Below, one piece after another: positions 1 to 43,385 of a stretch of DNA of 43,385 nucleotides. Under the pieces are notes generated by a model, which saw only the letters and a program-made list of their open reading frames with translations, did no database searches and was not told the DNA's origin. Origin of the DNA: a virus. The DNA lies in IMG/VR virus record IMGVR_UViG_3300045988_116410, positions 1 to 43,385 of that record. One strand, written 5' to 3'. How positions within the stretch are numbered: position 1 is the stretch's first letter; every line of letters begins with the position of its first letter. Both the position numbers and the translations under genes were made by a program.

Positions 1-55
1 TAGTATTGATTCTAATTCTGTCGTTGCTTTAAGTCTTAAGACGTAATTAGTATTG
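1..55. repeat. Terminal redundancy: 1-55 is base-for-base identical to 43331-43385
   Basis: Direct comparison of the first and last 55 nt. Implies a circular or concatemeric template, or an assembler overlap. Confidence 0.9.
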
Positions 56-140
56 TTGTGTTGTCGTTGCCTCGGCGTCGAGTATATTAGCGGCTTGGTG
101 GATCTGGGTCGGACCTCGGTCGGGGCTTGGTCGTTGTTGG

Positions 141-488
141 TTGGTGGTTGTTGTGGCTTGGGCGCGTGATTCAGTTCGGCGGCGTCGGTTGCCGTCTGAT
201 TGGGCGTCTAGGCGGCGTGCGGTGTTGGCTCGTGATGGTGGTCGTTGTCAGTGGAAGGTTGATGCGTTGTCGGTGTGTGGTGCTCCGGCTACGGATGTGG
301 ATCATATTGTTCCTGGTGATGATGATTCGTTTGGTAATTTGCGGGCGTTGTGTCGTGAGCATCATGCGTTGAAGTCGGCGCGTGAGGGGCATGTGGCGTT
401 GGCGCGTATGCGTCGTGAGGTTGCTGGTCGGTTTAGGCGTTCTGATCCGCATCCTGGTTTGCGTGGGGGTGGTGTGAATGGCTCGTAG
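141..488 (+). CDS. HNH endonuclease
   Basis: 115-aa ORF with an HNH region CGAPATDVDHIVPGDDDSFGNLRALCREHHALKS. It lies directly upstream of the small terminase, as in HK97-like cos phages. Confidence 0.85.
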   Translation: MVVVVAWARDSVRRRRLPSDWASRRRAVLARDGGRCQWKVDALSVCGAPATDVDHIVPGDDDSFGNLRALCREHHALKSAREGHVALARMRREVAGRFRRSDPHPGLRGGGVNGS

Positions 489-1017
489 TGGTCCTGTTCC
501 TGCGCGGCGGGATGAGTTGGTGGATCAGCGTCCGTCGAGGACGCAGCATGTGACTGGTGGCGTGTTGATGGGTGCGTCGCCTCGTAAGGCGGATCGTAAG
601 TGGCATGCGACTGCTAAGCGCATGTATGAGGCTATTGAGGTGTCTGGTCAGTCGTTTTGGTTTCAGCAGACGGACTGGGAGATGGCGTATAGCTTGTGCG
701 AGGACTTGTCGGCGTATAAGCGTCAGCAGGATGAGGCTGTGCGTGCTCGTGCGTTGCGTGCTGGTTGGGATGCTGAGGCTGCGTCGTTGAAGCCGTCTGA
801 GCGTGAGGCGCGTGGGTTTACGCGTGATCGTCCTCCCCTGTTGCGTGATCCGTCGTCGCAGCGTTTGGCGACGATTTACATGGAGTTGGGTAAGTTGGGG
901 ATGTCGGAGTCGGAGCGTCGTAGGGCCGGTATTGAGTTGCGGCCTGATGAGTCTGAGGTAGTTCCGGCGTCGGTGAGTGTGATTGATAGTTACCGTGAGC
1001 GTTTGCGGTCGTCGTAG
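478..1017 (+). CDS. terminase small subunit (P27-like)
   Basis: 179 aa, overlaps the HNH stop. N-terminus SGPVPARRDELV resembles P27-family small terminases. Position between the HNH gene and the large terminase. Confidence 0.65.
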   Translation: MARSGPVPARRDELVDQRPSRTQHVTGGVLMGASPRKADRKWHATAKRMYEAIEVSGQSFWFQQTDWEMAYSLCEDLSAYKRQQDEAVRARALRAGWDAEAASLKPSEREARGFTRDRPPLLRDPSSQRLATIYMELGKLGMSESERRRAGIELRPDESEVVPASVSVIDSYRERLRSS

Positions 1018-1041
1018 TGGTTGTTGTTGTGGGGGTTGTTA

Positions 1042-1287
1042 GTGGTTGTTGTTTATAGTAAGCCTGGTTGTGGTGCTTGTGTGGCGACTAAGCGTGCTTT
1101 GGATAAGGCGGGCGTCTCGTATGAGACGGTGGATGTGAGTGTTGATCCTGCGGCTCGTGAGATGTTGGTTGAGCGCGGGTTTAGTGCGATGCCGGTTGTG
1201 GCTCCTACGGGTGATGTGGGGTCGTGGTTTGGTGGCTTTAGGCTGCAGCGTTTGCGTGAGGTTATTGCTGCTGAGGCGGCCGCTTAG
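1042..1287 (+). CDS. NrdH-like glutaredoxin/thioredoxin-fold protein
   Basis: VVVYSKPGCGACVATKRAL carries a CxxC motif, and the ~80 aa length is typical of NrdH. The ORF opens at 1021; GTG 1042 was chosen because GGGGG lies 7 nt upstream. Confidence 0.75.
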   Translation: MVVVYSKPGCGACVATKRALDKAGVSYETVDVSVDPAAREMLVERGFSAMPVVAPTGDVGSWFGGFRLQRLREVIAAEAAA

Positions 1288-1632
1288 AGGTTGTTCCCGG
1301 TAGCTGATTCAGCCCTCCCCTACAATGGGGTGGGGGTTGGGCTGGAGTTCTGTTATTCCCTCGTTGCCTCATGTGGGGTGGCGGGGCTGTTTTCAGCCCG
1401 CCCACGCGTTTGTGTGGAGTGGGCTGGAGATTCTTTTGTTCCTTTCCGCCCTGTGGGGTTGGTTGGGTTTTTGGTGGCCCCCGTACGCTGAGACGGCGAG
1501 TCGTGGCCCTGGGTCCGCGACGTGGCGCGCGAGCACGACGGCTATACGGCGGGGGCATTTTCTTGGTAGTGGTAGCGGGGTTCGCCTCGCGGCCGACCCC
1601 CTGACGGTTTTCGTTGGGGGGGTTCATCTTTG

Positions 1633-1717
1633 GCCCGTGTGGTGGAATTTGGTAGACACACCACACTCAAAATGTGGTGCTCTTTGGGGCGTGCGGGTTC
1701 GAGTCCCGCCACGGGTA
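1633..1717 (+). tRNA. tRNA-Leu(CAA), type II with long variable arm, no encoded CCA
   Basis: Hand fold: acceptor GCCCGTG/CACGGGT; D region TGGTGGAATTTGGTAGACAC; anticodon stem CCACA/TGTGG with loop CTCAAAA; long variable arm; T-arm GCGGG-TTCGAGT-CCCGC; discriminator A. The architecture parallels bacterial tRNA-Leu. Confidence 0.9.
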
Positions 1718-1750
1718 CTTGTGTGTTGATGGGTTGGGGGTGTCCTGGTT

Positions 1751-3451
1751 TTGGTCGATGTTGATAAGGCTGGGACACCCCCTGATGGTCCCTATGATGG
1801 TTTGTCTGATGAGGAGATTCTTGAGCGTTTCGCGCCGGTGCATTATGGGCCGACGTGGGAGCGCGGCGAGGATGGCCGGTTTGTGTTGCCTGAGCATACG
1901 TTGGGTTGGGAGATTGCTCGGTGGTGTTCGGATTATTTGGAGCCACTTGGTGCTGACCAGGAGGTGTTTGAGTTTACCTTGGAGCAGTTGCGTATCGTCC
2001 TGTGGTGGTATGCGGTTGATGATGAGGGTAAGTTCATTTACCGACGTCGCGGGGTGCTGCAGCGGATTAAGGGTTGGGGTAAGGACCCTTTGCTCGCGGT
2101 GTTGTGTTTGGTTGAGGCGTTTGGTCCGTCCCGGTTTGCTGGTTGGGGTTCTGATGGTGAGCCGGTTGGGCGTAGGTGTCCGCAGGCGTTGGTGCAGATT
2201 TTTGCGTTGAAGCAGGAACAAACGAGCAATACGTTCGATATGTTCCATGTGCTTGTTGGTGACAAGATGCGTGCGAAGTATGGCGCGGATGTGAAGCTGC
2301 AGATTGTGCGCGGTTGTAACAACACGGCGCGCATCGAGGTCAAGACGTCGGCGTTCCGTTCGACGGAGGGTAACCGTTGTACTTTCGCGTTGTTGAATGA
2401 GACGCAGCACTGGTTGCCGCAGAACAATGGACAGAAGTTGAAGAACACGGTTGAGGGTAATACGACGAAGATGAAGTCCCGTTACCTGGCTATTACGAAC
2501 GCGTATAAGCCTGGTGAGGGCAGCGTGGCTGAGGACGACCGTGAGGCGTATATGAAGTCGTTGGAGGGGTTGACGACGGAGACTGACGTGTTCTATGACT
2601 CGTTGGAGGCCCCGGATGATACGCCGTTGGATGAGCGCGTGTTTAAGGTGTTGTATAACGCGGTGCGTGGTGATTCGGTGTGGTGTGATGCTGATGAGGC
2701 GTGGCGGTCGGTGTTGAATCCGTCGCGTCCGACGTCGGAGTCTCGTCGCATGTATTTGAATCAGGTGTGGCAACCAGAGGGGAACCTGTTCTCATCGGCT
2801 GAGTGGAAGCGTATCGAACGTAAGGCGACGTTGGAGCCTGGTGACAGGATTGTGCTCGGGTTTGATGGCGGTAAGTCGGATGACTCTACGGCGCTTATCG
2901 CTATCCGCGTGTCGGATGGTTTGATGGTGCCGCTGCTGCTTGAGGAGAAGCCGTTGGACCTCGCGGGCGACTGGGAGGTTGACCGTGAGCGCGTGGACTC
3001 TATGGTCCACAGGTGCTTCCGTGACTACGACGTCGTTGGGTTCTACGCGGACGTCGCGTTGTGGGAGTCGTACATTCATGAGTGGACTTTGGATTATGGC
3101 GAGCGGCTTGTGGCTCGCGCGTCGGATAGGGGTCCGATTGCGTGGGATATGCGTGGTTCTCGTAAGCGGACGGCGGGCCTGCATGAGGCGTTTATGGCGG
3201 CGATTCTGGACGGTCGGGTGTCGCATGGTGGTTCGCGTGAGTTGGCGGCGTCGTTCCGTCGTCATGTGTTGAATGTGTTGCGTAAGGATACGCCGTATGG
3301 TGTGTCGTTTATGAAGGCTGGCCGTGAGTCGAAGAAGAAGATTGACATGTATGCGGCGGCGATGTTGGCGTTTGGTGCTTATCGGGATTATCAGACTGAG
3401 ATGGCGTCGAGGCCGGTTGCGAAGGCTGGGGGGTCGTTCTTCCGGTTCTGA
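1751..3451 (+). CDS. terminase large subunit
   Basis: 566 aa. Walker-A-like IKGWGKDPLLAV and the nuclease-domain signature GFDGGKSDDSTALIAIR. Followed by the portal gene. TTG start. Confidence 0.85.
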   Translation: MVDVDKAGTPPDGPYDGLSDEEILERFAPVHYGPTWERGEDGRFVLPEHTLGWEIARWCSDYLEPLGADQEVFEFTLEQLRIVLWWYAVDDEGKFIYRRRGVLQRIKGWGKDPLLAVLCLVEAFGPSRFAGWGSDGEPVGRRCPQALVQIFALKQEQTSNTFDMFHVLVGDKMRAKYGADVKLQIVRGCNNTARIEVKTSAFRSTEGNRCTFALLNETQHWLPQNNGQKLKNTVEGNTTKMKSRYLAITNAYKPGEGSVAEDDREAYMKSLEGLTTETDVFYDSLEAPDDTPLDERVFKVLYNAVRGDSVWCDADEAWRSVLNPSRPTSESRRMYLNQVWQPEGNLFSSAEWKRIERKATLEPGDRIVLGFDGGKSDDSTALIAIRVSDGLMVPLLLEEKPLDLAGDWEVDRERVDSMVHRCFRDYDVVGFYADVALWESYIHEWTLDYGERLVARASDRGPIAWDMRGSRKRTAGLHEAFMAAILDGRVSHGGSRELAASFRRHVLNVLRKDTPYGVSFMKAGRESKKKIDMYAAAMLAFGAYRDYQTEMASRPVAKAGGSFFRF

Positions 3452-3464
3452 GGGGTGATGTGTT

Positions 3465-4952
3465 GTGGCGTTGATTGATGCTGGTGATTCGTTGGAGGCT
3501 CTTGTTGGTGAGGGCTTGCGGGTGTTGAGGCGCGATTGGGAGGATGGGCTTGAGGTTGCTGACGCGTATTTGCGTGGCGATTTTGACGACCCGTATTCCC
3601 CGAAGGGCATGTTGCCTGAGCATAAAGCGATGATGCGTAGGGCTCGTCAGAATTGGTGCGAGATTCCGGTTAATGCGGCGGTGCAGGCGTTGGCGGTTGA
3701 CGGGTTCCGCTCGGGGGATCAGAGGGCAGGTGACGAGCGTTCGTCTGAGACCCCCGAGTGGGACTTGTGGCAGCGCAGTAATTTGGATGCGAAGCAGGCG
3801 CAGGTGCATCGTAGTGCGGTGGCGTATGGTCAGGCGTTCACGGTGGTTGAGCGCGGGCAGGACGGTAGGGCCTATGTTCGCGTCCTGTCGGCGTTGCGGA
3901 CTGTTTGCCTGTTCGAGGACGCCCTGTCGGACGATAACGCGATTCTTGCATTGTCGGTGATGCGCCGTCCTGGCGAGGGGCCGGATGGTCGCCCGAAGCC
4001 TGGCCTGGCGGTCGCGTGGGATCGTTACAATCGTTACGACGTGGTTCTGCCTCATGATGGCGGTGAGCCTCGCGTTGGTCCCGGCGTCGCACATGGCGGT
4101 AACGGCCATTGTCCGGTGACGCGGTTTGTGTCGCAGATGGACGACGAGGGGCGAGTGCAGGGCGCGGTCCTACCGTTGAAGCAGTGGCAGGACTCGTTTA
4201 ACCAGATGCTTTTCAATCTGCTGCTTGAGCAGTCGCATGGCGCGCATCGCGTGTTGTGGGCGACCGGCTTGGAGCCTGCGGTCGCGGTGGACGCGGACGG
4301 CATGCCGGTGGTTGGCCCCGATGGTGGGGTTGTTCGTCAGCCGATTGCGGCGGGGCCTGGTGACTTCCTGGTCAACTCGTCGCCGGATGGCAAGTTCGGT
4401 TCCCTGCCGGTTGGCGACCAGTCCGGCTATATCGCGGCGATGGATGCGCTGATTAAGGACTTCAGTGCTATCTCGCAGACGCCTCCTAACTTCCTCCTCG
4501 GCCAGATGGCGAACTTGTCTGCTGACGCGTTGAATGCGGCTGAGAAGTCGTTCCGCCGCAAGGTGGAGTTGTACCGGACTCAGTTTGGTGAGTCGTGGGA
4601 GCGGACGTTGCGTGTGGGTATGGTGCTAGAGGGTCGCGCGGAGCGCGACCAGTGGGAGCATAACGAGGTTCTGTGGCGCGACCTTGAATCGGCTGCTTTG
4701 TCGCAGACGGCGGATGCGCTGTCGAAGTTGCGGGAGATTGGGGTGCCGTCTCGCGGCTTGTGGGAGATGGTGCCTGGCGTGTCGCCGGTCCAGTTGGATC
4801 GTTGGGATGAGTTGGCTGTGTCGGAGCGTTTGGGTTCTGATTTTGGTGCGGCTGTTCAGGGGTTTAGCGCGATGGGCGCGCAGGATGCTCTAGATGAGCC
4901 TGTGACGGCCTCGGATGGCGAGCTCGCGTCTTTGGCTGGCGGTGACGCGTAG
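3465..4952 (+). CDS. portal protein
   Basis: 495 aa ORF immediately after the large terminase, with an acidic C-terminus. Call rests on synteny and size. Confidence 0.8.
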   Translation: MALIDAGDSLEALVGEGLRVLRRDWEDGLEVADAYLRGDFDDPYSPKGMLPEHKAMMRRARQNWCEIPVNAAVQALAVDGFRSGDQRAGDERSSETPEWDLWQRSNLDAKQAQVHRSAVAYGQAFTVVERGQDGRAYVRVLSALRTVCLFEDALSDDNAILALSVMRRPGEGPDGRPKPGLAVAWDRYNRYDVVLPHDGGEPRVGPGVAHGGNGHCPVTRFVSQMDDEGRVQGAVLPLKQWQDSFNQMLFNLLLEQSHGAHRVLWATGLEPAVAVDADGMPVVGPDGGVVRQPIAAGPGDFLVNSSPDGKFGSLPVGDQSGYIAAMDALIKDFSAISQTPPNFLLGQMANLSADALNAAEKSFRRKVELYRTQFGESWERTLRVGMVLEGRAERDQWEHNEVLWRDLESAALSQTADALSKLREIGVPSRGLWEMVPGVSPVQLDRWDELAVSERLGSDFGAAVQGFSAMGAQDALDEPVTASDGELASLAGGDA

Positions 4953-5812
4953 TGGCCGCAGACGGGCGTGTGGAGTCTCTGCTGAAGGCGTTTGAGCGGG
5001 CGTTGGGTCAGTTGAGTTTGGGGACTGTGCAGGATGTGTCCCGCTGGTGGGAGCAGGCGGATAAGGGCGGCGATGTTGCGGCCCGTTTCGGTGAAGTGCT
5101 TGTGGAGCCGTGGGATCGTGGCGCTGTGTTGGGGGTGGCGTTCTACAGGTTGTTGAGGGCGTTGCAGACGGGCCGCACGGTCCCCTCCCCTATTCGCGGT
5201 CACGCGCAGGGCGGCGAGGTGACGCTGGGTGAGCTGGTGCGTGAGTTTAGCGAGGCTGCGGGGTTGCCGTTGTCGGCTAAGGGGTCGTTGGCTGGTGTGC
5301 GTGTTGCGGTGGATAAGCAGGCGACGCCGGACCTTGCAGCGTTGCGTGACACTGATGTGAAGGCGGCGCAGGCGTTGTTGCGTGCCCGGCTGGAGGCTGG
5401 CGAGGTGTCGTCTGGCGTTGTGGCTGGTGTTGGTCAGCAGGCGGCGGCGGGCGGCGTCCGGTCGGTGGTGCGTGACATGGGTGATCGTGATCCAGCTCGG
5501 CAGGCGTGGATTAGGGTGTCTGGGACGGGGACGCCGTGCGCGTTTTGTGCGATGTTGTTGTCTCGCGGCGCGGTGTATTCGGGGAAGCATGAGGCGTTGC
5601 GGCATGACGTGACGCACGCGAATGGGACTCACGGGTATCACCCGAATTGTCATTGTTACGCGTTGCCCCTGTTTGCGGGGTCAAGCATTGAGGGTTCTCG
5701 TTTCGCGGTGAATCGGGAGATGCAGAATCTTTGGTACAACGATTTCGGCGGTAAGGGCTTGAAGGGCAAGTCCGGCTGGCGGAGTTACTACTACCGCAAG
5801 TTCAAGCGGTAG
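4952..5812 (+). CDS. MuF-like head morphogenesis / minor capsid protein
   Basis: C-terminal CAFCAMLLSRGAVYSG...HGYHPNCHCYALP matches the Mu F / SPP1 gp7 signature. 1-nt overlap with the portal stop. Confidence 0.75.
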   Translation: MAADGRVESLLKAFERALGQLSLGTVQDVSRWWEQADKGGDVAARFGEVLVEPWDRGAVLGVAFYRLLRALQTGRTVPSPIRGHAQGGEVTLGELVREFSEAAGLPLSAKGSLAGVRVAVDKQATPDLAALRDTDVKAAQALLRARLEAGEVSSGVVAGVGQQAAAGGVRSVVRDMGDRDPARQAWIRVSGTGTPCAFCAMLLSRGAVYSGKHEALRHDVTHANGTHGYHPNCHCYALPLFAGSSIEGSRFAVNREMQNLWYNDFGGKGLKGKSGWRSYYYRKFKR

Positions 5813-5900
5813 GCGTGTTGGTGGAAGCCCTGGCGGCTTCAAGTGGTTCCCGCGTTTCGTCCTGGTGGCGTGCGCGGGCTTTGTTTTCTGGGAGTGTGTG

Positions 5901-6479
5901 ATGGCGGACGAGAAGAATGTGGCTGACGAAGCTGAGGCGGTTGAGGGTGGCGCGCCGGGAGCGCGCGGCGATGATGCGCAGGTTGAGTCGGAGGAGCAGG
6001 TGCCGGTGGAAGGCGACAAGGCTGAGGGCCAGGATGGCGGTGCTCGCAAGGTTGATGAATTGCCTGAGTGGGCGCAGCGTGAGCTGAAGGGGGCGCGTGA
6101 CGAGGCGGCGAGGTATCGCACGCAGTTGCGTGAGGTTCAGGAGTCGGTGAAGGGCCTCAAGACGGCTGAGGAGTTCGAGGCCGCATTGTCGGCGGCTGAC
6201 GAGAAAACCCGTCAGATTGAGGCTGAGCTTGATCGTGTGCGCGTGCGTCAGCAGGTGCGCGATGAGTTCCCAAACCTGCCCGGTAAGGCGTTCGAGTTCG
6301 TCAAGGATGGCACGGTTGAGGAGATGCGTGCGGCGTGCGAGGAGTTGGCGTCCCTGGTGGGCGCGACTGGCGGCGCGGCGGGTCTGCCTCGCAAGGGCGG
6401 GGGTTTGGCTCCCGCTGAGGAGACGGACGCAGAGTTTGACGCGCGCGAGTATGTGCGCAGTCGCGTGCCTCGCATTTGA
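5901..6479 (+). CDS. capsid scaffolding protein
   Basis: Acidic, Ala/Glu-rich helical 192-aa protein directly upstream of the capsid gene. ATG 5901 follows GGGAG. The ORF opens at 5865. Confidence 0.7.
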   Translation: MADEKNVADEAEAVEGGAPGARGDDAQVESEEQVPVEGDKAEGQDGGARKVDELPEWAQRELKGARDEAARYRTQLREVQESVKGLKTAEEFEAALSAADEKTRQIEAELDRVRVRQQVRDEFPNLPGKAFEFVKDGTVEEMRAACEELASLVGATGGAAGLPRKGGGLAPAEETDAEFDAREYVRSRVPRI

Positions 6480-6525
6480 CGTCTCCTGGTTGTTTGGTTT
6501 CTGAGTTTGTAGAGGAGATTTTGGT

Positions 6526-7572
6526 ATGGTGGCTGTTACTCATACCCCGGTGAAGCCGGAAAAGCTTGCTGCGACTGCGGTCGCGTTGACGGAGCGCGAA
6601 CTGGTTGTTCCGACGCTGTTCGCTAAGAAGGGCATCGAGGATTTCAAGGGTGCCAAGGATGACACTCTGAATGTGAAGGTGCCGGGTATTCTTCCCGCTC
6701 ACGATTATGAGTGGCGTAATAACCGTGCGCAGGAACTGATTCTTGACCCGTACAAGGAGCGCAAGATTGCGGTCCGTTTCGGCGGTAACGCGTATTCTGC
6801 GACGTCGCTGACGGATGAGGAGTGGGAGTTCGATTTCAACGGTTGGGGCACGTCGATCCTGCCCGCTCAGGCTCACGCGGTTGCCCGCAAGCTTGAGTAC
6901 GGTGCCGTGAAGGCTCTCAAGACGGGCAAGTACACGGTGGAGATTGGCGCGAAGGAAAACAATGTCCTCAAGGATATTATTGAGGCGCGTCGTGCTCTGA
7001 ACCTGTTGGGCGCGTCGAAGGTGTCGAGGACCCTGGTTGTGGGTTCCGACTGGGACACTCTGTTGCAGTCGGCGGACTTTGTGAAGGCCGCGTCGATTGG
7101 CGATAAGCTGGCTGAGACGGCGTTTGCTGACGCTGTCCTGGGTAAGGTCAAGGGCTTCAACATCGTTGTGTCGGAGGACCTGCCGTCTGACGAGGCGTAC
7201 GCTCTGGCCGGTGACGCGTTCATCTTCCTTAACGCTGCGCCGCATGTTCCTGAGTCGGTGAAGGGCGCGACCAGCATTTCCGATTCGGGTATTGCGATGC
7301 GTTGGTTGCGTGACTACGACACGATGCGTCAGCAGGAGCGTTCCACGGTCAATACCTGGTATGGCTTCCAGCAGGTTCTTGACCCGGTTGTGTACTGGGA
7401 CGAGACTGCGGGCGTTGAGAAGATTTCCGACGACCAGTACAGTCTGCGTGCGGTTAAGCTCAAGTTGGGTGGCACGGACAAGTACTTTGCTGAGGGCACT
7501 GACAAGGTTGTGGTTGGTAAGGCGCTGGGCTTGGACAAGCGTTCTAAGCACACGACTGCTGCTGCTGGTTGA
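6526..7572 (+). CDS. major capsid protein
   Basis: 348 aa after the scaffold gene, with RBS AGAGGAG. Visibly more C-ending (highly-expressed type) codons than its neighbours. Hairpins follow the stop. Confidence 0.8.
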   Translation: MVAVTHTPVKPEKLAATAVALTERELVVPTLFAKKGIEDFKGAKDDTLNVKVPGILPAHDYEWRNNRAQELILDPYKERKIAVRFGGNAYSATSLTDEEWEFDFNGWGTSILPAQAHAVARKLEYGAVKALKTGKYTVEIGAKENNVLKDIIEARRALNLLGASKVSRTLVVGSDWDTLLQSADFVKAASIGDKLAETAFADAVLGKVKGFNIVVSEDLPSDEAYALAGDAFIFLNAAPHVPESVKGATSISDSGIAMRWLRDYDTMRQQERSTVNTWYGFQQVLDPVVYWDETAGVEKISDDQYSLRAVKLKLGGTDKYFAEGTDKVVVGKALGLDKRSKHTTAAAG

Positions 7573-7715
7573 AGGCACGATCCGGTGGTTCCGGCCTCGG
7601 GGGCGAGTGGTCCGCCGCCGCCCCCTGATGAGTGGCAACTGGATCACCTGTGATGGTGGGGCGTTGCCCCTGTGGTTGGCTTGCATCCCGTTAATGTGCG
7701 CGAGGTGTCAACCCT

Positions 7716-7740
7716 GGGGCGCGCCCCTCTTGGTTTGAGG
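7716..7740 (+). terminator. hairpin GGGGCGCGCCCC followed by TCTTGGTTTG (leaky terminator after capsid gene)
   Basis: Self-complementary 12-mer at 7716-7727 followed by a T-rich tract. A second hairpin GGGGC-GTT-GCCCC lies at 7658-7670. Confidence 0.45.
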
Positions 7741-7750
7741 GGGTGTTCGC

Positions 7751-8275
7751 GTGAGCGAAATTGAGGAAGTTACCCCGCCCGTGTCGGAAGCGGAAGCGGT
7801 TCGACGTAGGGAGATGTTGATTAGCGTGGCCGAGTTGGAGGCTCGCCTCAAGTACGCGTTGTCGCCTGACGAGAAGGACACGGCGGCGGCGGTGATTTGG
7901 GATGCGTCGAACTTGGCGAGGTTGCATGGCAGGCCGTCGTGGATGGCGGATGCCGTTCCCCCGGTCGTTAAGACAATCGTCCGTAACGCGTGTGTCCGTT
8001 ACATGGACCTGTCTGAGTCCGTTGTTCAGTCTCGCGCTGGTGATGAGACGGAGGCGTACACGGACTTGGCGTTGCGTACGGGCACGGTGTTCTATACGCC
8101 GGATGAGGTGCGGACGTTGCGTCAGGCGGCGGGCTTGGATTCAACCCTGTCGGTTGTCCACACGTTCGTCCATTCTCCCGCCGCGCCGACGTCGAGGGAT
8201 TTTGATCGAGGTTGGCGCAGGTGTGACTGGTGGTTGCCGGGTGCCCGCTTCAAGTGGAGCGAGGGAGACCTGTAG
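7751..8275 (+). CDS. head-tail connector (gp6-like adaptor)
   Basis: 174 aa. First gene after the capsid terminator, with RBS GAGGGGG. Call rests on synteny. Confidence 0.6.
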   Translation: MSEIEEVTPPVSEAEAVRRREMLISVAELEARLKYALSPDEKDTAAAVIWDASNLARLHGRPSWMADAVPPVVKTIVRNACVRYMDLSESVVQSRAGDETEAYTDLALRTGTVFYTPDEVRTLRQAAGLDSTLSVVHTFVHSPAAPTSRDFDRGWRRCDWWLPGARFKWSEGDL

Positions 8276-8682
8276 TGGCAGTCGGTAGGCACAGAGGGTT
8301 GACGGGCGTTGTGTATGGGCGTAAGCGAGCGCGGGACACTCGGGGGAACCTGGTGACTGTCCCGGACTTGGAGCGCCCGTACAAGTGCCGTATGTCGATG
8401 AAGCAGGTGCGGTCGAATCGTGGCGCGGCGAAGGGCCAGTTGACGAACGAGGTTGCGTTGATCCTGGTTGAGCCTCGCACGGTTGACGGGGAACTGCTGA
8501 CGGACGTCGGCGCGTGGACGTTGATCGAGTTCGACGGTAAGCAGTGGGATGCTGCAGCTCCCCCGGCACTGAAGCGGGGGACGCGCAGGACGACTCACTG
8601 GGAGTTCGAGTGCAAGCCGCGTCCGCCGTCGAATCTGGCTGGGATTGGTGGTGGTGCCGGTGGCGACCATGCTGGTCACTAA
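8275..8682 (+). CDS. head closure / head-tail joining protein
   Basis: GTG 8275 overlaps the upstream TAG by 1 nt, with GGGAG 7 nt upstream. The ORF opens at 8230. Call rests on synteny. Confidence 0.55.
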   Translation: MAVGRHRGLTGVVYGRKRARDTRGNLVTVPDLERPYKCRMSMKQVRSNRGAAKGQLTNEVALILVEPRTVDGELLTDVGAWTLIEFDGKQWDAAAPPALKRGTRRTTHWEFECKPRPPSNLAGIGGGAGGDHAGH

Positions 8683-9028
8683 GGAACGGTTGAATAAGAT
8701 CGTCTCGCACATGCCGCAGGTGCGGCGTGAGATTCGTGGTCAGACGAACAAGCGGGCGGCGGTCGCTAAGGCTAAGCTCGCCGCCCACCGTTACCAGGGG
8801 CACGCGAAGATCGAGTCCTACGTGGCGTGGGTTGACGGCTATATCGTCCTGTCCGACGAGGATGGGTATGGTGCGGCGGCGGCTATCGAGTACGGGCGTA
8901 GCGGCGAGACGCGGTACAAGCCGATTCTTGATGATTCGGGGAAGATCGTCGGCCAGAGGGCCATTCACATTGGTCCATCGAAGGGTGTGGGGGCGTTGGC
9001 GGCGGCTGCTGCTGGTGGCCGTGTTTGA
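8669..9028 (+). CDS. HK97 gp10-like neck/tail component
   Basis: About 119 aa ending ...AAAAIEYGRSG.... Synteny. The start is uncertain (ORF opens at 8645). Confidence 0.5.
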   Translation: MLVTKERLNKIVSHMPQVRREIRGQTNKRAAVAKAKLAAHRYQGHAKIESYVAWVDGYIVLSDEDGYGAAAAIEYGRSGETRYKPILDDSGKIVGQRAIHIGPSKGVGALAAAAAGGRV

Positions 9029-9500
9029 CGCGTCGAAGTTGAACCCAGGTAGGCATGTGACGGTTGAGACGTTCCTGCCCGGCTGGTTGGAGGCGGACCT
9101 GCCTGACGGGGTGACCTGCAGGTCTCGTATCGAGGAGGGCAACTCGGTCCCGTACGTGATGGTTGTGGAGGTGCAGCCGACGACGGGGGGCCAGTTCATT
9201 CGGTCGGATGACGCGGTTGATGTGTTGGAGTTCGAGGTCCACACGTTCGCGTCCGGGCTGGACGCTGAGGATGTGGCGTGGCGGATTAGCTGGTCGATTA
9301 TCGAGTTGTTGCGCAAGTATGCGGCGCGGGGCAGGCGGGTTCCTGGTCGAGAGTCTTTCGTGAAGGCTTTCGAGTTGATGGAGCGGCCTCGCCGTCGTGA
9401 GGACTGGGCGGATTCTACCGGCCCGGTTCAGTATCAGGATTTGCCGGTGGGCGTGGAGCGTTTCGTGTTCCAGGCACGACTGGTGGTGTTGCACCGATGA
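9021..9500 (+). CDS. tail terminator / tail completion protein
   Basis: GTG 9021 overlaps the upstream stop (GTGTTTGA). It forms the in-frame 3' part of track ORF 8727..9500, whose 5' part is an out-of-frame artefact. Call rests on synteny. Confidence 0.55.
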   Translation: MFDASKLNPGRHVTVETFLPGWLEADLPDGVTCRSRIEEGNSVPYVMVVEVQPTTGGQFIRSDDAVDVLEFEVHTFASGLDAEDVAWRISWSIIELLRKYAARGRRVPGRESFVKAFELMERPRRREDWADSTGPVQYQDLPVGVERFVFQARLVVLHR

Positions 9501-9524
9501 TGGTGCAGGAATGGTGAGGTTGTT

Positions 9525-10085
9525 ATGGCGATGGATGATAACAAGACGTTGATTGTGGCGACTGCGCAGATTTACACTGCGCCGGTTGACACTAAGGCCC
9601 CTACGCTCACGGCGTACAAGACGAACAAGACGACCGCCCTGACGGGCTGGACGAATATCGGCCACACGTCGGCGGAGAACCCTTTTAAGGCGTCTCGTAG
9701 CGGCGGCGACGTGACGACGAAGGGTTCGCTGCAGAAGAAGAAGCTGCGCACGTCGATTGGCGACGTTTCGTACAGTATCGAGATTGCGCTTGAGCAGTTC
9801 GATGCGGCGTCGATTAAGCGTTACCTTGGCGCTAACGCCGCGACGGTGGACGGTATCACGTATGCGAAGTCGAAGCCGACTGCTGAGCATTGTGCTCTGC
9901 TGATCGTCGTGGAGGATGAGGGCAACGTGTGCTTTATCCACGCGGGTAAGGCGGACCTGGTCGCTAATGGCGACTTTGACGTGAACAGCGTTGAGGAGTT
10001 GGCGTCGTTGCCGATTAAGTTCGAGATTCTTGAGGACAGGAACGGTAACACGCTCGGTATCGGCGAGGTTATGTCGCTGGCCTGA
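9525..10085 (+). CDS. major tail protein
   Basis: 186 aa, RBS GGTGAGG. Lies directly upstream of the chaperone pair and tape measure. Confidence 0.7.
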   Translation: MAMDDNKTLIVATAQIYTAPVDTKAPTLTAYKTNKTTALTGWTNIGHTSAENPFKASRSGGDVTTKGSLQKKKLRTSIGDVSYSIEIALEQFDAASIKRYLGANAATVDGITYAKSKPTAEHCALLIVVEDEGNVCFIHAGKADLVANGDFDVNSVEELASLPIKFEILEDRNGNTLGIGEVMSLA

Positions 10086-10192
10086 TTGTGGCTTGAGGGG
10101 GCGCCCCGCGTGGGGCGGGTGCCAGGGTGGCCACACGGGCCGTCCCCTTTGTTTTTCCTGGCATACCACTGTGGCACTTTTGGAGGTTTGTA

Positions 10193-10525
10193 ATGACTGC
10201 GATTGATTTTGAACACCTTGACCTGGATGCTCTGCGCGCCGAGGCGAACAACAAGTACAAGAACCTGACGGTTCGCGGCGTGGTGTTCCGTGGCCTGATG
10301 CGAGTGAGCAAGGATGAGCGTGAGCGTTTCGATGAGCTGGCGGCTGCTCGCCGGGCGGGCGAGTCTCAGGCGGATGTGACGGAGTTTTACCGTGACGTGC
10401 TGATGCTGGTCGCGGAGGATAAGGCTGCGGCTGAGGCACTGCTTGATGACATTGGTGAGGATGCGGCTGTGCTGGACACGCTTGTGTCGCTCTACTTTGA
10501 GCGCACGCAGGTGGGGGAAGCCTAG
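10193..10525 (+). CDS. tail assembly chaperone (short form, G-like)
   Basis: ATG 10193 follows GGAGG. Acidic 110-aa protein immediately upstream of the tape measure. Confidence 0.75.
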   Translation: MTAIDFEHLDLDALRAEANNKYKNLTVRGVVFRGLMRVSKDERERFDELAAARRAGESQADVTEFYRDVLMLVAEDKAAAEALLDDIGEDAAVLDTLVSLYFERTQVGEA

Positions 10526-10908
10526 CCGTCGCGGGCTTGCTGGATAAAGCGGGGACGGGGATTTACGCGGATTTTCGACTCTACTACGGGATTGACCTGG
10601 TGGAGGCGGTAGAGAGTGGTTCCCCGTCCCCGCGTTTTTTGCTTGCTCTGGTGCGCGGCTTGCCGGATGGTTGTTGGACGCAGGCGTTGTTGGCGGAGAT
10701 GCCTGAGTTGCGTGGGTGGACGCGGGAGATGTCGTTGATGGCGGACGTGTTTGACAACATTTCGGTGAATACGGTGGCGACTGGTTTTGGGAAGTCGCGG
10801 CGTCCGTATTTGTGGCCGGGCCGTCCTGGGGTGAAGCAAACGTTTGCGGCGGAGAAGTGCACCGTGAAGGGCGTGAGGCAGATGTTCGTGGACCTCGTTT
10901 CGGGGTGA
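10193..10908 (+). CDS. tail assembly chaperone long form (G-T-like) via putative -1 frameshift at 10513-10519
   Basis: The -1 frame is open from the GGGGGAA run (10513-10519) through ORF 10537..10908. This is the classic position between major tail and tape measure genes. Confidence 0.6.
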
Positions 10909-10968
10909 CCGGATGGTCTGCCTCGCCCTCCTCGCGGGGCCTGTTTTGTGTGAGGGGGGTTGATGTGA

Positions 10969-13900
10969 TTGGGCGCAGAGGCCGGTAATGTTGTAGCGCG
11001 CCTTGCCGTGAAAGTGACGCCGGATACGAAGGATTTCTGGGGTGACTTGTCGCGGCGCTTGGACGCGATTGAGAAGCGTTTGCAGCCGCTTGAGGTTGGC
11101 GTCGAGCTAGACGAAAACGCGTTGCGTGAGCGCGTGCGGGTGATGTCTGAGCGGGCGCAGGCGGCGGTGAAGGATGTCCAGATGGGCATCCATTTTGATG
11201 AGCGCGAGTTCGCGAAGATCGGCACGATGGCTGATCGCCTTGATGACGCGGCTGAGCGGCACGCTGGCGTGTTGTCGAAGGTGTACGACGGTGACATGGA
11301 TACGATCAGGCGGCACTGGTCGTCGGCGTTGGATGCGATGAAGCGTGACGCGGCTAAGCGGTTGAAGTTTAAGGGTCCCCGTCCTGACGAGGATTCGTAT
11401 TGGCGTGGGCATACCGAGTCGGCGTTCCGCATGTGGTACGGGCGTCGCGGTGAGGAGATGCGCAGGGCGTTCCGCGCGTTGGGTCCGGTCGAGTTTGAGT
11501 TGCGGCCTGACGACCAGTGGCAGGAGCGCGCGCGCGGCGTGCTGGACGGGTTTTTCTCGAAGGCGTACACGGGCCGGGTCAAGTGGCGTGTTGACGAGGA
11601 CTTGAACGACGTCGGCGCGTTGCGCAGGCTGCGGTCTCGCATGGAGCGCGAGTTCGCTCACGGGTGGAAGTACGTAGTTGACCCTGACGTCGATGTGAAG
11701 TCTGGCCGCGTGGATGCGGCGTTGAACAAGTTGCGTCATGAGATGCGTGAGCGGGCTTTCGGTAAGCATGACGCTTTCCATCTGGATATTAAGCCGAACA
11801 TGAGTGACCATGAGCTGCGCGAGGTTGGCAGGAAGCTGAAGCACTTCAAGCGCAAGTGGGATGACACTGAGTTGGAGTTCAAGCTCGGGTTGGATCACTC
11901 GTCCCGCTATGTGGCGGCGGCCAGGTTGGCGATGTTGGCTCGTGACAGGTGGGTGAAGCTGCGCCCGGTGATCGACCACAAGGCGATGGTTGTTGCGCGG
12001 GAGACGTTGGCCGCGATGTCGGGTTGGCGTTTGGCGAAGGACTTGACGCAGAACGTTTGGGACCTCGTCAAGAATCTGGACAAGATGGTGCCGGTGATTG
12101 GCGCTGTGGGTGCCGGGTTCGCGGTGGCCGGTTCTGGCGTGACTCAGTTGTTGAAGCATACGTTCACGCTTGGCGGCGCGGTTGGTCACGTGTTGCAGGC
12201 TGCGGCGTTGTTGGGTCCGACTCTGGCGATTTCTGCTGGGTTTATCGGCTATACGGCGGTGCAGGCGGCGAAGGTTGCGACGGAGATTGTGCCCGGCCTT
12301 GAGGACGCTTTCCACAAGATGAATGACGCGGCTCAGCATGGGTTCTGGGATGCGGTGTCGGACGATCAGCTCGCGAAGATTACGGACTCGTTCTTCCCTG
12401 AGATGGAGGCCGGGTTTGCCAGGTTGTCGAAGGCGATGGGCGGGCATTTCGGCAAGCTGATTGACTCGTTTGACCGGGTGCTTAAGCCTCATATTGCGGA
12501 GATGTTTGACCATTCAGCCGCGGGCGTTGAAAAGCTGGGTGAGCACACTGATTCGCTGATGACGATTCTTGGCGTGCTGGGCAAGCATGGGTCCAAGACG
12601 ATGGAGCGGTTCTTGGGGTGGCTTGGTGAGGCGACGGACAAGTACGCGGATTGGCTGGTGAAGGCCGAGTCGTCGGGCCGGTTGCAGGAGATTATCGACC
12701 GGGGCATTGACACGTTGAAGGATTTCGGTCGCGCCGTGTGGAGTGCGGGCGGCATCTTGCACGGGTTCTACCGGGCGGCTGAGGCTGAGGGCGGGGCGAC
12801 GATGAAGCGTTTCGCTGATGGGCTTGAGGCCGTAAATAACGTTGTGAATAGTGCGAAGTTCCAGACTGGCTTGAAGCGCGTGTTCTGGGGCATGAATCAG
12901 GCGTGGTCGGCGTTTAAGGATGAGACGCGGGGCGTGTGGGGCGAGTTCGCTACGTCGTGGTCGAAGTTGGCCGCTGAGGCTGGCGACGCGATGGGCCGCG
13001 TGGGCGGGAAGCTCGCGAAGGGCTTGTTGACGGCGTTTAGTGGCAAGGACTTCAACAAGGGGTTCCACAACCTGTTCGACGGGTTGGCGGATGGCTTGTC
13101 GCGTATTGCGGGTGTGTGGCCGAAGGTGTCGCGCGGCTTGGGGTCTCTGATGTCGTTCATGGGGTCGCTCGGCAGGGGCTTGTCGCCTGTGGTTGGCGCG
13201 GCTTTGGAGGCGTTGGCTCACGCGGCGGAGCGTTTGGGGCCGGCTTTGTCGAGGGCTGTGGAGAAGGGTGGCCCGGCGTTGGGTCGCGCTATCGAGTCGT
13301 GGGGCCGGGTTGCGACGCCGGTCGCTGAGGCGTTGGCTAAGCTGCTGGACACGCTGGTTCGCATTCCTGGCGCTGTCGAGGCGGTGGCGACGGGGTTCCT
13401 GGCTTTCCGTGGCTTGTCGTCTGCGGCGTCCCTGGTGAAGGCCCTGTCTGGCGCGGTGTCTGGCTTGAAGGGCGACTTGCTGTCGGCTAAGGACGCGTTG
13501 ACGCGGTTTGCGGCTGCTCGCGCGGGCGCGGCGGCGCTTGAGGGCGGCGCGGCTGCTGGCGAGGCGGCGGCTGTAGCGGCTGGCGCTGGTGTTGCTGGCA
13601 AGGTTGGCCGGTTTAGTGGCGTGGCGTCGAAGGCGGCGAGCGCGATGGGTAAGGTCGCTCAGGGCGCGGCTGGCGTGGTGTCGTTCTTGACTGGCCCGTG
13701 GGGGTTGGCGATTGCGGGCGCTGGCTTGGCGTTGGGTGGCCTGATTTCATGGTCTAACCGGGCGACGGACGCGTTGAGTAATGATCTTGCTAACGCGTTT
13801 ACGAAGGTCGCGGAGGGCGCTGATGGGGCGTCGGCTAAGGTGTCGGCTCTGATGGGCCAGGTTGTGGCGAAGGCTGATCCGAGTGGGAAGCACGCCAAGA

Positions 13901-15843
13901 CGCCCTTTGGGGTTGACCTGGCGTTGAAGAATTACCGGGAAGCTCCTCGCTGGGCTAACTGGCTTTCCGCTGGCTTTGGGGAACTGGGCGCAGGTAACGT
14001 TCATGCGACAAGTGCTGCTGTGAATATCTCGGACGCGTTTGACCGTATTGGTGAGATTGCTCGTTCTGGTAACTTTGCGGGCGCGGCTGAGGCGTTGCGT
14101 CAGATGCGCGAGGAGCTGGTCAAGGGCGGCGCGTCGAATCAGGAGTGGGACAAGACGCTGGATTCGGCGTTGGATTCTGTGACTGGTTTGCGTGCTGGCC
14201 TTGAGGAGTATGCGAAGTCGATGGGGTATGCGACGGATAAGCAGTCGTTGCATAACTTGTTGGTTGGTAAGACTGATTTGTTGTGGCAGAAGATGCAGGC
14301 GGATCAGGCTCGTCTCGCGTACAATACGGTGGCTTTCGGCGCGGCGATGGATCAAAACTTTGCGAAGTGGGGTTTTGGCGCTAAGAAGGCTGAGGGTTTG
14401 CATGCGGCGATTGAGCGTGTCGGCCAGTCGATGATCGACGTGGGGGCGGCGGCTCGTGACGCTAATGGTGAGGCGGTGCAGTCGGTTGAGACTGTGTTGT
14501 CGAACTTGCAGGCTCAGGTGGATGCGCAGGCTCAGGTCGCTCAGAACATGTTGGACCTTGCGTCGGCTGGTTTCAGCACGCAGGTGTTGGAGCAGTTGGC
14601 GCAGTTGCCGCAGGGTGCTCAGTATTTGCAGCAGTTGAAGGACGCGTTGGCGGATACGTCGGATGCGGGTCGCGCGCATTTGCAGGAGTTGTTGGATCAG
14701 GTGAATGGGCTGGGTCCGGCGTTGCAGGGTGCGGCTTGGGGGGCTACCCCGGCGTTGCAGGAGTTCCATAATGCGGTGACTGGCTCGTTTGATGCGATGA
14801 AGCAGAACGTTGTTGCGTCGTTGGACCAGTTGGGTGCTGATGCTGGCGTGAAGGCGGCGGCGGCTGGCGCTACGACAACGGATGAGCTGATTAAGGCCCT
14901 GTCTGGTGCGGGCGTGCAGATTAGCGAGACGGCTGATGGCTGGGCGTTGACCTTGAATGGTAAGACTGCGCAGTTTGGTGCGGCGGGCACGAATAATGGC
15001 AACGCGTATACGGGCGCGATTGGTGCGACTGCGCCGAGCGCTTACATTGTGGGTAATCAGGTTGGCAATTCGGCTCACTCTGGTTTGTCTGCGCCGAATT
15101 ACGCGCAGCCGGGTTCGTCTGGTGGCTCGTCGTTTGCGTCGGCTGTTTCGTCGTATGGGGCGGTTGCTTATGCGGCTGGTTCGCATTTGGCGTCGCAGGT
15201 TGTGTCGGCTGTTAGCGGCTTGGCGAGCCAATTGTGGAGCATGGGCGCGAACGCGGCAAGCTCGTTTGCGAACGCGATTATGAGCGGCGTGCGTGGCGCG
15301 ATTGCGTCGGCTAAGTCGATGGCGGATTCTGCGGTGTCTGCTGTGAAGGTGGCGTTGAGCATTAACTCGCCGTCGAAGGTGTTCCGCAAGATCGGTTATA
15401 GCGTGCCAGAGGGCTTCGCTCAGGGTATTGAGCGTGCTACCGGGTGGGCGACTGATGCGGCTGTGGGGATGGCGTCTGAGACGGTTGGTGCGGCTCGCGG
15501 CGTGTTGGAGATTAACAGCCCGTCGAGGGTGTTCCGTCGTTTCGGCGAGTTCATTCCGCAGGGTTTGGCTGGTGGTATTCGTGGTGAGGCGGATGCTGCT
15601 GTGCGTGAGGCTGAGGCGATGGCTGGTCGCGTGGTTGAGGCTGGGTCTGGCGTGCGGATGCGCGTGTTTGATGGCGGGCGTTTTGACGTGTCGCAGGATT
15701 CGCGGTTGACGGTTCGTGTTGATCCTGAGTCGTTGCGTGGTGCCCGGTTTGGGTTGCGTTTGTCGGATGAGACGGAGCTTGAGACGTTCATTAGTGATGT
15801 GGCTGATGGGCGTGTTGTCGAGTATGCGCGTATGGGCGCGTAG
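10969..15843 (+). CDS. tape measure protein
   Basis: 1624 aa, Ala/Gly-rich with hydrophobic segments. Duplicated C-terminal INSPS(K/R)VFR motif. Call also rests on position. Confidence 0.9.
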   Translation: MGAEAGNVVARLAVKVTPDTKDFWGDLSRRLDAIEKRLQPLEVGVELDENALRERVRVMSERAQAAVKDVQMGIHFDEREFAKIGTMADRLDDAAERHAGVLSKVYDGDMDTIRRHWSSALDAMKRDAAKRLKFKGPRPDEDSYWRGHTESAFRMWYGRRGEEMRRAFRALGPVEFELRPDDQWQERARGVLDGFFSKAYTGRVKWRVDEDLNDVGALRRLRSRMEREFAHGWKYVVDPDVDVKSGRVDAALNKLRHEMRERAFGKHDAFHLDIKPNMSDHELREVGRKLKHFKRKWDDTELEFKLGLDHSSRYVAAARLAMLARDRWVKLRPVIDHKAMVVARETLAAMSGWRLAKDLTQNVWDLVKNLDKMVPVIGAVGAGFAVAGSGVTQLLKHTFTLGGAVGHVLQAAALLGPTLAISAGFIGYTAVQAAKVATEIVPGLEDAFHKMNDAAQHGFWDAVSDDQLAKITDSFFPEMEAGFARLSKAMGGHFGKLIDSFDRVLKPHIAEMFDHSAAGVEKLGEHTDSLMTILGVLGKHGSKTMERFLGWLGEATDKYADWLVKAESSGRLQEIIDRGIDTLKDFGRAVWSAGGILHGFYRAAEAEGGATMKRFADGLEAVNNVVNSAKFQTGLKRVFWGMNQAWSAFKDETRGVWGEFATSWSKLAAEAGDAMGRVGGKLAKGLLTAFSGKDFNKGFHNLFDGLADGLSRIAGVWPKVSRGLGSLMSFMGSLGRGLSPVVGAALEALAHAAERLGPALSRAVEKGGPALGRAIESWGRVATPVAEALAKLLDTLVRIPGAVEAVATGFLAFRGLSSAASLVKALSGAVSGLKGDLLSAKDALTRFAAARAGAAALEGGAAAGEAAAVAAGAGVAGKVGRFSGVASKAASAMGKVAQGAAGVVSFLTGPWGLAIAGAGLALGGLISWSNRATDALSNDLANAFTKVAEGADGASAKVSALMGQVVAKADPSGKHAKTPFGVDLALKNYREAPRWANWLSAGFGELGAGNVHATSAAVNISDAFDRIGEIARSGNFAGAAEALRQMREELVKGGASNQEWDKTLDSALDSVTGLRAGLEEYAKSMGYATDKQSLHNLLVGKTDLLWQKMQADQARLAYNTVAFGAAMDQNFAKWGFGAKKAEGLHAAIERVGQSMIDVGAAARDANGEAVQSVETVLSNLQAQVDAQAQVAQNMLDLASAGFSTQVLEQLAQLPQGAQYLQQLKDALADTSDAGRAHLQELLDQVNGLGPALQGAAWGATPALQEFHNAVTGSFDAMKQNVVASLDQLGADAGVKAAAAGATTTDELIKALSGAGVQISETADGWALTLNGKTAQFGAAGTNNGNAYTGAIGATAPSAYIVGNQVGNSAHSGLSAPNYAQPGSSGGSSFASAVSSYGAVAYAAGSHLASQVVSAVSGLASQLWSMGANAASSFANAIMSGVRGAIASAKSMADSAVSAVKVALSINSPSKVFRKIGYSVPEGFAQGIERATGWATDAAVGMASETVGAARGVLEINSPSRVFRRFGEFIPQGLAGGIRGEADAAVREAEAMAGRVVEAGSGVRMRVFDGGRFDVSQDSRLTVRVDPESLRGARFGLRLSDETELETFISDVADGRVVEYARMGA

Positions 15844-15939
15844 CGGCCCCGCGTGGGGTGGGCGGCTGCTCCCCTACTGGCATGGTCTGGTGGGGGTGCG
15901 GTCGCCCTCCTGGGGGCCTTTTTGGAGGTGTTTTTGGGC

Positions 15940-16695
15940 ATGGTTCAGGGGCCGATGTTTAAGGGGTTTATTCACCGTGTGACGGGGTTGCCGACGTTCG
16001 CGGTTAACGTGGGCGGCGTGCTGAAGGCGGACGGGAAGTTCGTGTGCGAGATTAAGCAGCGCTGGCAGGACCCGTGGTTTAGTCCGTGGGTGTTCTCGTA
16101 TGTGCTGGCCCCTGTGGGTGAGGCGGTCGGTTATACGCTTGAGGGGGTTGATGGTCGCACGTATGGGCCGGTGTGGTTGACGCGGACTGCTACCGGGTGC
16201 CCGGATGGTGGCGCGGCGGTTGCCCCTCAGGATGGTCACAGCGTGTTCGTGGACTTGTATGAGGATACGGGTGATCTGCTGCGGTGGGAGAACCAAGTTA
16301 GCGAGTATGAGAACGGCGTTATCCGGTTCAAGCGGGGCAAGCTGTCGGGGTCGTCAAGGTTCGTGGTGGATGCGCCTGAGAGGGTCCGTCAGGTGCGGGA
16401 TGTGCTGGAGGCTCCTGGGGTGACGTTGATCGCGTTGGGTCAGCCCGCGAAGGGCGTGGATGGAGTCAGGAGCGTTCTGGTGAAGTCGGCCCGGTACGAC
16501 CGACTGTCCCCTGAGGGTGATCGTCAGATTGATGTCGAGTGGACGATGCAGCCTTTCCCTGGCCCGAAGGGCGAGTGGGGGCTAGACGGTGCAGTAATCC
16601 CGTCTGCGACGTGGGGTGACGCTATCGCTCAGGGCCGCAAGTGGGGGAACTGGACAGTGCTGGACGTGATGAAGGGCGTGGGGTTTGTAGCGTGA
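15940..16695 (+). CDS. minor tail protein (distal tail protein-like)
   Basis: First gene after the tape measure. ATG 15940 lies 11 nt after GGAGG. The ORF opens at 15853. Confidence 0.6.
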   Translation: MVQGPMFKGFIHRVTGLPTFAVNVGGVLKADGKFVCEIKQRWQDPWFSPWVFSYVLAPVGEAVGYTLEGVDGRTYGPVWLTRTATGCPDGGAAVAPQDGHSVFVDLYEDTGDLLRWENQVSEYENGVIRFKRGKLSGSSRFVVDAPERVRQVRDVLEAPGVTLIALGQPAKGVDGVRSVLVKSARYDRLSPEGDRQIDVEWTMQPFPGPKGEWGLDGAVIPSATWGDAIAQGRKWGNWTVLDVMKGVGFVA

Positions 16696-17756
16696 GAAGT
16701 CCCGAGGAATTGAGTGTTGACGTCCTGACGTTGCCGTGCCGCGTGTGGGCAACAGTGAAGGTGTCTCGCGGTAGTGTCGTGTTGGCGGATGATGTGCCGG
16801 TTGAGGCTGGACAGTTGGAGTTGTCGTCTGGGCAGACAACGCAGGAGCGTTTGTCGTTGACGTTGTCCCCGGATTGGACGCCGGTGAATGAGTGGTCGCC
16901 GTTTGCGCCGTACGGTCAGGTGGCGCGGCTGATGGTGCATGTGGAGCCGCAGGGGGCGTCCCCGTTCGTTGTGGATCGTGGGTCGTTCTTGTTGCATGAG
17001 GTGACGTGGGATGCTGGCACGACGGGGCCGGTGAAGGTGACGGCGTATTCGCTGCTGCAGCGTCTTGTGGATGATGATTTCCCGTTTCCGACGTCCCCTG
17101 ACGCGAAGGCGACGTTGAAGCGCGAGGTGGAGCGATTGTGCTACCCGCATCTTGTTCCCGTGTTGGAGTGTGATGATCCTGTTCTTCCTGGCGGCTTGTC
17201 GTGGGGGAACAAGCGCGTTGAGGCGCTGGGCAAGCTCGCGGAGATGTACGGGCTGAGGTTCTACGTTGGCGCGGACGACGCGTTGCATGTGGTGGATTCG
17301 ACCAGGCGCGGCGTGGTGGCCTCGTATTCGGGTGAGGACTTGTTGCTGTCGGAAGCGCGGAAGGCGTCGCACGCGGTGCCGAACAGGTGGACGGCGGTGT
17401 CCAATTCGACGGAGGGCGGGAAGTCTCACTCGGGAGGCTTGTCGCACACGGTGGAAGTGAACGCGGGGCCTCGCACGGTCGCCTTGTATGGGGTTGTGCA
17501 TAAGGTGTTGCAGGTTCAGGCGGGGTCTCAGGATGAGATTGTTGCGGCTGCTGACCGGGCGATGCGTGAGGCGACGTCTGGCGGTGACGTGCGGTCGTTC
17601 AAGATCGTTCAGGATTACCGGCTGGACCTGGGTGACCTGATCGAGGTGAGGACGCCTGACGATGAGACGGTTGCTGGGGTTGTGACTGGCTTGGTGATGG
17701 ATTTTTCGGGGGGCGCGCAGTCGATGCGCGTTGACGTGCGAGAGAAGGTGGTGTGA
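16692..17756 (+). CDS. minor tail protein (baseplate/Tal-like)
   Basis: GTGA overlap with the upstream gene. 354 aa. Call rests on synteny. Confidence 0.6.
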   Translation: MRSPEELSVDVLTLPCRVWATVKVSRGSVVLADDVPVEAGQLELSSGQTTQERLSLTLSPDWTPVNEWSPFAPYGQVARLMVHVEPQGASPFVVDRGSFLLHEVTWDAGTTGPVKVTAYSLLQRLVDDDFPFPTSPDAKATLKREVERLCYPHLVPVLECDDPVLPGGLSWGNKRVEALGKLAEMYGLRFYVGADDALHVVDSTRRGVVASYSGEDLLLSEARKASHAVPNRWTAVSNSTEGGKSHSGGLSHTVEVNAGPRTVALYGVVHKVLQVQAGSQDEIVAAADRAMREATSGGDVRSFKIVQDYRLDLGDLIEVRTPDDETVAGVVTGLVMDFSGGAQSMRVDVREKVV

Positions 17757-19237
17757 TGGCTGGCAAAGCGTCTTTCTGGTTGGATGCGCCGAAGGCTGCG
17801 GACGCGGTGGTATCGGGCGTGCCGGGCAAGGTTGTTGGCGCGGGTGAGAATGGGACAATCCGCGTGGAGGTTGGCGAGCCTGGGAATGTGGTGAACGTGC
17901 CGTCCGGTGGCGGCGTGTTCAAGCCGGGGTCGGATGTTCGCGTGCAGGTTGACCCGTCTGGCGCGCCGTCTGGCGTGCTAGACGCTGGCTCGTCGGTTGT
18001 GCAGGACGGGCTGGTGTATGCGGGCGCTGAGGGGCAGGAGGTGCGTAAGACTGGCGCGGCTGCGAAGGCGGCGTGGGAGAAGGCTGACGCGGCTTACCGC
18101 GAGCTCAGTGAGGCTCGTGAGCGGACGGCGCAGGACTTGGCGTCGTTGCGTTCGACGTTGCAGGGGGCGCAGGGTGATGTGCAGCGGGCGCGTCTCATGT
18201 TCTCATCGTCGGAGAAGGACCCGAAGTCGTATTTCCGGGATATTGGCGCGGTGCCGCCGTTGGGCGCTGTGTATGAGCAGCGTGGGCAGGATGGGTTTGT
18301 CGAGTACAGGTTCCGGTGGGATGGCCGGAATTGGGTGCAGTTCGCTTTGACGACGTCGAGTATTCATGTGGAGTCGGATTTGTGGACCCGCATGTTGCAG
18401 GTGGCGGGGGATGCGACGATCACGGGAAACCTGTTGACTGGCGGGTCGGTGACGGCGGACAAGCTGGTGGCATCGAAGGAACTGTCTGCGAAGGTTGCGA
18501 AGTTTGAGGAGTCCGTGGTGTCGAAGCTGCGGGCCGAGAGGGCTGTGATTTCGGGTGACCTGATTGCGGATAACCTGGTTGGCAAGAGTATTGAGGGCGG
18601 GAGAATGAGTGTAGAGGCGTCGGGCAAGAGTGGTGCGCGCCGACTGTCGCTGCGACCTGCTGATGATACTGGTCTGCCGATTATCCTGTTTCAGTACAAG
18701 GGGAATGGCAATATCTGGCATCCTAAGGTTGCGATGGGGCCGGAGGGCATGAATGTGTTCTCGGGCGTGCCTGGTGAGCAGTCGTTGTTTATGTCGTGGC
18801 TGGATATGGGGGCCGCCCCCTATTACAGGTATTCTTCCGGAAAAACGTATTTGTCTATCCAGAAGGGTTCAACCTTGCGCGCCTCGTTGCGTGCGGACAC
18901 GTCCTCGCGCGGCAAGGCTATTCGCCTTGTGGATAATACGTATTTGATTGCGCCTCGTGCAGGCCGGTACAAGTTGACGGGGTGGGCTGCTATTCACACA
19001 AACACGTGGGACACTGTGGTGAAGGTGCAGTTGTTGCGCGGTGATGCGACTGAGGCGAATTGGGGCGACTTGTATGGTAACGCGATTTCGCCTTATGGGG
19101 AGTTGGCGACGCCGATGTTTAGTGGCCTTGTTGATGCGCGGGCTGGCGAGAAGTTTTCGTTGGGCATTTTGTCGAATGGCAACGGGTCCATTGTGCGCGA
19201 TTATCGCTTTGAGATGGAGTTTGTGTGCCCCCTGTGA
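17753..19237 (+). CDS. minor tail protein (fibre / receptor-binding candidate)
   Basis: ATGA overlap. 494 aa with a central coiled-coil-like segment (AAKAAWEKADAAYRELSEARERTAQDL). Confidence 0.6.
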   Translation: MMAGKASFWLDAPKAADAVVSGVPGKVVGAGENGTIRVEVGEPGNVVNVPSGGGVFKPGSDVRVQVDPSGAPSGVLDAGSSVVQDGLVYAGAEGQEVRKTGAAAKAAWEKADAAYRELSEARERTAQDLASLRSTLQGAQGDVQRARLMFSSSEKDPKSYFRDIGAVPPLGAVYEQRGQDGFVEYRFRWDGRNWVQFALTTSSIHVESDLWTRMLQVAGDATITGNLLTGGSVTADKLVASKELSAKVAKFEESVVSKLRAERAVISGDLIADNLVGKSIEGGRMSVEASGKSGARRLSLRPADDTGLPIILFQYKGNGNIWHPKVAMGPEGMNVFSGVPGEQSLFMSWLDMGAAPYYRYSSGKTYLSIQKGSTLRASLRADTSSRGKAIRLVDNTYLIAPRAGRYKLTGWAAIHTNTWDTVVKVQLLRGDATEANWGDLYGNAISPYGELATPMFSGLVDARAGEKFSLGILSNGNGSIVRDYRFEMEFVCPL

Positions 19238-19261
19238 TGGGGCTGTTTGTGGAGGTTGAGT

Positions 19262-19915
19262 GTGGCTGAGAATAGTTTGAAGGGCGTTAAGTTGCCTGAG
19301 TACAATGAGCCTTTGTTGGCGGGTTTGGCGAAGGCTTTTAATAGTGCGGGCCTAATTCAGGTGGCGACGTCTACTGCTAATGCCAAGGGCGCTATTGATG
19401 AGATGGCTAAGCATGGTGTTGCGCCGACTGTTTCCAACCCGGCGTATTTGGATATTTTGGGCCAGTTGTATAAGGCTGATGGATCGAAGGCTGGAGACGG
19501 TTCGTGGCTGTTGCGAGCGTTGAATGAGGTTGAGCTGGATTCGCAGACGTATAACGCGTCTGGCGCGTCGTACAGTGTCGGTGCGGGCCAGTATTACAAG
19601 TACTATGCGGCTAATCTTCCGGTGCGCCCGTATCGTCGTCTGGTGTTGTCGTTTGTGACTGGTTGGGCGAATACGACGGGTGATGTGGATTTGTATTTGT
19701 GGGTGAAGTCGTCGGGTAGCGTTAGGTCGGCTTTTAATGCGGGTGCGACGGATCAGCAGTCTAACGCGTTGTTCAATTTCGGGATCATTGACGCTAATGC
19801 GGCCCCGCAGGTTGAGTGGGGTATTTATGGGCGCGGGAGTGGTGGTTCTGCGCGGTTTACTACTGATGGTTCGTATAACCGTTTCATGACGGTTGCGTTC
19901 CCGATTAGTATGTGA
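19262..19915 (+). CDS. minor tail protein
   Basis: GTG 19262 follows GGAGG. 217 aa. Call rests on synteny. Confidence 0.5.
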   Translation: MAENSLKGVKLPEYNEPLLAGLAKAFNSAGLIQVATSTANAKGAIDEMAKHGVAPTVSNPAYLDILGQLYKADGSKAGDGSWLLRALNEVELDSQTYNASGASYSVGAGQYYKYYAANLPVRPYRRLVLSFVTGWANTTGDVDLYLWVKSSGSVRSAFNAGATDQQSNALFNFGIIDANAAPQVEWGIYGRGSGGSARFTTDGSYNRFMTVAFPISM

Positions 19916-20428
19916 GTGGGGTGTGTGCGTGTGGCTATTTTGTCTGATGTGACGTTGCAGGGTTTGTCGGATGGCGAGCTGAATGGTTTGTATCAGAGTG
20001 TGATGGTTGAGTTTGCTCGCCGTGACGCGTTGAGGGCGTCGCGTGAGGCGGCGGTGAGGGCGGCGCAGGATTTCGCTGAGGCGGTGAAGGATGAGCCTGC
20101 GAAGGATGTGTCGAAGATGGATTTGTCTGCGACGGTTGGTCCTGGTGAGCGTGTTCTGGTTGATGGTGACGCTTGGAAGAATGTGTCGGGCCAGTGGTTG
20201 TCCCCGTTTGCGCAGGGGCCGAAGGATTTTTGGCGCGGCTGGATGAAGTGTGACTCTGACGGCAAGGTTTTTGTTGGTGAGCATAAGCCGTGGGCTGCTG
20301 GCATGCACATTGCTGAGGGTGACCAGTGTCAGCATGTGGGGCGCGTGTGGCGTTGTTTGCAGGAGCACGATTCGACGGTGGAGCTTGCGCCGGATAAGGC
20401 CACGGCGTTGTGGCAGGTTATTGACTGA
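19916..20428 (+). CDS. minor tail protein with CBM5/12-like carbohydrate-binding motif
   Basis: C-terminal KPWAAGMHIAEGDQCQHVGRVWRCLQEHDSTVELAPDKATALWQVI resembles the W..G..Y..GD.V...G..Y.C...H......P.....LW pattern. Confidence 0.45.
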   Translation: MGCVRVAILSDVTLQGLSDGELNGLYQSVMVEFARRDALRASREAAVRAAQDFAEAVKDEPAKDVSKMDLSATVGPGERVLVDGDAWKNVSGQWLSPFAQGPKDFWRGWMKCDSDGKVFVGEHKPWAAGMHIAEGDQCQHVGRVWRCLQEHDSTVELAPDKATALWQVID

Positions 20429-20447
20429 CTTTTTGTAGGGGGTTGTT

Positions 20448-21473
20448 GTGGATTACGTTAATTTGAGTGCGGATTACGATATTTGGTCGTCTAATTTCAC
20501 GCAGGGGCGTGGTGGTTATGCGTTGAAGTATGTGGTGTTGCATCATAATGCGGGCGTGCGCATGAGTCACCAGGGCGTGTATGGCGCGTTTGTTTCTAAT
20601 GGCACGTCGGCGCATTACAATGTGGATGCGGATGGTTCTGTATGCCAGTATGTGCATGATTCGGATACGGCTTATCATGCGGGTAATTGGGCTGCTAATT
20701 GCCAGGCTATCGGCATTGAGCACGCGAACATTGGCGGCCCGTCTACGGGTTGGGCTATTTCGGATGAGACTGTCGAAGCCGGTGCGCATTTGACGGCTGC
20801 TATTTGTGCGGCGTATGGGTTGGGTCGTCCGGCTTGGCGCGAGAATGTGTTCCCGCATAGCGATTTCTTTAGTACGGCTTGTCCTGCGGCTTTGCGCGAT
20901 GAGCTGGCCGACGCGTACATGTCTCGCGCCCAGTACTGGTACGACCACTTGGGCGAGGCGGAAGGCCCCGGCTGGGTGAAGGAGGGCAACGGCTGGTGGT
21001 ACCGCAAGGATGATGGCTCGTGGGAGACGGGCTGGTTCCAGGTCAACGGCCAGTGGTTCCTCGCGGACGAGAAGGGCTGGCTCAAGTCCGGCTGGGTGAT
21101 CGAGGACGGCACCTGGTATTACCTGCATCCCACGCATGACACGAAGTTTGGTGTGATGGAGACTGGCTGGGTCAAGGACGGTGAGAACTGGTTCTATCTT
21201 GGCGATGACGGCAAGATGCGTACCGGCTGGCAGCTGGTGAAGGACAAGTGGTACTTCCTTGAGTCCAATGGTGTGATGCGTACTGGGTGGCTGTCTGAGG
21301 GCGGTCACCATTACTTTATGGACGACCATGGGGCGATGTGTACGGGTGTTGTTCGCACTCGCCTTGATGGTGCTTGTAGCGTGTTCGATGATCAGGGGCG
21401 TTTGGTTGTTGGGCGCGTGGTGTTGGAGCAGGATGCGCAGGGTGTCTTGCAGGTTGTGAAGGAGGTAGCGTGA
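20448..21473 (+). CDS. endolysin: N-acetylmuramoyl-L-alanine amidase (amidase_2/PGRP) plus C-terminal cell-wall-binding repeats
   Basis: HHNAG, AHYNVD, AYHAGNW..IGIEH and FPHSDFFSTACP motifs. The C-terminus has repeated GW..(D/E)G.W(Y/F)Y units of about 20 aa (choline-binding-repeat-like). Confidence 0.85.
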   Translation: MDYVNLSADYDIWSSNFTQGRGGYALKYVVLHHNAGVRMSHQGVYGAFVSNGTSAHYNVDADGSVCQYVHDSDTAYHAGNWAANCQAIGIEHANIGGPSTGWAISDETVEAGAHLTAAICAAYGLGRPAWRENVFPHSDFFSTACPAALRDELADAYMSRAQYWYDHLGEAEGPGWVKEGNGWWYRKDDGSWETGWFQVNGQWFLADEKGWLKSGWVIEDGTWYYLHPTHDTKFGVMETGWVKDGENWFYLGDDGKMRTGWQLVKDKWYFLESNGVMRTGWLSEGGHHYFMDDHGAMCTGVVRTRLDGACSVFDDQGRLVVGRVVLEQDAQGVLQVVKEVA

Positions 21474-21745
21474 TGAATGGTTTGTCGTCGCAGACGGTGT
21501 TTCCGTGGCGTGCGGTGGCGCGTACGGTGTTTCAGGTTGCGGTTGCTTTGGCGGCGTTGTTGCCGTTGGTGTTTGCTCAGGCGGGCGTGAGTGCTGCGGA
21601 GGCGTCTGGTTGGGTTGCGGTTGTGTTGGGCGTGTGCGCGACGGTGACTAGGGTGATGGCGATGCCTGAGGTTGAGGCGTTCCTGCGAGTGTGGCTGCCA
21701 TGGTTGGCGGCGCATGGCCCGGAGGTTGATGCTGGGGAGGGCTGA
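21473..21745 (+). CDS. holin
   Basis: 90 aa with two hydrophobic helices, directly after the endolysin. GGAGG lies 7 nt upstream of ATG 21473. Confidence 0.7.
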   Translation: MNGLSSQTVFPWRAVARTVFQVAVALAALLPLVFAQAGVSAAEASGWVAVVLGVCATVTRVMAMPEVEAFLRVWLPWLAAHGPEVDAGEG

Positions 21746-22077
21746 TGGTTATCGAGTTGTTGGCGCAGCCTGCGTTGTGGGCGGCGCTTGGTGGTCTTGG
21801 CGGCGTTCTGGTGACGTTGGTGACTAAGCGCGCGGACCATAATCTTGATGCCTTGAAGGTTCTCGTGGACAGGCTTGAGCATGAGGTTGACGGTCTGTCG
21901 CAGCGTGTCGCGTCGCTTGAGGTGGAGCGCGACACGTTGGGTCGCCGGTTGCGTGCGACGCTGGATTGGGCACACAAAGTGTGGCGTTGGGGTCACGCCT
22001 TGGTGGAGCTACTTCCTGATGGGGTGGAGGCTCCTCCGGTGCCTGAGGTTCCGCACGCGTTGGAGGATGAGTTTTAG
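21745..22077 (+). CDS. membrane-anchored coiled-coil protein (lysis accessory candidate)
   Basis: N-terminal TM segment (ALWAALGGLGGVLVTLV) then a heptad-like helix. 1-nt overlap with the holin stop. Confidence 0.55.
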   Translation: MVIELLAQPALWAALGGLGGVLVTLVTKRADHNLDALKVLVDRLEHEVDGLSQRVASLEVERDTLGRRLRATLDWAHKVWRWGHALVELLPDGVEAPPVPEVPHALEDEF

Positions 22078-22087
22078 TTCTCCCGCT

Positions 22088-22121
22088 GGGGGCGCGGCTG
22101 GGGTTTCCTGGTTGCGCCCCC
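22088..22121 (+). terminator. hairpin GGGGGCGC...GCGCCCCC after the lysis cassette
   Basis: 8-bp GC stem with an 18-nt loop. No clean U tract follows. Confidence 0.4.
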
Positions 22122-22162
22122 GCTGTCGTGCGGGTGTTTGTTGTTGTGGAGTGTGATGTGTT

Positions 22163-22420
22163 GTGGCGGCAAGGTTGAGTGAGCTACACGGGGCTGCAGG
22201 GGGGTCTGTGAGGCTCGTGGAGCGGCGTTTGTGCAAGGTGGGCGCGTTTATTCGTTCTCTGGATTCTGAGGATGCTGAGTGGCTTTCTGGGGCGTTGGAT
22301 GACCCTAGTGAGTCGTCGGCTGGTTTGCGTCGGACGTTGCGTGCGGCTGGTTTTGAGGTAGCTCGGTCGAGTTTGTCGGCGCATCGTAGGGGGGAGTGTT
22401 GTTGTTATGGGGTCGCTTAA
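22163..22420 (+). CDS. small HTH-type DNA-binding protein (putative)
   Basis: 85 aa ending ...SSLSAHRRGECCC. The pattern resembles small phage HTH proteins, but the evidence is weak. Confidence 0.4.
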   Translation: MAARLSELHGAAGGSVRLVERRLCKVGAFIRSLDSEDAEWLSGALDDPSESSAGLRRTLRAAGFEVARSSLSAHRRGECCCYGVA

Positions 22421-23228
22421 GAGTGTGCATGAGCGTGTGAATGCGCCGGTTGCGGCTGAGGGTGCGCGGGTTGATGCGGGTAATGGTGCTCGCATTTTGA
22501 CGTTGGATATTGAGTGCAGTCCGACGGTTGCTCACGTGTGGGGCTTGTGGGATCAGAATGTGGGACTGAACCAGATCGTTGAAGATGGCCGCATGATTTG
22601 TTTCGCCGCGAAGTGGTACGGCGACTCGCAGACAATGTTCTGGTCCGACGAGAAGGACGGGCACGAGGCGATGGTTGAGGCGGCGTGGAGGCTGCTGGAT
22701 GAGTGTGACGTCCTGGTGTCATTCAACGGCATGAAGTATGACGTGAAGCATCTGCACCGTGAGTTTGTGTTGGCTGGGTTGGGGAAGCCGCGCCCGTATC
22801 GGAATGTGGATTTGTTGCCGGTGGTGCGCCGGGAGTTTAAGTTCCCGTCGAACAAGCTGGATTACGTCGCTAGTCGTCTTGGCTTGGGGCATAAGGTTGC
22901 GCATGAGGGGCACGCGTTGTGGGTTGCTTGCATGGAGGGTGACCGGGACGCGTGGATGCGAATGGAAACCTATAACCGTGGCGATGTGGAGTTGACTGAG
23001 GCGTTGTTCGATAGGTTGCGTCCGTGGTTGTCGTCGGCTGTCCACCTGGGCGCGTGGACCCAGGGTGAGGGCCTGTCGTGCCCATCGTGTGGCGGCACTG
23101 AGTACGAGGAGTGCGGTGAGGCGGTGACTGCTGTGAGCGTGTTTGAATGTTTCCGCTGCTCCTCTTGCGGTGGCGTGTTCCGTGGGGCGCGTGCTGTGCG
23201 GCGTGCGTTGTCTCGTCGTGTGGCTTAA
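22407..23228 (+). CDS. DEDD-type 3'-5' exonuclease (RNase H-like fold) with C-terminal zinc ribbon
   Basis: ExoI LDIECSP, ExoII SFNGMKYDVKHL, ExoIII YNRGDVELTEALF. C-terminal CPSCGG...CSSCGG. Confidence 0.75.
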   Translation: MGSLKSVHERVNAPVAAEGARVDAGNGARILTLDIECSPTVAHVWGLWDQNVGLNQIVEDGRMICFAAKWYGDSQTMFWSDEKDGHEAMVEAAWRLLDECDVLVSFNGMKYDVKHLHREFVLAGLGKPRPYRNVDLLPVVRREFKFPSNKLDYVASRLGLGHKVAHEGHALWVACMEGDRDAWMRMETYNRGDVELTEALFDRLRPWLSSAVHLGAWTQGEGLSCPSCGGTEYEECGEAVTAVSVFECFRCSSCGGVFRGARAVRRALSRRVA

Positions 23229-23241
23229 CGCGCGGTAGGTT

Positions 23242-23287
23242 GGCGGGGGTGTGGCCTGTTTGGGTTGCGCTCCCGCCGTTTTCTTTA
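23242..23287 (+). terminator. rho-independent terminator candidate
   Basis: Stem GGCGGGGG / CTCCCGCC followed by GTTTTCTTT. Confidence 0.5.
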
Positions 23288-23404
23288 TGTTCTGCCTATC
23301 GTGTGACAGAGGTCATGCGGGGGTGGGGTGTTGCGTTAGGCTTGCAGTGTGGTAACGTTTGTTGTGCGGCAGTTGTTACCAACATGTTCGAGGAGTGATG
23401 CAAG

Positions 23405-23905
23405 GTGTCGCAGCGGAAGATCGTGGACGAGGATGAGGCTCGTCGCCTGCTGGTGGATGAGGGGTGGGCCTACCAGCAGATGATCGACCTGTATCGGGAG
23501 AAGTACGGGGTTGAGACGTCTACGTCTGTGTGGAGTCGTTTCCTCAAGCGTGCGGGTGAACGTCGTATGCCTGACGAATTGCCGCTGGCTGTTCCGTGGC
23601 TGATGCGCGGAAGCGACACGCGCAATGGGCATTACAGGACGGCCCTGCGGGCGCTGGCGACCATTGAGCAGGGCGGCGTGCCGGAGGGTGAGGGGCCGCG
23701 CCTGGCGGCTCGCCTGCGCCGCATCCTGGGGGCTGACAAGGTTGTTGACTATGACCGTGAGGCTAATGCGCTCGTGATTGTTCCTCGTCGTCCTGGCGTG
23801 GATAAGTGGTGGATTCGTGACCCGTTCCTGGATGATGAGGGTGATCCTGTCGCGGATTTGTCGCATGTGCGGGTGGCTGCTATTGAGGCGCATTTCGGCA
23901 TGTGA
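23405..23905 (+). CDS. hypothetical protein
   Basis: 166-aa ORF with protein-like composition, bracketed by terminators. Confidence 0.6.
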   Translation: MSQRKIVDEDEARRLLVDEGWAYQQMIDLYREKYGVETSTSVWSRFLKRAGERRMPDELPLAVPWLMRGSDTRNGHYRTALRALATIEQGGVPEGEGPRLAARLRRILGADKVVDYDREANALVIVPRRPGVDKWWIRDPFLDDEGDPVADLSHVRVAAIEAHFGM

Positions 23906-23930
23906 GGTAGGGTTTGGTTCTCCCGCTTGG

Positions 23931-23963
23931 GGGCTGTGACTTAGGTCGCAGCCCTCTTTTTTT
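23931..23963 (+). terminator. rho-independent terminator
   Basis: GGGCTGTGAC-TTAG-GTCGCAGCCC (10-bp stem with one G-U pair) followed by TCTTTTTTT. Confidence 0.8.
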
Positions 23964-24068
23964 GCGTGTTCCACTTGCGCGCGGCGTTTAGTTTGCGGTA
24001 GTGTTGCACTTGTTCGACCGACACAGGCGAACATTTCGCACACTTTCCATAGAAGGGAGAAGGCTCGC

Positions 24069-24971
24069 ATGGACGAGAAGCGGACCATTCGCAGGCTGTC
24101 GTATTCCAGCGCGGCACAGTACAGTGATTGTGCTGAGCGTTGGCGACTGTCCCGCGTATACGGTCTGGATAAGGCGACGTACTGGGTGACGTTGATGGGT
24201 ACGGCGGTGCATGAGGTGACTGAGGCGCGTGACCTTGATGAGGTTGGCCTCGCTACGGATAAGCATGTGCCGCTGCTGGGCGAGGATGTGGCGAAGGCGT
24301 TCGCGTTCGCGTTCGACCGGGAGAAGGCTCGCCGCCTGGAAGCGGGGACGACGATCAACGCGTCCGGTCGTGTTCTTAAGACTGGTCTTGGTAAGGGCGG
24401 TGGCCCGAACAAGAAGGACGAGGAGTGGGCCAGGCATTACGGGCCGATCATGGTTCAGAATTGGCTGGACTGGCGTAAGGCGAACAACTACAAGATTGCC
24501 TTGTTCGACGCGGCGGACGGGAAGATGGTCCCCGGCATTGAGCTGAAGGTGTCGCATCCTCTGGGCGGCTACCCGTATGTCGGCTACATTGACCGGATTC
24601 TCGTTGATGGGAATGGTGAGCTGCTTGTGGTGGACCTCAAGACGGGCAACCCCCCGCAGTCTACGACCCAGCTGAAGGCGTACGCGGCGCAGTTGCGTGC
24701 TGCTGGCGTGCCGGTTGCGAAGGCTGCGTACTGGATGGGCATGGACGGCGACGTCCTGGATTGGGTGCCGATGACTACCCGGAATGATGCTTACGTGGAG
24801 ACGTGGCTGCATAATGTGGGGCGCGGTCTTGAGGCGGGGATTTTCCCTGCGTCGCCGGGCATGATGTGTAAGGCGTGCCCCGTCCGAGAGTACTGCGCTG
24901 CTACTGGTGGTGAGCGTGCGGGTGAGATTCCGCCGATTACTGGCCCTGTTGAGTTTTTGGAGGTGGCGTGA
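24069..24971 (+). CDS. Cas4/RecB-family PD-(D/E)xK exonuclease
   Basis: GYIDRILVDGNGELLVVDLKTG core, N-terminal Cys (YSDCAERW) and C-terminal CKACPVREYC (4-Cys cluster pattern). RBS GGGAGAAGG. Confidence 0.8.
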   Translation: MDEKRTIRRLSYSSAAQYSDCAERWRLSRVYGLDKATYWVTLMGTAVHEVTEARDLDEVGLATDKHVPLLGEDVAKAFAFAFDREKARRLEAGTTINASGRVLKTGLGKGGGPNKKDEEWARHYGPIMVQNWLDWRKANNYKIALFDAADGKMVPGIELKVSHPLGGYPYVGYIDRILVDGNGELLVVDLKTGNPPQSTTQLKAYAAQLRAAGVPVAKAAYWMGMDGDVLDWVPMTTRNDAYVETWLHNVGRGLEAGIFPASPGMMCKACPVREYCAATGGERAGEIPPITGPVEFLEVA

Positions 24972-25522
24972 TGACTGTCCCGGAGATGTCCCCGTGGCGG
25001 GATGATGTGGGTCGTGCGACGGCCCTGGCTGTGGACACGCCCGCTGAGGTGACGGTGACGATGAAGGCCGGGGGTGGGTATGACGCGCCGTGGATGGTTT
25101 TCCGTGGTTCCGTCGCGTCGGTTGAGCGCGCCCTTGAGGACGCGTTCGGCTGGCAGAACTGGGACCACGAGAAGGTTCCAATGAGTGACGCGGTCCTATC
25201 CCTGGCGAAGGCCCTGAACGGCAAGTGGAACGTTGTGGACCAGCTCGCGGCTCGCGTGATCGTGGATGACGTGCCCGTGGACCTGGGTCTGCATGAGGGG
25301 GACGCGGATCGTCCGAAGGCCCCCACGGCGGACCCGCTGGAAAACCTCTCAGACAATGAGAAGAACATTTACAACCTGGTTGCCGACGCCTCGGATGTTC
25401 CGACGTTGCAGGAGTTGTGGCGTCGCTACGGTACGGCGATGAATAATCAGCCGGTCCTGGTGGAGGCGTGGAAGGCGCGAGGTCGTGAGCTTGCGGCTTC
25501 TGCGAAGAAGAAGGGGGCGTGA
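24968..25522 (+). CDS. hypothetical protein (recombination partner candidate)
   Basis: 184 aa, start overlaps the nuclease stop. Function not recognisable. Confidence 0.55.
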   Translation: MMTVPEMSPWRDDVGRATALAVDTPAEVTVTMKAGGGYDAPWMVFRGSVASVERALEDAFGWQNWDHEKVPMSDAVLSLAKALNGKWNVVDQLAARVIVDDVPVDLGLHEGDADRPKAPTADPLENLSDNEKNIYNLVADASDVPTLQELWRRYGTAMNNQPVLVEAWKARGRELAASAKKKGA

Positions 25523-25701
25523 CGGCGGTGGCTTACGATGAGCTGACTGAGCACTGGGTTGCGCTTCCGGTGGAGTTTCCTCTGAGCGTGGAGGAGCTAT
25601 ACGACCTTGCTATGGCGTTGCCGGATGGTAGTGAGGTGATGGTCGAGGCGGACGCGTGGCGGCGCGTCCAGCTGAAGGCCCGCATGAATCCTCGCGGCTA
25701 G
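25519..25701 (+). CDS. hypothetical protein
   Basis: 60 aa, GTGA overlap, RBS AAGGGGG. Confidence 0.5.
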   Translation: MTAVAYDELTEHWVALPVEFPLSVEELYDLAMALPDGSEVMVEADAWRRVQLKARMNPRG

Positions 25702-25712
25702 TCTGCGAGGCC

Positions 25713-25748
25713 GTTAGGCGCGTTTCTAACACGGTTAGTCGCGCTAAT
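25713..25748 (+). promoter_or_regulatory. nested palindrome GTTAG-GCGCG-TTT-CTAAC-ACG-GTTAG-TCGCG-CTAAT
   Basis: Read directly from the sequence. Allows three mutually exclusive hairpins. Sits at the boundary between the two codon-usage regimes. Confidence 0.4.
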
Positions 25749-25843
25749 ACAGGCCCCCTTGTTGGGGGGCTGTCACAGAACAAGAACAACAAGAAAACAC
25801 GAACACCCCCAAATGCGGGGTGAGAACACTAGGAGAATACATT

Positions 25844-26314
25844 ATGCAGCGTGTCGTCAAGATGCCTAACACCTCGTCCTACTTCCGTACCAAGGATGTG
25901 GAGAACGCCCGCGCCATCCTCGTCGTCCCCCACAAGGTGAGTTTCGACGTCCCCACAAACTTCAACGGCATGGCGGGCACTCGCCACGAGGTTGAGATGG
26001 ACGCGTGGGTTTTCCACACTCAGTCCGACGTCGAGAACGGTACGCCCGAGGAAATGCTGGGCGTGATTTGGGGCGCAAACAAGGGTATCGCCCGCGCTCT
26101 GAACGGTCAGATTGGCAACCTGGTTGGCCCGTTCCGTATCGTGAAGGAATCGCAGAACGGTAAGTCGTTCTGGACGACCGTGGACCTGGGCGAGGGCGAG
26201 CCCGCGTGGAAGCCGGTCAACGACTTTGCGGACGCCCTGTGTGCGAAGATGAGCGCCACGCCGGACGCCCCGGCTTTCAATGACGAGCCGCTTATGCCGA
26301 ATTTCGGGGCCTGA
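25844..26314 (+). CDS. hypothetical, likely highly expressed protein (ssDNA-binding candidate, speculative)
   Basis: ATG 25844 after AGGAG. Almost exclusively C-ending codons and CTG/CTC Leu. The C-terminal tail FNDEPLMPNF is loosely SSB-tip-like. Confidence 0.6.
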   Translation: MQRVVKMPNTSSYFRTKDVENARAILVVPHKVSFDVPTNFNGMAGTRHEVEMDAWVFHTQSDVENGTPEEMLGVIWGANKGIARALNGQIGNLVGPFRIVKESQNGKSFWTTVDLGEGEPAWKPVNDFADALCAKMSATPDAPAFNDEPLMPNFGA

Positions 26315-26322
26315 CCTAGCCA

Positions 26323-27144
26323 GTGGGACTGAATGTTTTCCAGTCCCTCCGTAAGGGCGTGTCCGGTCAGCAGCCGCTCCCCCGCGTTCCCGCGTTCAAG
26401 GAATTGTATGACGCGGGCGTGACCCCGAGGCAGGGGCAGGTGGTGATGGTTGCTGGCCGGTCAGGGTCGCAGAAGTCAGGGTTTGCCCTGTACTGGGTTG
26501 CGGCTATGGGTCTGCCGACTCTCTATTTTTCGGCGGATATGGCCCCGTTTACGGCGGGAGTGCGGTTGGCAAGTATCGCCACTGGTATGTCGTCTAAGGA
26601 AGTCGAAGCCATGATGGGCACAACAAGCGGGCGAGCACAGATCGAACAAGCGGCATCATCGTTGCCTATCGAACTGTCGTTTGGTTCCCCGATTACGTGG
26701 GACCAAGTGGAGGATGAGCTGAACGCTTACGTGATGCTCCACAACGAGTATCCCAAGGTTGTTGTGTTCGATAACCTGATGGACTTTGCCGGGTGCGAAT
26801 CGGACTACGAAGCGCAAATGGGAGTCATGCAAGATGTGATCGCATTTGCGCGCACTACGGGGGCGACGGTGATCGTTTTGCACCATGCGTCGGATAAGAC
26901 GCTGGATGCAAAGAGTAACCCGTGGAAGCCCCCATCGAGGGACCAGATTAAGAACGGCCTGTCAGAGAAGCCTGAGTTGACTCTGACGGTCGCACTGGAC
27001 CCAATCAACAAAGAGTTCTATGTCGCGTGCGTGAAACAGCGTGACGGATTTTGTGACCCGTCCGCGTCGCGTTACGTCGGCTTGGCGTGTGATCCTGCGA
27101 GGACGTGGTTTGGCGCTCGCGGGGGGAATGGAGTAGCGGCGTGA
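26323..27144 (+). CDS. DnaB C-terminal-like / RecA-fold replicative ATPase
   Basis: Walker A VAGRSGSQKSGFAL, Walker B KVVVFDNLMDF, and TVIVLHHASDK. Confidence 0.65.
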   Translation: MGLNVFQSLRKGVSGQQPLPRVPAFKELYDAGVTPRQGQVVMVAGRSGSQKSGFALYWVAAMGLPTLYFSADMAPFTAGVRLASIATGMSSKEVEAMMGTTSGRAQIEQAASSLPIELSFGSPITWDQVEDELNAYVMLHNEYPKVVVFDNLMDFAGCESDYEAQMGVMQDVIAFARTTGATVIVLHHASDKTLDAKSNPWKPPSRDQIKNGLSEKPELTLTVALDPINKEFYVACVKQRDGFCDPSASRYVGLACDPARTWFGARGGNGVAA

Positions 27145-27353
27145 GTGTGTTTACGAAAGCCCTGATTACAGTCGGCGCGGTAGCTGTCCTACTGCCTGTG
27201 GCAGAAGCGTGGCGACAGGTGGCCCGGTCTGCAGCCGGCGTTGTCGGGAAAGAACTGTCTGACTGGGCATGGGACCGGTATGCTGCCCGCAAGGCTGCTC
27301 GCCGCGCGGCGGGAGTAGAGGGCGACACAGCAGGGTCTGGCTCGTATCGGTGA
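27141..27353 (+). CDS. small membrane protein
   Basis: GTGA overlap. TM segment ALITVGAVAVLLPV. Confidence 0.5.
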   Translation: MSVFTKALITVGAVAVLLPVAEAWRQVARSAAGVVGKELSDWAWDRYAARKAARRAAGVEGDTAGSGSYR

Positions 27354-27401
27354 GCCTGCAGGACGCTCCCCTAAGTAACTGGAAGGAAATGTAAGTCTGT
27401 G

Positions 27402-27566
27402 ATGATTGTTTTGCTGTTGTCAATTCTTGCGACTCTAGTGTTTTTTGCCGGATTGCCCTTTCTAATCATTTTCTTTGAGGCAGTAGGGGCCTGGTATGAC
27501 AAATGGATTGATCGTCTAGAGATAGCTGCGGAAAGATTCTGTCGGAAACACGGCTGGGATTTTTAA
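27402..27566 (+). CDS. small membrane protein (54 aa) in a low-GC island
   Basis: Hand translation: MIVLLLSILATLVFFAGLPFLIIFFEAVGAWYDKWIDRLEIAAERFCRKHGWDF. Too short for the ORF track. AT-rich relative to its flanks. Confidence 0.5.
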   Translation: MIVLLLSILATLVFFAGLPFLIIFFEAVGAWYDKWIDRLEIAAERFCRKHGWDF

Positions 27567-27575
27567 TCGGAAGGA

Positions 27576-27911
27576 ATGAAAATGAGTGTGACAACGATAG
27601 GCGTCATTGTGGCCCTGTGGTGTAACGCCGCAACTGGGCTTGTTCTCCTGCAAGTACAGGCGCAACTGCGCAACTTGCGTAAGGCGTGGGTGCGAATCGA
27701 AGCATCCGACTTGGACCACGGGCTGCGCCTAACCGTCGTAGAAAAGCAGGCGCGAGAGACGCGTGCGGGAGTGCGTGAACTGTCTCGAACAGTCGGCATG
27801 ATCGACCGAGACGTGCAGGAGCTTACCAACGGCGCGTATGCGGGTAGCGGTGACGACCATGAGACCAGGTGCCTCGGCTGTACGGCTTGCATGAGGGGGG
27901 ACTGTAGCTGA
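27576..27911 (+). CDS. membrane-anchored coiled-coil protein with Cys-rich C-terminus
   Basis: RBS GGAAGGA. TM segment IGVIVALWCNAATGLVLL. C-terminal CLGCTACMRGDC. Confidence 0.6.
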   Translation: MKMSVTTIGVIVALWCNAATGLVLLQVQAQLRNLRKAWVRIEASDLDHGLRLTVVEKQARETRAGVRELSRTVGMIDRDVQELTNGAYAGSGDDHETRCLGCTACMRGDCS

Positions 27912-28018
27912 TGCCAGTATCGACAATGATCCTCCTCGCAGAGTATGCGATTATCGGCCTGATCGTCGGCTGGATGGGGCGCGGCCTGTGGGACGAGTGG
28001 AAGTGGGATAAGCGATGA
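27911..28018 (+). CDS. 35-aa membrane peptide
   Basis: Hand translation: MPVSTMILLAEYAIIGLIVGWMGRGLWDEWKWDKR. TGATG overlap upstream and ATGA overlap downstream. Confidence 0.45.
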   Translation: MPVSTMILLAEYAIIGLIVGWMGRGLWDEWKWDKR

Positions 28019-28380
28019 CAAACCGAAATAAGGCCAAGGGCACGGCCTGGGAAGCTGCCATACGCAAGTTCCTGCGAGAACGCCAGCTTGACGTCGAACC
28101 GCTCCGACAACTCGGAACAGTGGACGAGGGCGACCTGGTCGTGCGTACCCCGAACACGGACGCCCGCATCGTGCTAGAAGCCAAGAACCGGGGCCAGGTG
28201 AGCCTCCCACAGTTCTTGCGCGAGGCGGCGGACGAGTCCGCACTGTACGCCCACAACCGGGGCATCCCACAAGCAGACACATTCGGTGTCGCAGTGGTCA
28301 AGGCCAGGCAGAAGCCAACCGGCCAGGCGTACGCGGTCCTCACGTTGGAGGATTTCACGCGCCTCATGAAGCGCCTCTAA
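28015..28380 (+). CDS. PD-(D/E)xK nuclease, Holliday-junction-resolvase-like
   Basis: KGTAWEAAIRKFL ... VDEGDLVV ... IVLEAKN gives the E / D / ExK arrangement. 121 aa. Confidence 0.55.
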   Translation: MTNRNKAKGTAWEAAIRKFLRERQLDVEPLRQLGTVDEGDLVVRTPNTDARIVLEAKNRGQVSLPQFLREAADESALYAHNRGIPQADTFGVAVVKARQKPTGQAYAVLTLEDFTRLMKRL

Positions 28381-28428
28381 GGGGCGCAACACACAGAACC
28401 AGATCAACACACAAACGGGGGTGTCCAC

Positions 28429-28821
28429 ATGAGCGAATGGAACACGCGGACAGGCGATGGCGGTCGCCTGAAGGCCACGCTGGCCCACTTCAACGTGGAC
28501 GCCCCCCACGGTTCAAGGAAGATCGTGTGCCCCTTTCACGGGGACGTCAACGCCTCTCTCAGCATCGACTGGGGCAAGGGCCTGTGGCACTGTTTCGGCT
28601 GCGGACGGGGCGGGGACTGGCTTTCTTGGATCATGGAGGAAGCAGGAGGCTCTTTCAAAGATGCCAAGCGTTATGCAACCGCTGCCGGACTTGATGGTGG
28701 CGGAACTGGCGGCGAGGGCCGCCCACTACCAGCAGCAGGCCGATGGGGCCAGAACGTACCTGCAAGGCAGGGGTCTCAGCGTCGCAACAGCGCAGGCCGC
28801 GCGACTCGGCTACGTTGGTGA
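28429..28821 (+). CDS. DNA primase, CHC2 zinc-finger part (frame 1)
   Basis: CPFHGDVNASLSIDWGKGLWHCFGCGRGGDWLSWI. Sequence after about 28700 is Gly/Arg-rich and looks out of frame. Confidence 0.7.
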   Translation: MSEWNTRTGDGGRLKATLAHFNVDAPHGSRKIVCPFHGDVNASLSIDWGKGLWHCFGCGRGGDWLSWIMEEAGGSFKDAKRYATAAGLDGGGTGGEGRPLPAAGRWGQNVPARQGSQRRNSAGRATRLRW

Positions 28822-29290
28822 CCCGTATCCGGGGGACGAACAGTACCAGGGATGCCTGGTTATCCCCCACATGAATATGGACGGGGTGACGACGGGGATT
28901 AGGTTCCGCCGCTTGGATGGCGGGGAACCAAAATACACAAGCCGTTCTCATGAACGGTTCAATATCTACAACCTGAATGGCGTGAAGGGTGCGAGGGTTG
29001 CCCACATCGCTGAGGGCGAGCTGGACACGCTGAGCCTGGTCGAGTGCGGCCTGGCCGCGTGCGGCATGCCAGGAGCGTCCTACTGGAAGCCGTGGATGGG
29101 ACTCGCATTCGCCGGGTGCGAACAGGTGTACGTGTGGGCTGACGGGGATGAGGCGGGCGACCGTCTGGCCGAGGCCGTGACGGATAGCCTGCAGCAGGCC
29201 GTCAGGGTGACAGTGCCCCGTGGTGAAGATGTGAACAGTCTCCTCGTGGAAGGGGGTGCAGCATGTGTGACGGCGCTGATTCCTGCGTGA
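28661..29290 (+). CDS. DNA primase, Toprim part (frame 2, overlaps previous ORF by 161 nt)
   Basis: YLQGRGLS...LGYVG linker, then Toprim motifs AHIAEGELDTLSL and VWADGDEAGDRLA. AGGAGG lies 11 nt upstream of ATG 28661. Confidence 0.7.
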   Translation: MPSVMQPLPDLMVAELAARAAHYQQQADGARTYLQGRGLSVATAQAARLGYVGDPYPGDEQYQGCLVIPHMNMDGVTTGIRFRRLDGGEPKYTSRSHERFNIYNLNGVKGARVAHIAEGELDTLSLVECGLAACGMPGASYWKPWMGLAFAGCEQVYVWADGDEAGDRLAEAVTDSLQQAVRVTVPRGEDVNSLLVEGGAACVTALIPA

Positions 29291-29646
29291 TGACGGCTGA
29301 TCGTGTGCGGGAACTGCTCGCAGTGGAACCCCCCGCACTGGACGCTATTTCGGATGATGTGCCTGGTCAGGCTCCTATGCTGTGGCGGGCTTTCCGTAAG
29401 GGCATGGACTGGTTCTGTCGTCGTTCTCGGGTGCCTCGTGAGGAGGTTATGGGATGGCTGTACTTGAAGGCGTTCGACCGCGCTCAGTACGTTGCGGACA
29501 AGTGGAACGTTGCGGGTGAGGCTGGCCTGGTGAACTGCCTGAGCGAGCTGCTATTCCGGGATTACCCGGATTACAGGCACCACGAACACGAGGTTCCCTG
29601 GGACTTCAACGCGCTCCCCGATGAGTTTGGAACGGGGGATGCGTGA
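29290..29646 (+). CDS. hypothetical protein
   Basis: TGATG overlap with the primase stop. 118 aa. Confidence 0.55.
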   Translation: MTADRVRELLAVEPPALDAISDDVPGQAPMLWRAFRKGMDWFCRRSRVPREEVMGWLYLKAFDRAQYVADKWNVAGEAGLVNCLSELLFRDYPDYRHHEHEVPWDFNALPDEFGTGDA

Positions 29647-30026
29647 GGTATGACCCCGGAATGATGGTGAAGCTCCTCCCCCTCGCGTTCGATAAGCAGC
29701 GCGGGTGGGGCGTGAGCCTGTCTGAGACGCACATTGAGGCTGGCATGCCTAGGGCTAAGCGTGACCCGTCTGAGGGCGGTGACATGATGGCCCTGTGTGC
29801 GGACGCGCAACGCGCTTACTGGCACTTGTCCCAGCATGACAGGAACGTGATCGGCAACCGTCTGATTCTGGATGTTGACCAGGAGAGTGTGGCGCGAGCG
29901 CTTGGCGTGGACGTTGCGACCGTGCGACGTCATGAGTTCCGCATTGTGCGCGAGATGTGCGAGTTCCTAAACGGACGCCCACTCAACGATGGGCTAGACG
30001 ATGATCCTTTGGAGGTGACCCTATGA
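29643..30026 (+). CDS. sigma-70 region-4-like / HTH transcription factor
   Basis: LSQHDRNVIGNRLILDVDQESVARALGVDVATVRRHEFRIVREM resembles ECF sigma region 4. GTGA overlap. Confidence 0.5.
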   Translation: MRYDPGMMVKLLPLAFDKQRGWGVSLSETHIEAGMPRAKRDPSEGGDMMALCADAQRAYWHLSQHDRNVIGNRLILDVDQESVARALGVDVATVRRHEFRIVREMCEFLNGRPLNDGLDDDPLEVTL

Positions 30027-30289
30027 GCGACCCGGTTAATGATCGTCTCAACGTGATCGAGCGTGGCCTGCGTGCTGAGGTCGAGGAGTACAGGGAGGCG
30101 ATTGCGGCGGCTGACCTACTGCTTGTCGTGTCGGCTCGCATGTGCGGCCGCGACTCGCTTGACAGTACGGTCGCATGCTTGCGTCGCCTGCGTGGCGAAC
30201 TGGGGGCCTGTAAATTGCAGGCGCTAACATCGCTCGGCCTCCTAGCACATTCTCGGGTTTACGCAACTCGAATGGGGTGCGAGGATTAG
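30023..30289 (+). CDS. hypothetical protein
   Basis: ATGA overlap. 88 aa. Last gene of the rightward arm. Confidence 0.5.
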   Translation: MSDPVNDRLNVIERGLRAEVEEYREAIAAADLLLVVSARMCGRDSLDSTVACLRRLRGELGACKLQALTSLGLLAHSRVYATRMGCED

Positions 30290-30336
30290 GGTCGGTTGCC
30301 TCCAATGGTGCCAGTTAATTCTGCGTTCGCCTGCTT

Positions 30337-30387
30337 CCCCCCGCTCCCAGCTGCCTTACGGTGGTTGTGGGGCGGGGGGATTTTTTC
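30337..30387 (+). terminator. terminator at the convergent junction
   Basis: CCCCCCGC ... GCGGGGGG stem followed by ATTTTTTC. Confidence 0.6.
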
Positions 30388-30398
30388 TTGCCATGATA

Positions 30399-30491
30399 CG
30401 GGAAACAGGTTGCGACCAGCGGATTCTCTCGCCCTTATTGCCCTCTACCGTCGAATACCAGATGTACTATGATTTGTAGGCCGGTTTCCCG
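30399..30491. other. candidate attP region
   Basis: 8-bp inverted arms CGGGAAAC (30399-30406) and GTTTCCCG (30484-30491) flank an AT-richer segment next to the 3' end of int. The minus strand of 30408-30426 reads GAATCCGCTGGTCGCAACC, which resembles the 3' end of a tRNA. Confidence 0.35.
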
Positions 30492-30538
30492 CACGGTTCC
30501 AACGATGCGCCCTACTGGCCAGTTAGCCTGTTGCCACC

Positions 30539-31708
30539 TTACTGCCCGTTTTCCTGTTTGCCGTGATTGAACAGGTCAACAGGGCCGTCCGGCATTGCAC
30601 CGTCTAACTTCACGTAGTAGGCGATGGTGGTTTGCACGTTCGAGTGTGCGAGCCATGTTGCCGCCGCCCTTGCCCCGTAAGTGTCAAATACGATGCTGCC
30701 TACGGATTTGCGGATGCCGTGGATTGACAGGTCTGGCAGGTTGAGCTTGTTGAGGAGCAGTCGGCACTCTCGGTACATGGTTGCTTGCGCACGGTCGAAC
30801 AGGCGAGTATCCGGGGTTAGGTGCCGGGCTTTCTTGACCCTGGCGCACAGCCTGTCGGCCTGCCATTCGGGCAGGGCCTTGTCCGGGTACATACGGCGGG
30901 TCTTGCGGGACTCAACGCCGCGCACAGTCCCCGTATCGAGGTCGATGTTGCCCCAGGTGAGAGAGAACAGCTCCCCCGCGCGCAGGCCGAGGTGGGTTTG
31001 GAGGATCAGGGCGTCCACTGCGTCCTGTTCTGGGATGCGTTTTGCGTCGTACTGTTCGAGCGTTGTTATGAGGGCGCGCATTTCGGTGGGCGTGAGGATG
31101 CGGTCGCTGTCTAGTCTTACACGTACGGGGCTTGTGATGGGTGATTCTGTGGGCCGTGTGGACTGGAATGAGGAGAGGTTGACGGCGTCGGATGCGAGCT
31201 TGAGGGCGACGCCTAGCGCGGCTCGCAGGCTTGTTCTAGCGCGCCCGCTCCCGTGCTTGGCGACGTATCCGTCGTAGAGTGTGGTGAGTGCTGACACAGT
31301 GATGGCCTCGTCGAGGGGGAGGTGCCACCAGTGTGGGTTTTCTCGTTGACTGTCGGCTATGGCAGTCTCATAGTTGTGCCTGGTGCCCTCCGCGAGGGCT
31401 TGGTGTCGGCGTGAGCGCACGTACGCGTCCCAGACTTCCGTGGGGGTACTTTGTGGGGTGATGACGCCTGACGCGCGTTTAGCGTCGTCAATGTATTGTT
31501 TGGCTTGTTCCTCGCATTGTCGGATGGCTTGGCGTTTGCTGGTTGCGATGGTGCGGATGCGTTTGGGGGTGTCGCCTCGTTGTCCAATGAGGACGCTTGC
31601 CCTCCAGTGGGTGCCGTCCTGGTTGACGACCCACGCGCGGCCTTGTTTGGACACCTTGACAGTGGTGATGTTGCCTAGTTCGCCTGGTTGGAGTGCGCGT
31701 CGCGCCAT
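30539..31708 (-). CDS. int: tyrosine integrase
   Basis: Box I GLRAGELFSLTW, box II HGIRKSVGS, and WLAHSNVQTTIAYYVK (His...Tyr). ATG 31708 follows AGGAAGGG. The track ORF extends to 31948. Confidence 0.9.
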   Translation of the reverse strand: MARRALQPGELGNITTVKVSKQGRAWVVNQDGTHWRASVLIGQRGDTPKRIRTIATSKRQAIRQCEEQAKQYIDDAKRASGVITPQSTPTEVWDAYVRSRRHQALAEGTRHNYETAIADSQRENPHWWHLPLDEAITVSALTTLYDGYVAKHGSGRARTSLRAALGVALKLASDAVNLSSFQSTRPTESPITSPVRVRLDSDRILTPTEMRALITTLEQYDAKRIPEQDAVDALILQTHLGLRAGELFSLTWGNIDLDTGTVRGVESRKTRRMYPDKALPEWQADRLCARVKKARHLTPDTRLFDRAQATMYRECRLLLNKLNLPDLSIHGIRKSVGSIVFDTYGARAAATWLAHSNVQTTIAYYVKLDGAMPDGPVDLFNHGKQENGQ

Positions 31709-31748
31709 GATTGTGGACCCTTCCTGCGTGGGGGTGAGTGTTGGCCGC

Positions 31749-31757
31749 ATTGTAGCA
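31749..31757 (-). promoter_or_regulatory. extended -10 (TGCTACAAT) candidate promoter for int
   Basis: The minus strand reads TGcTACAAT about 40 nt upstream of the int ATG, just downstream of a hairpin plus U-run. Confidence 0.4.
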
Positions 31758-31780
31758 CGTGTTGCCTGTTTTTCGGGTAT

Positions 31781-31873
31781 AAAAAATGCGGCCCCCTCGT
31801 AAGGGAGAACCGTTACTCTCGCCACCCCCGTGTGGGGCGGGTTGAGTGCCGGTCTCCCTTGTGAGAGGGCCGC
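31781..31873 (-). terminator. large hairpin plus U-run separating the upstream operon from int
   Basis: Minus strand: GCGGCCCTCTC ... GAGGGGGCCGC followed by ATTTTTTAT, with internal sub-hairpins. Confidence 0.4.
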
Positions 31874-31884
31874 ATAGGGGCGGG

Positions 31885-32232
31885 CTAGAAACAGCCCGCA
31901 TACTTGAAAGTGACGTGGTTCGCCGCGTCTTGGATGAGGGTGCCCCACAGCAAGCCATGGGTGTATCCCCGGTCGATGTCGCTCACCCAGTCCCCCGCGC
32001 AGTCGTCTGCGAGTCGGTAGTAGCGGGATCCGTCTGACGCTTCAATGACTGTGCCTTCCGGGCAGTCAAGGTCGTCCGCGCACTGCAGCTCCCACCAGCA
32101 GTCGAGGCGGGTGATGGACTCAAGGCGCAGGACAGGCTTGGGCTTGAGCATGTCCTGTAGGGTTTCCAGCCGGGCCTTGATTTCGTTGCACGTGGCGATA
32201 GCCTCAGCGATAGCTGTGTTGGTTTCTGTCAT
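31885..32232 (-). CDS. paralog family member A (helical N-term plus GTVI..Y.R..W domain)
   Basis: 115 aa. CPEGTVIEASDGSRYYRLADDCAGDWVSD...VTFKYAG. Confidence 0.65.
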   Translation of the reverse strand: MTETNTAIAEAIATCNEIKARLETLQDMLKPKPVLRLESITRLDCWWELQCADDLDCPEGTVIEASDGSRYYRLADDCAGDWVSDIDRGYTHGLLWGTLIQDAANHVTFKYAGCF

Positions 32233-32244
32233 GTTTCCTCCTAT

Positions 32245-32604
32245 TCAGTTGCCCTTGTGGATGATCTCGCATTTGTCTGCATCTTCAAGCGTGTAGCGGA
32301 ACACTTTGTCGTGCGAGTATTTGCATCCAAGGAAGTTGGTCCATGGGCCATTCGAGTAGCTTGTCCGCATGTACTCGCCGCCCCCAATGCTGATTACGGT
32401 CCCGAGGGGCAGGCGCTCAAGGTCGGCGGGGGTTGTGAACATGTGGCCCCCGCCGTCGCTTGTGGACGCTCTGATTGGTTCCGTGTTGCTGTTGAGGATA
32501 CGTCTGGTTTCCGTTTCGAGTTGTTCGACCAGGTTGTGCGCCTCGCATAGCGCGTCGTAAGCGTTGTTCCAGAGGTTGAGCGTTTCGATTAGAGTTTTTT
32601 GCAT
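32245..32604 (-). CDS. paralog family member B
   Basis: ATG 32604 after GGAAGGA. LPLGTVISIGGGEYMRTSYSNGPWTN...CEIIHKG. Confidence 0.65.
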   Translation of the reverse strand: MQKTLIETLNLWNNAYDALCEAHNLVEQLETETRRILNSNTEPIRASTSDGGGHMFTTPADLERLPLGTVISIGGGEYMRTSYSNGPWTNFLGCKYSHDKVFRYTLEDADKCEIIHKGN

Positions 32605-32626
32605 GCTTACTGTCCTTCCCGAGTGT

Positions 32627-32893
32627 TTATGCTGCGCCGACGTGGAGGAGGCTAATCGGCCAACCGCCGCGTTTTCGCGCGACGAGGGTCCGCCAAAAGT
32701 CATCGTCAGAGAGCGTTAGCCCTGACACGCCTGTCCATCCCCTGTGTCCGGCGAGGCGCATGTATTCCCATCCGTTCGTGAGGATGATCGTGCCGGGCAT
32801 GAGGCTGGCAAGATGGTCAGGGCCGTTCAGGTGCGTGATGCGGTGACTGGCCGTGCAGTCGTAGTGAGTGTCGAGCTGGATTGGTTCTGTCAT
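32627..32893 (-). CDS. paralog family member C
   Basis: ATGA overlap with the upstream gene. LMPGTIILTNGWEYMRLAGHRGWTG...ISLLHVG. Confidence 0.65.
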   Translation of the reverse strand: MTEPIQLDTHYDCTASHRITHLNGPDHLASLMPGTIILTNGWEYMRLAGHRGWTGVSGLTLSDDDFWRTLVARKRGGWPISLLHVGAA

Positions 32894-33261
32894 AGCGGGT
32901 CCAGTCCGTACGACAGGAGGGTGATCATCTCGCCAGAGATTGTTGCGCCGAGGATTTCGGCAAACATGTCCTCCCCGGATAGCTGGCGTCCGTCGTGTCG
33001 CATCCATCGTTGCACGCGGGCTGCGGATGACTGAACGAACACGGCTCCACCGTTCCTACCGCGCTCGGAGATGTGGATTGACGTGCCAGGCGGGAGGAGC
33101 CACAGGCTGCGTTCCCCGGTGATTGGCTCGCCTAGTCCGGGTATGGTGATGTTGATTGTGCCCGCTGGGGGGTTTGCTGCGTCGTGCAGGGCTTCCTTTG
33201 CCTCGCCAATGCGGGTGAGGATTTTTTCGCACGCGGTTGCTTGTGGGATGCCTTTGTTCAT
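32890..33261 (-). CDS. paralog family member D (divergent)
   Basis: ATG 33261 after GGGGAG. LLPPGTSIHISERG...VQRWMRHDG...ITLLSYG. Confidence 0.55.
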   Translation of the reverse strand: MNKGIPQATACEKILTRIGEAKEALHDAANPPAGTINITIPGLGEPITGERSLWLLPPGTSIHISERGRNGGAVFVQSSAARVQRWMRHDGRQLSGEDMFAEILGATISGEMITLLSYGLDPL

Positions 33262-33274
33262 GCGGCTCCCCTTG

Positions 33275-33613
33275 TTACGCGCTGGGCTGGTAAACGATGC
33301 GGAACTGTTCGCCGTCTGCCGCGCGCTCGCGCAGGTGGCCGTACAGTTCTCCGCAACCGTAGTCGTCCGACTCGGTAATGTTACGGATGGACGACACCCA
33401 GTAAGTGTCTCCGTGCGGGACTCGCAGGTATACGTGGTCCTTGTTTCCGGCGATGACAGTCCCAACCGGGAAGTCGTAGTCGGCCCATTCATGCACTCTG
33501 AGAGGTGCCCTTCCGGGCAGATTCTGGATGATGAGCGGCCCGCCGCGCTTGAGGGTTTCGATGCTGGTTTTGAGCGTGCTGATTCGCGTCTGGTAGGTTT
33601 CGATGCTTGCCAT
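33275..33613 (-). CDS. paralog family member E
   Basis: DFPVGTVIAGNKDHVYLRVPHGDTYWVSS...FRIVYQP. Confidence 0.65.
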   Translation of the reverse strand: MASIETYQTRISTLKTSIETLKRGGPLIIQNLPGRAPLRVHEWADYDFPVGTVIAGNKDHVYLRVPHGDTYWVSSIRNITESDDYGCGELYGHLRERAADGEQFRIVYQPSA

Positions 33614-33634
33614 GAATGTTTGTTTCCTTCCCTT

Positions 33635-33964
33635 TTAGAGGCCCGCGTGGCAGTAGCTCAGGTTGCTCTGTGTCCTGGCCGCAATGAGGTAAAGCTGCTC
33701 GCTTGTTTCGGCCCTGCCGCCCCTACAGCCTTGCCAAAGTCGGTATTCGTCCACGCCCATACTGAGTGCCATCCATTCGTGCACGCCAATGGCGATGACT
33801 GATCCCGTGGCGACAATCCCTAGCTGTCGCGGCTCGGTGATGATCAGGTCGTCGAGGCCGCGCAGGCCCTTGAATGTGAGCTTGCCGTGGTCGGGGTCGT
33901 TGAGTAGTTCGTTGAGGAGCTTTTGGGCCTCGTCGATTGCATTCACGTAGTTGTCGTCAGTCAT
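33635..33964 (-). CDS. paralog family member F
   Basis: VATGSVIAIGVHEWMALSMGVDEYRLWQG...LSYCHAG. Confidence 0.6.
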   Translation of the reverse strand: MTDDNYVNAIDEAQKLLNELLNDPDHGKLTFKGLRGLDDLIITEPRQLGIVATGSVIAIGVHEWMALSMGVDEYRLWQGCRGGRAETSEQLYLIAARTQSNLSYCHAGL

Positions 33965-33984
33965 TGTTTTGTCTCGCTTTCAAG

Positions 33985-34248
33985 TTAGTACGATGTCCGG
34001 TAGGTGTTGTGGACGACGTAGCTAGAGTGCGTGTTTTTCATGAGGAGTTTCCGCATTTCCTCGTTCGTACACCAGTTCCCCATTGAGTCAATCCACCCCT
34101 CGGGGACGCGCATGTGCTCCATGTCGTCCATGATGACGACTGTCCCGTAAGCGACAGAGAGTGGCGTGTCGCTGGTGAAGATGATGGGGTGGCAGACGTT
34201 CGGCGGGTCGGCGTCGATTGTGTACGCGCGCGGGCGTGTCGTGTTCAC
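33985..34248 (-). CDS. paralog family member G
   Basis: GTG 34248 after GGAAGGA. VAYGTVVIMDDMEHMRVPEGWIDSMGNW...SYVVHNTY. Confidence 0.6.
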   Translation of the reverse strand: MNTTRPRAYTIDADPPNVCHPIIFTSDTPLSVAYGTVVIMDDMEHMRVPEGWIDSMGNWCTNEEMRKLLMKNTHSSYVVHNTYRTSY

Positions 34249-34269
34249 TACTATGTTCCTTCCGATAGG

Positions 34270-34320
34270 TTAGGGGCGCGCCCAGGATGCCCTCGGTAAG
34301 GGTCCTAGACGCGCCCCTAA
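34270..34320. repeat. 11-bp perfect inverted repeat TTAGGGGCGCG / CGCGCCCCTAA with a 29-nt structured loop
   Basis: Read directly. Intergenic, between genes 34348.. and ..34248. No U-run follows on the minus strand. Confidence 0.6.
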
Positions 34321-34347
34321 CGCCCGAACGGTGGGCTATGCGTATGC

Positions 34348-34668
34348 TCAGTCGGACTGGCCGCTGGTAGCGCCCGCGTGGGATTCCTCAAGGATTTCTT
34401 GCAGGGCTTCCGCCCCCACCTTGTAAACCCCGGCCTTCACCACGCCCACCGTGTGCTCGCGCAAGCGCTCAACCGGCTTGCCGTTGGCGATAGCCTCGTC
34501 CAGGAGGGCGAGGGTTTCCGGGTGCTTGCACTTGATTTCCCACGTGTCATTCATGACGTCGCGAACCATTGTGGTGCCCATCTGCTTGTTGTTGACGATG
34601 AATGTGTGCTCGCCTTCCATGATGGCTTCCAGCGCCGCTCCGAGGGTCGTGGTGTCCTGGCTGTTCAC
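34348..34668 (-). CDS. hypothetical protein
   Basis: GTG 34668 in a GTGA overlap with the upstream stop. ATG 34683 is an alternative start. Confidence 0.55.
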   Translation of the reverse strand: MNSQDTTTLGAALEAIMEGEHTFIVNNKQMGTTMVRDVMNDTWEIKCKHPETLALLDEAIANGKPVERLREHTVGVVKAGVYKVGAEALQEILEESHAGATSGQSD

Positions 34669-34880
34669 GCGATTTCCTTCCACTCGCGGGAACCCTCGCG
34701 ATGCACGATGACTCCGCCGTCGTCCGTGTTTCCGATGAGGTCTCCGATGTTGACCGCGTTGTCCCGGTGTCCGAAAATGATTCGGGGCACGACGCCTCCG
34801 GGGGTGACCTGGTTGACGACGTCGCCACGGTGCTTGTTTGCCAGGAGGATGATGTTGTTTGCGGTGACGCGTTCGATCAC
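34665..34880 (-). CDS. hypothetical protein
   Basis: GTG 34880 in a GTGA overlap with the upstream stop. The track ORF extends to 34946. Confidence 0.5.
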   Translation of the reverse strand: MIERVTANNIILLANKHRGDVVNQVTPGGVVPRIIFGHRDNAVNIGDLIGNTDDGGVIVHREGSREWKEIA

Positions 34881-35077
34881 AGTCCCACCCCCGTGATGTG
34901 GGTGAATGTGAGCCATGCGCCGGGGTAGCCGATCAGCGCCCAACATGCGATGTTGAACAGGTTACCGAGCCACCCTTCCGCATCGTCGGCCCATTCGATG
35001 ATTTCCATGAAGATTTTGGCGGTCGTCAGTCCTGCGATGAAGATTGCGACGCCGATTCCCAGTAGCATCCATGCCAT
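34877..35077 (-). CDS. small two-TM membrane protein
   Basis: 66 aa, MAWMLLGIGVAIFIAGL...ACWALIGYPGAWL. RBS GGAAGGA. Confidence 0.6.
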   Translation of the reverse strand: MAWMLLGIGVAIFIAGLTTAKIFMEIIEWADDAEGWLGNLFNIACWALIGYPGAWLTFTHITGVGL

Positions 35078-35156
35078 GCGTGTTGTTTCCTTCCGGTTGA
35101 ACTAATCTGTGTGTGGTGTGCGCTGGTTCCGCCAGAAACCGTGCGCAATGTGTGGG

Positions 35157-35483
35157 CTATTCGCCCATGTGAATGAGGTTGAAGTCCGTCTGCTGCAGGT
35201 CGGCGTCCCACCCGAGGTCTACCTGGGTTGCGACGTCCGCGTCCGTGTAGCGCCCGTCAGGTGCCCGCGTGGTTACCCAATGGTCGGTGTAGGCCTTGAA
35301 AAACTCTCCCGTCACATAACTGTCAATGAGTGTGCCGGGCGGGAGGGCGGACAGGTCCACCTGTGCAACGATGCCCGCGCAGTTGATGCGAACTGCGTTC
35401 GGCGGTGTTGCGGGCGCGTTCGCCTGCGCACATAGTCGGTTGATGAAGTCCATGGCCTCATCGAGGGTGATTGGCTGCGTCAT
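35157..35483 (-). CDS. paralog family member H
   Basis: ALPPGTLIDSYVTGEFFKAYTDHWVTT...FNLIHMG. Confidence 0.6.
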   Translation of the reverse strand: MTQPITLDEAMDFINRLCAQANAPATPPNAVRINCAGIVAQVDLSALPPGTLIDSYVTGEFFKAYTDHWVTTRAPDGRYTDADVATQVDLGWDADLQQTDFNLIHMGE

Positions 35484-35495
35484 TACGCCCCCCGG

Positions 35496-35852
35496 TCAGC
35501 CTGCGTGAACGATACGGGGAGGCGTGGCGCAGCCGCGCATCTCCGCAGCGAACTCCTCGTGACTGTATGACTGTCCGCTGTACCTGACCCACGGGCCAGC
35601 CTCGCCATCCGGGAGGCAGCGGAAGTACTCGAACACCCCGTCTGCCACCAGCGTGCCGACGCTCACGCCCTTGGCGTCCAGCTCCACCATATCGCCGTTA
35701 AGGTCGGTCGCCTTGAAGCGGGTGCCGGTCAGTTCCGGCTCGCTCGTCGGTTCCTCGTCCGTGACGTCGGCTCCGAGGGTTTCCATGATCTTGTTTGCGA
35801 ACTGTTCGATAATGTCGTTGAGCTGTTCGCGGGTGAGTGATGCAGTTCCCAT
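35496..35852 (-). CDS. paralog family member I
   Basis: ATG 35852. VSVGTLVADGVFEYFRCLPDGEAGPWVRY...PRIVHAG. The track ORF extends to 35978. Confidence 0.6.
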   Translation of the reverse strand: MGTASLTREQLNDIIEQFANKIMETLGADVTDEEPTSEPELTGTRFKATDLNGDMVELDAKGVSVGTLVADGVFEYFRCLPDGEAGPWVRYSGQSYSHEEFAAEMRGCATPPRIVHAG

Positions 35853-35921
35853 GTTCGTGTTTTTCCTTTCGTTTCTGGGACTGTTTGGGGCGCTCAATCC
35901 TTGTTTCAACGTTTGAGGTAT

Positions 35922-35938
35922 TGCGCATGGCCTGCGCA
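35922..35938. promoter_or_regulatory. near-palindrome TGCGCA-TGGCC-TGCGCA (operator candidate)
   Basis: Two palindromic TGCGCA hexamers 11 bp apart in the 298-bp gap upstream of gene 35852. Confidence 0.35.
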
Positions 35939-36023
35939 GAGTGCTACACTCAACCCTGTTACAACAAGGCACTGACACGCCCCCCTTGGTTTGTCTGTTT
36001 TCTCTGTTGAACGTTCTGTGTAG

Positions 36024-36147
36024 GGGAAGCCCGCACTGGACAGGCTAATTGCAAGCGCATCTGACAGGGTCGCCCCGCCAGGCGGACTGTTGGACGGTCT
36101 CTCACACTCGCCGCAAAGCGCTTAGGTCAGTCCGGGGCGGGCTTCCC
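36024..36147. repeat. long-range 11-bp inverted repeat GGGAAGCCCGC / GCGGGCTTCCC enclosing about 100 nt with further nested pairing
   Basis: Arms at 36024-36034 and 36137-36147. Inner pairs CTGGAC/GTCCGG and AAGCGC/GCGCTT. Starts 4 nt after the stop of the HTH gene. Confidence 0.5.
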
Positions 36148-36150
36148 TGT

Positions 36151-36558
36151 CTATGCTGTGGCGCGTCGGTTTGCGGCCATCCAGTCCGTGAGCGCATCGT
36201 GCGGGTAACGGACCACGCTCCCAACCTTCACAAACTCCGGCCCATCCCCAGTGAAACGCCACTCCCCTAGCGTGCGAGCGGACACGCCAAGCATGGACGC
36301 GACGTCGGCGGGCGTGTGCATGAGCCGGGGTTTTTCCGCGGCTTCCGCCCACGTGAGGAACATGTTGGCGGCCTCTGCGAGCTGGTCGCCCTGCGAGGCT
36401 TTGACGTTGACGATGCTCCCGTTTGGGGCGGGGGCTCTCCCGCCGATGTTGACTTGTGCGCCTGTGCGGCGGGCCTCGTCGATCACTGCGGCGAGGATCA
36501 GATTCGCGGCGGCGGGGTCGGTCGTGTGTGCGGTGACTGTGTAGGACTCCTGTGTCAT
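36151..36558 (-). CDS. excisionase-family HTH DNA-binding protein (Xis or early regulator)
   Basis: C-terminal TPADVASMLGVSARTLGEWRFTGDGPEFVKVGSVVRYPHDALTDWM. ATG 36558 chosen. A possible leaderless start lies at 36618. Confidence 0.65.
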   Translation of the reverse strand: MTQESYTVTAHTTDPAAANLILAAVIDEARRTGAQVNIGGRAPAPNGSIVNVKASQGDQLAEAANMFLTWAEAAEKPRLMHTPADVASMLGVSARTLGEWRFTGDGPEFVKVGSVVRYPHDALTDWMAANRRATA

Positions 36559-36615
36559 GTTGGTACTGCCTTCGTTGACGTTCGTGTGGCGTTGCCGGTA
36601 AGGGTTGTCCGACAA

Positions 36616-36654
36616 CATGAAAAATTTTAGTGGCAAAACGTGCTTTCTGCCACT
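36616..36654 (-). promoter_or_regulatory. candidate leaderless promoter (-10 TAAAAT at 36629-36624) overlapped by inverted repeat AGTGGCA-N12-TGCCACT (36629-36654)
   Basis: Minus strand: TAAAAT, 5 nt, then the in-frame ATG (36618). Perfect 7-bp arms lie just upstream. Confidence 0.4.
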
Positions 36655-36664
36655 TGACCAGGCG

Positions 36665-36976
36665 TTAAACCGCGCAGTCTCGCGGCTCCAAACGCGCCCA
36701 ACCACGGTGAACCCCCTCGGGTGTCACAGCCTCAACCGCGTCTGTCGGTTCAGACAGAATCCCCACCGGGAACCGCTTGGTAATTTTGTGACAATCGTCC
36801 GTCCGCCACCTGGTTCCCTCCACGAGGACCACGCGCCCCTGCTGCATCTCTGCCAGGAAATATGCGGGCCTATCAGGCATAATGCCCCGGCCCACCCACA
36901 GGCCAGCAGCCAAGGCCACTAGCGCCATAAGCCATGCGACCGTGCGCACGCTCAATTGTCCGTTGGAACCCGTCAT
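36665..36976 (-). CDS. membrane-anchored hypothetical protein
   Basis: ATG 36976 after GGAAGGAAGGGG. TM segment VAWLMALVALAAGLWV. The track ORF extends to 37165. Confidence 0.55.
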   Translation of the reverse strand: MTGSNGQLSVRTVAWLMALVALAAGLWVGRGIMPDRPAYFLAEMQQGRVVLVEGTRWRTDDCHKITKRFPVGILSEPTDAVEAVTPEGVHRGWARLEPRDCAV

Positions 36977-37192
36977 TGGGGTTGCCCCTTCCTTCCGGTT
37001 ACGACAAGGCCCCCACGCCCGCGTCAGGCAGGGCAGGGGCCTCAAGATTGAATGTTCTGTGCGCCGCGCGGCTTGGTGAGATGAGCCCACCCGCCAGGGT
37101 GGAAACCAGAGGGGGAGAGAGAGGTAGAGAACCCCCCTGGCCGTCACCCCGGCGAGAATGCTCACCCCACCAAACCAGCGCGGCGGGATAGG

Positions 37193-37696
37193 TTAGGCTG
37201 CAGGCACCAGCGCGTACTCGGGCGCGCATGCCTTGTTTTGCCAGAGAATGTCCAGCGTCAGCCCCCAGTCGCCAGTTGGGGCGGCGCGCAGGTGGTCGCG
37301 CCAGTTGGGGCGCGTCATGTCCGGCAATTCGTGCGACGTCGCAGGGTCACGCCTGTTCAGCCACATGAGCGCCCCCAGCCGCGTCTCCACAGGCACGGGC
37401 CACTCACGCGCAAGCTCCCACTTGCCCGACACGCGCATCTCGCGGGCGAGGGCCATAGGCTTGTCGGCATGCAGCAGTAAGTATTCACCCACGCACCACG
37501 TGCTCTGCAGCTCGCCGCCATCCGTGCGCACCAGGCGCATCGTATGCCACCTGTGGTGCTTGGTGGGGGCGTCGTAGACGACGCTCCACCCTGCGACCTT
37601 AGCCGCGCTGCTCAGCATGTCGTTGTAATAGCGTTCCCAGTCCTCCATGACGCGCACGGCCACCGCCGCAACGTCACTTTCGTCGTACCACACCAT
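37193..37696 (-). CDS. hypothetical protein
   Basis: 167 aa, Trp-rich, protein-like composition. Confidence 0.6.
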   Translation of the reverse strand: MVWYDESDVAAVAVRVMEDWERYYNDMLSSAAKVAGWSVVYDAPTKHHRWHTMRLVRTDGGELQSTWCVGEYLLLHADKPMALAREMRVSGKWELAREWPVPVETRLGALMWLNRRDPATSHELPDMTRPNWRDHLRAAPTGDWGLTLDILWQNKACAPEYALVPAA

Positions 37697-37728
37697 TGTT
37701 CACACCGTCTTTCAGTCTTGTGGTCTTG

Positions 37729-37935
37729 TTAGCTCGCCTGTGCGTCGAGCCTGTACGCGCACGCCGACACCACAGTCAGCATGCTCGCAATGTCGTTGAT
37801 TCGAGCGGCCAGGATGCGCGCGTCAGGATCGTCAACCGCCCCAACGCCCGATTCTCTGACCAGTTCCGTGAGCCAGTCGCCCATGCGGGGCGCGGCCACT
37901 GCCATTTCCCCGAGGGGTGTTCTCGCGTGCCCCAC
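37729..37935 (-). CDS. hypothetical protein
   Basis: GTG 37935 lies 5-6 nt after AGGAGG. Confidence 0.55.
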   Translation of the reverse strand: MGHARTPLGEMAVAAPRMGDWLTELVRESGVGAVDDPDARILAARINDIASMLTVVSACAYRLDAQAS

Positions 37936-37944
37936 GCGCCCCTC

Positions 37945-38187
37945 CTAGTCCCCATCCGCCATTGCTAGACGCCAGCGTTCGTCGTCTGCTGCAATGTCGG
38001 CGTAGATGGAAACGGAACTGAGGCTGCTAATGGCCTCGCCTAGCTTGGCGAGGAGGAGCGACTCGGCCTCAGTCGCCATCTTGCCTACCGTCATTTGCTC
38101 CCGTAGCTTTTTCTGCGCGATAGAGAGACTGGCGTGCATGATGCGGGACGTGTCAGCTACGAACGTAAGCCAGTTCGTGTGTTCCAT
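37945..38187 (-). CDS. hypothetical protein
   Basis: ATG 38187 lies 8 nt after GAGGAG. The ORF opens at GTG 38196. Confidence 0.55.
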   Translation of the reverse strand: MEHTNWLTFVADTSRIMHASLSIAQKKLREQMTVGKMATEAESLLLAKLGEAISSLSSVSIYADIAADDERWRLAMADGD

Positions 38188-38192
38188 GCTGG

Positions 38193-38453
38193 TCACTCCT
38201 CGCCCCCGTCAGGGTTAAGCTTGGTTGCCAGGTTTTCAAGCGAGGCTTCAAGATGTCGCATCGCCCCGAGCGCAGCACGCGCATGCACGCGGACCATGCT
38301 CGCCTCGGGCGAGTCTCCCAGCCAGTCGCCGTCCGCGTCGTGACTGTCCCGCACACCCGCCCTAAGCAGGTGAGCGTTAAGACAGTCCGCCCAATAGGCG
38401 ACAAACGCGTTGGTTTTCCGCAGCTCACGCGTCAGCGTATCGTCATCCATCAT
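38193..38453 (-). CDS. hypothetical protein
   Basis: 86 aa, acidic. Confidence 0.55.
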   Translation of the reverse strand: MMDDDTLTRELRKTNAFVAYWADCLNAHLLRAGVRDSHDADGDWLGDSPEASMVRVHARAALGAMRHLEASLENLATKLNPDGGEE

Positions 38454-38483
38454 TGGTCCTATCTGTCCTTGTCGATCGTTCTG

Positions 38484-38723
38484 TTACGCGGCGAGGCCCC
38501 ACAGGCCGCCGTCGCACACCGCCAACGCCAACACGCGGCGGGCGGCAGTCTTGAAGCCCTCACGCGTAACCGGCACGCCCTGCAGAGGCATCCACCGTCC
38601 GGGCTTGTCCGGGTCAGGGCCGCTCATCCAGTCCCCAGCGTCGGCCCACACGCCGTCACGCATGGGGATGCAGGGCTGGTAGGGGGCGGGTGGAACCCAC
38701 CCGCGCGTCATGCTCGCATTCAT
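38484..38723 (-). CDS. hypothetical protein
   Basis: 79 aa, Trp/Pro-rich. Lies 51 nt downstream of TLE-1. Confidence 0.55.
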   Translation of the reverse strand: MNASMTRGWVPPAPYQPCIPMRDGVWADAGDWMSGPDPDKPGRWMPLQGVPVTREGFKTAARRVLALAVCDGGLWGLAA

Positions 38724-38774
38724 TTTTGTCTCACTCTCGTTTCATGTCAGGACAAACCACTTTGATTGTCCTCG

Positions 38775-38825
38775 CTCCCAGGGCGGGACTCGAACCCGCC
38801 ATTACCTCACCACTCAAGCCTGGGA
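38775..38825 (-). ncRNA. tRNA-like element TLE-1 (acceptor stem, D-like hairpin, T-arm; no anticodon arm)
   Basis: Minus strand: UCCCAGG CUU-GAGUGGU-GAG GUAAUG GCGGG-UUCGAGU-CCCGC CCUGGGA G. 7/7 acceptor pairs. The T-arm is identical to that of the phage tRNA-Leu. Confidence 0.7.
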
Positions 38826-38835
38826 AACCGGGAGG

Positions 38836-39186
38836 TCACTCCCAATCGTCAGGAGAATCCACGACCGCGCGCAGCTCGCCAGACTCAACACGCTCCGCAA
38901 GAGACGCCGTAACCGCGCGGGCCGTCAGCAGCGGGGAGAGGGCAAGCATTAGTTCCCCCGCCCCCAGCTTGTCGTCACCCTTACCGCCCTGCAGCCATTC
39001 CTCCGCAAGGGTTTCAACCGAATACGCCGTACCCTCGCGGTCAACAAAGTGCGCCCACTCAGGCGCGTTCACCGCGTCACGCAGCACGTACTCACATTCA
39101 TCCCACGACGCTTTCAGCGCCGTCACCTGTTCGGGCGTCATGTACTCGCCCGCCGCCATCGTCTTGCACCTGCTGGTATCCCTCAT
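38836..39186 (-). CDS. acidic hypothetical protein (paralog of 40540..40875)
   Basis: APEWAHFVDREGTAYS motif. Start chosen downstream of TLE-2 (ATG 39186 after AAGGTGG; ATG 39159 is an alternative). The track ORF runs through TLE-2. Confidence 0.55.
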   Translation of the reverse strand: MRDTSRCKTMAAGEYMTPEQVTALKASWDECEYVLRDAVNAPEWAHFVDREGTAYSVETLAEEWLQGGKGDDKLGAGELMLALSPLLTARAVTASLAERVESGELRAVVDSPDDWE

Positions 39187-39247
39187 AGGGCACCACCTTT
39201 CACACTCAGTTTCAATACGGCCCGCAACCACCATGGCTGCAGGCCCG

Positions 39248-39300
39248 TTCCCTGGCCCGGACTCGAACCGGCACAACGCTCACCATTCAAGCGCCAAGGA
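39248..39300 (-). ncRNA. tRNA-like element TLE-2
   Basis: UCCUUGG CGCUU-GAAUGGU-GAGCG UUGU GCCGG-UUCGAGU-CCGGG CCAGGGA A. The acceptor has 7 pairs (one G-U). The T-stem has 4 bp plus a G.G mismatch. Confidence 0.6.
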
Positions 39301-39307
39301 CACCCCG

Positions 39308-39985
39308 TCATCCGACAATAACCACTGCCCCGCCCGTCACAGGCGTGTCACCCTTGAAGTCATGCACAACCACGGTCGGCACGCCCTCAACACTCGGCCT
39401 GTCCGCATCTTCCATCACGTACACGGTCGCACGCTCGTGCGCGTACACCTCGCCACCCTCGCAGTAGACAACCGACTGGCCGTAGGCCGTCACGTCAACA
39501 TCAGCGCCCATTTCGACAAACGAGCGTTGATAGGCCGTCACGGATGCGTGGCCCCATGCAACCACGTGGGACGTGGCCCGCGCCGTCACCTCCGCACTGT
39601 CATACGCGAACAGGGGGCAGAGCGAATGCGCTTCCACGGTCGCCATATCCCACGCCTGGCCGCGCGCATAGTACCCACACTTGCCGGTAGAACTGTCACG
39701 CCAGTTAACCTGGGCAAAGTCTGTCGCATGCACAACCGCGTCATCCTGCGCTTCAACCATGCTATGACCGCGCGCCGTCAACTGTGCCGTGCCCGATACA
39801 ACCACGCGCGATTCGCCCCGCGCTTCAATCGAGTGCCCGCGCGAGTCCGTCACGAAAATGTAGATCGGAACGTATTTGCCTGGGTCTGAGTGAATCTCAA
39901 TCACCATGTCATCAGACGGGGCCGCTTCCAGCGCCGCGTCCAATTCTTCCTGATTCGTCACGCGAACCACCTTGTCGCCGCTCAT
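39308..39985 (-). CDS. repeat-containing (beta-solenoid-like) hypothetical protein
   Basis: 225 aa with recurring A.G.S.V.A / V.A.G.A.V units, e.g. IEARGESRVVVSGTAQLTARGHSMVEAQDDAVVHA. Confidence 0.6.
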   Translation of the reverse strand: MSGDKVVRVTNQEELDAALEAAPSDDMVIEIHSDPGKYVPIYIFVTDSRGHSIEARGESRVVVSGTAQLTARGHSMVEAQDDAVVHATDFAQVNWRDSSTGKCGYYARGQAWDMATVEAHSLCPLFAYDSAEVTARATSHVVAWGHASVTAYQRSFVEMGADVDVTAYGQSVVYCEGGEVYAHERATVYVMEDADRPSVEGVPTVVVHDFKGDTPVTGGAVVIVG

Positions 39986-40038
39986 TTCCTCAGTCTCCTA
40001 TTCCATGTATCCGAGGCGACCGCCTTGGTCGCCCGTCG

Positions 40039-40094
40039 CTCCCTGTGCCCGGATCGAACAGGCCCTATCTCACCCCCACCATTGGGGACAGGGA
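40039..40094 (-). ncRNA. tRNA-like element TLE-3
   Basis: UCCCUGU CCCC-AAUGGU-GGGG GUGAGAUAGG GCCUG-UUCGAUC-CGGGC ACAGGGA G. 7/7 acceptor pairs. The T-stem has one G-U pair. Confidence 0.65.
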
Positions 40095-40140
40095 TAGCCA
40101 GCGTGTCACGCGCAAAGTCAGTCGGCATTCATCTCCGCTT

Positions 40141-40416
40141 CTAGCTCCTCAGCCTCTCTAAAAGCCTCCTCCCACACGGCCACCGCATCGGCCACCGCCT
40201 TAGCGACCGCCTCATCCGGCGTACGCTCAGCCGGGCCACGCACGCCCGCATCACAAACGCAACCAGCGTCCGATACGAATAGACGCGATACTCATCCCCA
40301 CCCTCAGGGCGCGGGATGCGAACCACATTGAAGTTGGTCGCCACGGGGATAATGTCACCCGCGAAACCATGCCGAACAGCGTACGCCGCCGAATCAATGT
40401 CATGAAGAACAGTCAT
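40141..40416 (-). CDS. hypothetical protein, 3' part probably out of frame
   Basis: The N-terminal ~55 aa look protein-like. The tail is Arg-rich (RLSVRRMRRSLRRWPMRWPCGRR). The -1 frame gives an acidic helical tail ending at 40118. Confidence 0.45.
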   Translation of the reverse strand: MTVLHDIDSAAYAVRHGFAGDIIPVATNFNVVRIPRPEGGDEYRVYSYRTLVAFVMRACVARLSVRRMRRSLRRWPMRWPCGRRLLERLRS

Positions 40417-40469
40417 GACGAAACCTCTTTCTCACATTCTCAAGTAAGGCAACAACCATTGTGGCCCCG

Positions 40470-40530
40470 CCCCTTGCCCAGGATTCGAACCCAGGACCCC
40501 CGCACGGGGGCGCAACCGACTTGCCAAGGG
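40470..40530 (-). ncRNA. tRNA-like element TLE-4 (has an extra 5-bp/tetraloop hairpin in place of an anticodon arm)
   Basis: CCCUUGG CAA-GUCGG-UUGC G CCCCC-GUGC-GGGGG UC CUGGG-UUCGAAU-CCUGG GCAAGGG G. 6 of 7 acceptor pairs. The T-stem has two G-U pairs. Confidence 0.55.
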
Positions 40531-40539
40531 TGAGAACCA

Positions 40540-40875
40540 CTAACGGCCCTCAATAGGACGCAAATCGCCATCCTGAATGCGCTCGTCGATCCAATCCAGC
40601 ATTCCGCAGCGGAAACCAATCGAATCCATCTCGCGAACTATCGCGCCCGCGTCAAACTCGAATCCGGCAACAAGCACCGTCCCGCACACGTCGGTAAGCA
40701 TGCTTTCGTAGGCGTCATTCATCTCACCTTCGGTAAACAGCTCACCCGCCGCGTCCACGTATTCCGCCCAATCGGGCACGCCGCCAAGCTCCGAACGCGC
40801 GAAAGACTCTCGGTCATCCCACGCATCCTGCATCGCTTCCAGCGCATCGCCCGTGACCTCAGTCATGAAACCCAT
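40540..40875 (-). CDS. very acidic hypothetical protein (paralog of 38836..39186)
   Basis: VPDWAEYVDAAGELFT motif. RBS AGAAAGAGG. Confidence 0.6.
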   Translation of the reverse strand: MGFMTEVTGDALEAMQDAWDDRESFARSELGGVPDWAEYVDAAGELFTEGEMNDAYESMLTDVCGTVLVAGFEFDAGAIVREMDSIGFRCGMLDWIDERIQDGDLRPIEGR

Positions 40876-40935
40876 CGTCTTGCCTCTTTCTCAATTGATC
40901 TGTGATAGGACACGCACACGCCATGCGCGCCCCCG

Positions 40936-40986
40936 CTCCTCGGGCGGGACCCGAACCCGCCTAAAACTCACCAATCAAGCCGAGGA
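40936..40986 (-). ncRNA. tRNA-like element TLE-5
   Basis: UCCUCGG CUU-GAUUGGU-GAG UUUUAG GCGGG-UUCGGGU-CCCGC CCGAGGA G. 7/7 acceptor pairs. Confidence 0.7.
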
Positions 40987-40995
40987 ACCACGCCG

Positions 40996-41250
40996 CTAAG
41001 ACGCGGCGTAAAAATCCCAATCGCGCCGATAATCCGTAGACCGCGCATCCGTATACGCATCCCACGCGCCAACGTCCCCACGCATCCCACGCAAAGACGC
41101 CCGCGTAGCGCGCCTAACGCGCTTACCCACAAGCCGACGCGTACCCGTATTCCAACGCGCAAAGTCCTTATCAATCGCCACGCCCTCCGCACACCTGCGG
41201 ATACGCGCCGCCTTGACTCGCCACGGGGCCGTCTTGTCCGTATGTGCCAC
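40996..41250 (-). CDS. basic hypothetical protein
   Basis: GTG 41250 lies 8 nt after GGAGG. The ORF opens at TTG 41265. Confidence 0.5.
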   Translation of the reverse strand: MAHTDKTAPWRVKAARIRRCAEGVAIDKDFARWNTGTRRLVGKRVRRATRASLRGMRGDVGAWDAYTDARSTDYRRDWDFYAAS

Positions 41251-41294
41251 CTCGCACACCTCCAATCATGCGCAACGCCAATCGTCACGCCCTG

Positions 41295-41344
41295 CGCGCG
41301 GGACGGGAATTGAACCCGCCATTACCTCACCACTAAGCCCGCGC
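41295..41344 (-). ncRNA. tRNA-like element TLE-6
   Basis: GCGCGGG CUU-AGUGGU-GAG GUAAUG GCGGG-UUCAAUU-CCCGU CCCGCGC G. 7/7 acceptor pairs. Shares 23 identical nt with TLE-1 but has a completely different acceptor stem. Confidence 0.7.
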
Positions 41345-41373
41345 CGCCCCTTAGTCAGGGGCCAAAGACTCGC

Positions 41374-41895
41374 CTAAGCCGCCGAAACCGAGGTCGGGGG
41401 AACCAGGATGGAAACCCACTCATCCGACGCCACCGCGTCCAAACCGCGCTCATCAAGAGCAAGCGCCCCCTTGGGAAACTCACCATGAGGGAAGTCAAGA
41501 CCCCACATAACCTGCCACCCAAGAGCACGCGCCGCCCGCTCAATCGCATCATGGAAAGCGTTGAAAACCATCTCCCCAATCGCATCAAGCCGGGCGTTAC
41601 CCTGCGCAGAACGCCGATACTCAGGGGCCGGATCATCAACCCACCAATTAGACGGGTCAAACTCGGGACGCCCACACTCATCCCACGCACGAAACACGCC
41701 GCGCCACGTGTGCGTATCCCAATACATCTGAAGAACGCACTCATCCCAATCAGCCGTGCCGGGCATCGTCGCATCGTCATAGAACCAAGCGACCAACTCG
41801 GGAAGCGTCCCATAAGTAAGGAAGCCCCTAACAGCCACATCCGCACAACGCGCCGCCGCCGCCAAACCCTCAACCAAAGTAGCCAATGTAAACAC
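41374..41895 (-). CDS. hypothetical protein
   Basis: Trp/Asp-rich, protein-like, about 170 aa. Start is GTG 41895 or, by analogy with gene 40416, TTG 41886 (8 nt after GAGAGG). Confidence 0.6.
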   Translation of the reverse strand: MFTLATLVEGLAAAARCADVAVRGFLTYGTLPELVAWFYDDATMPGTADWDECVLQMYWDTHTWRGVFRAWDECGRPEFDPSNWWVDDPAPEYRRSAQGNARLDAIGEMVFNAFHDAIERAARALGWQVMWGLDFPHGEFPKGALALDERGLDAVASDEWVSILVPPTSVSAA

Positions 41896-41964
41896 CTCTC
41901 ACATTCTCAACAGGCCCCCACCCTGAGGACCAGAATCAGCGCCGCCCACCATTAGGCGCGCCCG

Positions 41965-42040
41965 TAGACGGTGCGAGAATCGAACCCGCCGCCCGCGCCA
42001 CGTCTGCTAAACGCCCGCGCGAACGCTCACCAAAGCCGCC
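41965..42040 (-). ncRNA. degenerate tRNA-like element TLE-7
   Basis: Good T-arm GCGGG-UUCGAUU-CUCGC (41973-41989). Only 5 acceptor pairs (AGACG/CGUCU). The CUU-UGGU-GAG module is displaced about 20 nt to the 5' side. Contains a 9-nt direct repeat GCGCGGGCG. Confidence 0.3.
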
Positions 42041-42325
42041 CTAGTCCACTAACGACGCGCACCACAATTAACCGACCGGGAAACTCAAGGACGGTCCTAA
42101 CAACAGCAGTAAAGCGATAGGCCACGGCCCGCGCCCCTACAGACGGGGGCCGCCGCTCAAAACCTCGGAACCACTGCGATAGGCGAGAACGCGCCAAGGC
42201 GAAAAAACCACTCTGTAATTCACAACCAAGCCCCTCTCAAAGAGGGAAGATCAAACACACACCCAATCCAACGAAACGCCAAGGCCGGGGGCCTCTTTGC
42301 TCGCTCTCTCGGGGGCGATGAAATA

Positions 42326-42354
42326 AATGTACACCGCCCGCCGCCTGACTGCAA
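42326..42354 (-). promoter_or_regulatory. candidate promoter for the leftward operon (TTGCAG, 17 nt spacer, TACATT)
   Basis: Minus-strand hexamers at 42354-42349 and 42331-42326. Pattern match only. Confidence 0.25.
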
Positions 42355-42719
42355 ACTAAACGCCGCATCGTGAGACGTCAAACGGTCACACTCTGAGATA
42401 GGCGCAGAAACACACCGCAAACAGTTCGCCAGCATTACACGCCGGCCGCCAACTGTCAAACCGCAATTAGGGGCCATCGCGGGGGCCATTAGTTAAATGA
42501 GACGCTAATCACACTACCCGTGAATTAGTCCTACCCAAACACGCACGAGCGCGCGCGTAACACATGGCGACGTTATTGTCAATTCAATTAGCGGAATAGT
42601 GGCACAATAGACAAATAGAATTGCGCATACCCTATGTGTGCGAATTGCGCAAGCACATTAACCGAATAGCAACATAACAATTCAATAGCAAATTGACTTC
42701 AATTACAAAAACAATTCTT

Positions 42720-42777
42720 TGCGATAAATAAAGCAATTAAACGAGCAATTAAATAGCCAATCAACCAAGCGATTAAA
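42720..42777. repeat. iteron-like repeats AGC(A/G)AT(T)AAA at 12/12/24-bp spacing
   Basis: GCGATAAATA 42721, AGCAATTAAA 42732, AGCAATTAAA 42744, AGCGATTAAA 42768, inside the AT-rich zone 42540-42850. Confidence 0.6.
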
Positions 42778-43189
42778 TACAAGCCAAGCGCAGCGACTAG
42801 ACAGCGCGGGAATTGAACAAAGAATTGCAGACGAATAGGGGGCTATAACCCCGCAAGAATTGCCCCTAGATACCACACGGTCATAGCAAAAAATATCCGC
42901 GACGGGTTACAAGCTTTCCATGTCAACCAATTCGCCACGCCGCGCGCCGCTTGACTGCTAATCGTAACACGCCCGTCCCCGGACTCGCAACCCCGGTCGC
43001 AGCCCATGCCCCCGGCTCTTGGTGAGGGGGTTTCTGGCGAATGGCTTGTTTCTGCGGATTTGGACGCGATGCCATGATCGCCCACGCGTGACATGTGTCT
43101 CATTATTGAAAAATGTGCGCGGTGACCAGGGTTCCGAAAACAGACTATATAGTGAGAGGGTAAAAGCCCTTGGGGGGTAGGGGGGCAAG

Positions 43190-43208
43190 TATATATATAA
43201 ATATATAT
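43190..43208. repeat. pure A/T alternating tract TATATATATAAATATATAT
   Basis: Read directly. Immediately followed by CTTAAGTCTTAAG. Confidence 0.8.
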
Positions 43209-43298
43209 CTTAAGTCTTAAGCTAATGTTTAAAGCTCTCTATCTCAAGTCCTCTAGTTCACGACTTATGGTTTATAGCTCATGGTTTCTATCTTATAG

Positions 43299-43385
43299 TT
43301 CTGTCGTTGCTTTAAGTCTTAAGACGTAATTAGTATTGATTCTAATTCTGTCGTTGCTTTAAGTCTTAAGACGTAATTAGTATTG
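43299..43385. repeat. tandem repeat, period 47 bp: two 40-nt units (43299-43338, 43346-43385), each containing the palindrome GTCTTAAGAC
   Basis: Unit TTCTGTCGTTGCTTTAAGTCTTAAGACGTAATTAGTATTG occurs twice. A partial third copy (TGTCGTTGC) lies at 62-70 across the junction. The related CTTAAGTCTTAAG lies at 43209-43221. Confidence 0.85.

Follow-up and report, generated by a model that had tools for sequence, protein, structure and literature searches.

Clusters of small, fast-evolving and dispensable genes, whose products presumably act on the host as infection begins, are found in the T4 internal-protein (IP) locus and in the host-takeover module of SPO1. The T4 IP genes share one conserved module, and their number varies between relatives. 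Here we describe a cluster of small genes in a 43,385-nt stretch of DNA of a temperate phage known from human oral metagenomes (IMG/VR record IMGVR_UViG_3300045988_116410, positions 1 to 43,385), referred to as the window. The T4 and SPO1 proteins have no sequence or fold relation to the nine proteins of this locus; the conserved module of the T4 IP genes is a short N-terminal capsid-targeting peptide, whereas here it is a C-terminal domain of 80 aa, and nothing points to packaging of the nine proteins. A second point of comparison is the polyvalent-protein concept, which includes solo versions of the domains of these proteins (PMC5512222).

Nine small genes form an interrupted array

The family consists of nine minus-strand genes of 87–123 aa each, here named g1 to g9; all nine ORFs exist, with the starts proposed by the initial annotation. 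The first gene of the array is g9 (35496–35852; 118 aa, pI 4.35), and g8, the weakest member (35157–35483; 108 aa, pI 4.2), comes directly after it. Then follow g7 (33985–34248; 87 aa, GTG start), g6 (33635–33964; 109 aa), g5 (33275–33613; 112 aa), g4, also a weaker member (32890–33261; 123 aa), g3 (32627–32893; 88 aa), the central member g2 (32245–32604; 119 aa) and g1 (31885–32232; 115 aa, pI 4.4, with an AGGAGG Shine-Dalgarno sequence). A Shine-Dalgarno-like sequence precedes most of the nine ORFs.

The locus had been described as a tandem array of nine, and this number stands, but the array is not unbroken: it is made of seven contiguous genes plus two, and the gap (34249–35156) is filled by three unrelated genes, also on the minus strand (34348–34683, about 106–111 aa; 34665–34880, 71 aa; 34877–35077, 66 aa and hydrophobic). 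These three genes are kept in related contigs, had no match in the family HMM searches and reached at most 1.1% probability by hhalign. Of the several translational couplings proposed through ATGA or GTGA, only that of g4 and g3 was found, where the stop of g4 and the start of g3 overlap by 4 nt (ATGA); the remaining family members are spaced by 12–22 nt.

The nine proteins are homologous

Nine leave-one-out HMM searches were run on the full set of 459 six-frame ORFs from the window, and in every one of them the left-out gene was the best non-training match. E-values were 1.3e-11 for g2, 1.7e-7 for g3, 2.3e-6 for g1, 1.9e-5 for g9, 5.5e-5 for g5, 7.8e-5 for g7, 1.2e-3 for g4, 1.8e-3 for g8 and 1e-2 for g6, while the best unrelated ORF stayed at E ≥ 0.055. 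Profile-profile comparison by hhalign on orthologue-group alignments gave a network with g2 as its hub, linked to g1, g3, g5, g6, g7 and g9 with 94–97% probability (g1 96%; g6 97%, g7 96%, g9 97%; g5 94%, the same value as to g1). For g4 the probabilities were 77% to g1, 74% to g6 and 57% to g2, and g8 reached at best 57%, to g9; 15 other small proteins encoded in this arm served as controls and gave at most 2.2%. By these profiles seven members are firmly linked, and g4 and g8, the weakest, moderately. The leave-one-out HMMs and the controlled hhalign comparison thus agree on nine strongly diverged paralogues, as had been proposed, with significant profile-profile similarity among them.

The shared domain is outside the curated families

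The proteins share an alpha/beta domain of about 75–80 aa. In all but g3 and g7 it is preceded by an amphipathic N-terminal helix that is specific to each paralogue. The core of this domain reads (D/E)L..LP.GT(V/I)I, then aromatic-x-(R/K), W, G..Y(T/S)..(E/D)(L/F) and a final strand. All nine proteins share its G and W without exception, in agreement with the C-terminal module first noticed in the sequence, and among 111 relatives conservation of G, T and W is 90% or more. The invariant residues of the domain are G, T, W and hydrophobics, and no catalytic-type constellation common to all members was found. All nine proteins are acidic (pI 4.2–6.6). AlphaFold2 modeled g2 with pLDDT 93.5 and pTM 0.78, as a helix (residues 2–38) and then the alpha/beta domain, and g3 with pLDDT 83.7.

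Searches of Pfam, PHROGs, NCBIfam and PADLOC returned no credible match for any of the nine proteins, and Foldseek of the predicted fold against the PDB found no significant neighbour (best E 0.4). As far as these searches reach, the domain is undescribed and belongs to no curated family; the initial annotation had not recognised it either, and no match to a well-known family came up. The predicted order of elements (hairpin, short helix, further strands, helix, final strand) is reminiscent of beta-grasp folds (ubiquitin-like, PB1, DIX), and nearly all of the best non-significant Foldseek matches are ubiquitin-like, PB1 or RBD domains; TM-scores of 0.3–0.5, E ≥ 0.4 and the lack of sequence similarity make this a likeness and not membership.

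The family is an old expansion in metagenomic phages

We found 240 orthologues on metagenomic phage contigs of about 45 kb, some of them from human oral samples. For eight of the nine genes orthologues were retrieved at 52–100% identity (for g1, 23 at 58–90%; 48 for g4 and 61 for g9), the representatives of g3 being at 39–68%; an identical g6 protein is present on 15 metagenomic contigs. All nine paralogues are kept together in six related contigs, L006–L010 carrying all nine. Considering these identities and the complete sets of L006–L010, the duplications are old, and the array goes back to an ancient tandem expansion within a single family of phage proteins. Among 1.84 billion proteins, 92 cluster representatives matched at E ≤ 1e-3. 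The family was met in phage-like contexts only; tblastn, within its sensitivity, did not detect it in cultured phages, and neither of two genome scans found a prophage.

Copy number ranges from 8 to about 13 per phage, and alleles are mosaic: between the window and L007, g6 and g7 are 100% identical, g1 is 58%, g4 64% and the integrase 63% identical. Pairwise dN/dS among orthologues is 0.2–0.8, a single value of 1.6 resting on few substitutions, whereas the neighbouring integrase, HTH and 167-aa genes are at 0.05–0.2, so that the array genes evolve 2–5 times faster than these neighbours. The N-terminus, described as variable, is so between paralogues, but among orthologues it is better conserved than the domain, which diverges faster (dN 0.12 for the helix versus 0.24). 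Diversifying selection had been suggested: the faster evolution, mosaic alleles and variable copy number go with this idea, but dN/dS of 0.2–0.8 means that purifying selection dominates, and values below 1 nearly everywhere do not demonstrate positive selection.

The array may form its own transcription unit

The array sits between an HTH_17 (excisionase/MerR-like) gene upstream (36151–36558, minus strand; Pfam HTH_17, E 6e-8) and a tyrosine integrase gene (30539–31708, minus strand; Pfam Phage_integrase, E 9.4e-10), at whose position relatives carry a gene call of 389–390 aa. In L017, a distinct and unrelated phage contig, an array of at least five members lies between the integrase gene and an HTH_17-like gene, the latter with a faint HTH_17 match in the same position. 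Adjacency to the integrase had been correctly described, but a strong predicted intrinsic terminator (31779–31875, minus strand), found by a terminator scan as a long hairpin followed by a U-run, separates the g1 stop from the integrase start. Its RNA fold is –79.8 kcal/mol (z –6.1, equalled by 0 of 200 shuffles), and the region is 79–89% conserved in relatives.

Directly upstream of g9 lies an ultraconserved non-coding block of about 200 nt (35958–36150, minus strand). Its nucleotide identity is 88–95% in L002–L010 and 82% in L001, compared with an amino-acid identity of only 60–84% for g9 there. The block carries 1–2-nt indels, which argue against coding. A search of Rfam gave no match, and no RNA structure of the block was established (z –1.6, no covariation). 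The block is a candidate cis element for the array, for example its promoter or leader. Together, the upstream block, the genes from g9 to g1 and the strong predicted terminator indicate that the array has its own transcription unit. The array directly follows, on the same strand, the leftward arm's other small genes, about 16 in number. The third-codon-position skew that it shares with the integrase gene has the reverse sign of that in all other gene sets of the genome.

The domain is repeated in giant phage proteins

The domain is also repeated in tandem, from about 4 to over 10 times, within giant phage proteins of 900–3400 aa, which bear ADP-ribosyltransferase, NUDIX, zincin-like or kinase-like parts as well. 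Whole-library E-values between the family and these proteins go down to 1.6e-13. A repeat-only HMM was built from 158 repeats of 14 giant proteins; run against the 459 window ORFs, its top six matches were g2, g8 (second-best, E 5.8e-4), g1, g5, g3 and g9, at E 1.8e-5 to 0.019, with noise at E > 1, and hhalign of the family against the repeats gave 95.6% probability (E 1.3e-8). Single repeats match weakly alone (0–20 bits), and it is summed scores and profiles that carry the link. A borderline match (E 9e-4), P0329, is an Ig-like Big_7 repeat protein, so some low-level matches may be motif-driven.

A NUDIX domain is present in two of the giant proteins, P0268 and P0290, and P0290 has an ADPrib_exo_Tox domain as well. 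P0251 has an HExxH motif, and its gene lies between Portal_Mu and Mu-like protease genes, in a head-gene module; P0260 adjoins an InPase/PolyA_pol gene, and one portion of this protein is similar to 'minor capsid and ADP-ribosyltransferase fusion' proteins. P0281, almost pure repeats, is encoded among early/replication genes (SSB, helicase-like) and not in a virion module. The giant-protein repeats could be structural spacers instead of binders.

With their enzyme parts, one gene in a head-gene module and another beside an InPase-domain gene, the giant proteins resemble polyvalent proteins. The likeness lies in an uncharacterised globular domain within giant proteins that combine unrelated ART, NUDIX and zincin-like enzymes, in one such protein encoded between portal and prohead protease genes, and in the occurrence of the domain as solo small phage proteins. 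The differences are that this domain matches no LPD or other family in Pfam, that many tandem copies are present per giant protein, and that the nine-gene array is in an integrase-bearing arm, not a virion module. Two profiles of small phage proteins of unknown function (123–129 positions), phrog_2021 and phrog_4024, match the repeat regions of P0251 (E 2.7e-15 and 3.7e-15) and P0281 (3.6e-12). Of all PHROGs, only phrog_2021 is matched by several of the 111 family members (three, best E 0.002), and none of the nine window proteins matched either profile at E < 0.1; as both lack a known function, the link adds no mechanism.

Discussion

Long antisense ORFs do arise in this high-GC DNA, for example one of 243 aa at 33071–33802 on the plus strand, and antisense gene calls of 352 and 212 aa exist in L007 and L010, but the leave-one-out and profile tests with their controls, hundreds of orthologues with dN/dS below 1 and the confidence of the AlphaFold2 model refute the idea that the nine genes are spurious ORFs with chance similarity. 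A housekeeping role in phage replication, regulation or assembly, the giant repeats being inert structural spacers, is unlikely. It would fit a domain that has no catalytic signature, the place of P0281 and dN/dS below 1; such genes, however, are not normally present as 8 to about 13 variable, mosaic copies that outpace their neighbours, the acidity of the proteins makes DNA binding unlikely, and tblastn did not detect the family in cultured phages.

Transcription from an integrated prophage, with the proteins protecting the lysogen by superinfection exclusion or anti-phage defence, deserves some weight as a minor possibility: the array is accessory, mosaic and copy-number-variable, it adjoins the integrase gene, the skew common to both fits a shared module or expression class, and the conserved upstream element and the terminator suggest separate transcription. 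In some temperate actinophages, variable genes near the integrase and repressor protect the lysogen in this way. Yet features of membrane, nuclease, toxin or sensor proteins are lacking, as is a credible PADLOC match, the array continues the leftward arm on the same strand, and the presence of the domain within giant proteins (one from a head module, several with effector-type enzymes) points to action by the infecting phage. It is quite unlikely that the nine proteins join through their N-terminal helices into one multi-domain scaffold or platform with a single role, not nine targets, which would be the non-covalent equivalent of the giant-protein repeat region. The heptad-like pattern of the helix in seven of nine members, its better conservation within each orthologue group, the joint retention of all nine paralogues in six contigs and the strings of domain copies in giant proteins speak for such a complex; the variable copy number and the helix-less g3 and g7 speak against it, and alleles swapped independently between phages are hard to square with a co-adapted, obligate complex.

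We tentatively favour acidic, non-enzymatic binding modules for phage-host conflict, nine paralogues with different targets. As the domain is also repeated in giant phage proteins with toxin-like enzyme domains, it is probably a host-interaction module. The host-takeover, anti-defence or exclusion functions offered as examples by the initial annotation would gain indirect support from these repeats, because the giant proteins with ADP-ribosyltransferase and NUDIX domains are similar to polyvalent effectors of the early phase. The domain would serve as a non-enzymatic binding or adaptor module, the paralogues being differently surfaced versions, each of which may recognise a target of its own in the host, a defence system or a competitor while infection proceeds, while the N-terminal helix would set the identity or oligomeric state of each paralogue. 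The gene array would then be the unlinked counterpart of the repeat arrays in the giant proteins.

Nine small genes beside the integrase form one divergent family

The window is an actinophage-like genome of 43.4 kb with about 60% GC. Its large terminase shares no more than 50% identity with the terminases of cultured Streptomyces, Gordonia and Mycobacterium phages. Rightward genes for structural, lysis and replication functions extend up to about 30.3 kb, and a leftward arm made up of about 30 small genes starts at the right end and reaches as far as a tyrosine integrase (30539-31708, minus strand). The large terminase ORF is closely preceded by a complete tRNA-Leu(CAA) gene (1633-1718, plus strand).

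All nine minus-strand ORFs that the initial annotation had proposed as a paralogous array were present at their proposed starts, and Shine-Dalgarno-like sequences precede most of them. We refer to them as g1 to g9, g1 being nearest the integrase and g9 nearest a gene for an HTH_17 protein. The array is tandem in that its members lie co-oriented on the same strand, but it is not strictly contiguous: g1 to g7 form one run (ORF coordinates 31885-34248), g8 and g9 another (35157-35852), and the split between g7 and g8 (34249-35156) holds three unrelated minus-strand genes of about 106-111 aa, 71 aa and, in the case of a hydrophobic product, 66 aa (34348-35077). Of the start-stop overlaps proposed as a sign of translational coupling for several members, only that of g4/g3 (ATGA) was found, the remaining members being spaced by 12-22 nt. 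A long antisense ORF crosses the array (33071-33802, plus strand). In two related phage contigs, L007 and L010, antisense calls of 352 and 212 aa (10163-11221 and 11412-12050, both minus strand) looked like a cassette replacement of g5 to g1; this was rejected, as both calls are gene-caller artefacts and all nine members are present in these contigs. Since the gene caller chose antisense ORFs over g5 to g1 in these two public contigs, public annotations of this phage group partly miss the family.

As pairwise BLASTP similarity among the nine proteins is weak, we used three profile tests, the third of which, with an HMM from other proteins, is described below together with the giant proteins. 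In the first, HMMs were built from eight members at a time and run on every six-frame ORF of 50 aa or more in the window (459 in all). The gene left out was the top non-training ORF in all nine cases, with E-values from 1.3e-11 (g2) to 1e-2 (g6), while the best unrelated ORF in these searches reached 0.055. Comparison of orthologue-group profiles by hhalign made g2 the hub of the family, linking it to g1, g3, g5, g6, g7 and g9 with probabilities of 94-97%; g4 reached 77% to g1, 74% to g6 and 57% to g2, and the top probability of g8 was 57%, to g9. Fifteen other small proteins from the same arm, taken as controls, did not exceed 2.2%. The proposed C-terminal motif, a GT-containing stretch followed by a W, was recovered as described: G and W are invariant in the nine proteins, and in 111 relatives G, T and W show conservation of 90% or more. 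The observation of a tandem paralogous gene family is thus confirmed.

The paralogues are old, individually retained and faster-evolving

A search of a 5.8-billion-protein collection listed 240 proteins, and all those listed were orthologues of eight of the nine paralogues, at 52-100% identity; representatives of g3 were 39-68% identical. The listed orthologues lie mostly on contigs of about 45 kb, and the one contig with a stated source came from a human oral metagenome. When a domain-only alignment was used as query, known orthologues were recovered and no annotated relatives, even with the repeats of the giant proteins described below included. At the nucleotide level the array had no near match among 50,697 phage records (megablast), and neither the family consensus, the giant-repeat consensus nor P0303, a two-domain relative, matched cultured phages by tblastn. 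Sample labels, the 60% GC content and the relatives of the terminase lead us to infer an oral actinobacterium as host; scans of genome contigs with g2 or the large terminase as queries found no prophage. Literature searches on the PHROG identifier and on tandem paralogue arrays in actinophages gave nothing relevant.

Applied to fetched contigs, the family HMM found all nine genes in L006-L010, and 8 (L002-L004), 12 (L005) or about 13 members (L001) in more distant IMG/VR relatives. An unrelated phage contig, L017, carries at least five tandem members, likewise flanked by an HTH_17-like gene and an integrase gene. The recurrence of the members as orthologues across relatives indicates that the duplications are old and that each paralogue has been retained individually, within a locus that is plastic. 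The window and L007 agree fully in g6, g7 and the insert gene of 111 aa (100% identity), and identity is 58% for g1, 63% for the integrase, 64% for g4, 75% for g9 and 79% for g8.

The divergence of the copies had been taken to suggest diversifying selection. Pairwise, gene-wide dN/dS values of family members (Nei-Gojobori) were 0.2-0.8, with a single value of 1.6 that stems from few changes; pairwise, gene-wide values for the integrase, the HTH gene and a 167-aa neighbour were 0.05-0.2. Among orthologues, the C-terminal domain showed a dN of 0.24 (omega 0.51) and the N-terminal helix a dN of 0.12 (omega 0.42), and the faster divergence of the domain suggests that the helix sets the paralogues apart and is preserved within each of them, while the domain surface drifts. 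Taken together, the nine genes belong to a real, old, phage-restricted paralogue family that is accessory, mosaic and faster-evolving.

Profile comparison links the domain to tandem repeats in giant phage proteins

We performed an exhaustive HMMER search with the family profile against 1.84 billion cluster representatives (50% identity), which returned 92 proteins, each standing for a cluster at 50% identity, at E <= 1e-3. About 75 of them are small (76-153 aa) and have the same architecture, a few having two domains. The 16 matches longer than 300 aa comprise a 314-aa protein with two copies and 15 proteins of 650-3405 aa, the latter with 3-9 matched stretches each, all against the C-terminal module.

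As single stretches are weak (0-20 bits), the link to the giant proteins was tested in reverse. A jackhmmer search seeded with one repeat of P0260, one of the giant proteins, and confined to 14 of them gathered 158 repeats. The resulting repeat-only HMM, which contains no window sequence, placed g2, g8, g1, g5, g3 and g9 ahead of all other window ORFs (E 1.8e-5 to 0.019; 459 ORFs searched), and the seventh had an E-value of 1.1. Aligned by hhalign, family and repeats reached 95.6% probability (E 1.3e-8), and the consensus of the window family, DLEDLPPGTVIADGGAEYFRVAEGRGGPWVSYSGRKYTHEEL, reads like that of the giant-protein repeats, DLDALPVGTVITSTDGTTYTKTGDGKWTSSDGTTYTDSDF. These profile-level tests support the homology of the small-protein family with repeats in polyvalent-like giant proteins. 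One further match, P0329, is borderline (E 9e-4) and the sole one carrying Big_7 Ig repeats; it was treated as motif-level noise, since the structural models described below are alpha/beta and no family member matches Big_7.

Several giant proteins carry recognizable parts in addition to the repeats. P0290 contains an ADP-ribosyltransferase (E 1.4e-15) and a NUDIX domain, and P0268 a NUDIX domain. Genomic context was read for three of them, P0251 (L012, 10001-20218), P0260 (L013, 8001-16187) and P0281 (L014, 4468-7800), which span 1110-3405 aa, consist largely of 75-80-aa domain repeats and have almost no Pfam matches. P0251 has an HExxH motif, with a Portal_Mu gene three genes upstream and a Mu-like prohead protease gene three genes downstream. 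P0260 directly follows a gene with InPase and PolyA_pol domains, and the stretch from its residue 239 to 455 is similar to 'minor capsid and ADP-ribosyltransferase fusion' proteins from Mycobacteroides prophages (MuF-ART type). P0281 (1110 aa) is made up nearly entirely of repeats and lies among SSB and helicase-like genes of early or replication type. The contigs encoding giant proteins range from 46 to 68% GC, suggesting that the domain has spread over phages of different hosts.

Polyvalent proteins are giant proteins of phages and plasmids in which unrelated effector domains are joined; the proposal is that they are delivered together with the DNA and processed by zincin-like peptidases, and they include many uncharacterised 'LPD' domains that also occur in solo versions (Iyer et al. 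2017, PMC5512222). The giant proteins found here are like them in joining the domain to ART, NUDIX and HExxH parts. Location with virion (portal, MuF) or transfer genes, taken as a mark of the polyvalent type, varies among the three contexts read: head genes for P0251, an InPase/PolyA_pol neighbour for P0260, and early or replication genes for P0281. In Pfam, LPD entries included, no match was found for the nine proteins, their 111 relatives and the giant-repeat regions. Compared in this way, the family behaves as an LPD-type domain with solo versions that is outside the catalogued families.

The family has an acidic domain outside catalogued families

AlphaFold2 was run with the family alignment of 111 sequences as input. 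The model of g2 (pLDDT 93.5, pTM 0.78) starts with a helix (residues 2-38), two strands (44-48 and 53-56) and a short helix (59-63), and continues with a hairpin (70-80), short strands near the invariant W, a helix (98-107) and a last strand (112-116). The same domain was predicted for g3, which is without the N-terminal helix (pLDDT 83.7). Neither model had a significant Foldseek match in the PDB (best E 0.42 and 0.43). Below significance, the leading matches were almost all ubiquitin-like, PB1 or RBD beta-grasp domains, and with TM values of 0.3-0.5 they do not place the family among the beta-grasp or ubiquitin-like folds. A sequence-profile search of the PDB gave noise only (E >= 0.17). Matches in BFVD at E < 1e-3 were confined to uncharacterised proteins of metagenomic 'Siphoviridae sp.' genomes, several per genome; proteins of Rhodococcus, Arthrobacter and Corynebacterium phages, likewise uncharacterised, were matched over short parts. 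An affinity to Ig-like Big_7/PKD repeats was rejected, as the models have two helices and no family member matches Big_7.

For the nine proteins, Pfam, PHROGs, NCBIfam and PADLOC held no credible match, and Pfam gave scattered noise only on all 111 relatives. The one PADLOC match, of g1 to the defence protein DruK (E 0.033), was dismissed as noise. Two PHROGs without assigned function, phrog_2021 and phrog_4024, match the giant-protein repeats; none of the nine proteins matches either at E <= 1, and 3 of the 111 relatives do so at E <= 0.1, phrog_2021 being the sole PHROG matched by more than one relative (three members, best E 0.002). For characterised anti-defence inhibitors (Acr, Ocr/ArdA-type mimics, nucleotide sponges), the comparison covered the sequence and fold searches of the PDB, which gave no significant match.

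All nine proteins are acidic (pI 4.2-6.6, net charge -1 to -12). No enzyme-type set of polar residues is conserved across the family and the giant-protein repeats, and the C-terminal His of the small proteins is missing from the repeats. The family combines an acidic, non-catalytic-looking domain of 80 aa with a paralogue-specific helix.

The array is bounded by a conserved non-coding block and a predicted hairpin

Upstream of g9, immediately after the HTH_17 stop codon, lies a conserved block of about 200 nt (35958-36150) that across related phages is far more conserved than the flanking genes, with 88-95% nucleotide identity in relatives whose g9 is 60-84% identical at the amino acid level, and 82% in the relative furthest removed. 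A coding function is disfavoured by indels of 1-2 nt, and the block has no match in Rfam. Folding analysis did not establish a structured RNA: RNAalifold proposed a multi-stem fold, but there was no covariation, nearly all pairs being invariant in these sequences, and the z-score of the single sequence was -1.6. A role as promoter or operator, as leader RNA or as replication element is possible for the block. On the downstream side of g1 comes a hairpin of about 90 nt and then UUUUUU (31779-31875). Its predicted folding energy is -79.8 kcal/mol (z-score -6.1), a value matched by none of 200 shuffled sequences. Read from the sequence, a stretch with TACAAT lies between this hairpin and the integrase start. 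With the conserved block at one end and the hairpin at the other, the array looks like a transcription unit of its own, as judged from these sequence features.

Strand composition between 30500 and 36650 departs from gene orientation. At codon position 3 of the coding strand, GC and AT skews are -0.29 and +0.32 for the array and -0.40 and +0.55 for the integrase, and all other gene sets have the opposite signs (+0.43 and -0.86 for structural genes; +0.17 and -0.39 for minus-arm genes at 36-43 kb). The cumulative (G+T)-(C+A) curve has its maximum at 36608, about 500 nt from the conserved upstream block, and not at the orientation switch at 30.4 kb. This pattern suggests either a replication-linked skew that switches near 36.6 kb or a separate history, by inversion or transfer, of the block of integrase and array.

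Gaps between early genes of the leftward arm contain tRNA-like mini-elements of about 50 nt, always on the transcribed strand. Six were found on the minus strand (38776-38825, 39249-39300, 40040-40094, 40471-40529, 40937-40986 and 41296-41344), with a possible seventh at 41966-42016, and none lies within the array. They comprise an acceptor-like stem of 7 bp, a conserved CTTRRTGGTGAG segment and a T-arm (5 bp with a TTCGAnT loop), and an anticodon arm is absent; neither ARAGORN nor Rfam called them as tRNAs. A regex scan of the window gave three strict matches where 0.04 were expected. In homologues from L001-L010 and L017 the pairing of both stems is preserved, many changes being compensatory (for example TCCCAGG/CCTGGGA, GCGCGGG/CCCGCGC and TCCCTGA/TCAGGGA). 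The elements might be decayed tRNA genes, or processing signals of the RNase P/Z type punctuating the polycistronic early mRNA. The far right end of the window carries two tandem AT-rich direct repeats of 46 nt, 96% identical (TTATAGTTCTGTCGTTGCTTTAAGTCTTAAGACGTAATTAGTATTG, 43293-43385), which may represent the genome terminus, a packaging signal or an early promoter region.

Possible roles of the array

The link between the domain of the nine-gene array and polyvalent-type giant proteins is newly seen, and the array format is unusual. We tentatively propose, at somewhat less than even probability and on the basis of sequence comparison, that the domain is a binding or adaptor module, that its nine versions would act early in infection on different targets (host, defence or competitor), and that the array would be the unlinked counterpart of the repeat arrays in giant proteins. 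A broader version seems unlikely as a whole: the 'LPxGTVI...W' module would be an undescribed, phage-exclusive binding domain with two interchangeable formats, separate small proteins and giant polyvalent repeats (some perhaps packaged in the capsid and cut into units after injection), forming a repertoire of binders with differing surfaces that would neutralise host defence or takeover targets and be renewed by allele shuffling between phages.

Expression of the nine genes from the prophage, for exclusion or defence, has its strongest points in the position of the array next to the integrase and the reversed codon-position-3 skew that the two share; the strongest counterpoint is that the domain also lies inside giant phage proteins with effector-type enzyme domains. 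We consider this reading improbable. A housekeeping or structural role for the family appears quite improbable, and a single hetero-oligomeric complex, in which the nine proteins would be held together by their helices, very improbable; that the array is an artefact is hardly conceivable. The interpretation of the initial annotation is partly supported overall. The array is an uncatalogued phage domain family in a nine-gene format, for which host-takeover, anti-defence or exclusion functions had been suggested as examples.

Phages of the oral Actinobacteria type are poorly studied, and the array offers a compact, well-delimited test bed: its nine genes encode about 100 aa each, the models are confident, and natural alleles are plentiful. 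The giant repeat proteins merit study in their own right. If the proposed binding or adaptor role is wrong, the nine genes are an ordinary family without assigned function. If it is true, the 92 clusters would represent a sizeable uncatalogued class of phage host-interaction modules, in which one module serves in two arrangements, as an array of separate genes or as many domains within a giant protein, and this would bear on the way in which solo genes come together into polyvalent proteins.

What the first reader, a model, noticed from the sequence alone, without database searches (positions are those of the whole stretch)
38775..42040. tRNA-like elements lacking an anticodon arm punctuate every intergenic gap of a leftward phage operon
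Every gap between the minus-strand genes from 42.0 to 38.7 kb contains a 50-61 nt element. There are six clear copies and one degenerate copy.

Read on the minus strand, each element forms:
- a 7-bp acceptor-type stem, closed directly onto
- a 5-bp stem with a 7-nt loop carrying tRNA T-loop sequence (UUCGAGU, UUCGAGU, UUCGAUC, UUCGAAU, UUCGGGU, UUCAAUU, UUCGAUU), followed by
- one unpaired purine at the discriminator position, then always a C, with no encoded CCA.

Only 18-29 nt lie between the 5' acceptor strand and the T-arm. This segment is a small hairpin with a GG-containing loop (for example CUU-GAGUGGU-GAG, CGCUU-GAAUGGU-GAGCG, CCCC-AAUGGU-GGGG, GCAA-GUCGG-UUGC), which is D-arm-like. 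No 7-nt anticodon loop is present.

The elements begin 7-29 nt after the upstream stop codon. TLE-3 is 46 nt after the stop, or 23 nt if the frameshifted reading of gene 40141 is correct. They end 44-61 nt before the next start codon.

They are therefore not decoding tRNAs. They do retain exactly the parts (the acceptor/T minihelix and the D/T elbow) that RNase P, RNase Z and the CCA-adding enzyme are known to recognise.

Inference: these are a mitochondrion-style tRNA-punctuation system for processing a polycistronic early mRNA. Alternatives are mRNA end-stabilisers or decoys for host tRNA-binding factors. I know of no described phage system like this.
Basis: partly seen in the sequence, partly recalled or inferred. 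Interest (0 to 1): 0.92.

Follow-up and report, generated by a model that had tools for sequence, protein, structure and literature searches.

The report
Anticodon-less tRNA mimics between phage genes
Each gap between the first genes of this phage's early operon holds a conserved ~52-nt RNA shaped like the top half of a tRNA without an anticodon arm. It is most likely a signal for host tRNA-processing enzymes to cut the long transcript into stable single-gene messages; I found no phage report of this, and the cutting itself is untested.

Summary
Seven tRNA-like elements (TLEs) lie on the minus strand between 38.77 and 42.04 kb, one per intergenic gap.
- Five have a 7-bp acceptor stem, a 3-5-bp D-like hairpin with a GG loop, and a 5-bp T arm.
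- One has a mini extra hairpin and 6+6-bp stems.
- The "degenerate" copy is a 78-nt version with a long extra arm.

ARAGORN and Rfam call none of them. A covariance model found 34 copies in this window and six related viral contigs. In these, 98% of cells pair and 12 of 15 pairs show compensatory changes. An Actinomyces MAG contig carries seven more.

New anatomy across 61 contexts:
- purine73-C74 with no encoded CCA;
- a GGUU leader;
- a 7-12-bp hairpin starting 2-4 nt after C74 (p=3e-24).

Best reading (~0.5): host RNase P and RNase Z (or RNase E) excise the TLEs, and the hairpin caps the new mRNA 5' end.

Rivals are trans-acting tRNA-mimic decoys, uncleaved stabilisers, and recombination sites.

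Unrelated viral contigs carry similar arrays. Rfam and the searched literature describe nothing like it. All function is inferred.

The parts
41964..42041 (-). E7: 78-nt tRNA-like element at the head of the operon. It has a 6-7-bp acceptor stem with a C.A mismatch, a CUU-UGGU-GAG hairpin, a long extra arm (loop UUAGCAG), a T arm GCGGG-UUCGAUU-CUCGC, and then A-C.
   Evidence: RNAalifold of 5 orthologues; 8 pairs with compensatory change; ARAGORN calls the L074 orthologue tRNA-Ala(agc); none is called in the window.
41938..41962 (-). Hairpin B after E7 (loop AAUGG).
   Evidence: MFE -14.7
41374..41886 (-). g2, 170-aa acidic ORFan; first gene after E7.
41346..41362 (-). Hairpin A before E6 (CCCCU-GACUA-AGGGG). 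The UGA in its loop is not the gene's stop codon.
41294..41344 (-). E6: 51-nt TLE, GCGCGGG/CCCGCGC acceptor, T-loop UUCAAUU, then G-C.
   Evidence: (62.9 bits, E=7e-15)
41270..41290 (-). Hairpin B after E6, 8 bp, loop AUUGG.
40996..41250 (-). g3, 84 aa, Arg-rich, pI 11.
40935..40986 (-). E5: 52-nt TLE, UCCUCGG/CCGAGGA, T-loop UUCGGGU, then G-C.
   Evidence: 69.8 bits
40907..40933 (-). Hairpin B after E5, 11 bp, loop GGCGU. Orthologues keep the stem through several compensatory changes.
40540..40875 (-). g4, 111 aa, paralogue of g7 (family A).
40469..40530 (-). E4: 62-nt cloverleaf-like TLE. It has a 6-bp acceptor stem, a 4-bp D arm (GCAA-GUCGG-UUGC), a mini hairpin CCCCC-GUGC-GGGGG, and a 6-bp T stem, followed by G-C.
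   Evidence: weak Rfam mascRNA hit of 18.5 bits against a 42.5 gathering score; R2 gives 17.6 bits.
40446..40468 (-). Hairpin B after E4.
40141..40416 (-). g5, 91 aa; the C-terminus looks frameshifted.
40038..40094 (-). E3: 57-nt TLE, UCCCUGU/ACAGGGA, D-like hairpin CCCC-AAUGGU-GGGG, T-loop UUCGAUC, then G-C.
   Evidence: 58.5 bits
40012..40035 (-). Hairpin B after E3 (GGCGACC-AAGGC-GGUCGCC).
39308..39985 (-). g6, 225 aa, PHROG 15773 (unknown function).
39247..39300 (-). E2: 54-nt TLE, UCCUUGG/CCAGGGA, 5-bp D-like stem, T-loop UUCGAGU with a G.G mismatch at the outer T-stem pair, then A-C.
   Evidence: 57.1 bits
39219..39245 (-). Hairpin B after E2, 12 bp, loop UGG.
   Evidence: MFE -23.2
38836..39186 (-). 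g7, 116 aa, paralogue of g4.
38826..38847 (-). Hairpin A before E1 (GGGAG-UGAC-CUCCC, holding the stop codon) followed by the GGUU leader.
38774..38825 (-). E1: 52-nt TLE, UCCCAGG/CCUGGGA. Its T arm is identical to that of the phage's real tRNA-Leu. It is followed by G-C.
   Evidence: 74.8 bits, E=4e-18
38749..38772 (-). Hairpin B after E1.
38484..38723 (-). g8, the last gene preceded by a TLE. Downstream genes are tightly packed or overlapping and have no TLEs.

Best explanation
The elements are cis-encoded tRNA top-half mimics that serve as RNA-processing signals in the promoter-proximal, cassette-like part of the leftward early operon.

**Shown**
- Each element is a conserved, sense-strand RNA fold made of an acceptor stem, a T arm and a GG-loop hairpin.
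- The acceptor and T stems form a constant 12-bp stack.
- The tRNA elbow nucleotides are kept.
- A purine73-C74 tail follows, without an encoded CCA.
- A 7-12-bp hairpin starts 2-4 nt after C74.

**Inferred**
1. The operon is transcribed as one RNA.
2. Host RNase P cuts at TLE position 1.
3. A second cut falls after N73. RNase Z makes it, or in an actinobacterial host RNase E, which cleaves 5' of C.
4. The upstream mRNA ends in hairpin A plus a short GGUU tail.
5. The downstream mRNA begins with 2-4 free nt and hairpin B. This 5' stem-loop shields a monophosphorylated end from RNase E and RNase J.
6. The released 50-60-nt TLE is probably CCA-tailed.

The net effect is that each accessory early gene becomes an insulated, separately stabilised message.
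For: **Structure and covariation**
- 34 copies (30 distinct) from this window and six related viral contigs were aligned.
- 98.2% of cells pair, and 12 of 15 pairs carry double changes.
- The covariation score is 0.588, against 0.189 in shuffles (0 of 500 reach it) and 0.09-0.16 for slid partners.
- RNAalifold returns the same fold.
- U.G is the commonest D-stem closing pair (22 of 30), so only the gene-sense strand folds this way.

**Placement**
- There is one element per gap, always co-oriented with the genes.
- The elements are absent from the rest of the genome.

**Processing determinants in 61 distinct contexts**
- N73 is a purine in 60 of 61.
- C74 is present in 58 of 61.
- C75 is present in only 4 of 61.
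- U is at -2 in 43 of 61 and at -1 in 30 of 61.
- The phage's own tRNA-Leu also ends A-C-U-U.
- C74 is present in 84% of 437 full-size tRNA-like hits.

**Hairpin B**
- It starts 2-4 nt after C74 in 52 of 61 contexts.
- Mean MFE is -14.0 against -6.9 kcal/mol for random windows (p=3e-24).
- Orthologous stems differ by compensatory changes.

**What is and is not under constraint**
- E4 keeps the 12-bp stack as 6+6.
- The anticodon-arm position is free to be absent, mini or long. This fits enzymes that read only the acceptor/T/elbow.

**No competing signals in the gaps**
- The scan reports no U-tract terminator inside any TLE gap.
- Its only promoter-like site in a gap (38750-38722) overlaps g8's start.

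**Precedents**
- Mycobacterial RNase E cuts single-stranded RNA 5' of C (PMC10641625).
Against: - There is no RNA-end, RNA-seq or enzymatic evidence of any kind.
- The upstream hairpin A is weak and irregular: mean -9.0 against -6.9 kcal/mol, and its tail length is no better than control.
- In this lineage U1-A72 (81%), C2-G71 (95%) and G73 (78%) are far more conserved than shape-reading enzymes require, and they differ from real tRNAs, where G1 is 77%. This hints at a sequence-specific partner.
- Hairpin B loops are enriched for D-loop-like AAGGC/UGG/GGCGU, which a plain 5' cap does not need.
- In L016 the gaps are too short to hold flanking hairpins.
- In L283 the mini elements form a gene-free tandem array. 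Punctuation therefore cannot be the only role of this class.
- A conserved C74 could weaken RNase Z cleavage. This point rests on my own knowledge of the CCA anti-determinant and was not tested.
Confidence: 0.5

Rival explanations
1. The main product is the small RNA itself. The TLEs are excised by the same host enzymes, CCA-tailed, and act in trans. They could be decoys or sponges for factors that read only the acceptor stem, T arm and 3' tail, such as tRNA-tail-cleaving or tail-modifying immune effectors. They could also titrate tRNA-maturation enzymes. On this reading, placement between genes is just the way they are expressed.
For: - L283 (GC 29%) has at least 13 mini elements in tandem, 60-160 nt apart, with no ORFs between them and no ARAGORN calls.
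- Cas12a3 recognises the acceptor stem, T arm and CCA tail, and it still cleaves truncated tRNAs (PMC12851939).
- The acceptor-end sequence (U1-A72, C2-G71, G73) is strongly conserved in this lineage, which suggests a specific binding partner.
Against: - A strict one-per-gap layout, a fixed 43-60-nt distance to the next start codon and a tightly spaced downstream hairpin are not needed for a decoy.
- No target is identified.
- Acceptor positions 4-7 vary freely.
Confidence: 0.2
2. The TLEs are cis-acting structures that are not cleaved. Together with hairpin B they would act as compact roadblocks. They could insulate cistrons from 5'-to-3' RNase E scanning or RNase J, from 3' exonucleases, from Rho, or from ribosomes running out of the upstream gene. 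Alternatively, hairpin A or B could act as a U-tract-less actinobacterial terminator.
For: - Stable hairpins flank the TLEs.
- Multi-frame stop codons (TGAcTGAcTGA) often precede the TLE.
- No U-tract terminators lie in the gaps.
- U-tract-less terminators are reported in actinophage early regions (my own knowledge, not checked here).
Against: - A generic roadblock does not need the T-loop UUCRA, the G53-C61 pair, the D-loop GG, a 12-bp stack or R73-C74. All of these are conserved.
- The precise 2-4-nt spacing of hairpin B after C74 points to a defined end at that position.
Confidence: 0.12
3. The elements work at the DNA level as recombination modules. The TLEs would be the joints at which early-gene cassettes are gained, lost and shuffled. 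This could happen by homologous recombination between repeats, or through a tRNA-targeting integrase in an integron-like manner.
For: - Cassette content and order between TLEs differ among the window, L001, L005, L006, L074 and L151. Junctions fall at TLEs.
- L003:2829-2880 is a chimeric TLE whose 5' and 3' acceptor strands come from different types.
- A tyrosine integrase is encoded at 30539-31948.
Against: - Long-range acceptor covariation, G.U pairs and tRNA tertiary nucleotides are selected on one strand. This is RNA-level selection.
- The copies are 60-85% identical, so they are not homogenised.
- The chimera's junction lies near the 5' acceptor/D boundary, not at a fixed core.
- Recombination at repeats is an expected by-product of any repeat family.
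Confidence: 0.1
4. The elements are decaying tRNA pseudogenes or selfish tRNA-derived repeats with no function.
For: - E7 and E4 look like intermediate stages of anticodon-arm loss.
- Truncated tRNA-likes also occur inside phage tRNA clusters.
Against: - 98% of pairs are maintained through many compensatory changes across paralogues and across genomes from independent samples.
- Placement and flanks are conserved.
Confidence: 0.03

Closest known systems
Mitochondrial tRNA punctuation (Ojala/Attardi model; own knowledge; reviews listed)
   Same: tRNA-shaped units sit between cistrons of a polycistronic transcript. RNase P and RNase Z excise them and so define the mRNA ends.
   Different: In mitochondria the punctuating units are working tRNAs with anticodons. 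Here six of seven lack an anticodon arm and cannot decode. This system also adds a flanking hairpin, sits in a phage, and would rely on bacterial host enzymes.
MALAT1 mascRNA / MEN-beta tRNA-like (Rfam RF01684)
   Same: It is a non-decoding tRNA-like of about 60 nt with a shortened anticodon arm. RNase P forms the upstream RNA's 3' end, which an adjacent structure protects. RNase Z and the CCA-adding enzyme finish the small RNA. E4 aligns to this model end to end.
   Different: The score is 18.5 bits against a gathering score of 42.5, so E4 is not a member. mascRNA is eukaryotic, nuclear and present as a single copy at a 3' end. It is not an array between ORFs.
t-elements of plant mitochondria and the tRNA-like element upstream of Haloferax 5S rRNA (own knowledge; the term appears in PMC8392254 and PMC7521656)
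   Same: These are non-tRNA structures that mimic the acceptor/T region and are used by RNase P or tRNase Z to make the ends of neighbouring RNAs.
   Different: They are sporadic single elements in organelles or archaea. No sequence family exists to test membership, and none is reported in a phage operon.
Bacterial Y RNA YrlA tRNA-like domain (PMC4201824)
   Same: It has acceptor-like, D and T arms. [quoted passage not shown] Copies are also found in phages.
   Different: YrlA is embedded in a Ro60-binding Y-RNA stem and encoded next to a Ro60 gene. No Rfam Y-RNA match was found here, and the ends are closed by the acceptor stem itself.
Phage T7 RNase III processing sites (own knowledge)
   Same: A phage uses a host RNA-processing enzyme at structured intergenic sites to cut polycistronic mRNAs into stable units.
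   Different: T7 sites are long double-stranded hairpins recognised by RNase III. Here the signal is a tRNA mimic, and the hairpins are only 7-12 bp.
Engineered tRNA-gRNA arrays and ribozyme/Csy4 insulators (own knowledge)
   Same: The design logic is the same: a processing unit between cistrons decouples the expression of neighbouring parts.
   Different: Those are synthetic. This would be a natural counterpart.
SAS/ESAS repeats of Cluster K mycobacteriophages (own knowledge)
   Same: Conserved motifs plus an inverted repeat recur just upstream of start codons in actinophage operons.
   Different: The SAS consensus GGGATAGGAGCCC is not enriched here: 9 matches against 10.7 expected. Those repeats have no tRNA-like fold.

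Membership tests
Canonical tRNA (ARAGORN; Rfam RF00005) | Detected by tRNA finders or reaches Rfam's gathering score | tested here: not met
   ARAGORN calls only tRNA-Leu 1633-1718. Rfam at gathering threshold finds tRNA only at 1633-1717 in the window and at one site in L005, and none in L074, L151, L016, L051 or L010.
Canonical tRNA (ARAGORN; Rfam RF00005) | 7-bp acceptor stem stacked on a 5-bp T stem with a 7-nt UUCRANY loop and a G53-C61 pair | tested here: met
   G53-C61 is invariant in 34 of 34 copies. E4 has 6+6 bp.
Canonical tRNA (ARAGORN; Rfam RF00005) | Anticodon arm (5-bp stem, 7-nt loop) | tested here: not met
   Only 18-28 nt separate the acceptor 5' strand from the T stem in E1-E6. 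E4 has a 4-nt-loop hairpin. Only E7 has a 7-nt loop.
Canonical tRNA (ARAGORN; Rfam RF00005) | D arm with G18-G19, plus U8/N9 connectors | tested here: inconclusive
   The GG loop is present in all 34 aligned copies, read by eye from the alignment. The stem is only 3-5 bp and abuts the acceptor stem with no U8/N9.
mascRNA-menRNA (Rfam RF01684) | Score at or above the gathering score of 42.5 bits | tested here: not met
   E4 scores 18.5 bits, E=4.4. The other copies give no hit.
tmRNA tRNA-like domain | tmRNA call with a tag ORF; alanine identity pair G3:U70 | tested here: not met
   ARAGORN finds no tmRNA. Pair 3:70 is C-G in 22 of 30 copies and never G-U. The beta_tmRNA hit scores 9.6 bits against 84.
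YrlA / bacterial Y RNA | tRNA-like domain embedded in a Ro60-binding stem, encoded next to a Ro60 (TROVE) gene | tested here: inconclusive
   No Rfam family matches at E<=10 apart from those listed. The elements are closed by their own acceptor stem. Pfam on the 18 right-arm ORFs tested found no TROVE domain. Not every window ORF was scanned.
tRNA-punctuation / t-element type processing signal | RNA ends generated at position 1 and after N73 by RNase P and RNase Z | not testable with these tools
   This needs end-mapping or enzyme assays. Only the sequence determinants could be checked: the 12-bp stack, the elbow, R73-C74 and U-rich -1/-2 positions.
Viral 3' tRNA-like structures (TYMV type) | 3'-terminal position, pseudoknotted acceptor stem, genomic CCA, aminoacylation | tested here: not met
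   The elements are internal to a DNA-phage operon, have a plain acceptor helix, and encode no CCA. No Rfam TLS hit was found.
Integron attC cassette sites | Imperfect palindrome with R/L boxes and extrahelical bases, plus an adjacent IntI and attI | tested here: inconclusive
   The three-way-junction tRNA fold differs from an attC hairpin. The only integrase lies about 7 kb away at 30539-31948 and matches only the generic Phage_integrase family. Cassette shuffling at TLEs is seen.
Cluster K SAS/ESAS | 13-bp SAS consensus close to start codons | tested here: not met
   9 matches with up to 3 mismatches against 10.7 expected. Only one match (39992-40004) lies in the region.

The most novel reading that the evidence does not exclude
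Mini tRNA mimics of 41-62 nt (acceptor stem, T arm and a GG-loop hairpin, with no anticodon arm) may be a widespread, unrecognised class of phage RNA with a double role. Host RNase P and RNase Z would cut them out of early transcripts, which would insulate and stabilise each accessory-gene message. The released CCA-tailed minihelices would then act in trans, for example as decoys for immune effectors or toxins that attack the acceptor end of tRNAs. The same repeats would also serve as the joints at which early-gene cassettes are exchanged between phages.
Probability: 0.15. Interest if true: 0.95.

Novelty: new variant of a known kind. Interest (0 to 1): 0.82.

Why it matters
**If the elements are processed as proposed**
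- Phages would have a tRNA-punctuation system of their own. Until now this strategy has been tied to mitochondria and a few eukaryotic and archaeal RNAs.
- It would add a third host-enzyme route for cutting phage operon transcripts, alongside RNase III and RNase E.
- It would explain how small accessory early genes can be swapped between phages and still be expressed predictably.
- It would give annotators a new feature class that tRNA finders and Rfam miss.
- It would supply compact natural insulator parts for actinobacterial synthetic biology.

**If the excised minihelices also act in trans**
- The finding would connect to the growing field of tRNA-targeted antiphage immunity.

**Testability**
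- The prediction is sharp. RNA ends should fall at defined nucleotides, and non-templated CCA should appear where the genome reads C-G or C-U.
- Existing methods can test this.

Tried and rejected
**Searches for a cultured relative: none found**
- megablast and blastn of the region against 50,697 GenBank phages gave no match.
- The same was true for L016 and L051.

**Host identification**
- A TerL-based scan of genome contigs confirmed nothing.
- The host clue came only from a DNA-pattern scan. That scan mostly returned unrelated single hits, plus one Actinomyces MAG contig, L151.

**Known RNA families**
- An Rfam E-value scan gave only sub-threshold hits: CRISPR-DR23, Plastid-ycf2 on the wrong strand, tRNA-Sec, mascRNA and beta_tmRNA.

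**Function of the flanked genes**
- Pfam and PHROGs gave no informative match for them.

**Other repeat candidates**
- The TTGAGAATGTGAGA motif before two start codons is not a family feature: 6 matches against 2.4 expected, and only 2 exact.
- The SAS motif is absent.

**Promoters and terminators**
- The scan found nothing convincing in the gaps.
- A TTGACG-N17-TAGTTT candidate near 42381-42353 matches only 3 of 6 in the -10 box, so I do not claim it.

**Transcript ends**
- Looking up g6 in public assemblies returned two short DNA contigs and no information on transcript ends.

**Technical and negative points**
- MAFFT alignment of the raw copies misaligned the stems. I therefore seeded the model from E1 and E5 only.
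- Single-sequence MFE z-scores are unremarkable.
- A tRNA-Asn-like origin for the UCC...GGA-G acceptor end is a recollection I could not test.
- Six literature searches found no description of such phage elements.

Full report
**What the window is**

The 43.4-kb sequence is a temperate siphovirus-type actinophage genome.
- Its large terminase (1751-3451) is about 50% identical to those of Streptomyces, Mycobacterium and Gordonia phages.
- A tyrosine integrase lies at 30539-31948 on the minus strand.
- Plus-strand genes fill the left 30 kb. Minus-strand genes run from about 42 kb down to 30.5 kb, and GC skew follows this layout.
- GenBank phages hold no relative at the DNA level.
- Close relatives do occur in several independent metagenomic samples:
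  - IMG/VR contigs L001-L006, L074 and L106;
  - ENA and Logan contigs L247 and L248;
  - a contig of an "uncultured Actinomyces sp." gut MAG, L151.
- The sequence is therefore not an assembly artefact, and the host is probably Actinomyces or a near relative.

**Checking the observation**

- The coordinates are E1 38774-38825, E2 39247-39300, E3 40038-40094, E4 40469-40530, E5 40935-40986, E6 41294-41344 and E7 41964-42041.
- The 18-28-nt spacer, the purine at position 73, the following C and the lack of CCA are all as described.
- The descriptor gives 6 hits in the window and none in the reversed sequence.
- An unfiltered scan of both strands with a family covariance model finds five copies at 57-75 bits, E4 at 17.6 bits and the T arm of E7. 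Otherwise it finds only the T arm of the genuine tRNA-Leu.
- ARAGORN and Rfam's tRNA model call only that tRNA-Leu.
- Single-sequence folding energies are ordinary (z = -1.0 to -2.1). The minimum-energy fold misses the tRNA-like shape for E2 and E3. The case therefore rests on comparison between copies.

1. E7 is a 78-nt element. It has the same CUU-UGGU-GAG hairpin and T arm as the others, plus a long extra arm with a UUAGCAG loop. Five orthologues support this fold, and ARAGORN calls the L074 orthologue tRNA-Ala(agc).
2. E4 is a small cloverleaf with a 6-bp acceptor stem, a 6-bp T stem, a 4-bp D arm and a 4-nt-loop hairpin. Rfam's mascRNA model aligns to it end to end, but far below threshold.
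3. E2's T stem carries a G.G mismatch.

**Comparative evidence for an RNA structure**

I seeded a covariance model from E1 and E5.
- It retrieved 34 copies, 30 of them distinct, from the window and six related viral contigs. Each contig carries 1-10 copies, all on one strand.
- On that alignment 98.2% of cells form standard pairs, and 12 of 15 pairs show changes on both sides.
- The covariation score is 0.588. Shuffles give 0.189 (none of 500 reach the observed value), and partners slid by 1-3 columns give 0.09-0.16.
- Every acceptor pair covaries, as do four of five T-stem pairs.
- G53-C61, the UUCRA of the T loop and the GG of the D-like loop are kept.
- RNAalifold predicts the same structure on its own.
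- The commonest closing pair of the D-like stem is U.G, which would be a C.A mismatch on the other strand. The fold therefore belongs to the strand that is sense for the genes.
- The anticodon-arm position may be empty, hold a mini hairpin, or hold a long arm.
- The acceptor-plus-T stack stays at 12 bp, even in E4.
- Selection thus acts on the parts of a tRNA that RNase P, RNase Z and the CCA-adding enzyme recognise (established knowledge).

**New anatomy around the elements**

I examined 61 distinct contexts from the window, eight related viral contigs and the Actinomyces MAG contig.
- Position 73 is a purine in 60 of 61.
- Position 74 is C in 58 of 61.
- Position 75 is C in only 4 of 61.
- The four nucleotides before position 1 tend to read GGUU, with U at -2 in 43 and at -1 in 30.
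- The phage's real tRNA-Leu also ends A-C-U-U.
- C74 occurs in 84% of 437 full-size tRNA-like hits in the fetched loci, even where CCA is not encoded. The TLEs therefore share the 3' context of real tRNA genes.
- A 7-12-bp hairpin ("hairpin B") follows almost every element:
  - It begins 2-4 nt after C74 in 52 of 61 cases.
  - The 34 nt after C74 fold to a mean of -14.0 kcal/mol, against -6.9 for random same-strand windows (p = 3e-24).
  - Orthologous stems differ by compensatory changes, for example GGCGACC/GGUCGCC against GGCAACC/GGUUGCC.
- A weaker hairpin ("hairpin A") often precedes the GGUU leader and often holds a stop codon, sometimes with stops in all three frames.
- The distance from the TLE to the next start codon is 43-60 nt in the window.
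- The scan finds no U-tract terminator in the gaps. Its one promoter-like site in a gap (38750-38722) overlaps g8's start.
- After g8 the genes are tightly packed and the elements stop.

**Most likely mechanism**

The operon is probably transcribed as one RNA.
1. RNase P would cut at TLE position 1.
2. A second cut would fall between N73 and C74. RNase Z would make it, or RNase E. In mycobacteria RNase E cleaves single-stranded RNA immediately 5' of cytidines (PMC10641625).
3. The downstream message would then start with 2-4 free nucleotides and a stem-loop. From established work on 5'-terminal stem-loops in E. coli (own knowledge), this is the geometry that shields a monophosphorylated 5' end from RNase E and RNase J.
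4. The upstream message would end in hairpin A plus a short tail.
5. The freed 50-60-nt RNA would be a substrate for CCA addition.

A direct precedent exists in an actinobacterium. The tRNA-like domain of M. smegmatis YrlA has acceptor, D and T arms. [quoted passage not shown]

I put about 0.5 on this reading. Every enzymatic step is inferred, and only the sequence features are shown.

**What does not fit neatly**

- In this lineage U1-A72 (81%), C2-G71 (95%) and G73 (78%) are much more conserved than a shape-reading enzyme needs. They are also unlike real tRNAs, where G1 is 77%.
- Hairpin B loops are enriched for D-loop-like AAGGC, UGG and GGCGU.
- Hairpin A is irregular.

These points leave room for a sequence-specific partner.

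**Rival readings**

1. *Trans-acting decoy.* It gains weight from contig L283 (GC 29%). There, at least 13 mini elements of the same design stand in tandem, 60-160 nt apart, without genes. It also gains weight from Cas12a3, an immune nuclease that reads the acceptor stem, T arm and CCA tail and still cuts truncated tRNAs (PMC12851939).
2. *Pure roadblock or terminator.* It does not explain conservation of tRNA tertiary nucleotides.
3. *DNA-level cassette joints.*
   - In favour: gene content between TLEs is shuffled among relatives, L151 joins an E6-type TLE directly to g4's leader, and L003 carries a chimeric TLE.
   - Against: strand-specific covariation shows RNA-level selection, so recombination looks like a by-product.
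4. *Decaying pseudogenes.* The compensatory changes exclude this.

**Breadth**

Two looser DNA patterns pulled in other viral contigs that carry co-oriented mini elements in intergenic gaps:
- L016: GC 39%, nine copies of 41-48 nt;
- L010: GC 41%, four copies;
- L051: GC 58%, four to five copies;
- L030, L018 and L300.

Across the 249 sequences held at that point (the window plus all loci), the descriptor gave 169 hits against 23 in reversed controls. Thirty-one loci had two or more hits, against none in controls. The sample is biased by the search patterns, so this shows existence, not frequency.

**Comparison with what is known**

Functionally the system resembles several known cases:
- mitochondrial tRNA punctuation;
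- the MALAT1 mascRNA;
- plant-mitochondrial and haloarchaeal t-elements;
- phage T7's use of RNase III sites;
- engineered tRNA-gRNA arrays.

It is not a member of the tRNA, mascRNA, tmRNA or viral TLS families by Rfam score. It lacks the YrlA context, and it lacks the SAS motif of Cluster K phages. Rfam 15 has no matching family. Six full-text searches found no description of such phage elements. The library is incomplete, so prior description cannot be ruled out.

**Verdict**

I rate it a new variant of a known kind (tRNA-like processing signals), in a new setting and with a new architecture. Interest is 0.82.

Noticed in passing
L283:7380-9040 (+), IMGVR_UViG_3300035517_000474: This is a tandem array of at least 13 mini tRNA-like elements (41-55 nt) spaced 60-160 nt apart with no ORFs between them. 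Each is preceded by a conserved TTGTGAAAT/CTGTGAAG motif, which could be a GUGA-loop hairpin or a -35-like box. ARAGORN calls none, and Pfam finds nothing in the 10 neighbouring ORFs tested.
   Followed up: partly
L016:700-9240 (+), IMGVR_UViG_3300019892_000002: This GC-39% contig has nine 41-48-nt mini tRNA-like elements. They almost fill the gaps between co-oriented ORFs, which include an HATPase_c_3 protein and a SprT-like protein. It has no relative among GenBank phages.
   Followed up: partly
L003:2829-2880 (+): This is a chimeric TLE. Its 5' acceptor strand, TCCCTGA, belongs to one TLE type. The rest, ...CCCGCGA, belongs to another, so the acceptor stem no longer pairs. It looks like a recent recombination inside the repeats. 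ARAGORN mis-calls an extended version (2802-2880) as tRNA-Gly(ccc).
   Followed up: partly
window 38836-39186 and 40540-40875 (-): g7 and g4 are paralogues (family A). Related phages carry two to four copies of this family. The set and order of genes between TLEs differs from phage to phage.
   Followed up: partly
window 40996-41250 (-): g3 encodes an 84-aa, arginine-rich protein (pI 11) inside the TLE-punctuated block. It is a possible RNA-binding protein. It is missing from the corresponding position in L151.
   Followed up: no
window 40141-40416 (-): g5's C-terminal third is an odd Arg/Trp-rich tail, and its stop lies 46 nt before E3. The stop lies 20-26 nt before the equivalent TLE in relatives.
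   Followed up: partly
window 1633-1718 (+): The one genuine tRNA, Leu(CAA), sits 33 nt upstream of the large terminase gene and ends A-C-U-U without an encoded CCA. Its T arm is identical to that of E1. It may itself punctuate the late operon.
   Followed up: partly
window 42500-43385: The right end is AT-rich and apparently non-coding. It finishes with two copies of a 46-nt direct repeat (43293-43338 and 43340-43385) and contains a C-rich tract near 43180. It could be the genome end, a cos region or an origin.
   Followed up: no
L031, L046, L056, L061 (tRNA clusters): Large phage tRNA clusters contain conserved ~55-nt tRNA-likes. These keep an acceptor stem, an anticodon-type hairpin and a T arm but lack a D arm (for example GTAGCAT-gacggtctccaaaaccgtc-...-ATGCTGT). 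This is a different kind of truncation from the one studied here.
   Followed up: no
window, whole: GC skew is unusually strong (about +0.3 on the plus strand across the left arm) and reverses in the leftward right arm. G is strongly preferred on the coding strand.
   Followed up: no
TLE family, acceptor end: In this lineage U1-A72 (81%), C2-G71 (95%) and G73 (78%) are strongly conserved, while positions 4-7 vary freely. Real tRNAs in the same data start with G in 77% of cases. The reason is unexplained. A tRNA-Asn/Gln-like origin or a specific binding partner are untested leads.
   Followed up: partly

What the first reader, a model, noticed from the sequence alone, without database searches (positions are those of the whole stretch)
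38775..41344. Compensatory acceptor-stem replacement between TLE-1 and TLE-6 argues for selection on structure
TLE-1 and TLE-6 share an identical 23-nt plus-strand block, GAACCCGCCATTACCTCACCACT (38792-38814 and 41312-41334). This block covers the T-stem and the D-like hairpin.

Their acceptor stems are completely different: UCCCAGG/CCUGGGA in TLE-1 and GCGCGGG/CCCGCGC in TLE-6. Both still pair 7 out of 7.

Across all six clear copies the acceptor sequences differ (UCCUUGG, UCCCUGU, CCCUUGG, UCCUCGG and others), yet each is matched by its own 3' partner. This is covariation, not simple repeat conservation.
Basis: seen in the sequence. Interest (0 to 1): 0.75.

Follow-up and report, generated by a model that had tools for sequence, protein, structure and literature searches.

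The report
Anticodon-less tRNA mimics between phage genes
Seven small tRNA look-alikes that lack the anticodon arm sit between consecutive genes of a phage operon, their shape is kept by compensatory mutations, and the same unannotated design recurs in Actinomyces, Mycobacterium and Flavobacterium-type phages, probably as cut-here signals for the host's tRNA-processing enzymes.

Summary
The 23-nt block is exact at both sites. The six acceptor stems pair 41/42 with their own partners. No partner swap exceeds 33/42, and 0 of 5000 shuffles reach 41.

The elements lie on the minus (coding) strand, one per intergenic gap of the leftward operon. I found a seventh, longer copy at 42041-41965.

Each has a 7-bp acceptor stem, a D-like hairpin with GG, a canonical T-arm, a discriminator and then C. 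None has an anticodon arm or an encoded CCA. Most start 7-10 nt after a stop codon. A hairpin follows 2-4 nt downstream.

A covariance model found arrays in about a dozen related viral contigs and an Actinomyces MAG: 59 distinct copies, 98% paired, 11/12 pairs with compensatory changes. A shorter (~43 nt) version occurs in Mycobacterium phages Indlulamithi, Cuke and Fowlmouth and in Flavobacterium-type Mu-like prophages.

ARAGORN, Rfam 15, GenBank annotation and my literature searches do not describe them.

One correction: TLE1 and TLE6 differ at 3 of 7 acceptor pairs. TLE6 is a chimera, most likely from gene conversion.

Best explanation (inferred, about 0.5): RNase P/RNase Z-type processing signals that punctuate a polycistronic mRNA, like plant mitochondrial t-elements.

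The parts
38775..38825 (-). TLE1: UCCCAGG acceptor, D-like CUU-GAGUGGU-GAG, T arm GCGGG-UUCGAGU-CCCGC, discriminator G, followed by CG
   Evidence: Parse. CM R2 70.6 bits, E 2e-18. Starts 10 nt after the stop of ORF 38836-39192.
38749..38772 (-). 3' hairpin after TLE1 (GGACAA...UUGUCC), starting 3 nt after the discriminator
   Evidence: RNAfold of the 40 nt downstream.
39248..39300 (-). TLE2: UCCUUGG acceptor (one G.U pair), 4-bp D-like stem CGCU/AGCG, T arm GCCGG-UUCGAGU-CCGGG, discriminator A
   Evidence: R2 54.0 bits. Starts 7 nt after the stop of ORF 39308-39985.
39219..39245 (-). 3' hairpin after TLE2 (12-bp stem, dG -23 kcal/mol)
   Evidence: z = -4.3.
40039..40094 (-). TLE3: UCCCUGU acceptor, D-like CCCC-AAUGGU-GGGG, T arm GCCUG-UUCGAUC-CGGGC, discriminator G
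   Evidence: R2 52.4 bits.
40012..40035 (-). 3' hairpin after TLE3 (GGCGACC-AAGGC-GGUCGCC)
   Evidence: z = -3.1.
40470..40530 (-). TLE4: divergent four-way variant with acceptor CCCUUG(G)/(G)CAAGGG, D-like GCA-AGUCGGU-UGC, an extra hairpin GCCCCC-GUGC-GGGGGU and T arm CUGGG-UUCGAAU-CCUGG
   Evidence: MFE fold. R2 full-length match at 14.9 bits with a 21-nt insertion. Sub-threshold mascRNA-menRNA match, 18.5 bits. Orthologues L039:2818 and L041:5356 keep the extra hairpin with a different sequence.
40936..40986 (-). TLE5: UCCUCGG acceptor, D-like CUU-GAUUGGU-GAG, T arm GCGGG-UUCGGGU-CCCGC, discriminator G
   Evidence: R2 66.5 bits. Starts 9 nt after the stop of ORF 40996-41265.
40907..40933 (-). 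3' hairpin after TLE5 (11-bp stem)
   Evidence: In an orthologous set of 8 it is 100% paired, with 3 compensatory pairs.
41295..41344 (-). TLE6: GCGCGGG acceptor and T arm GCGGG-UUCAAUU-CCCGU (first pair G.U). It is a chimera of a GCGCGGG-type element with a TLE1-type central patch.
   Evidence: R2 60.6 bits. Alignment with orthologues, A9.
41270..41290 (-). 3' hairpin after TLE6 (GCGUGACG-AUUGG-CGUUGCGC)
41965..42041 (-). TLE7, not in the finding: 77-nt four-way variant with acceptor GGGCGGC/ACCGUCU (6/7, two G.U), D-like UUUGGUGAG, a long internal arm with loop UUAGCAG, T arm GCGGG-UUCGAUU-CUCGC and discriminator A, followed by CG
   Evidence: T arm found by R1/R2. Full element by alignment with L035:1247-1321. 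Folds (orthologue z = -3.15). Not called by ARAGORN.
41938..41962 (-). 3' hairpin after TLE7
   Evidence: fifth sequence.
38484..41895 (-). Run of small minus-strand ORFs separated by the TLE modules: 41374-41895, 40996-41265, 40540-40875, 40141-40416, 39308-39985, 38836-39192, 38484-38723. All are of unknown function.
   Evidence: ORF lists. No Pfam family for these seven; only PHROGs of unknown function.

Best explanation
The elements are cis-encoded tRNA mimics that keep only the parts of a tRNA read by the end-processing machinery. Those parts are the 12-bp acceptor/T-arm coaxial stack, the T-loop/GG 'elbow', the discriminator and C74. The decoding arm has been dropped.

They are transcribed as part of the long leftward mRNA of the phage's right arm. 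Each folds just outside the footprint of a ribosome stopped at the upstream stop codon. Host RNase P then cuts at its 5' side, and an RNase Z-type (or RNase E-type) cut follows the discriminator.

This divides the polycistronic transcript into single-gene units. Each downstream mRNA then begins 2-4 nt before a stable hairpin, a classic 5' stabiliser. A ~50-nt tRNA-like RNA is released and may receive CCA.

The result is a phage version of mitochondrial 'tRNA punctuation' or plant t-elements. It makes each small accessory gene a self-contained, context-independent expression cassette.

Shown here: the anatomy, position, strand, covariation, flank conservation and distribution. Inferred: every enzymatic step.
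For: 1. Structure under selection. Acceptor and T helices are 98% paired over 59 distinct copies, with 11/12 pairs showing double changes. RNAalifold gives the same helices.
2. tRNA hallmarks. The T loop is UUCRANY, the closing G53-C61 pair is invariant (59/59), and the D-like loop carries GG.
3. The anticodon arm is absent, or replaced by hairpins of arbitrary length in TLE4 and TLE7. The short class always sums to a ~12-bp stack, as 6+6 or 5+7 bp.
4. Position. There is one element per >100-nt gap of the operon, always on the sense strand, with the 5' end 7-10 nt after the stop in 5 of 6 window copies. Against independent GenBank annotation the spacing is 9-10 nt in Indlulamithi and mostly 8-9 nt in Fowlmouth.
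5. Flanks. The leader is G-G-K-U with no C at -1. The base after the discriminator is C in 71/73 long-class and 35/38 short-class copies. C at +75 is rare (1/73; 3/38), so CCA is not encoded. The phage's own tRNA-Leu also lacks an encoded CCA.
6. A hairpin starts 2-4 nt after the discriminator in 59/66 copies, with unrelated stem sequences. One alignable group is 100% paired with compensatory pairs.
7. G.U outnumbers A.C by 70 to 7, which indicates a sense-strand RNA.
8. There is no promoter or terminator signal in the array.
9. No RNA-processing enzyme was recognised among the 20 right-arm proteins scanned, so host enzymes would have to act.
10. Precedent. t-elements with GGTTCRANYCC direct RNase P/Z cleavage that forms mRNA ends (PMC1920247). 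mascRNA is another example (PMC4919922, section 5.4). TLE4 gives a weak mascRNA-model match.
11. From established knowledge, not tested here: acceptor/T-arm minihelices are sufficient substrates for bacterial RNase P and for the CCA-adding enzyme.
Against: - No transcript ends, cleavage assays or RNA-seq data were available, so every enzymatic step is inference.
- RNase P cleavage would leave the upstream mRNA with an unprotected 3' end only 7-10 nt after its stop codon, which is not obviously advantageous.
- C74 might reduce RNase Z cleavage, since CCA is an anti-determinant for RNase Z. This is from memory and untested.
- Avoidance of -1/73 pairing is not clean: U(-1) with G73 occurs in 35/73 copies and Watson-Crick pairs in 10/73.
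- The conserved GGKU leader is not explained by known RNase P preferences.
- The low-GC copies lack the 3' hairpin, so the module is not uniform.
- Single-sequence folding z-scores are modest, -1 to -2.
Confidence: 0.5

Rival explanations
1. Trans-acting decoys. The elements are made, after processing and CCA addition, as abundant small tRNA-like RNAs. These would soak up host proteins that recognise the tRNA acceptor end or elbow, for example anti-phage toxins that modify or cleave tRNA 3' ends, or tRNA-binding enzymes.
For: The parts conserved are exactly the acceptor end and the elbow. There are many copies per genome with varied acceptor stems. They lie in an early/accessory region where counter-defence genes are typically found, among proteins of unknown function. 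U1:A72 plus G73 dominates, which hints at mimicry of particular tRNAs (own knowledge).
Against: A decoy array would not need one element per gene junction, a fixed 7-10 nt spacing from stop codons, or a 3' hairpin. Phage tRNA genes normally cluster. Acceptor sequences drift freely rather than tracking specific targets. Decoys would still require the processing steps of the main hypothesis.
Confidence: 0.15
2. Uncleaved cis-acting structures. The tRNA-like fold and the hairpin would act as intercistronic insulators or stabilisers. For example, they could block 3' exonucleases as a 3'-terminal tRNA-like cap after a downstream cut. Alternatively they could isolate each ribosome-binding site from upstream translation. 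RNase P would not be involved.
For: The element is placed tightly after stop codons and ~45-60 nt before the next start. A stable hairpin sits next to it. There is a precedent in 3' tRNA-like structures of plant RNA viruses (own knowledge).
Against: A generic stabiliser would not need a canonical T loop, a GG elbow, a 12-bp stack, a discriminator and C74 conserved across phyla. Simple hairpins would do, and they are already present.
Confidence: 0.15
3. DNA-level cassette boundaries. The elements would be recombination sites, either folded single-stranded like integron attC sites or T-arm-like targets of a tyrosine recombinase. They could also simply be homologous-recombination hotspots that shuffle gene cassettes.
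For: The layout of an ORF followed by a structured repeat resembles a cassette array. Of 259 inter-contig site pairs that share a flank, 165 share only one flank. Homology breakpoints between relatives fall at or near the modules. TLE6 is a chimera of two element types. tRNA T arms are known integrase targets (own knowledge).
Against: G.U outnumbers A.C by 70 to 7, which argues against a double-stranded site. A DNA site gives no reason to conserve tRNA tertiary-contact nucleotides. The same design occurs in phages with different or no integrases, including lytic-type Mycobacterium phages and Mu-like transposable phages. Recombination at conserved repeats is an expected by-product of any repeated sequence.
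Confidence: 0.08
4. Decaying tRNA pseudogenes, left over from a former phage tRNA array and without function.
For: The elements clearly derive from tRNA. The 17-nt T arm of TLE1 and TLE5 is identical to that of the phage's tRNA-Leu.
Against: Pseudogenes would not keep 98% pairing through 151 compensatory cells. They would not all lose the same arm, keep a fixed position after stop codons, or recur in unrelated phages of two phyla.
Confidence: 0.02

Closest known systems
Plant mitochondrial t-elements (Forner et al. 2007, PMC1920247; wheat t-elements, Hanic-Joyce 1990, as cited there)
   Same: Both are non-canonical tRNA-like folds with the conserved GGTTCRANYCC T-arm motif, embedded in mRNA precursors next to coding regions. 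For t-elements, RNase P and RNase Z cuts at their ends are shown or proposed to form the mRNA 3' and 5' ends. Released t-elements carry non-encoded C/CCA.
   Different: t-elements are few, scattered and idiosyncratic, occur in an organelle, and mostly keep a cloverleaf-like outline. Here a uniform, covarying family lacks the anticodon arm. It is repeated at 7 or more consecutive gene junctions at fixed spacing from stop codons, coupled to a 3' hairpin, in bacteriophages. Processing is not demonstrated here.
mascRNA / menRNA (Rfam RF01684), tRNA-like 3'-end processing signals of MALAT1 and MEN-beta
   Same: Both are ~55-60-nt tRNA-like elements with an acceptor stem, a small D-like hairpin, a shortened anticodon-like stem and a T arm. 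mascRNA is cut by RNase P and RNase Z (PMC4919922, section 5.4). TLE4 aligns end-to-end with the model.
   Different: The score is far below threshold: 18.5 against a gathering score of 42.5 bits. mascRNA is a eukaryotic nuclear lncRNA element present as a single copy. Most phage copies have no anticodon-like stem at all.
Animal mitochondrial tRNA punctuation
   Same: Both place tRNA-shaped units between cistrons of a polycistronic transcript, as proposed signals for RNase P/Z.
   Different: Mitochondria use functional, decoding tRNAs. These elements cannot decode.
tRNA-like domain of tmRNA
   Same: Both have an acceptor stem, a T arm and a D-loop mimic without an anticodon arm. tmRNA is an RNase P substrate.
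   Different: There is no mRNA-like domain or tag reading frame. Pair 3:70 is C:G or G:C, not the G:U alanine identity pair. ARAGORN finds no tmRNA. The elements are cis-embedded and repeated.
Canonical phage tRNA genes
   Same: Both have a 7-bp acceptor stem, a T arm, a discriminator and no encoded CCA. The T arm is identical to that of the phage's own tRNA-Leu.
   Different: There is no anticodon arm. ARAGORN does not call them and Rfam RF00005 does not match them. The real tRNA-Leu scores only 28 bits on the TLE model, against 52-71 bits for the TLEs.

Membership tests
Canonical tRNA (Rfam RF00005) | Cloverleaf with an anticodon arm (5-bp stem, 7-nt loop) between the D arm and the variable region | tested here: not met
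   Only 18-24 nt lie between the acceptor and T stems in TLE1, 2, 3, 5 and 6. ARAGORN and Rfam at gathering score find only tRNA-Leu in the window and none of the elements in relatives.
Canonical tRNA (Rfam RF00005) | 7-bp acceptor stem and 5-bp T stem with a UUCRANY loop and a G53-C61 closing pair | tested here: met
   (closing pair GC in 59/59).
t-elements / tRNA-like mRNA processing signals | Non-canonical tRNA-like fold with the GGTTCRANYCC motif, located within an mRNA precursor next to a coding region | tested here: met
   Motif and fold. Sense-strand intergenic position. Definition taken from PMC1920247.
t-elements / tRNA-like mRNA processing signals | mRNA 5'/3' termini coincide with the ends of the element (RNase P / RNase Z cleavage) | not testable with these tools
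   No transcript-end data are available. Needs end mapping or in vitro cleavage.
t-elements / tRNA-like mRNA processing signals | The released element carries non-encoded C/CCA | not testable with these tools
   CCA is not encoded: +74 is C and +75 is rarely C. Post-transcriptional addition cannot be assessed.
mascRNA-menRNA (RF01684) | Match to the family covariance model at or above its gathering score (42.5 bits) | tested here: not met
   TLE4 scores 18.5 bits, E = 4. The other copies give no match.
tmRNA tRNA-like domain | G3:U70 alanine identity pair and a linked tag-encoding mRNA-like domain | tested here: not met
   Pair 3:70 is C:G or G:C. ARAGORN finds no tmRNA. There is only a 9.6-bit partial beta-tmRNA match at the T arm of TLE7.
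Intrinsic terminators | G+C-rich hairpin followed by a U tract | tested here: not met
   The scan does not call the TLE-associated hairpins, and terminator-like sites are fewer than in shuffles: 3 against 6.7. No U tract follows the 3' hairpins.
Integron attC-like / double-stranded recombinase site | Strand-neutral inverted repeat, or a recombinase-specific core, with an associated dedicated recombinase | tested here: inconclusive
   The G.U excess on the sense strand (70 against 7) argues against a double-stranded DNA site. Cassette mosaicism at the modules is real. Folded single-stranded DNA is not excluded, and no attC core or integron integrase was searched for explicitly.

The most novel reading that the evidence does not exclude
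Phages of at least two bacterial phyla use a dedicated, previously unannotated class of anticodon-less tRNA mimics as 'punctuation marks'. The marks recruit host RNase P and a 3' endonuclease to cut operons of small accessory genes into insulated, individually stabilised mRNAs. The [hairpin-leader-gene-TLE] unit doubles as an exchangeable expression cassette. This would be a natural counterpart of synthetic tRNA- or ribozyme-based operon insulators, and a bacterial-virus parallel to mitochondrial tRNA punctuation.
Probability: 0.4. Interest if true: 0.88.

Novelty: new variant of a known kind. Interest (0 to 1): 0.8.

Why it matters
If confirmed, this is a widespread RNA family that standard annotation misses. 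It has 7-14 copies per genome, including in cultured Mycobacterium smegmatis phages that can be engineered.

It would show that phages borrow the tRNA-maturation machinery to organise mRNA expression. That mechanism is so far documented for mitochondria and a few eukaryotic lncRNAs.

It would also do the following:
- explain the regular ~90-120-nt gaps between small early genes in these phages;
- correct some gene starts in GenBank records;
- provide a defined boundary for the mosaic exchange of accessory-gene cassettes;
- offer compact natural parts (43-51 nt) for building insulated operons in Actinobacteria.

The question is directly testable in M. smegmatis with Indlulamithi, Cuke or Fowlmouth.

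Tried and rejected
- MAFFT alignments of the copies (A1, A2) misplace the 5' acceptor halves because the middle regions differ in length. I seeded a covariance model from the two equal-length copies instead.
- Single-sequence MFE z-scores are weak, -1 to -2, in this G+C-rich context, and TLE2 and TLE3 fold differently on their own. They were not used as evidence.
- Megablast and blastn of the array against GenBank phages found nothing.
- Rfam, at gathering and permissive thresholds, gave no family.
- The promoter/terminator scan showed no enrichment.
- Pfam and PHROGs on the genes between the elements and on other right-arm genes gave no informative function and no RNA-processing enzyme.
- I looked for avoidance of -1/73 pairing as an RNase P signature. 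Only C(-1) is avoided and U(-1):G73 is common, so the result is inconclusive.
- I considered that the conserved GGUG leader plus the AUG in the D-like loop could be a start site. In Indlulamithi it is out of frame with the annotated downstream gene, so I dropped the idea (reading).
- A CM match inside a gene (40243-40316, 14 bits) is spurious.
- Single weak hits in L014, L024, L009 and L031 were not followed up.
- All ten literature searches found no description of such elements in phages. The supplements of the 2023 viral structured-RNA catalogue (PMC10690425) are not held, so overlap with one of its 10,006 unnamed candidates cannot be excluded.

Full report
WHAT IS THERE

The window is a 43.4-kb temperate actinobacteriophage-type genome. 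Its large terminase (1751-3451, + strand) is about 50% identical to those of Streptomyces phages. It has an integrase at 30539-31948 and an excisionase-like HTH protein at 36151-36705. It has no close relative among GenBank phages. Genes run on the + strand up to about 27 kb and on the minus strand from there to the end. ARAGORN and Rfam see one RNA gene only, tRNA-Leu(CAA) at 1633-1718.

The finding's elements lie on the minus strand, which is the coding strand there. There is one in each >100-nt gap between small ORFs from 38.7 to 42.1 kb.

CHECK OF THE OBSERVATION

- The 23-nt block occurs exactly at 38792-38814 and 41312-41334 and nowhere else.
Pairing with each copy's own 3' partner is 41/42, and TLE4 is 6/7. 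T stems pair 29/30.
- Swapping 3' halves among copies, over all 265 derangements, gives at most 33/42.
- Shuffling the 3' strand never reaches 41 in 5000 trials.
- Five of the seven acceptor positions show 2-4 canonical pair types.
- 'Completely different' is an overstatement. TLE1 and TLE6 differ at three of seven pairs, each by a change on both sides.
- The block covers the D-like loop, the linker and only the 5' strand of the T stem.

ANATOMY

Each element has these parts:
- a 7-bp acceptor stem;
- directly after it, a short D-like hairpin whose loop carries UGGU;
- a 5-7-nt linker;
- a 5-bp T stem closed by an invariant G-C pair, with a UUCRANY loop;
- the acceptor 3' strand, then a discriminator (G or A);
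- then C, followed by G/U/A, so CCA is never encoded.

There is no anticodon arm. TLE4 has a short extra hairpin in its place. A seventh element that I found at 42041-41965 has a long one with a conserved UUAGCAG loop.

The 5' end lies 7-10 nt after the upstream stop codon in five of six copies, and the next start codon lies about 45-60 nt downstream. In 59 of 66 distinct family members a 7-12-bp hairpin begins 2-4 nt after the discriminator. Stem sequences are unrelated between copies and no U tract follows. One alignable orthologous group is 100% paired, with three compensatory pairs and many G.U pairs.

The upstream leader is also conserved. It reads G-G-K-U at -5 to -2, and -1 is never C.

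RELATIVES AND STATISTICS

A pattern that fixes the D-loop-to-T-loop distance found 48 viral contigs. A covariance model seeded from TLE1 and TLE5 gave 72 hits in them, with arrays of 6-9 copies in about a dozen contigs. These contigs are 70-90% identical to the window. One bacterial genome contig, from an uncultured Actinomyces gut MAG, carries six or more copies. This points to Actinomyces as the host.

Results on 59 distinct sequences:
- 98.0% of cells pair, against 72.8% after shuffling and 32-59% when partners are slid.
- 11 of 12 pairs show double changes, in 151 compensatory cells.

Further support:
- RNAalifold finds the same helices on its own.
- The D-like stem is 95.5% paired, and its middle pair switches between U-A, C-G and A-U.
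- G.U outnumbers A.C by 70 to 7 in the modelled helices, so the sense strand folds.

These alignments were fitted by the model. The slide controls, the RNAalifold result and the hand-aligned six-copy test are the safeguards against that bias.

THE TLE1/TLE6 PAIR

Alignment with orthologues shows two old lineages. GCGCGGG-type elements occur in six phages and UCCCAGG-type elements in four. The window's TLE6 has the GCGCGGG-type acceptor and the 3' side of its T loop. Its centre, GGUGAGGUAAUGGCGGG, is the TLE1 type.

The identical block is therefore most simply a gene-conversion patch. The G:U at the first T-stem pair of TLE6 sits where the other GCGCGGG-type copies have C:G and TLE1-type copies have G:C. 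That looks like a partly repaired junction, which is inference.

The route by which this particular pair arose is different from the one proposed.

A WIDER FAMILY

One hit locus is Mycobacterium phage Indlulamithi. Its genes gp40-gp57 are separated by regular ~90-nt gaps with nothing annotated in them. The model finds an element in nearly every gap, at least 10 in all, and full-length ones start 9-10 nt after the annotated stop.

These elements are a shorter class of 39-45 nt. They form a continuous ~12-bp acceptor-plus-T helix with an ~11-nt 5' bulge (A-A-C-G-G-U-U-U-U). They are again followed by CG, a hairpin and the ribosome-binding site.

With model screening it found this class in several further groups:
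- Mycobacterium phages Cuke, Fowlmouth and MrMiyagi;
- many metagenomic viral contigs;
- 34%-G+C prophage contigs with 2-4 near-identical copies each.

One of the low-G+C contigs is a Mu-like element. It has a DDE transposase, a MuB-like AAA protein and DUF3164. Its only phage match is a Flavobacterium phage.

The short class covaries as well: 95.9% paired against 64.5% shuffled, with 10 of 12 pairs showing double changes. C after the discriminator is conserved in both classes, 71/73 and 35/38. ARAGORN and Rfam miss all of them.

MECHANISM

What is conserved is what the tRNA end-maturation enzymes read: the 12-bp coaxial stack, the T-loop/GG elbow, the discriminator and C74. What is lost is the decoding arm.

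Three observations favour cis-acting processing signals cut by RNase P at the 5' side and by an RNase Z- or RNase E-type enzyme after the discriminator:
- the elements are on the sense strand, with one per junction;
- the spacing from stop codons roughly equals the downstream edge of a terminating ribosome's footprint (own knowledge);
- the hairpin starts 2-4 nt after the predicted 3' cut, which is the arrangement of a 5' stabiliser (own knowledge).

No RNA-processing enzyme was recognised among the 20 right-arm proteins scanned, so host enzymes would have to act. The array has no promoter or terminator signal.

The closest documented analogues are:
- plant mitochondrial t-elements (PMC1920247);
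- mascRNA/menRNA (PMC4919922, section 5.4);
- Haloferax t-elements used as processing signals (PMC7521656).

None of the cleavage steps is shown here. I put this explanation at about 0.5.

RIVALS

- Trans-acting decoys for proteins that bind tRNA ends (0.15).
- Uncleaved insulators or stabilisers (0.15).
- DNA-level cassette boundaries (0.08).
- tRNA pseudogenes (0.02).

Mosaicism at the modules is real. Of 259 site pairs that share a flank, 165 share only one. The TLE tends to travel with the upstream gene: TLE identity is 0.84 when only the upstream gene is shared and 0.78 when only the downstream gene is. The hairpin and leader tend to travel with the downstream gene: identity is 0.78 when only the downstream gene is shared and 0.69 when only the upstream gene is. 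This is also what any conserved repeat would produce through homologous recombination.

NOVELTY

Ten full-text searches found no description of such elements in phages. Rfam 15 has no matching family, and the GenBank records leave the gaps empty. A 2023 catalogue of 10,006 unnamed viral structured-RNA candidates screened IMG/VR, and its tables could not be read. Overlap with it therefore cannot be excluded.

I classify the finding as a new variant of a known kind, namely tRNA-like processing elements. It is a new RNA family in a new setting, and it is testable in cultured mycobacteriophages.

Noticed in passing
window 1693-1709 (+) compared with TLE1 and TLE5: The 17-nt T arm GCGGGTTCGAGTCCCGC of the phage's own tRNA-Leu(CAA) is identical to the T arm of TLE1 and TLE5. 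tRNA-Leu also lacks an encoded CCA.
   Followed up: partly
window 38749-38772, 39219-39245, 40012-40035, 40907-40933, 41270-41290, 41938-41962 (-), and relatives: A 7-12-bp hairpin starts 2-4 nt after the discriminator of nearly every element (59/66). Stem sequences are unrelated, loops often contain AUGGYG or AAGGCGG, and no U tract follows. The repeat unit is therefore a composite of TLE plus hairpin.
   Followed up: yes
L169 (Mycobacterium phage Indlulamithi NC_048824.1, record 34886-44700); L170 (Fowlmouth NC_048734.1): Cultured M. smegmatis phages carry 10 or more copies of a shorter (~43-nt) version in regular ~90-nt intergenic gaps. Nothing is annotated there.
   Followed up: yes
L169 8756-8798 against gp53 start 8773; L170 4372-4414 against gp47 start 4366; L170 7969-8009 against gp56 start 7975: Some annotated GenBank start codons overlap a predicted element. 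Those gene starts may be called too far upstream.
   Followed up: no
L052, L065, L068, L075, L092, L116, L120, L144 (34% G+C viral contigs): These contigs carry near-identical copies of TCCCAAACGGTTTTTTGGAGCGGTTCGATTCCGCTCCTGGGAA (5-bp acceptor plus 7-bp T stem) after apparent stop codons (TAA, reading frame not verified) and before the next ATG. There is no 3' hairpin. L092 is a Mu-like element of a Flavobacterium-type host.
   Followed up: partly
window -5 to -1 of each TLE; family-wide: The 5' leader G-G-K-U-(U/A/G) is conserved: -4 is G in 69/77 and -1 is never C. A similar GGU(G/A) leader precedes the Mycobacterium-phage copies. Known RNase P preferences do not explain it.
   Followed up: partly
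window 42041-41965 (-) and L035:1247-1321: TLE7 has a ~15-bp internal arm whose 7-nt loop UUAGCAG is conserved while the stem sequence differs. It looks like an over-long anticodon arm. ARAGORN does not call it.
   Followed up: partly
L049 3003-3073 (-): ARAGORN calls a 'tRNA-???' with a 2-nt anticodon in the Actinomyces MAG, at what appears to be the TLE4-type element (not checked by alignment). This is the only element-like locus that any standard tool reports.
   Followed up: no
window, after each 3' hairpin (e.g. 38748-38724, 40447-40417, 40906-40876): Short motifs recur between the hairpin and the start codon in the window and relatives: UGACAUGAAACGAGA, UAUUGAGAAUGUGAGA and ACAGAGAACAAG. 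They may be leader or RBS-context elements that travel with the downstream gene.
   Followed up: no
window 1-24000 and 38000-42000: Strand composition is very asymmetric. GC skew is about +0.3 on the + strand across the + strand genes and turns negative where genes switch to the minus strand, so G greatly exceeds C on the coding strand.
   Followed up: no
window ends (1-1400 and 41900-43385) against L013, L043, L044: The two ends of the window are contiguous in related contigs. The window is therefore a complete genome opened at an arbitrary or cohesive end. The leftward operon begins near the right end.
   Followed up: partly
window 42042-42219 (-): A 178-nt stretch without a convincing ORF precedes TLE7. 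It follows a terminator-like hairpin at 42247-42231 and could hold the promoter of the TLE-punctuated operon.
   Followed up: no
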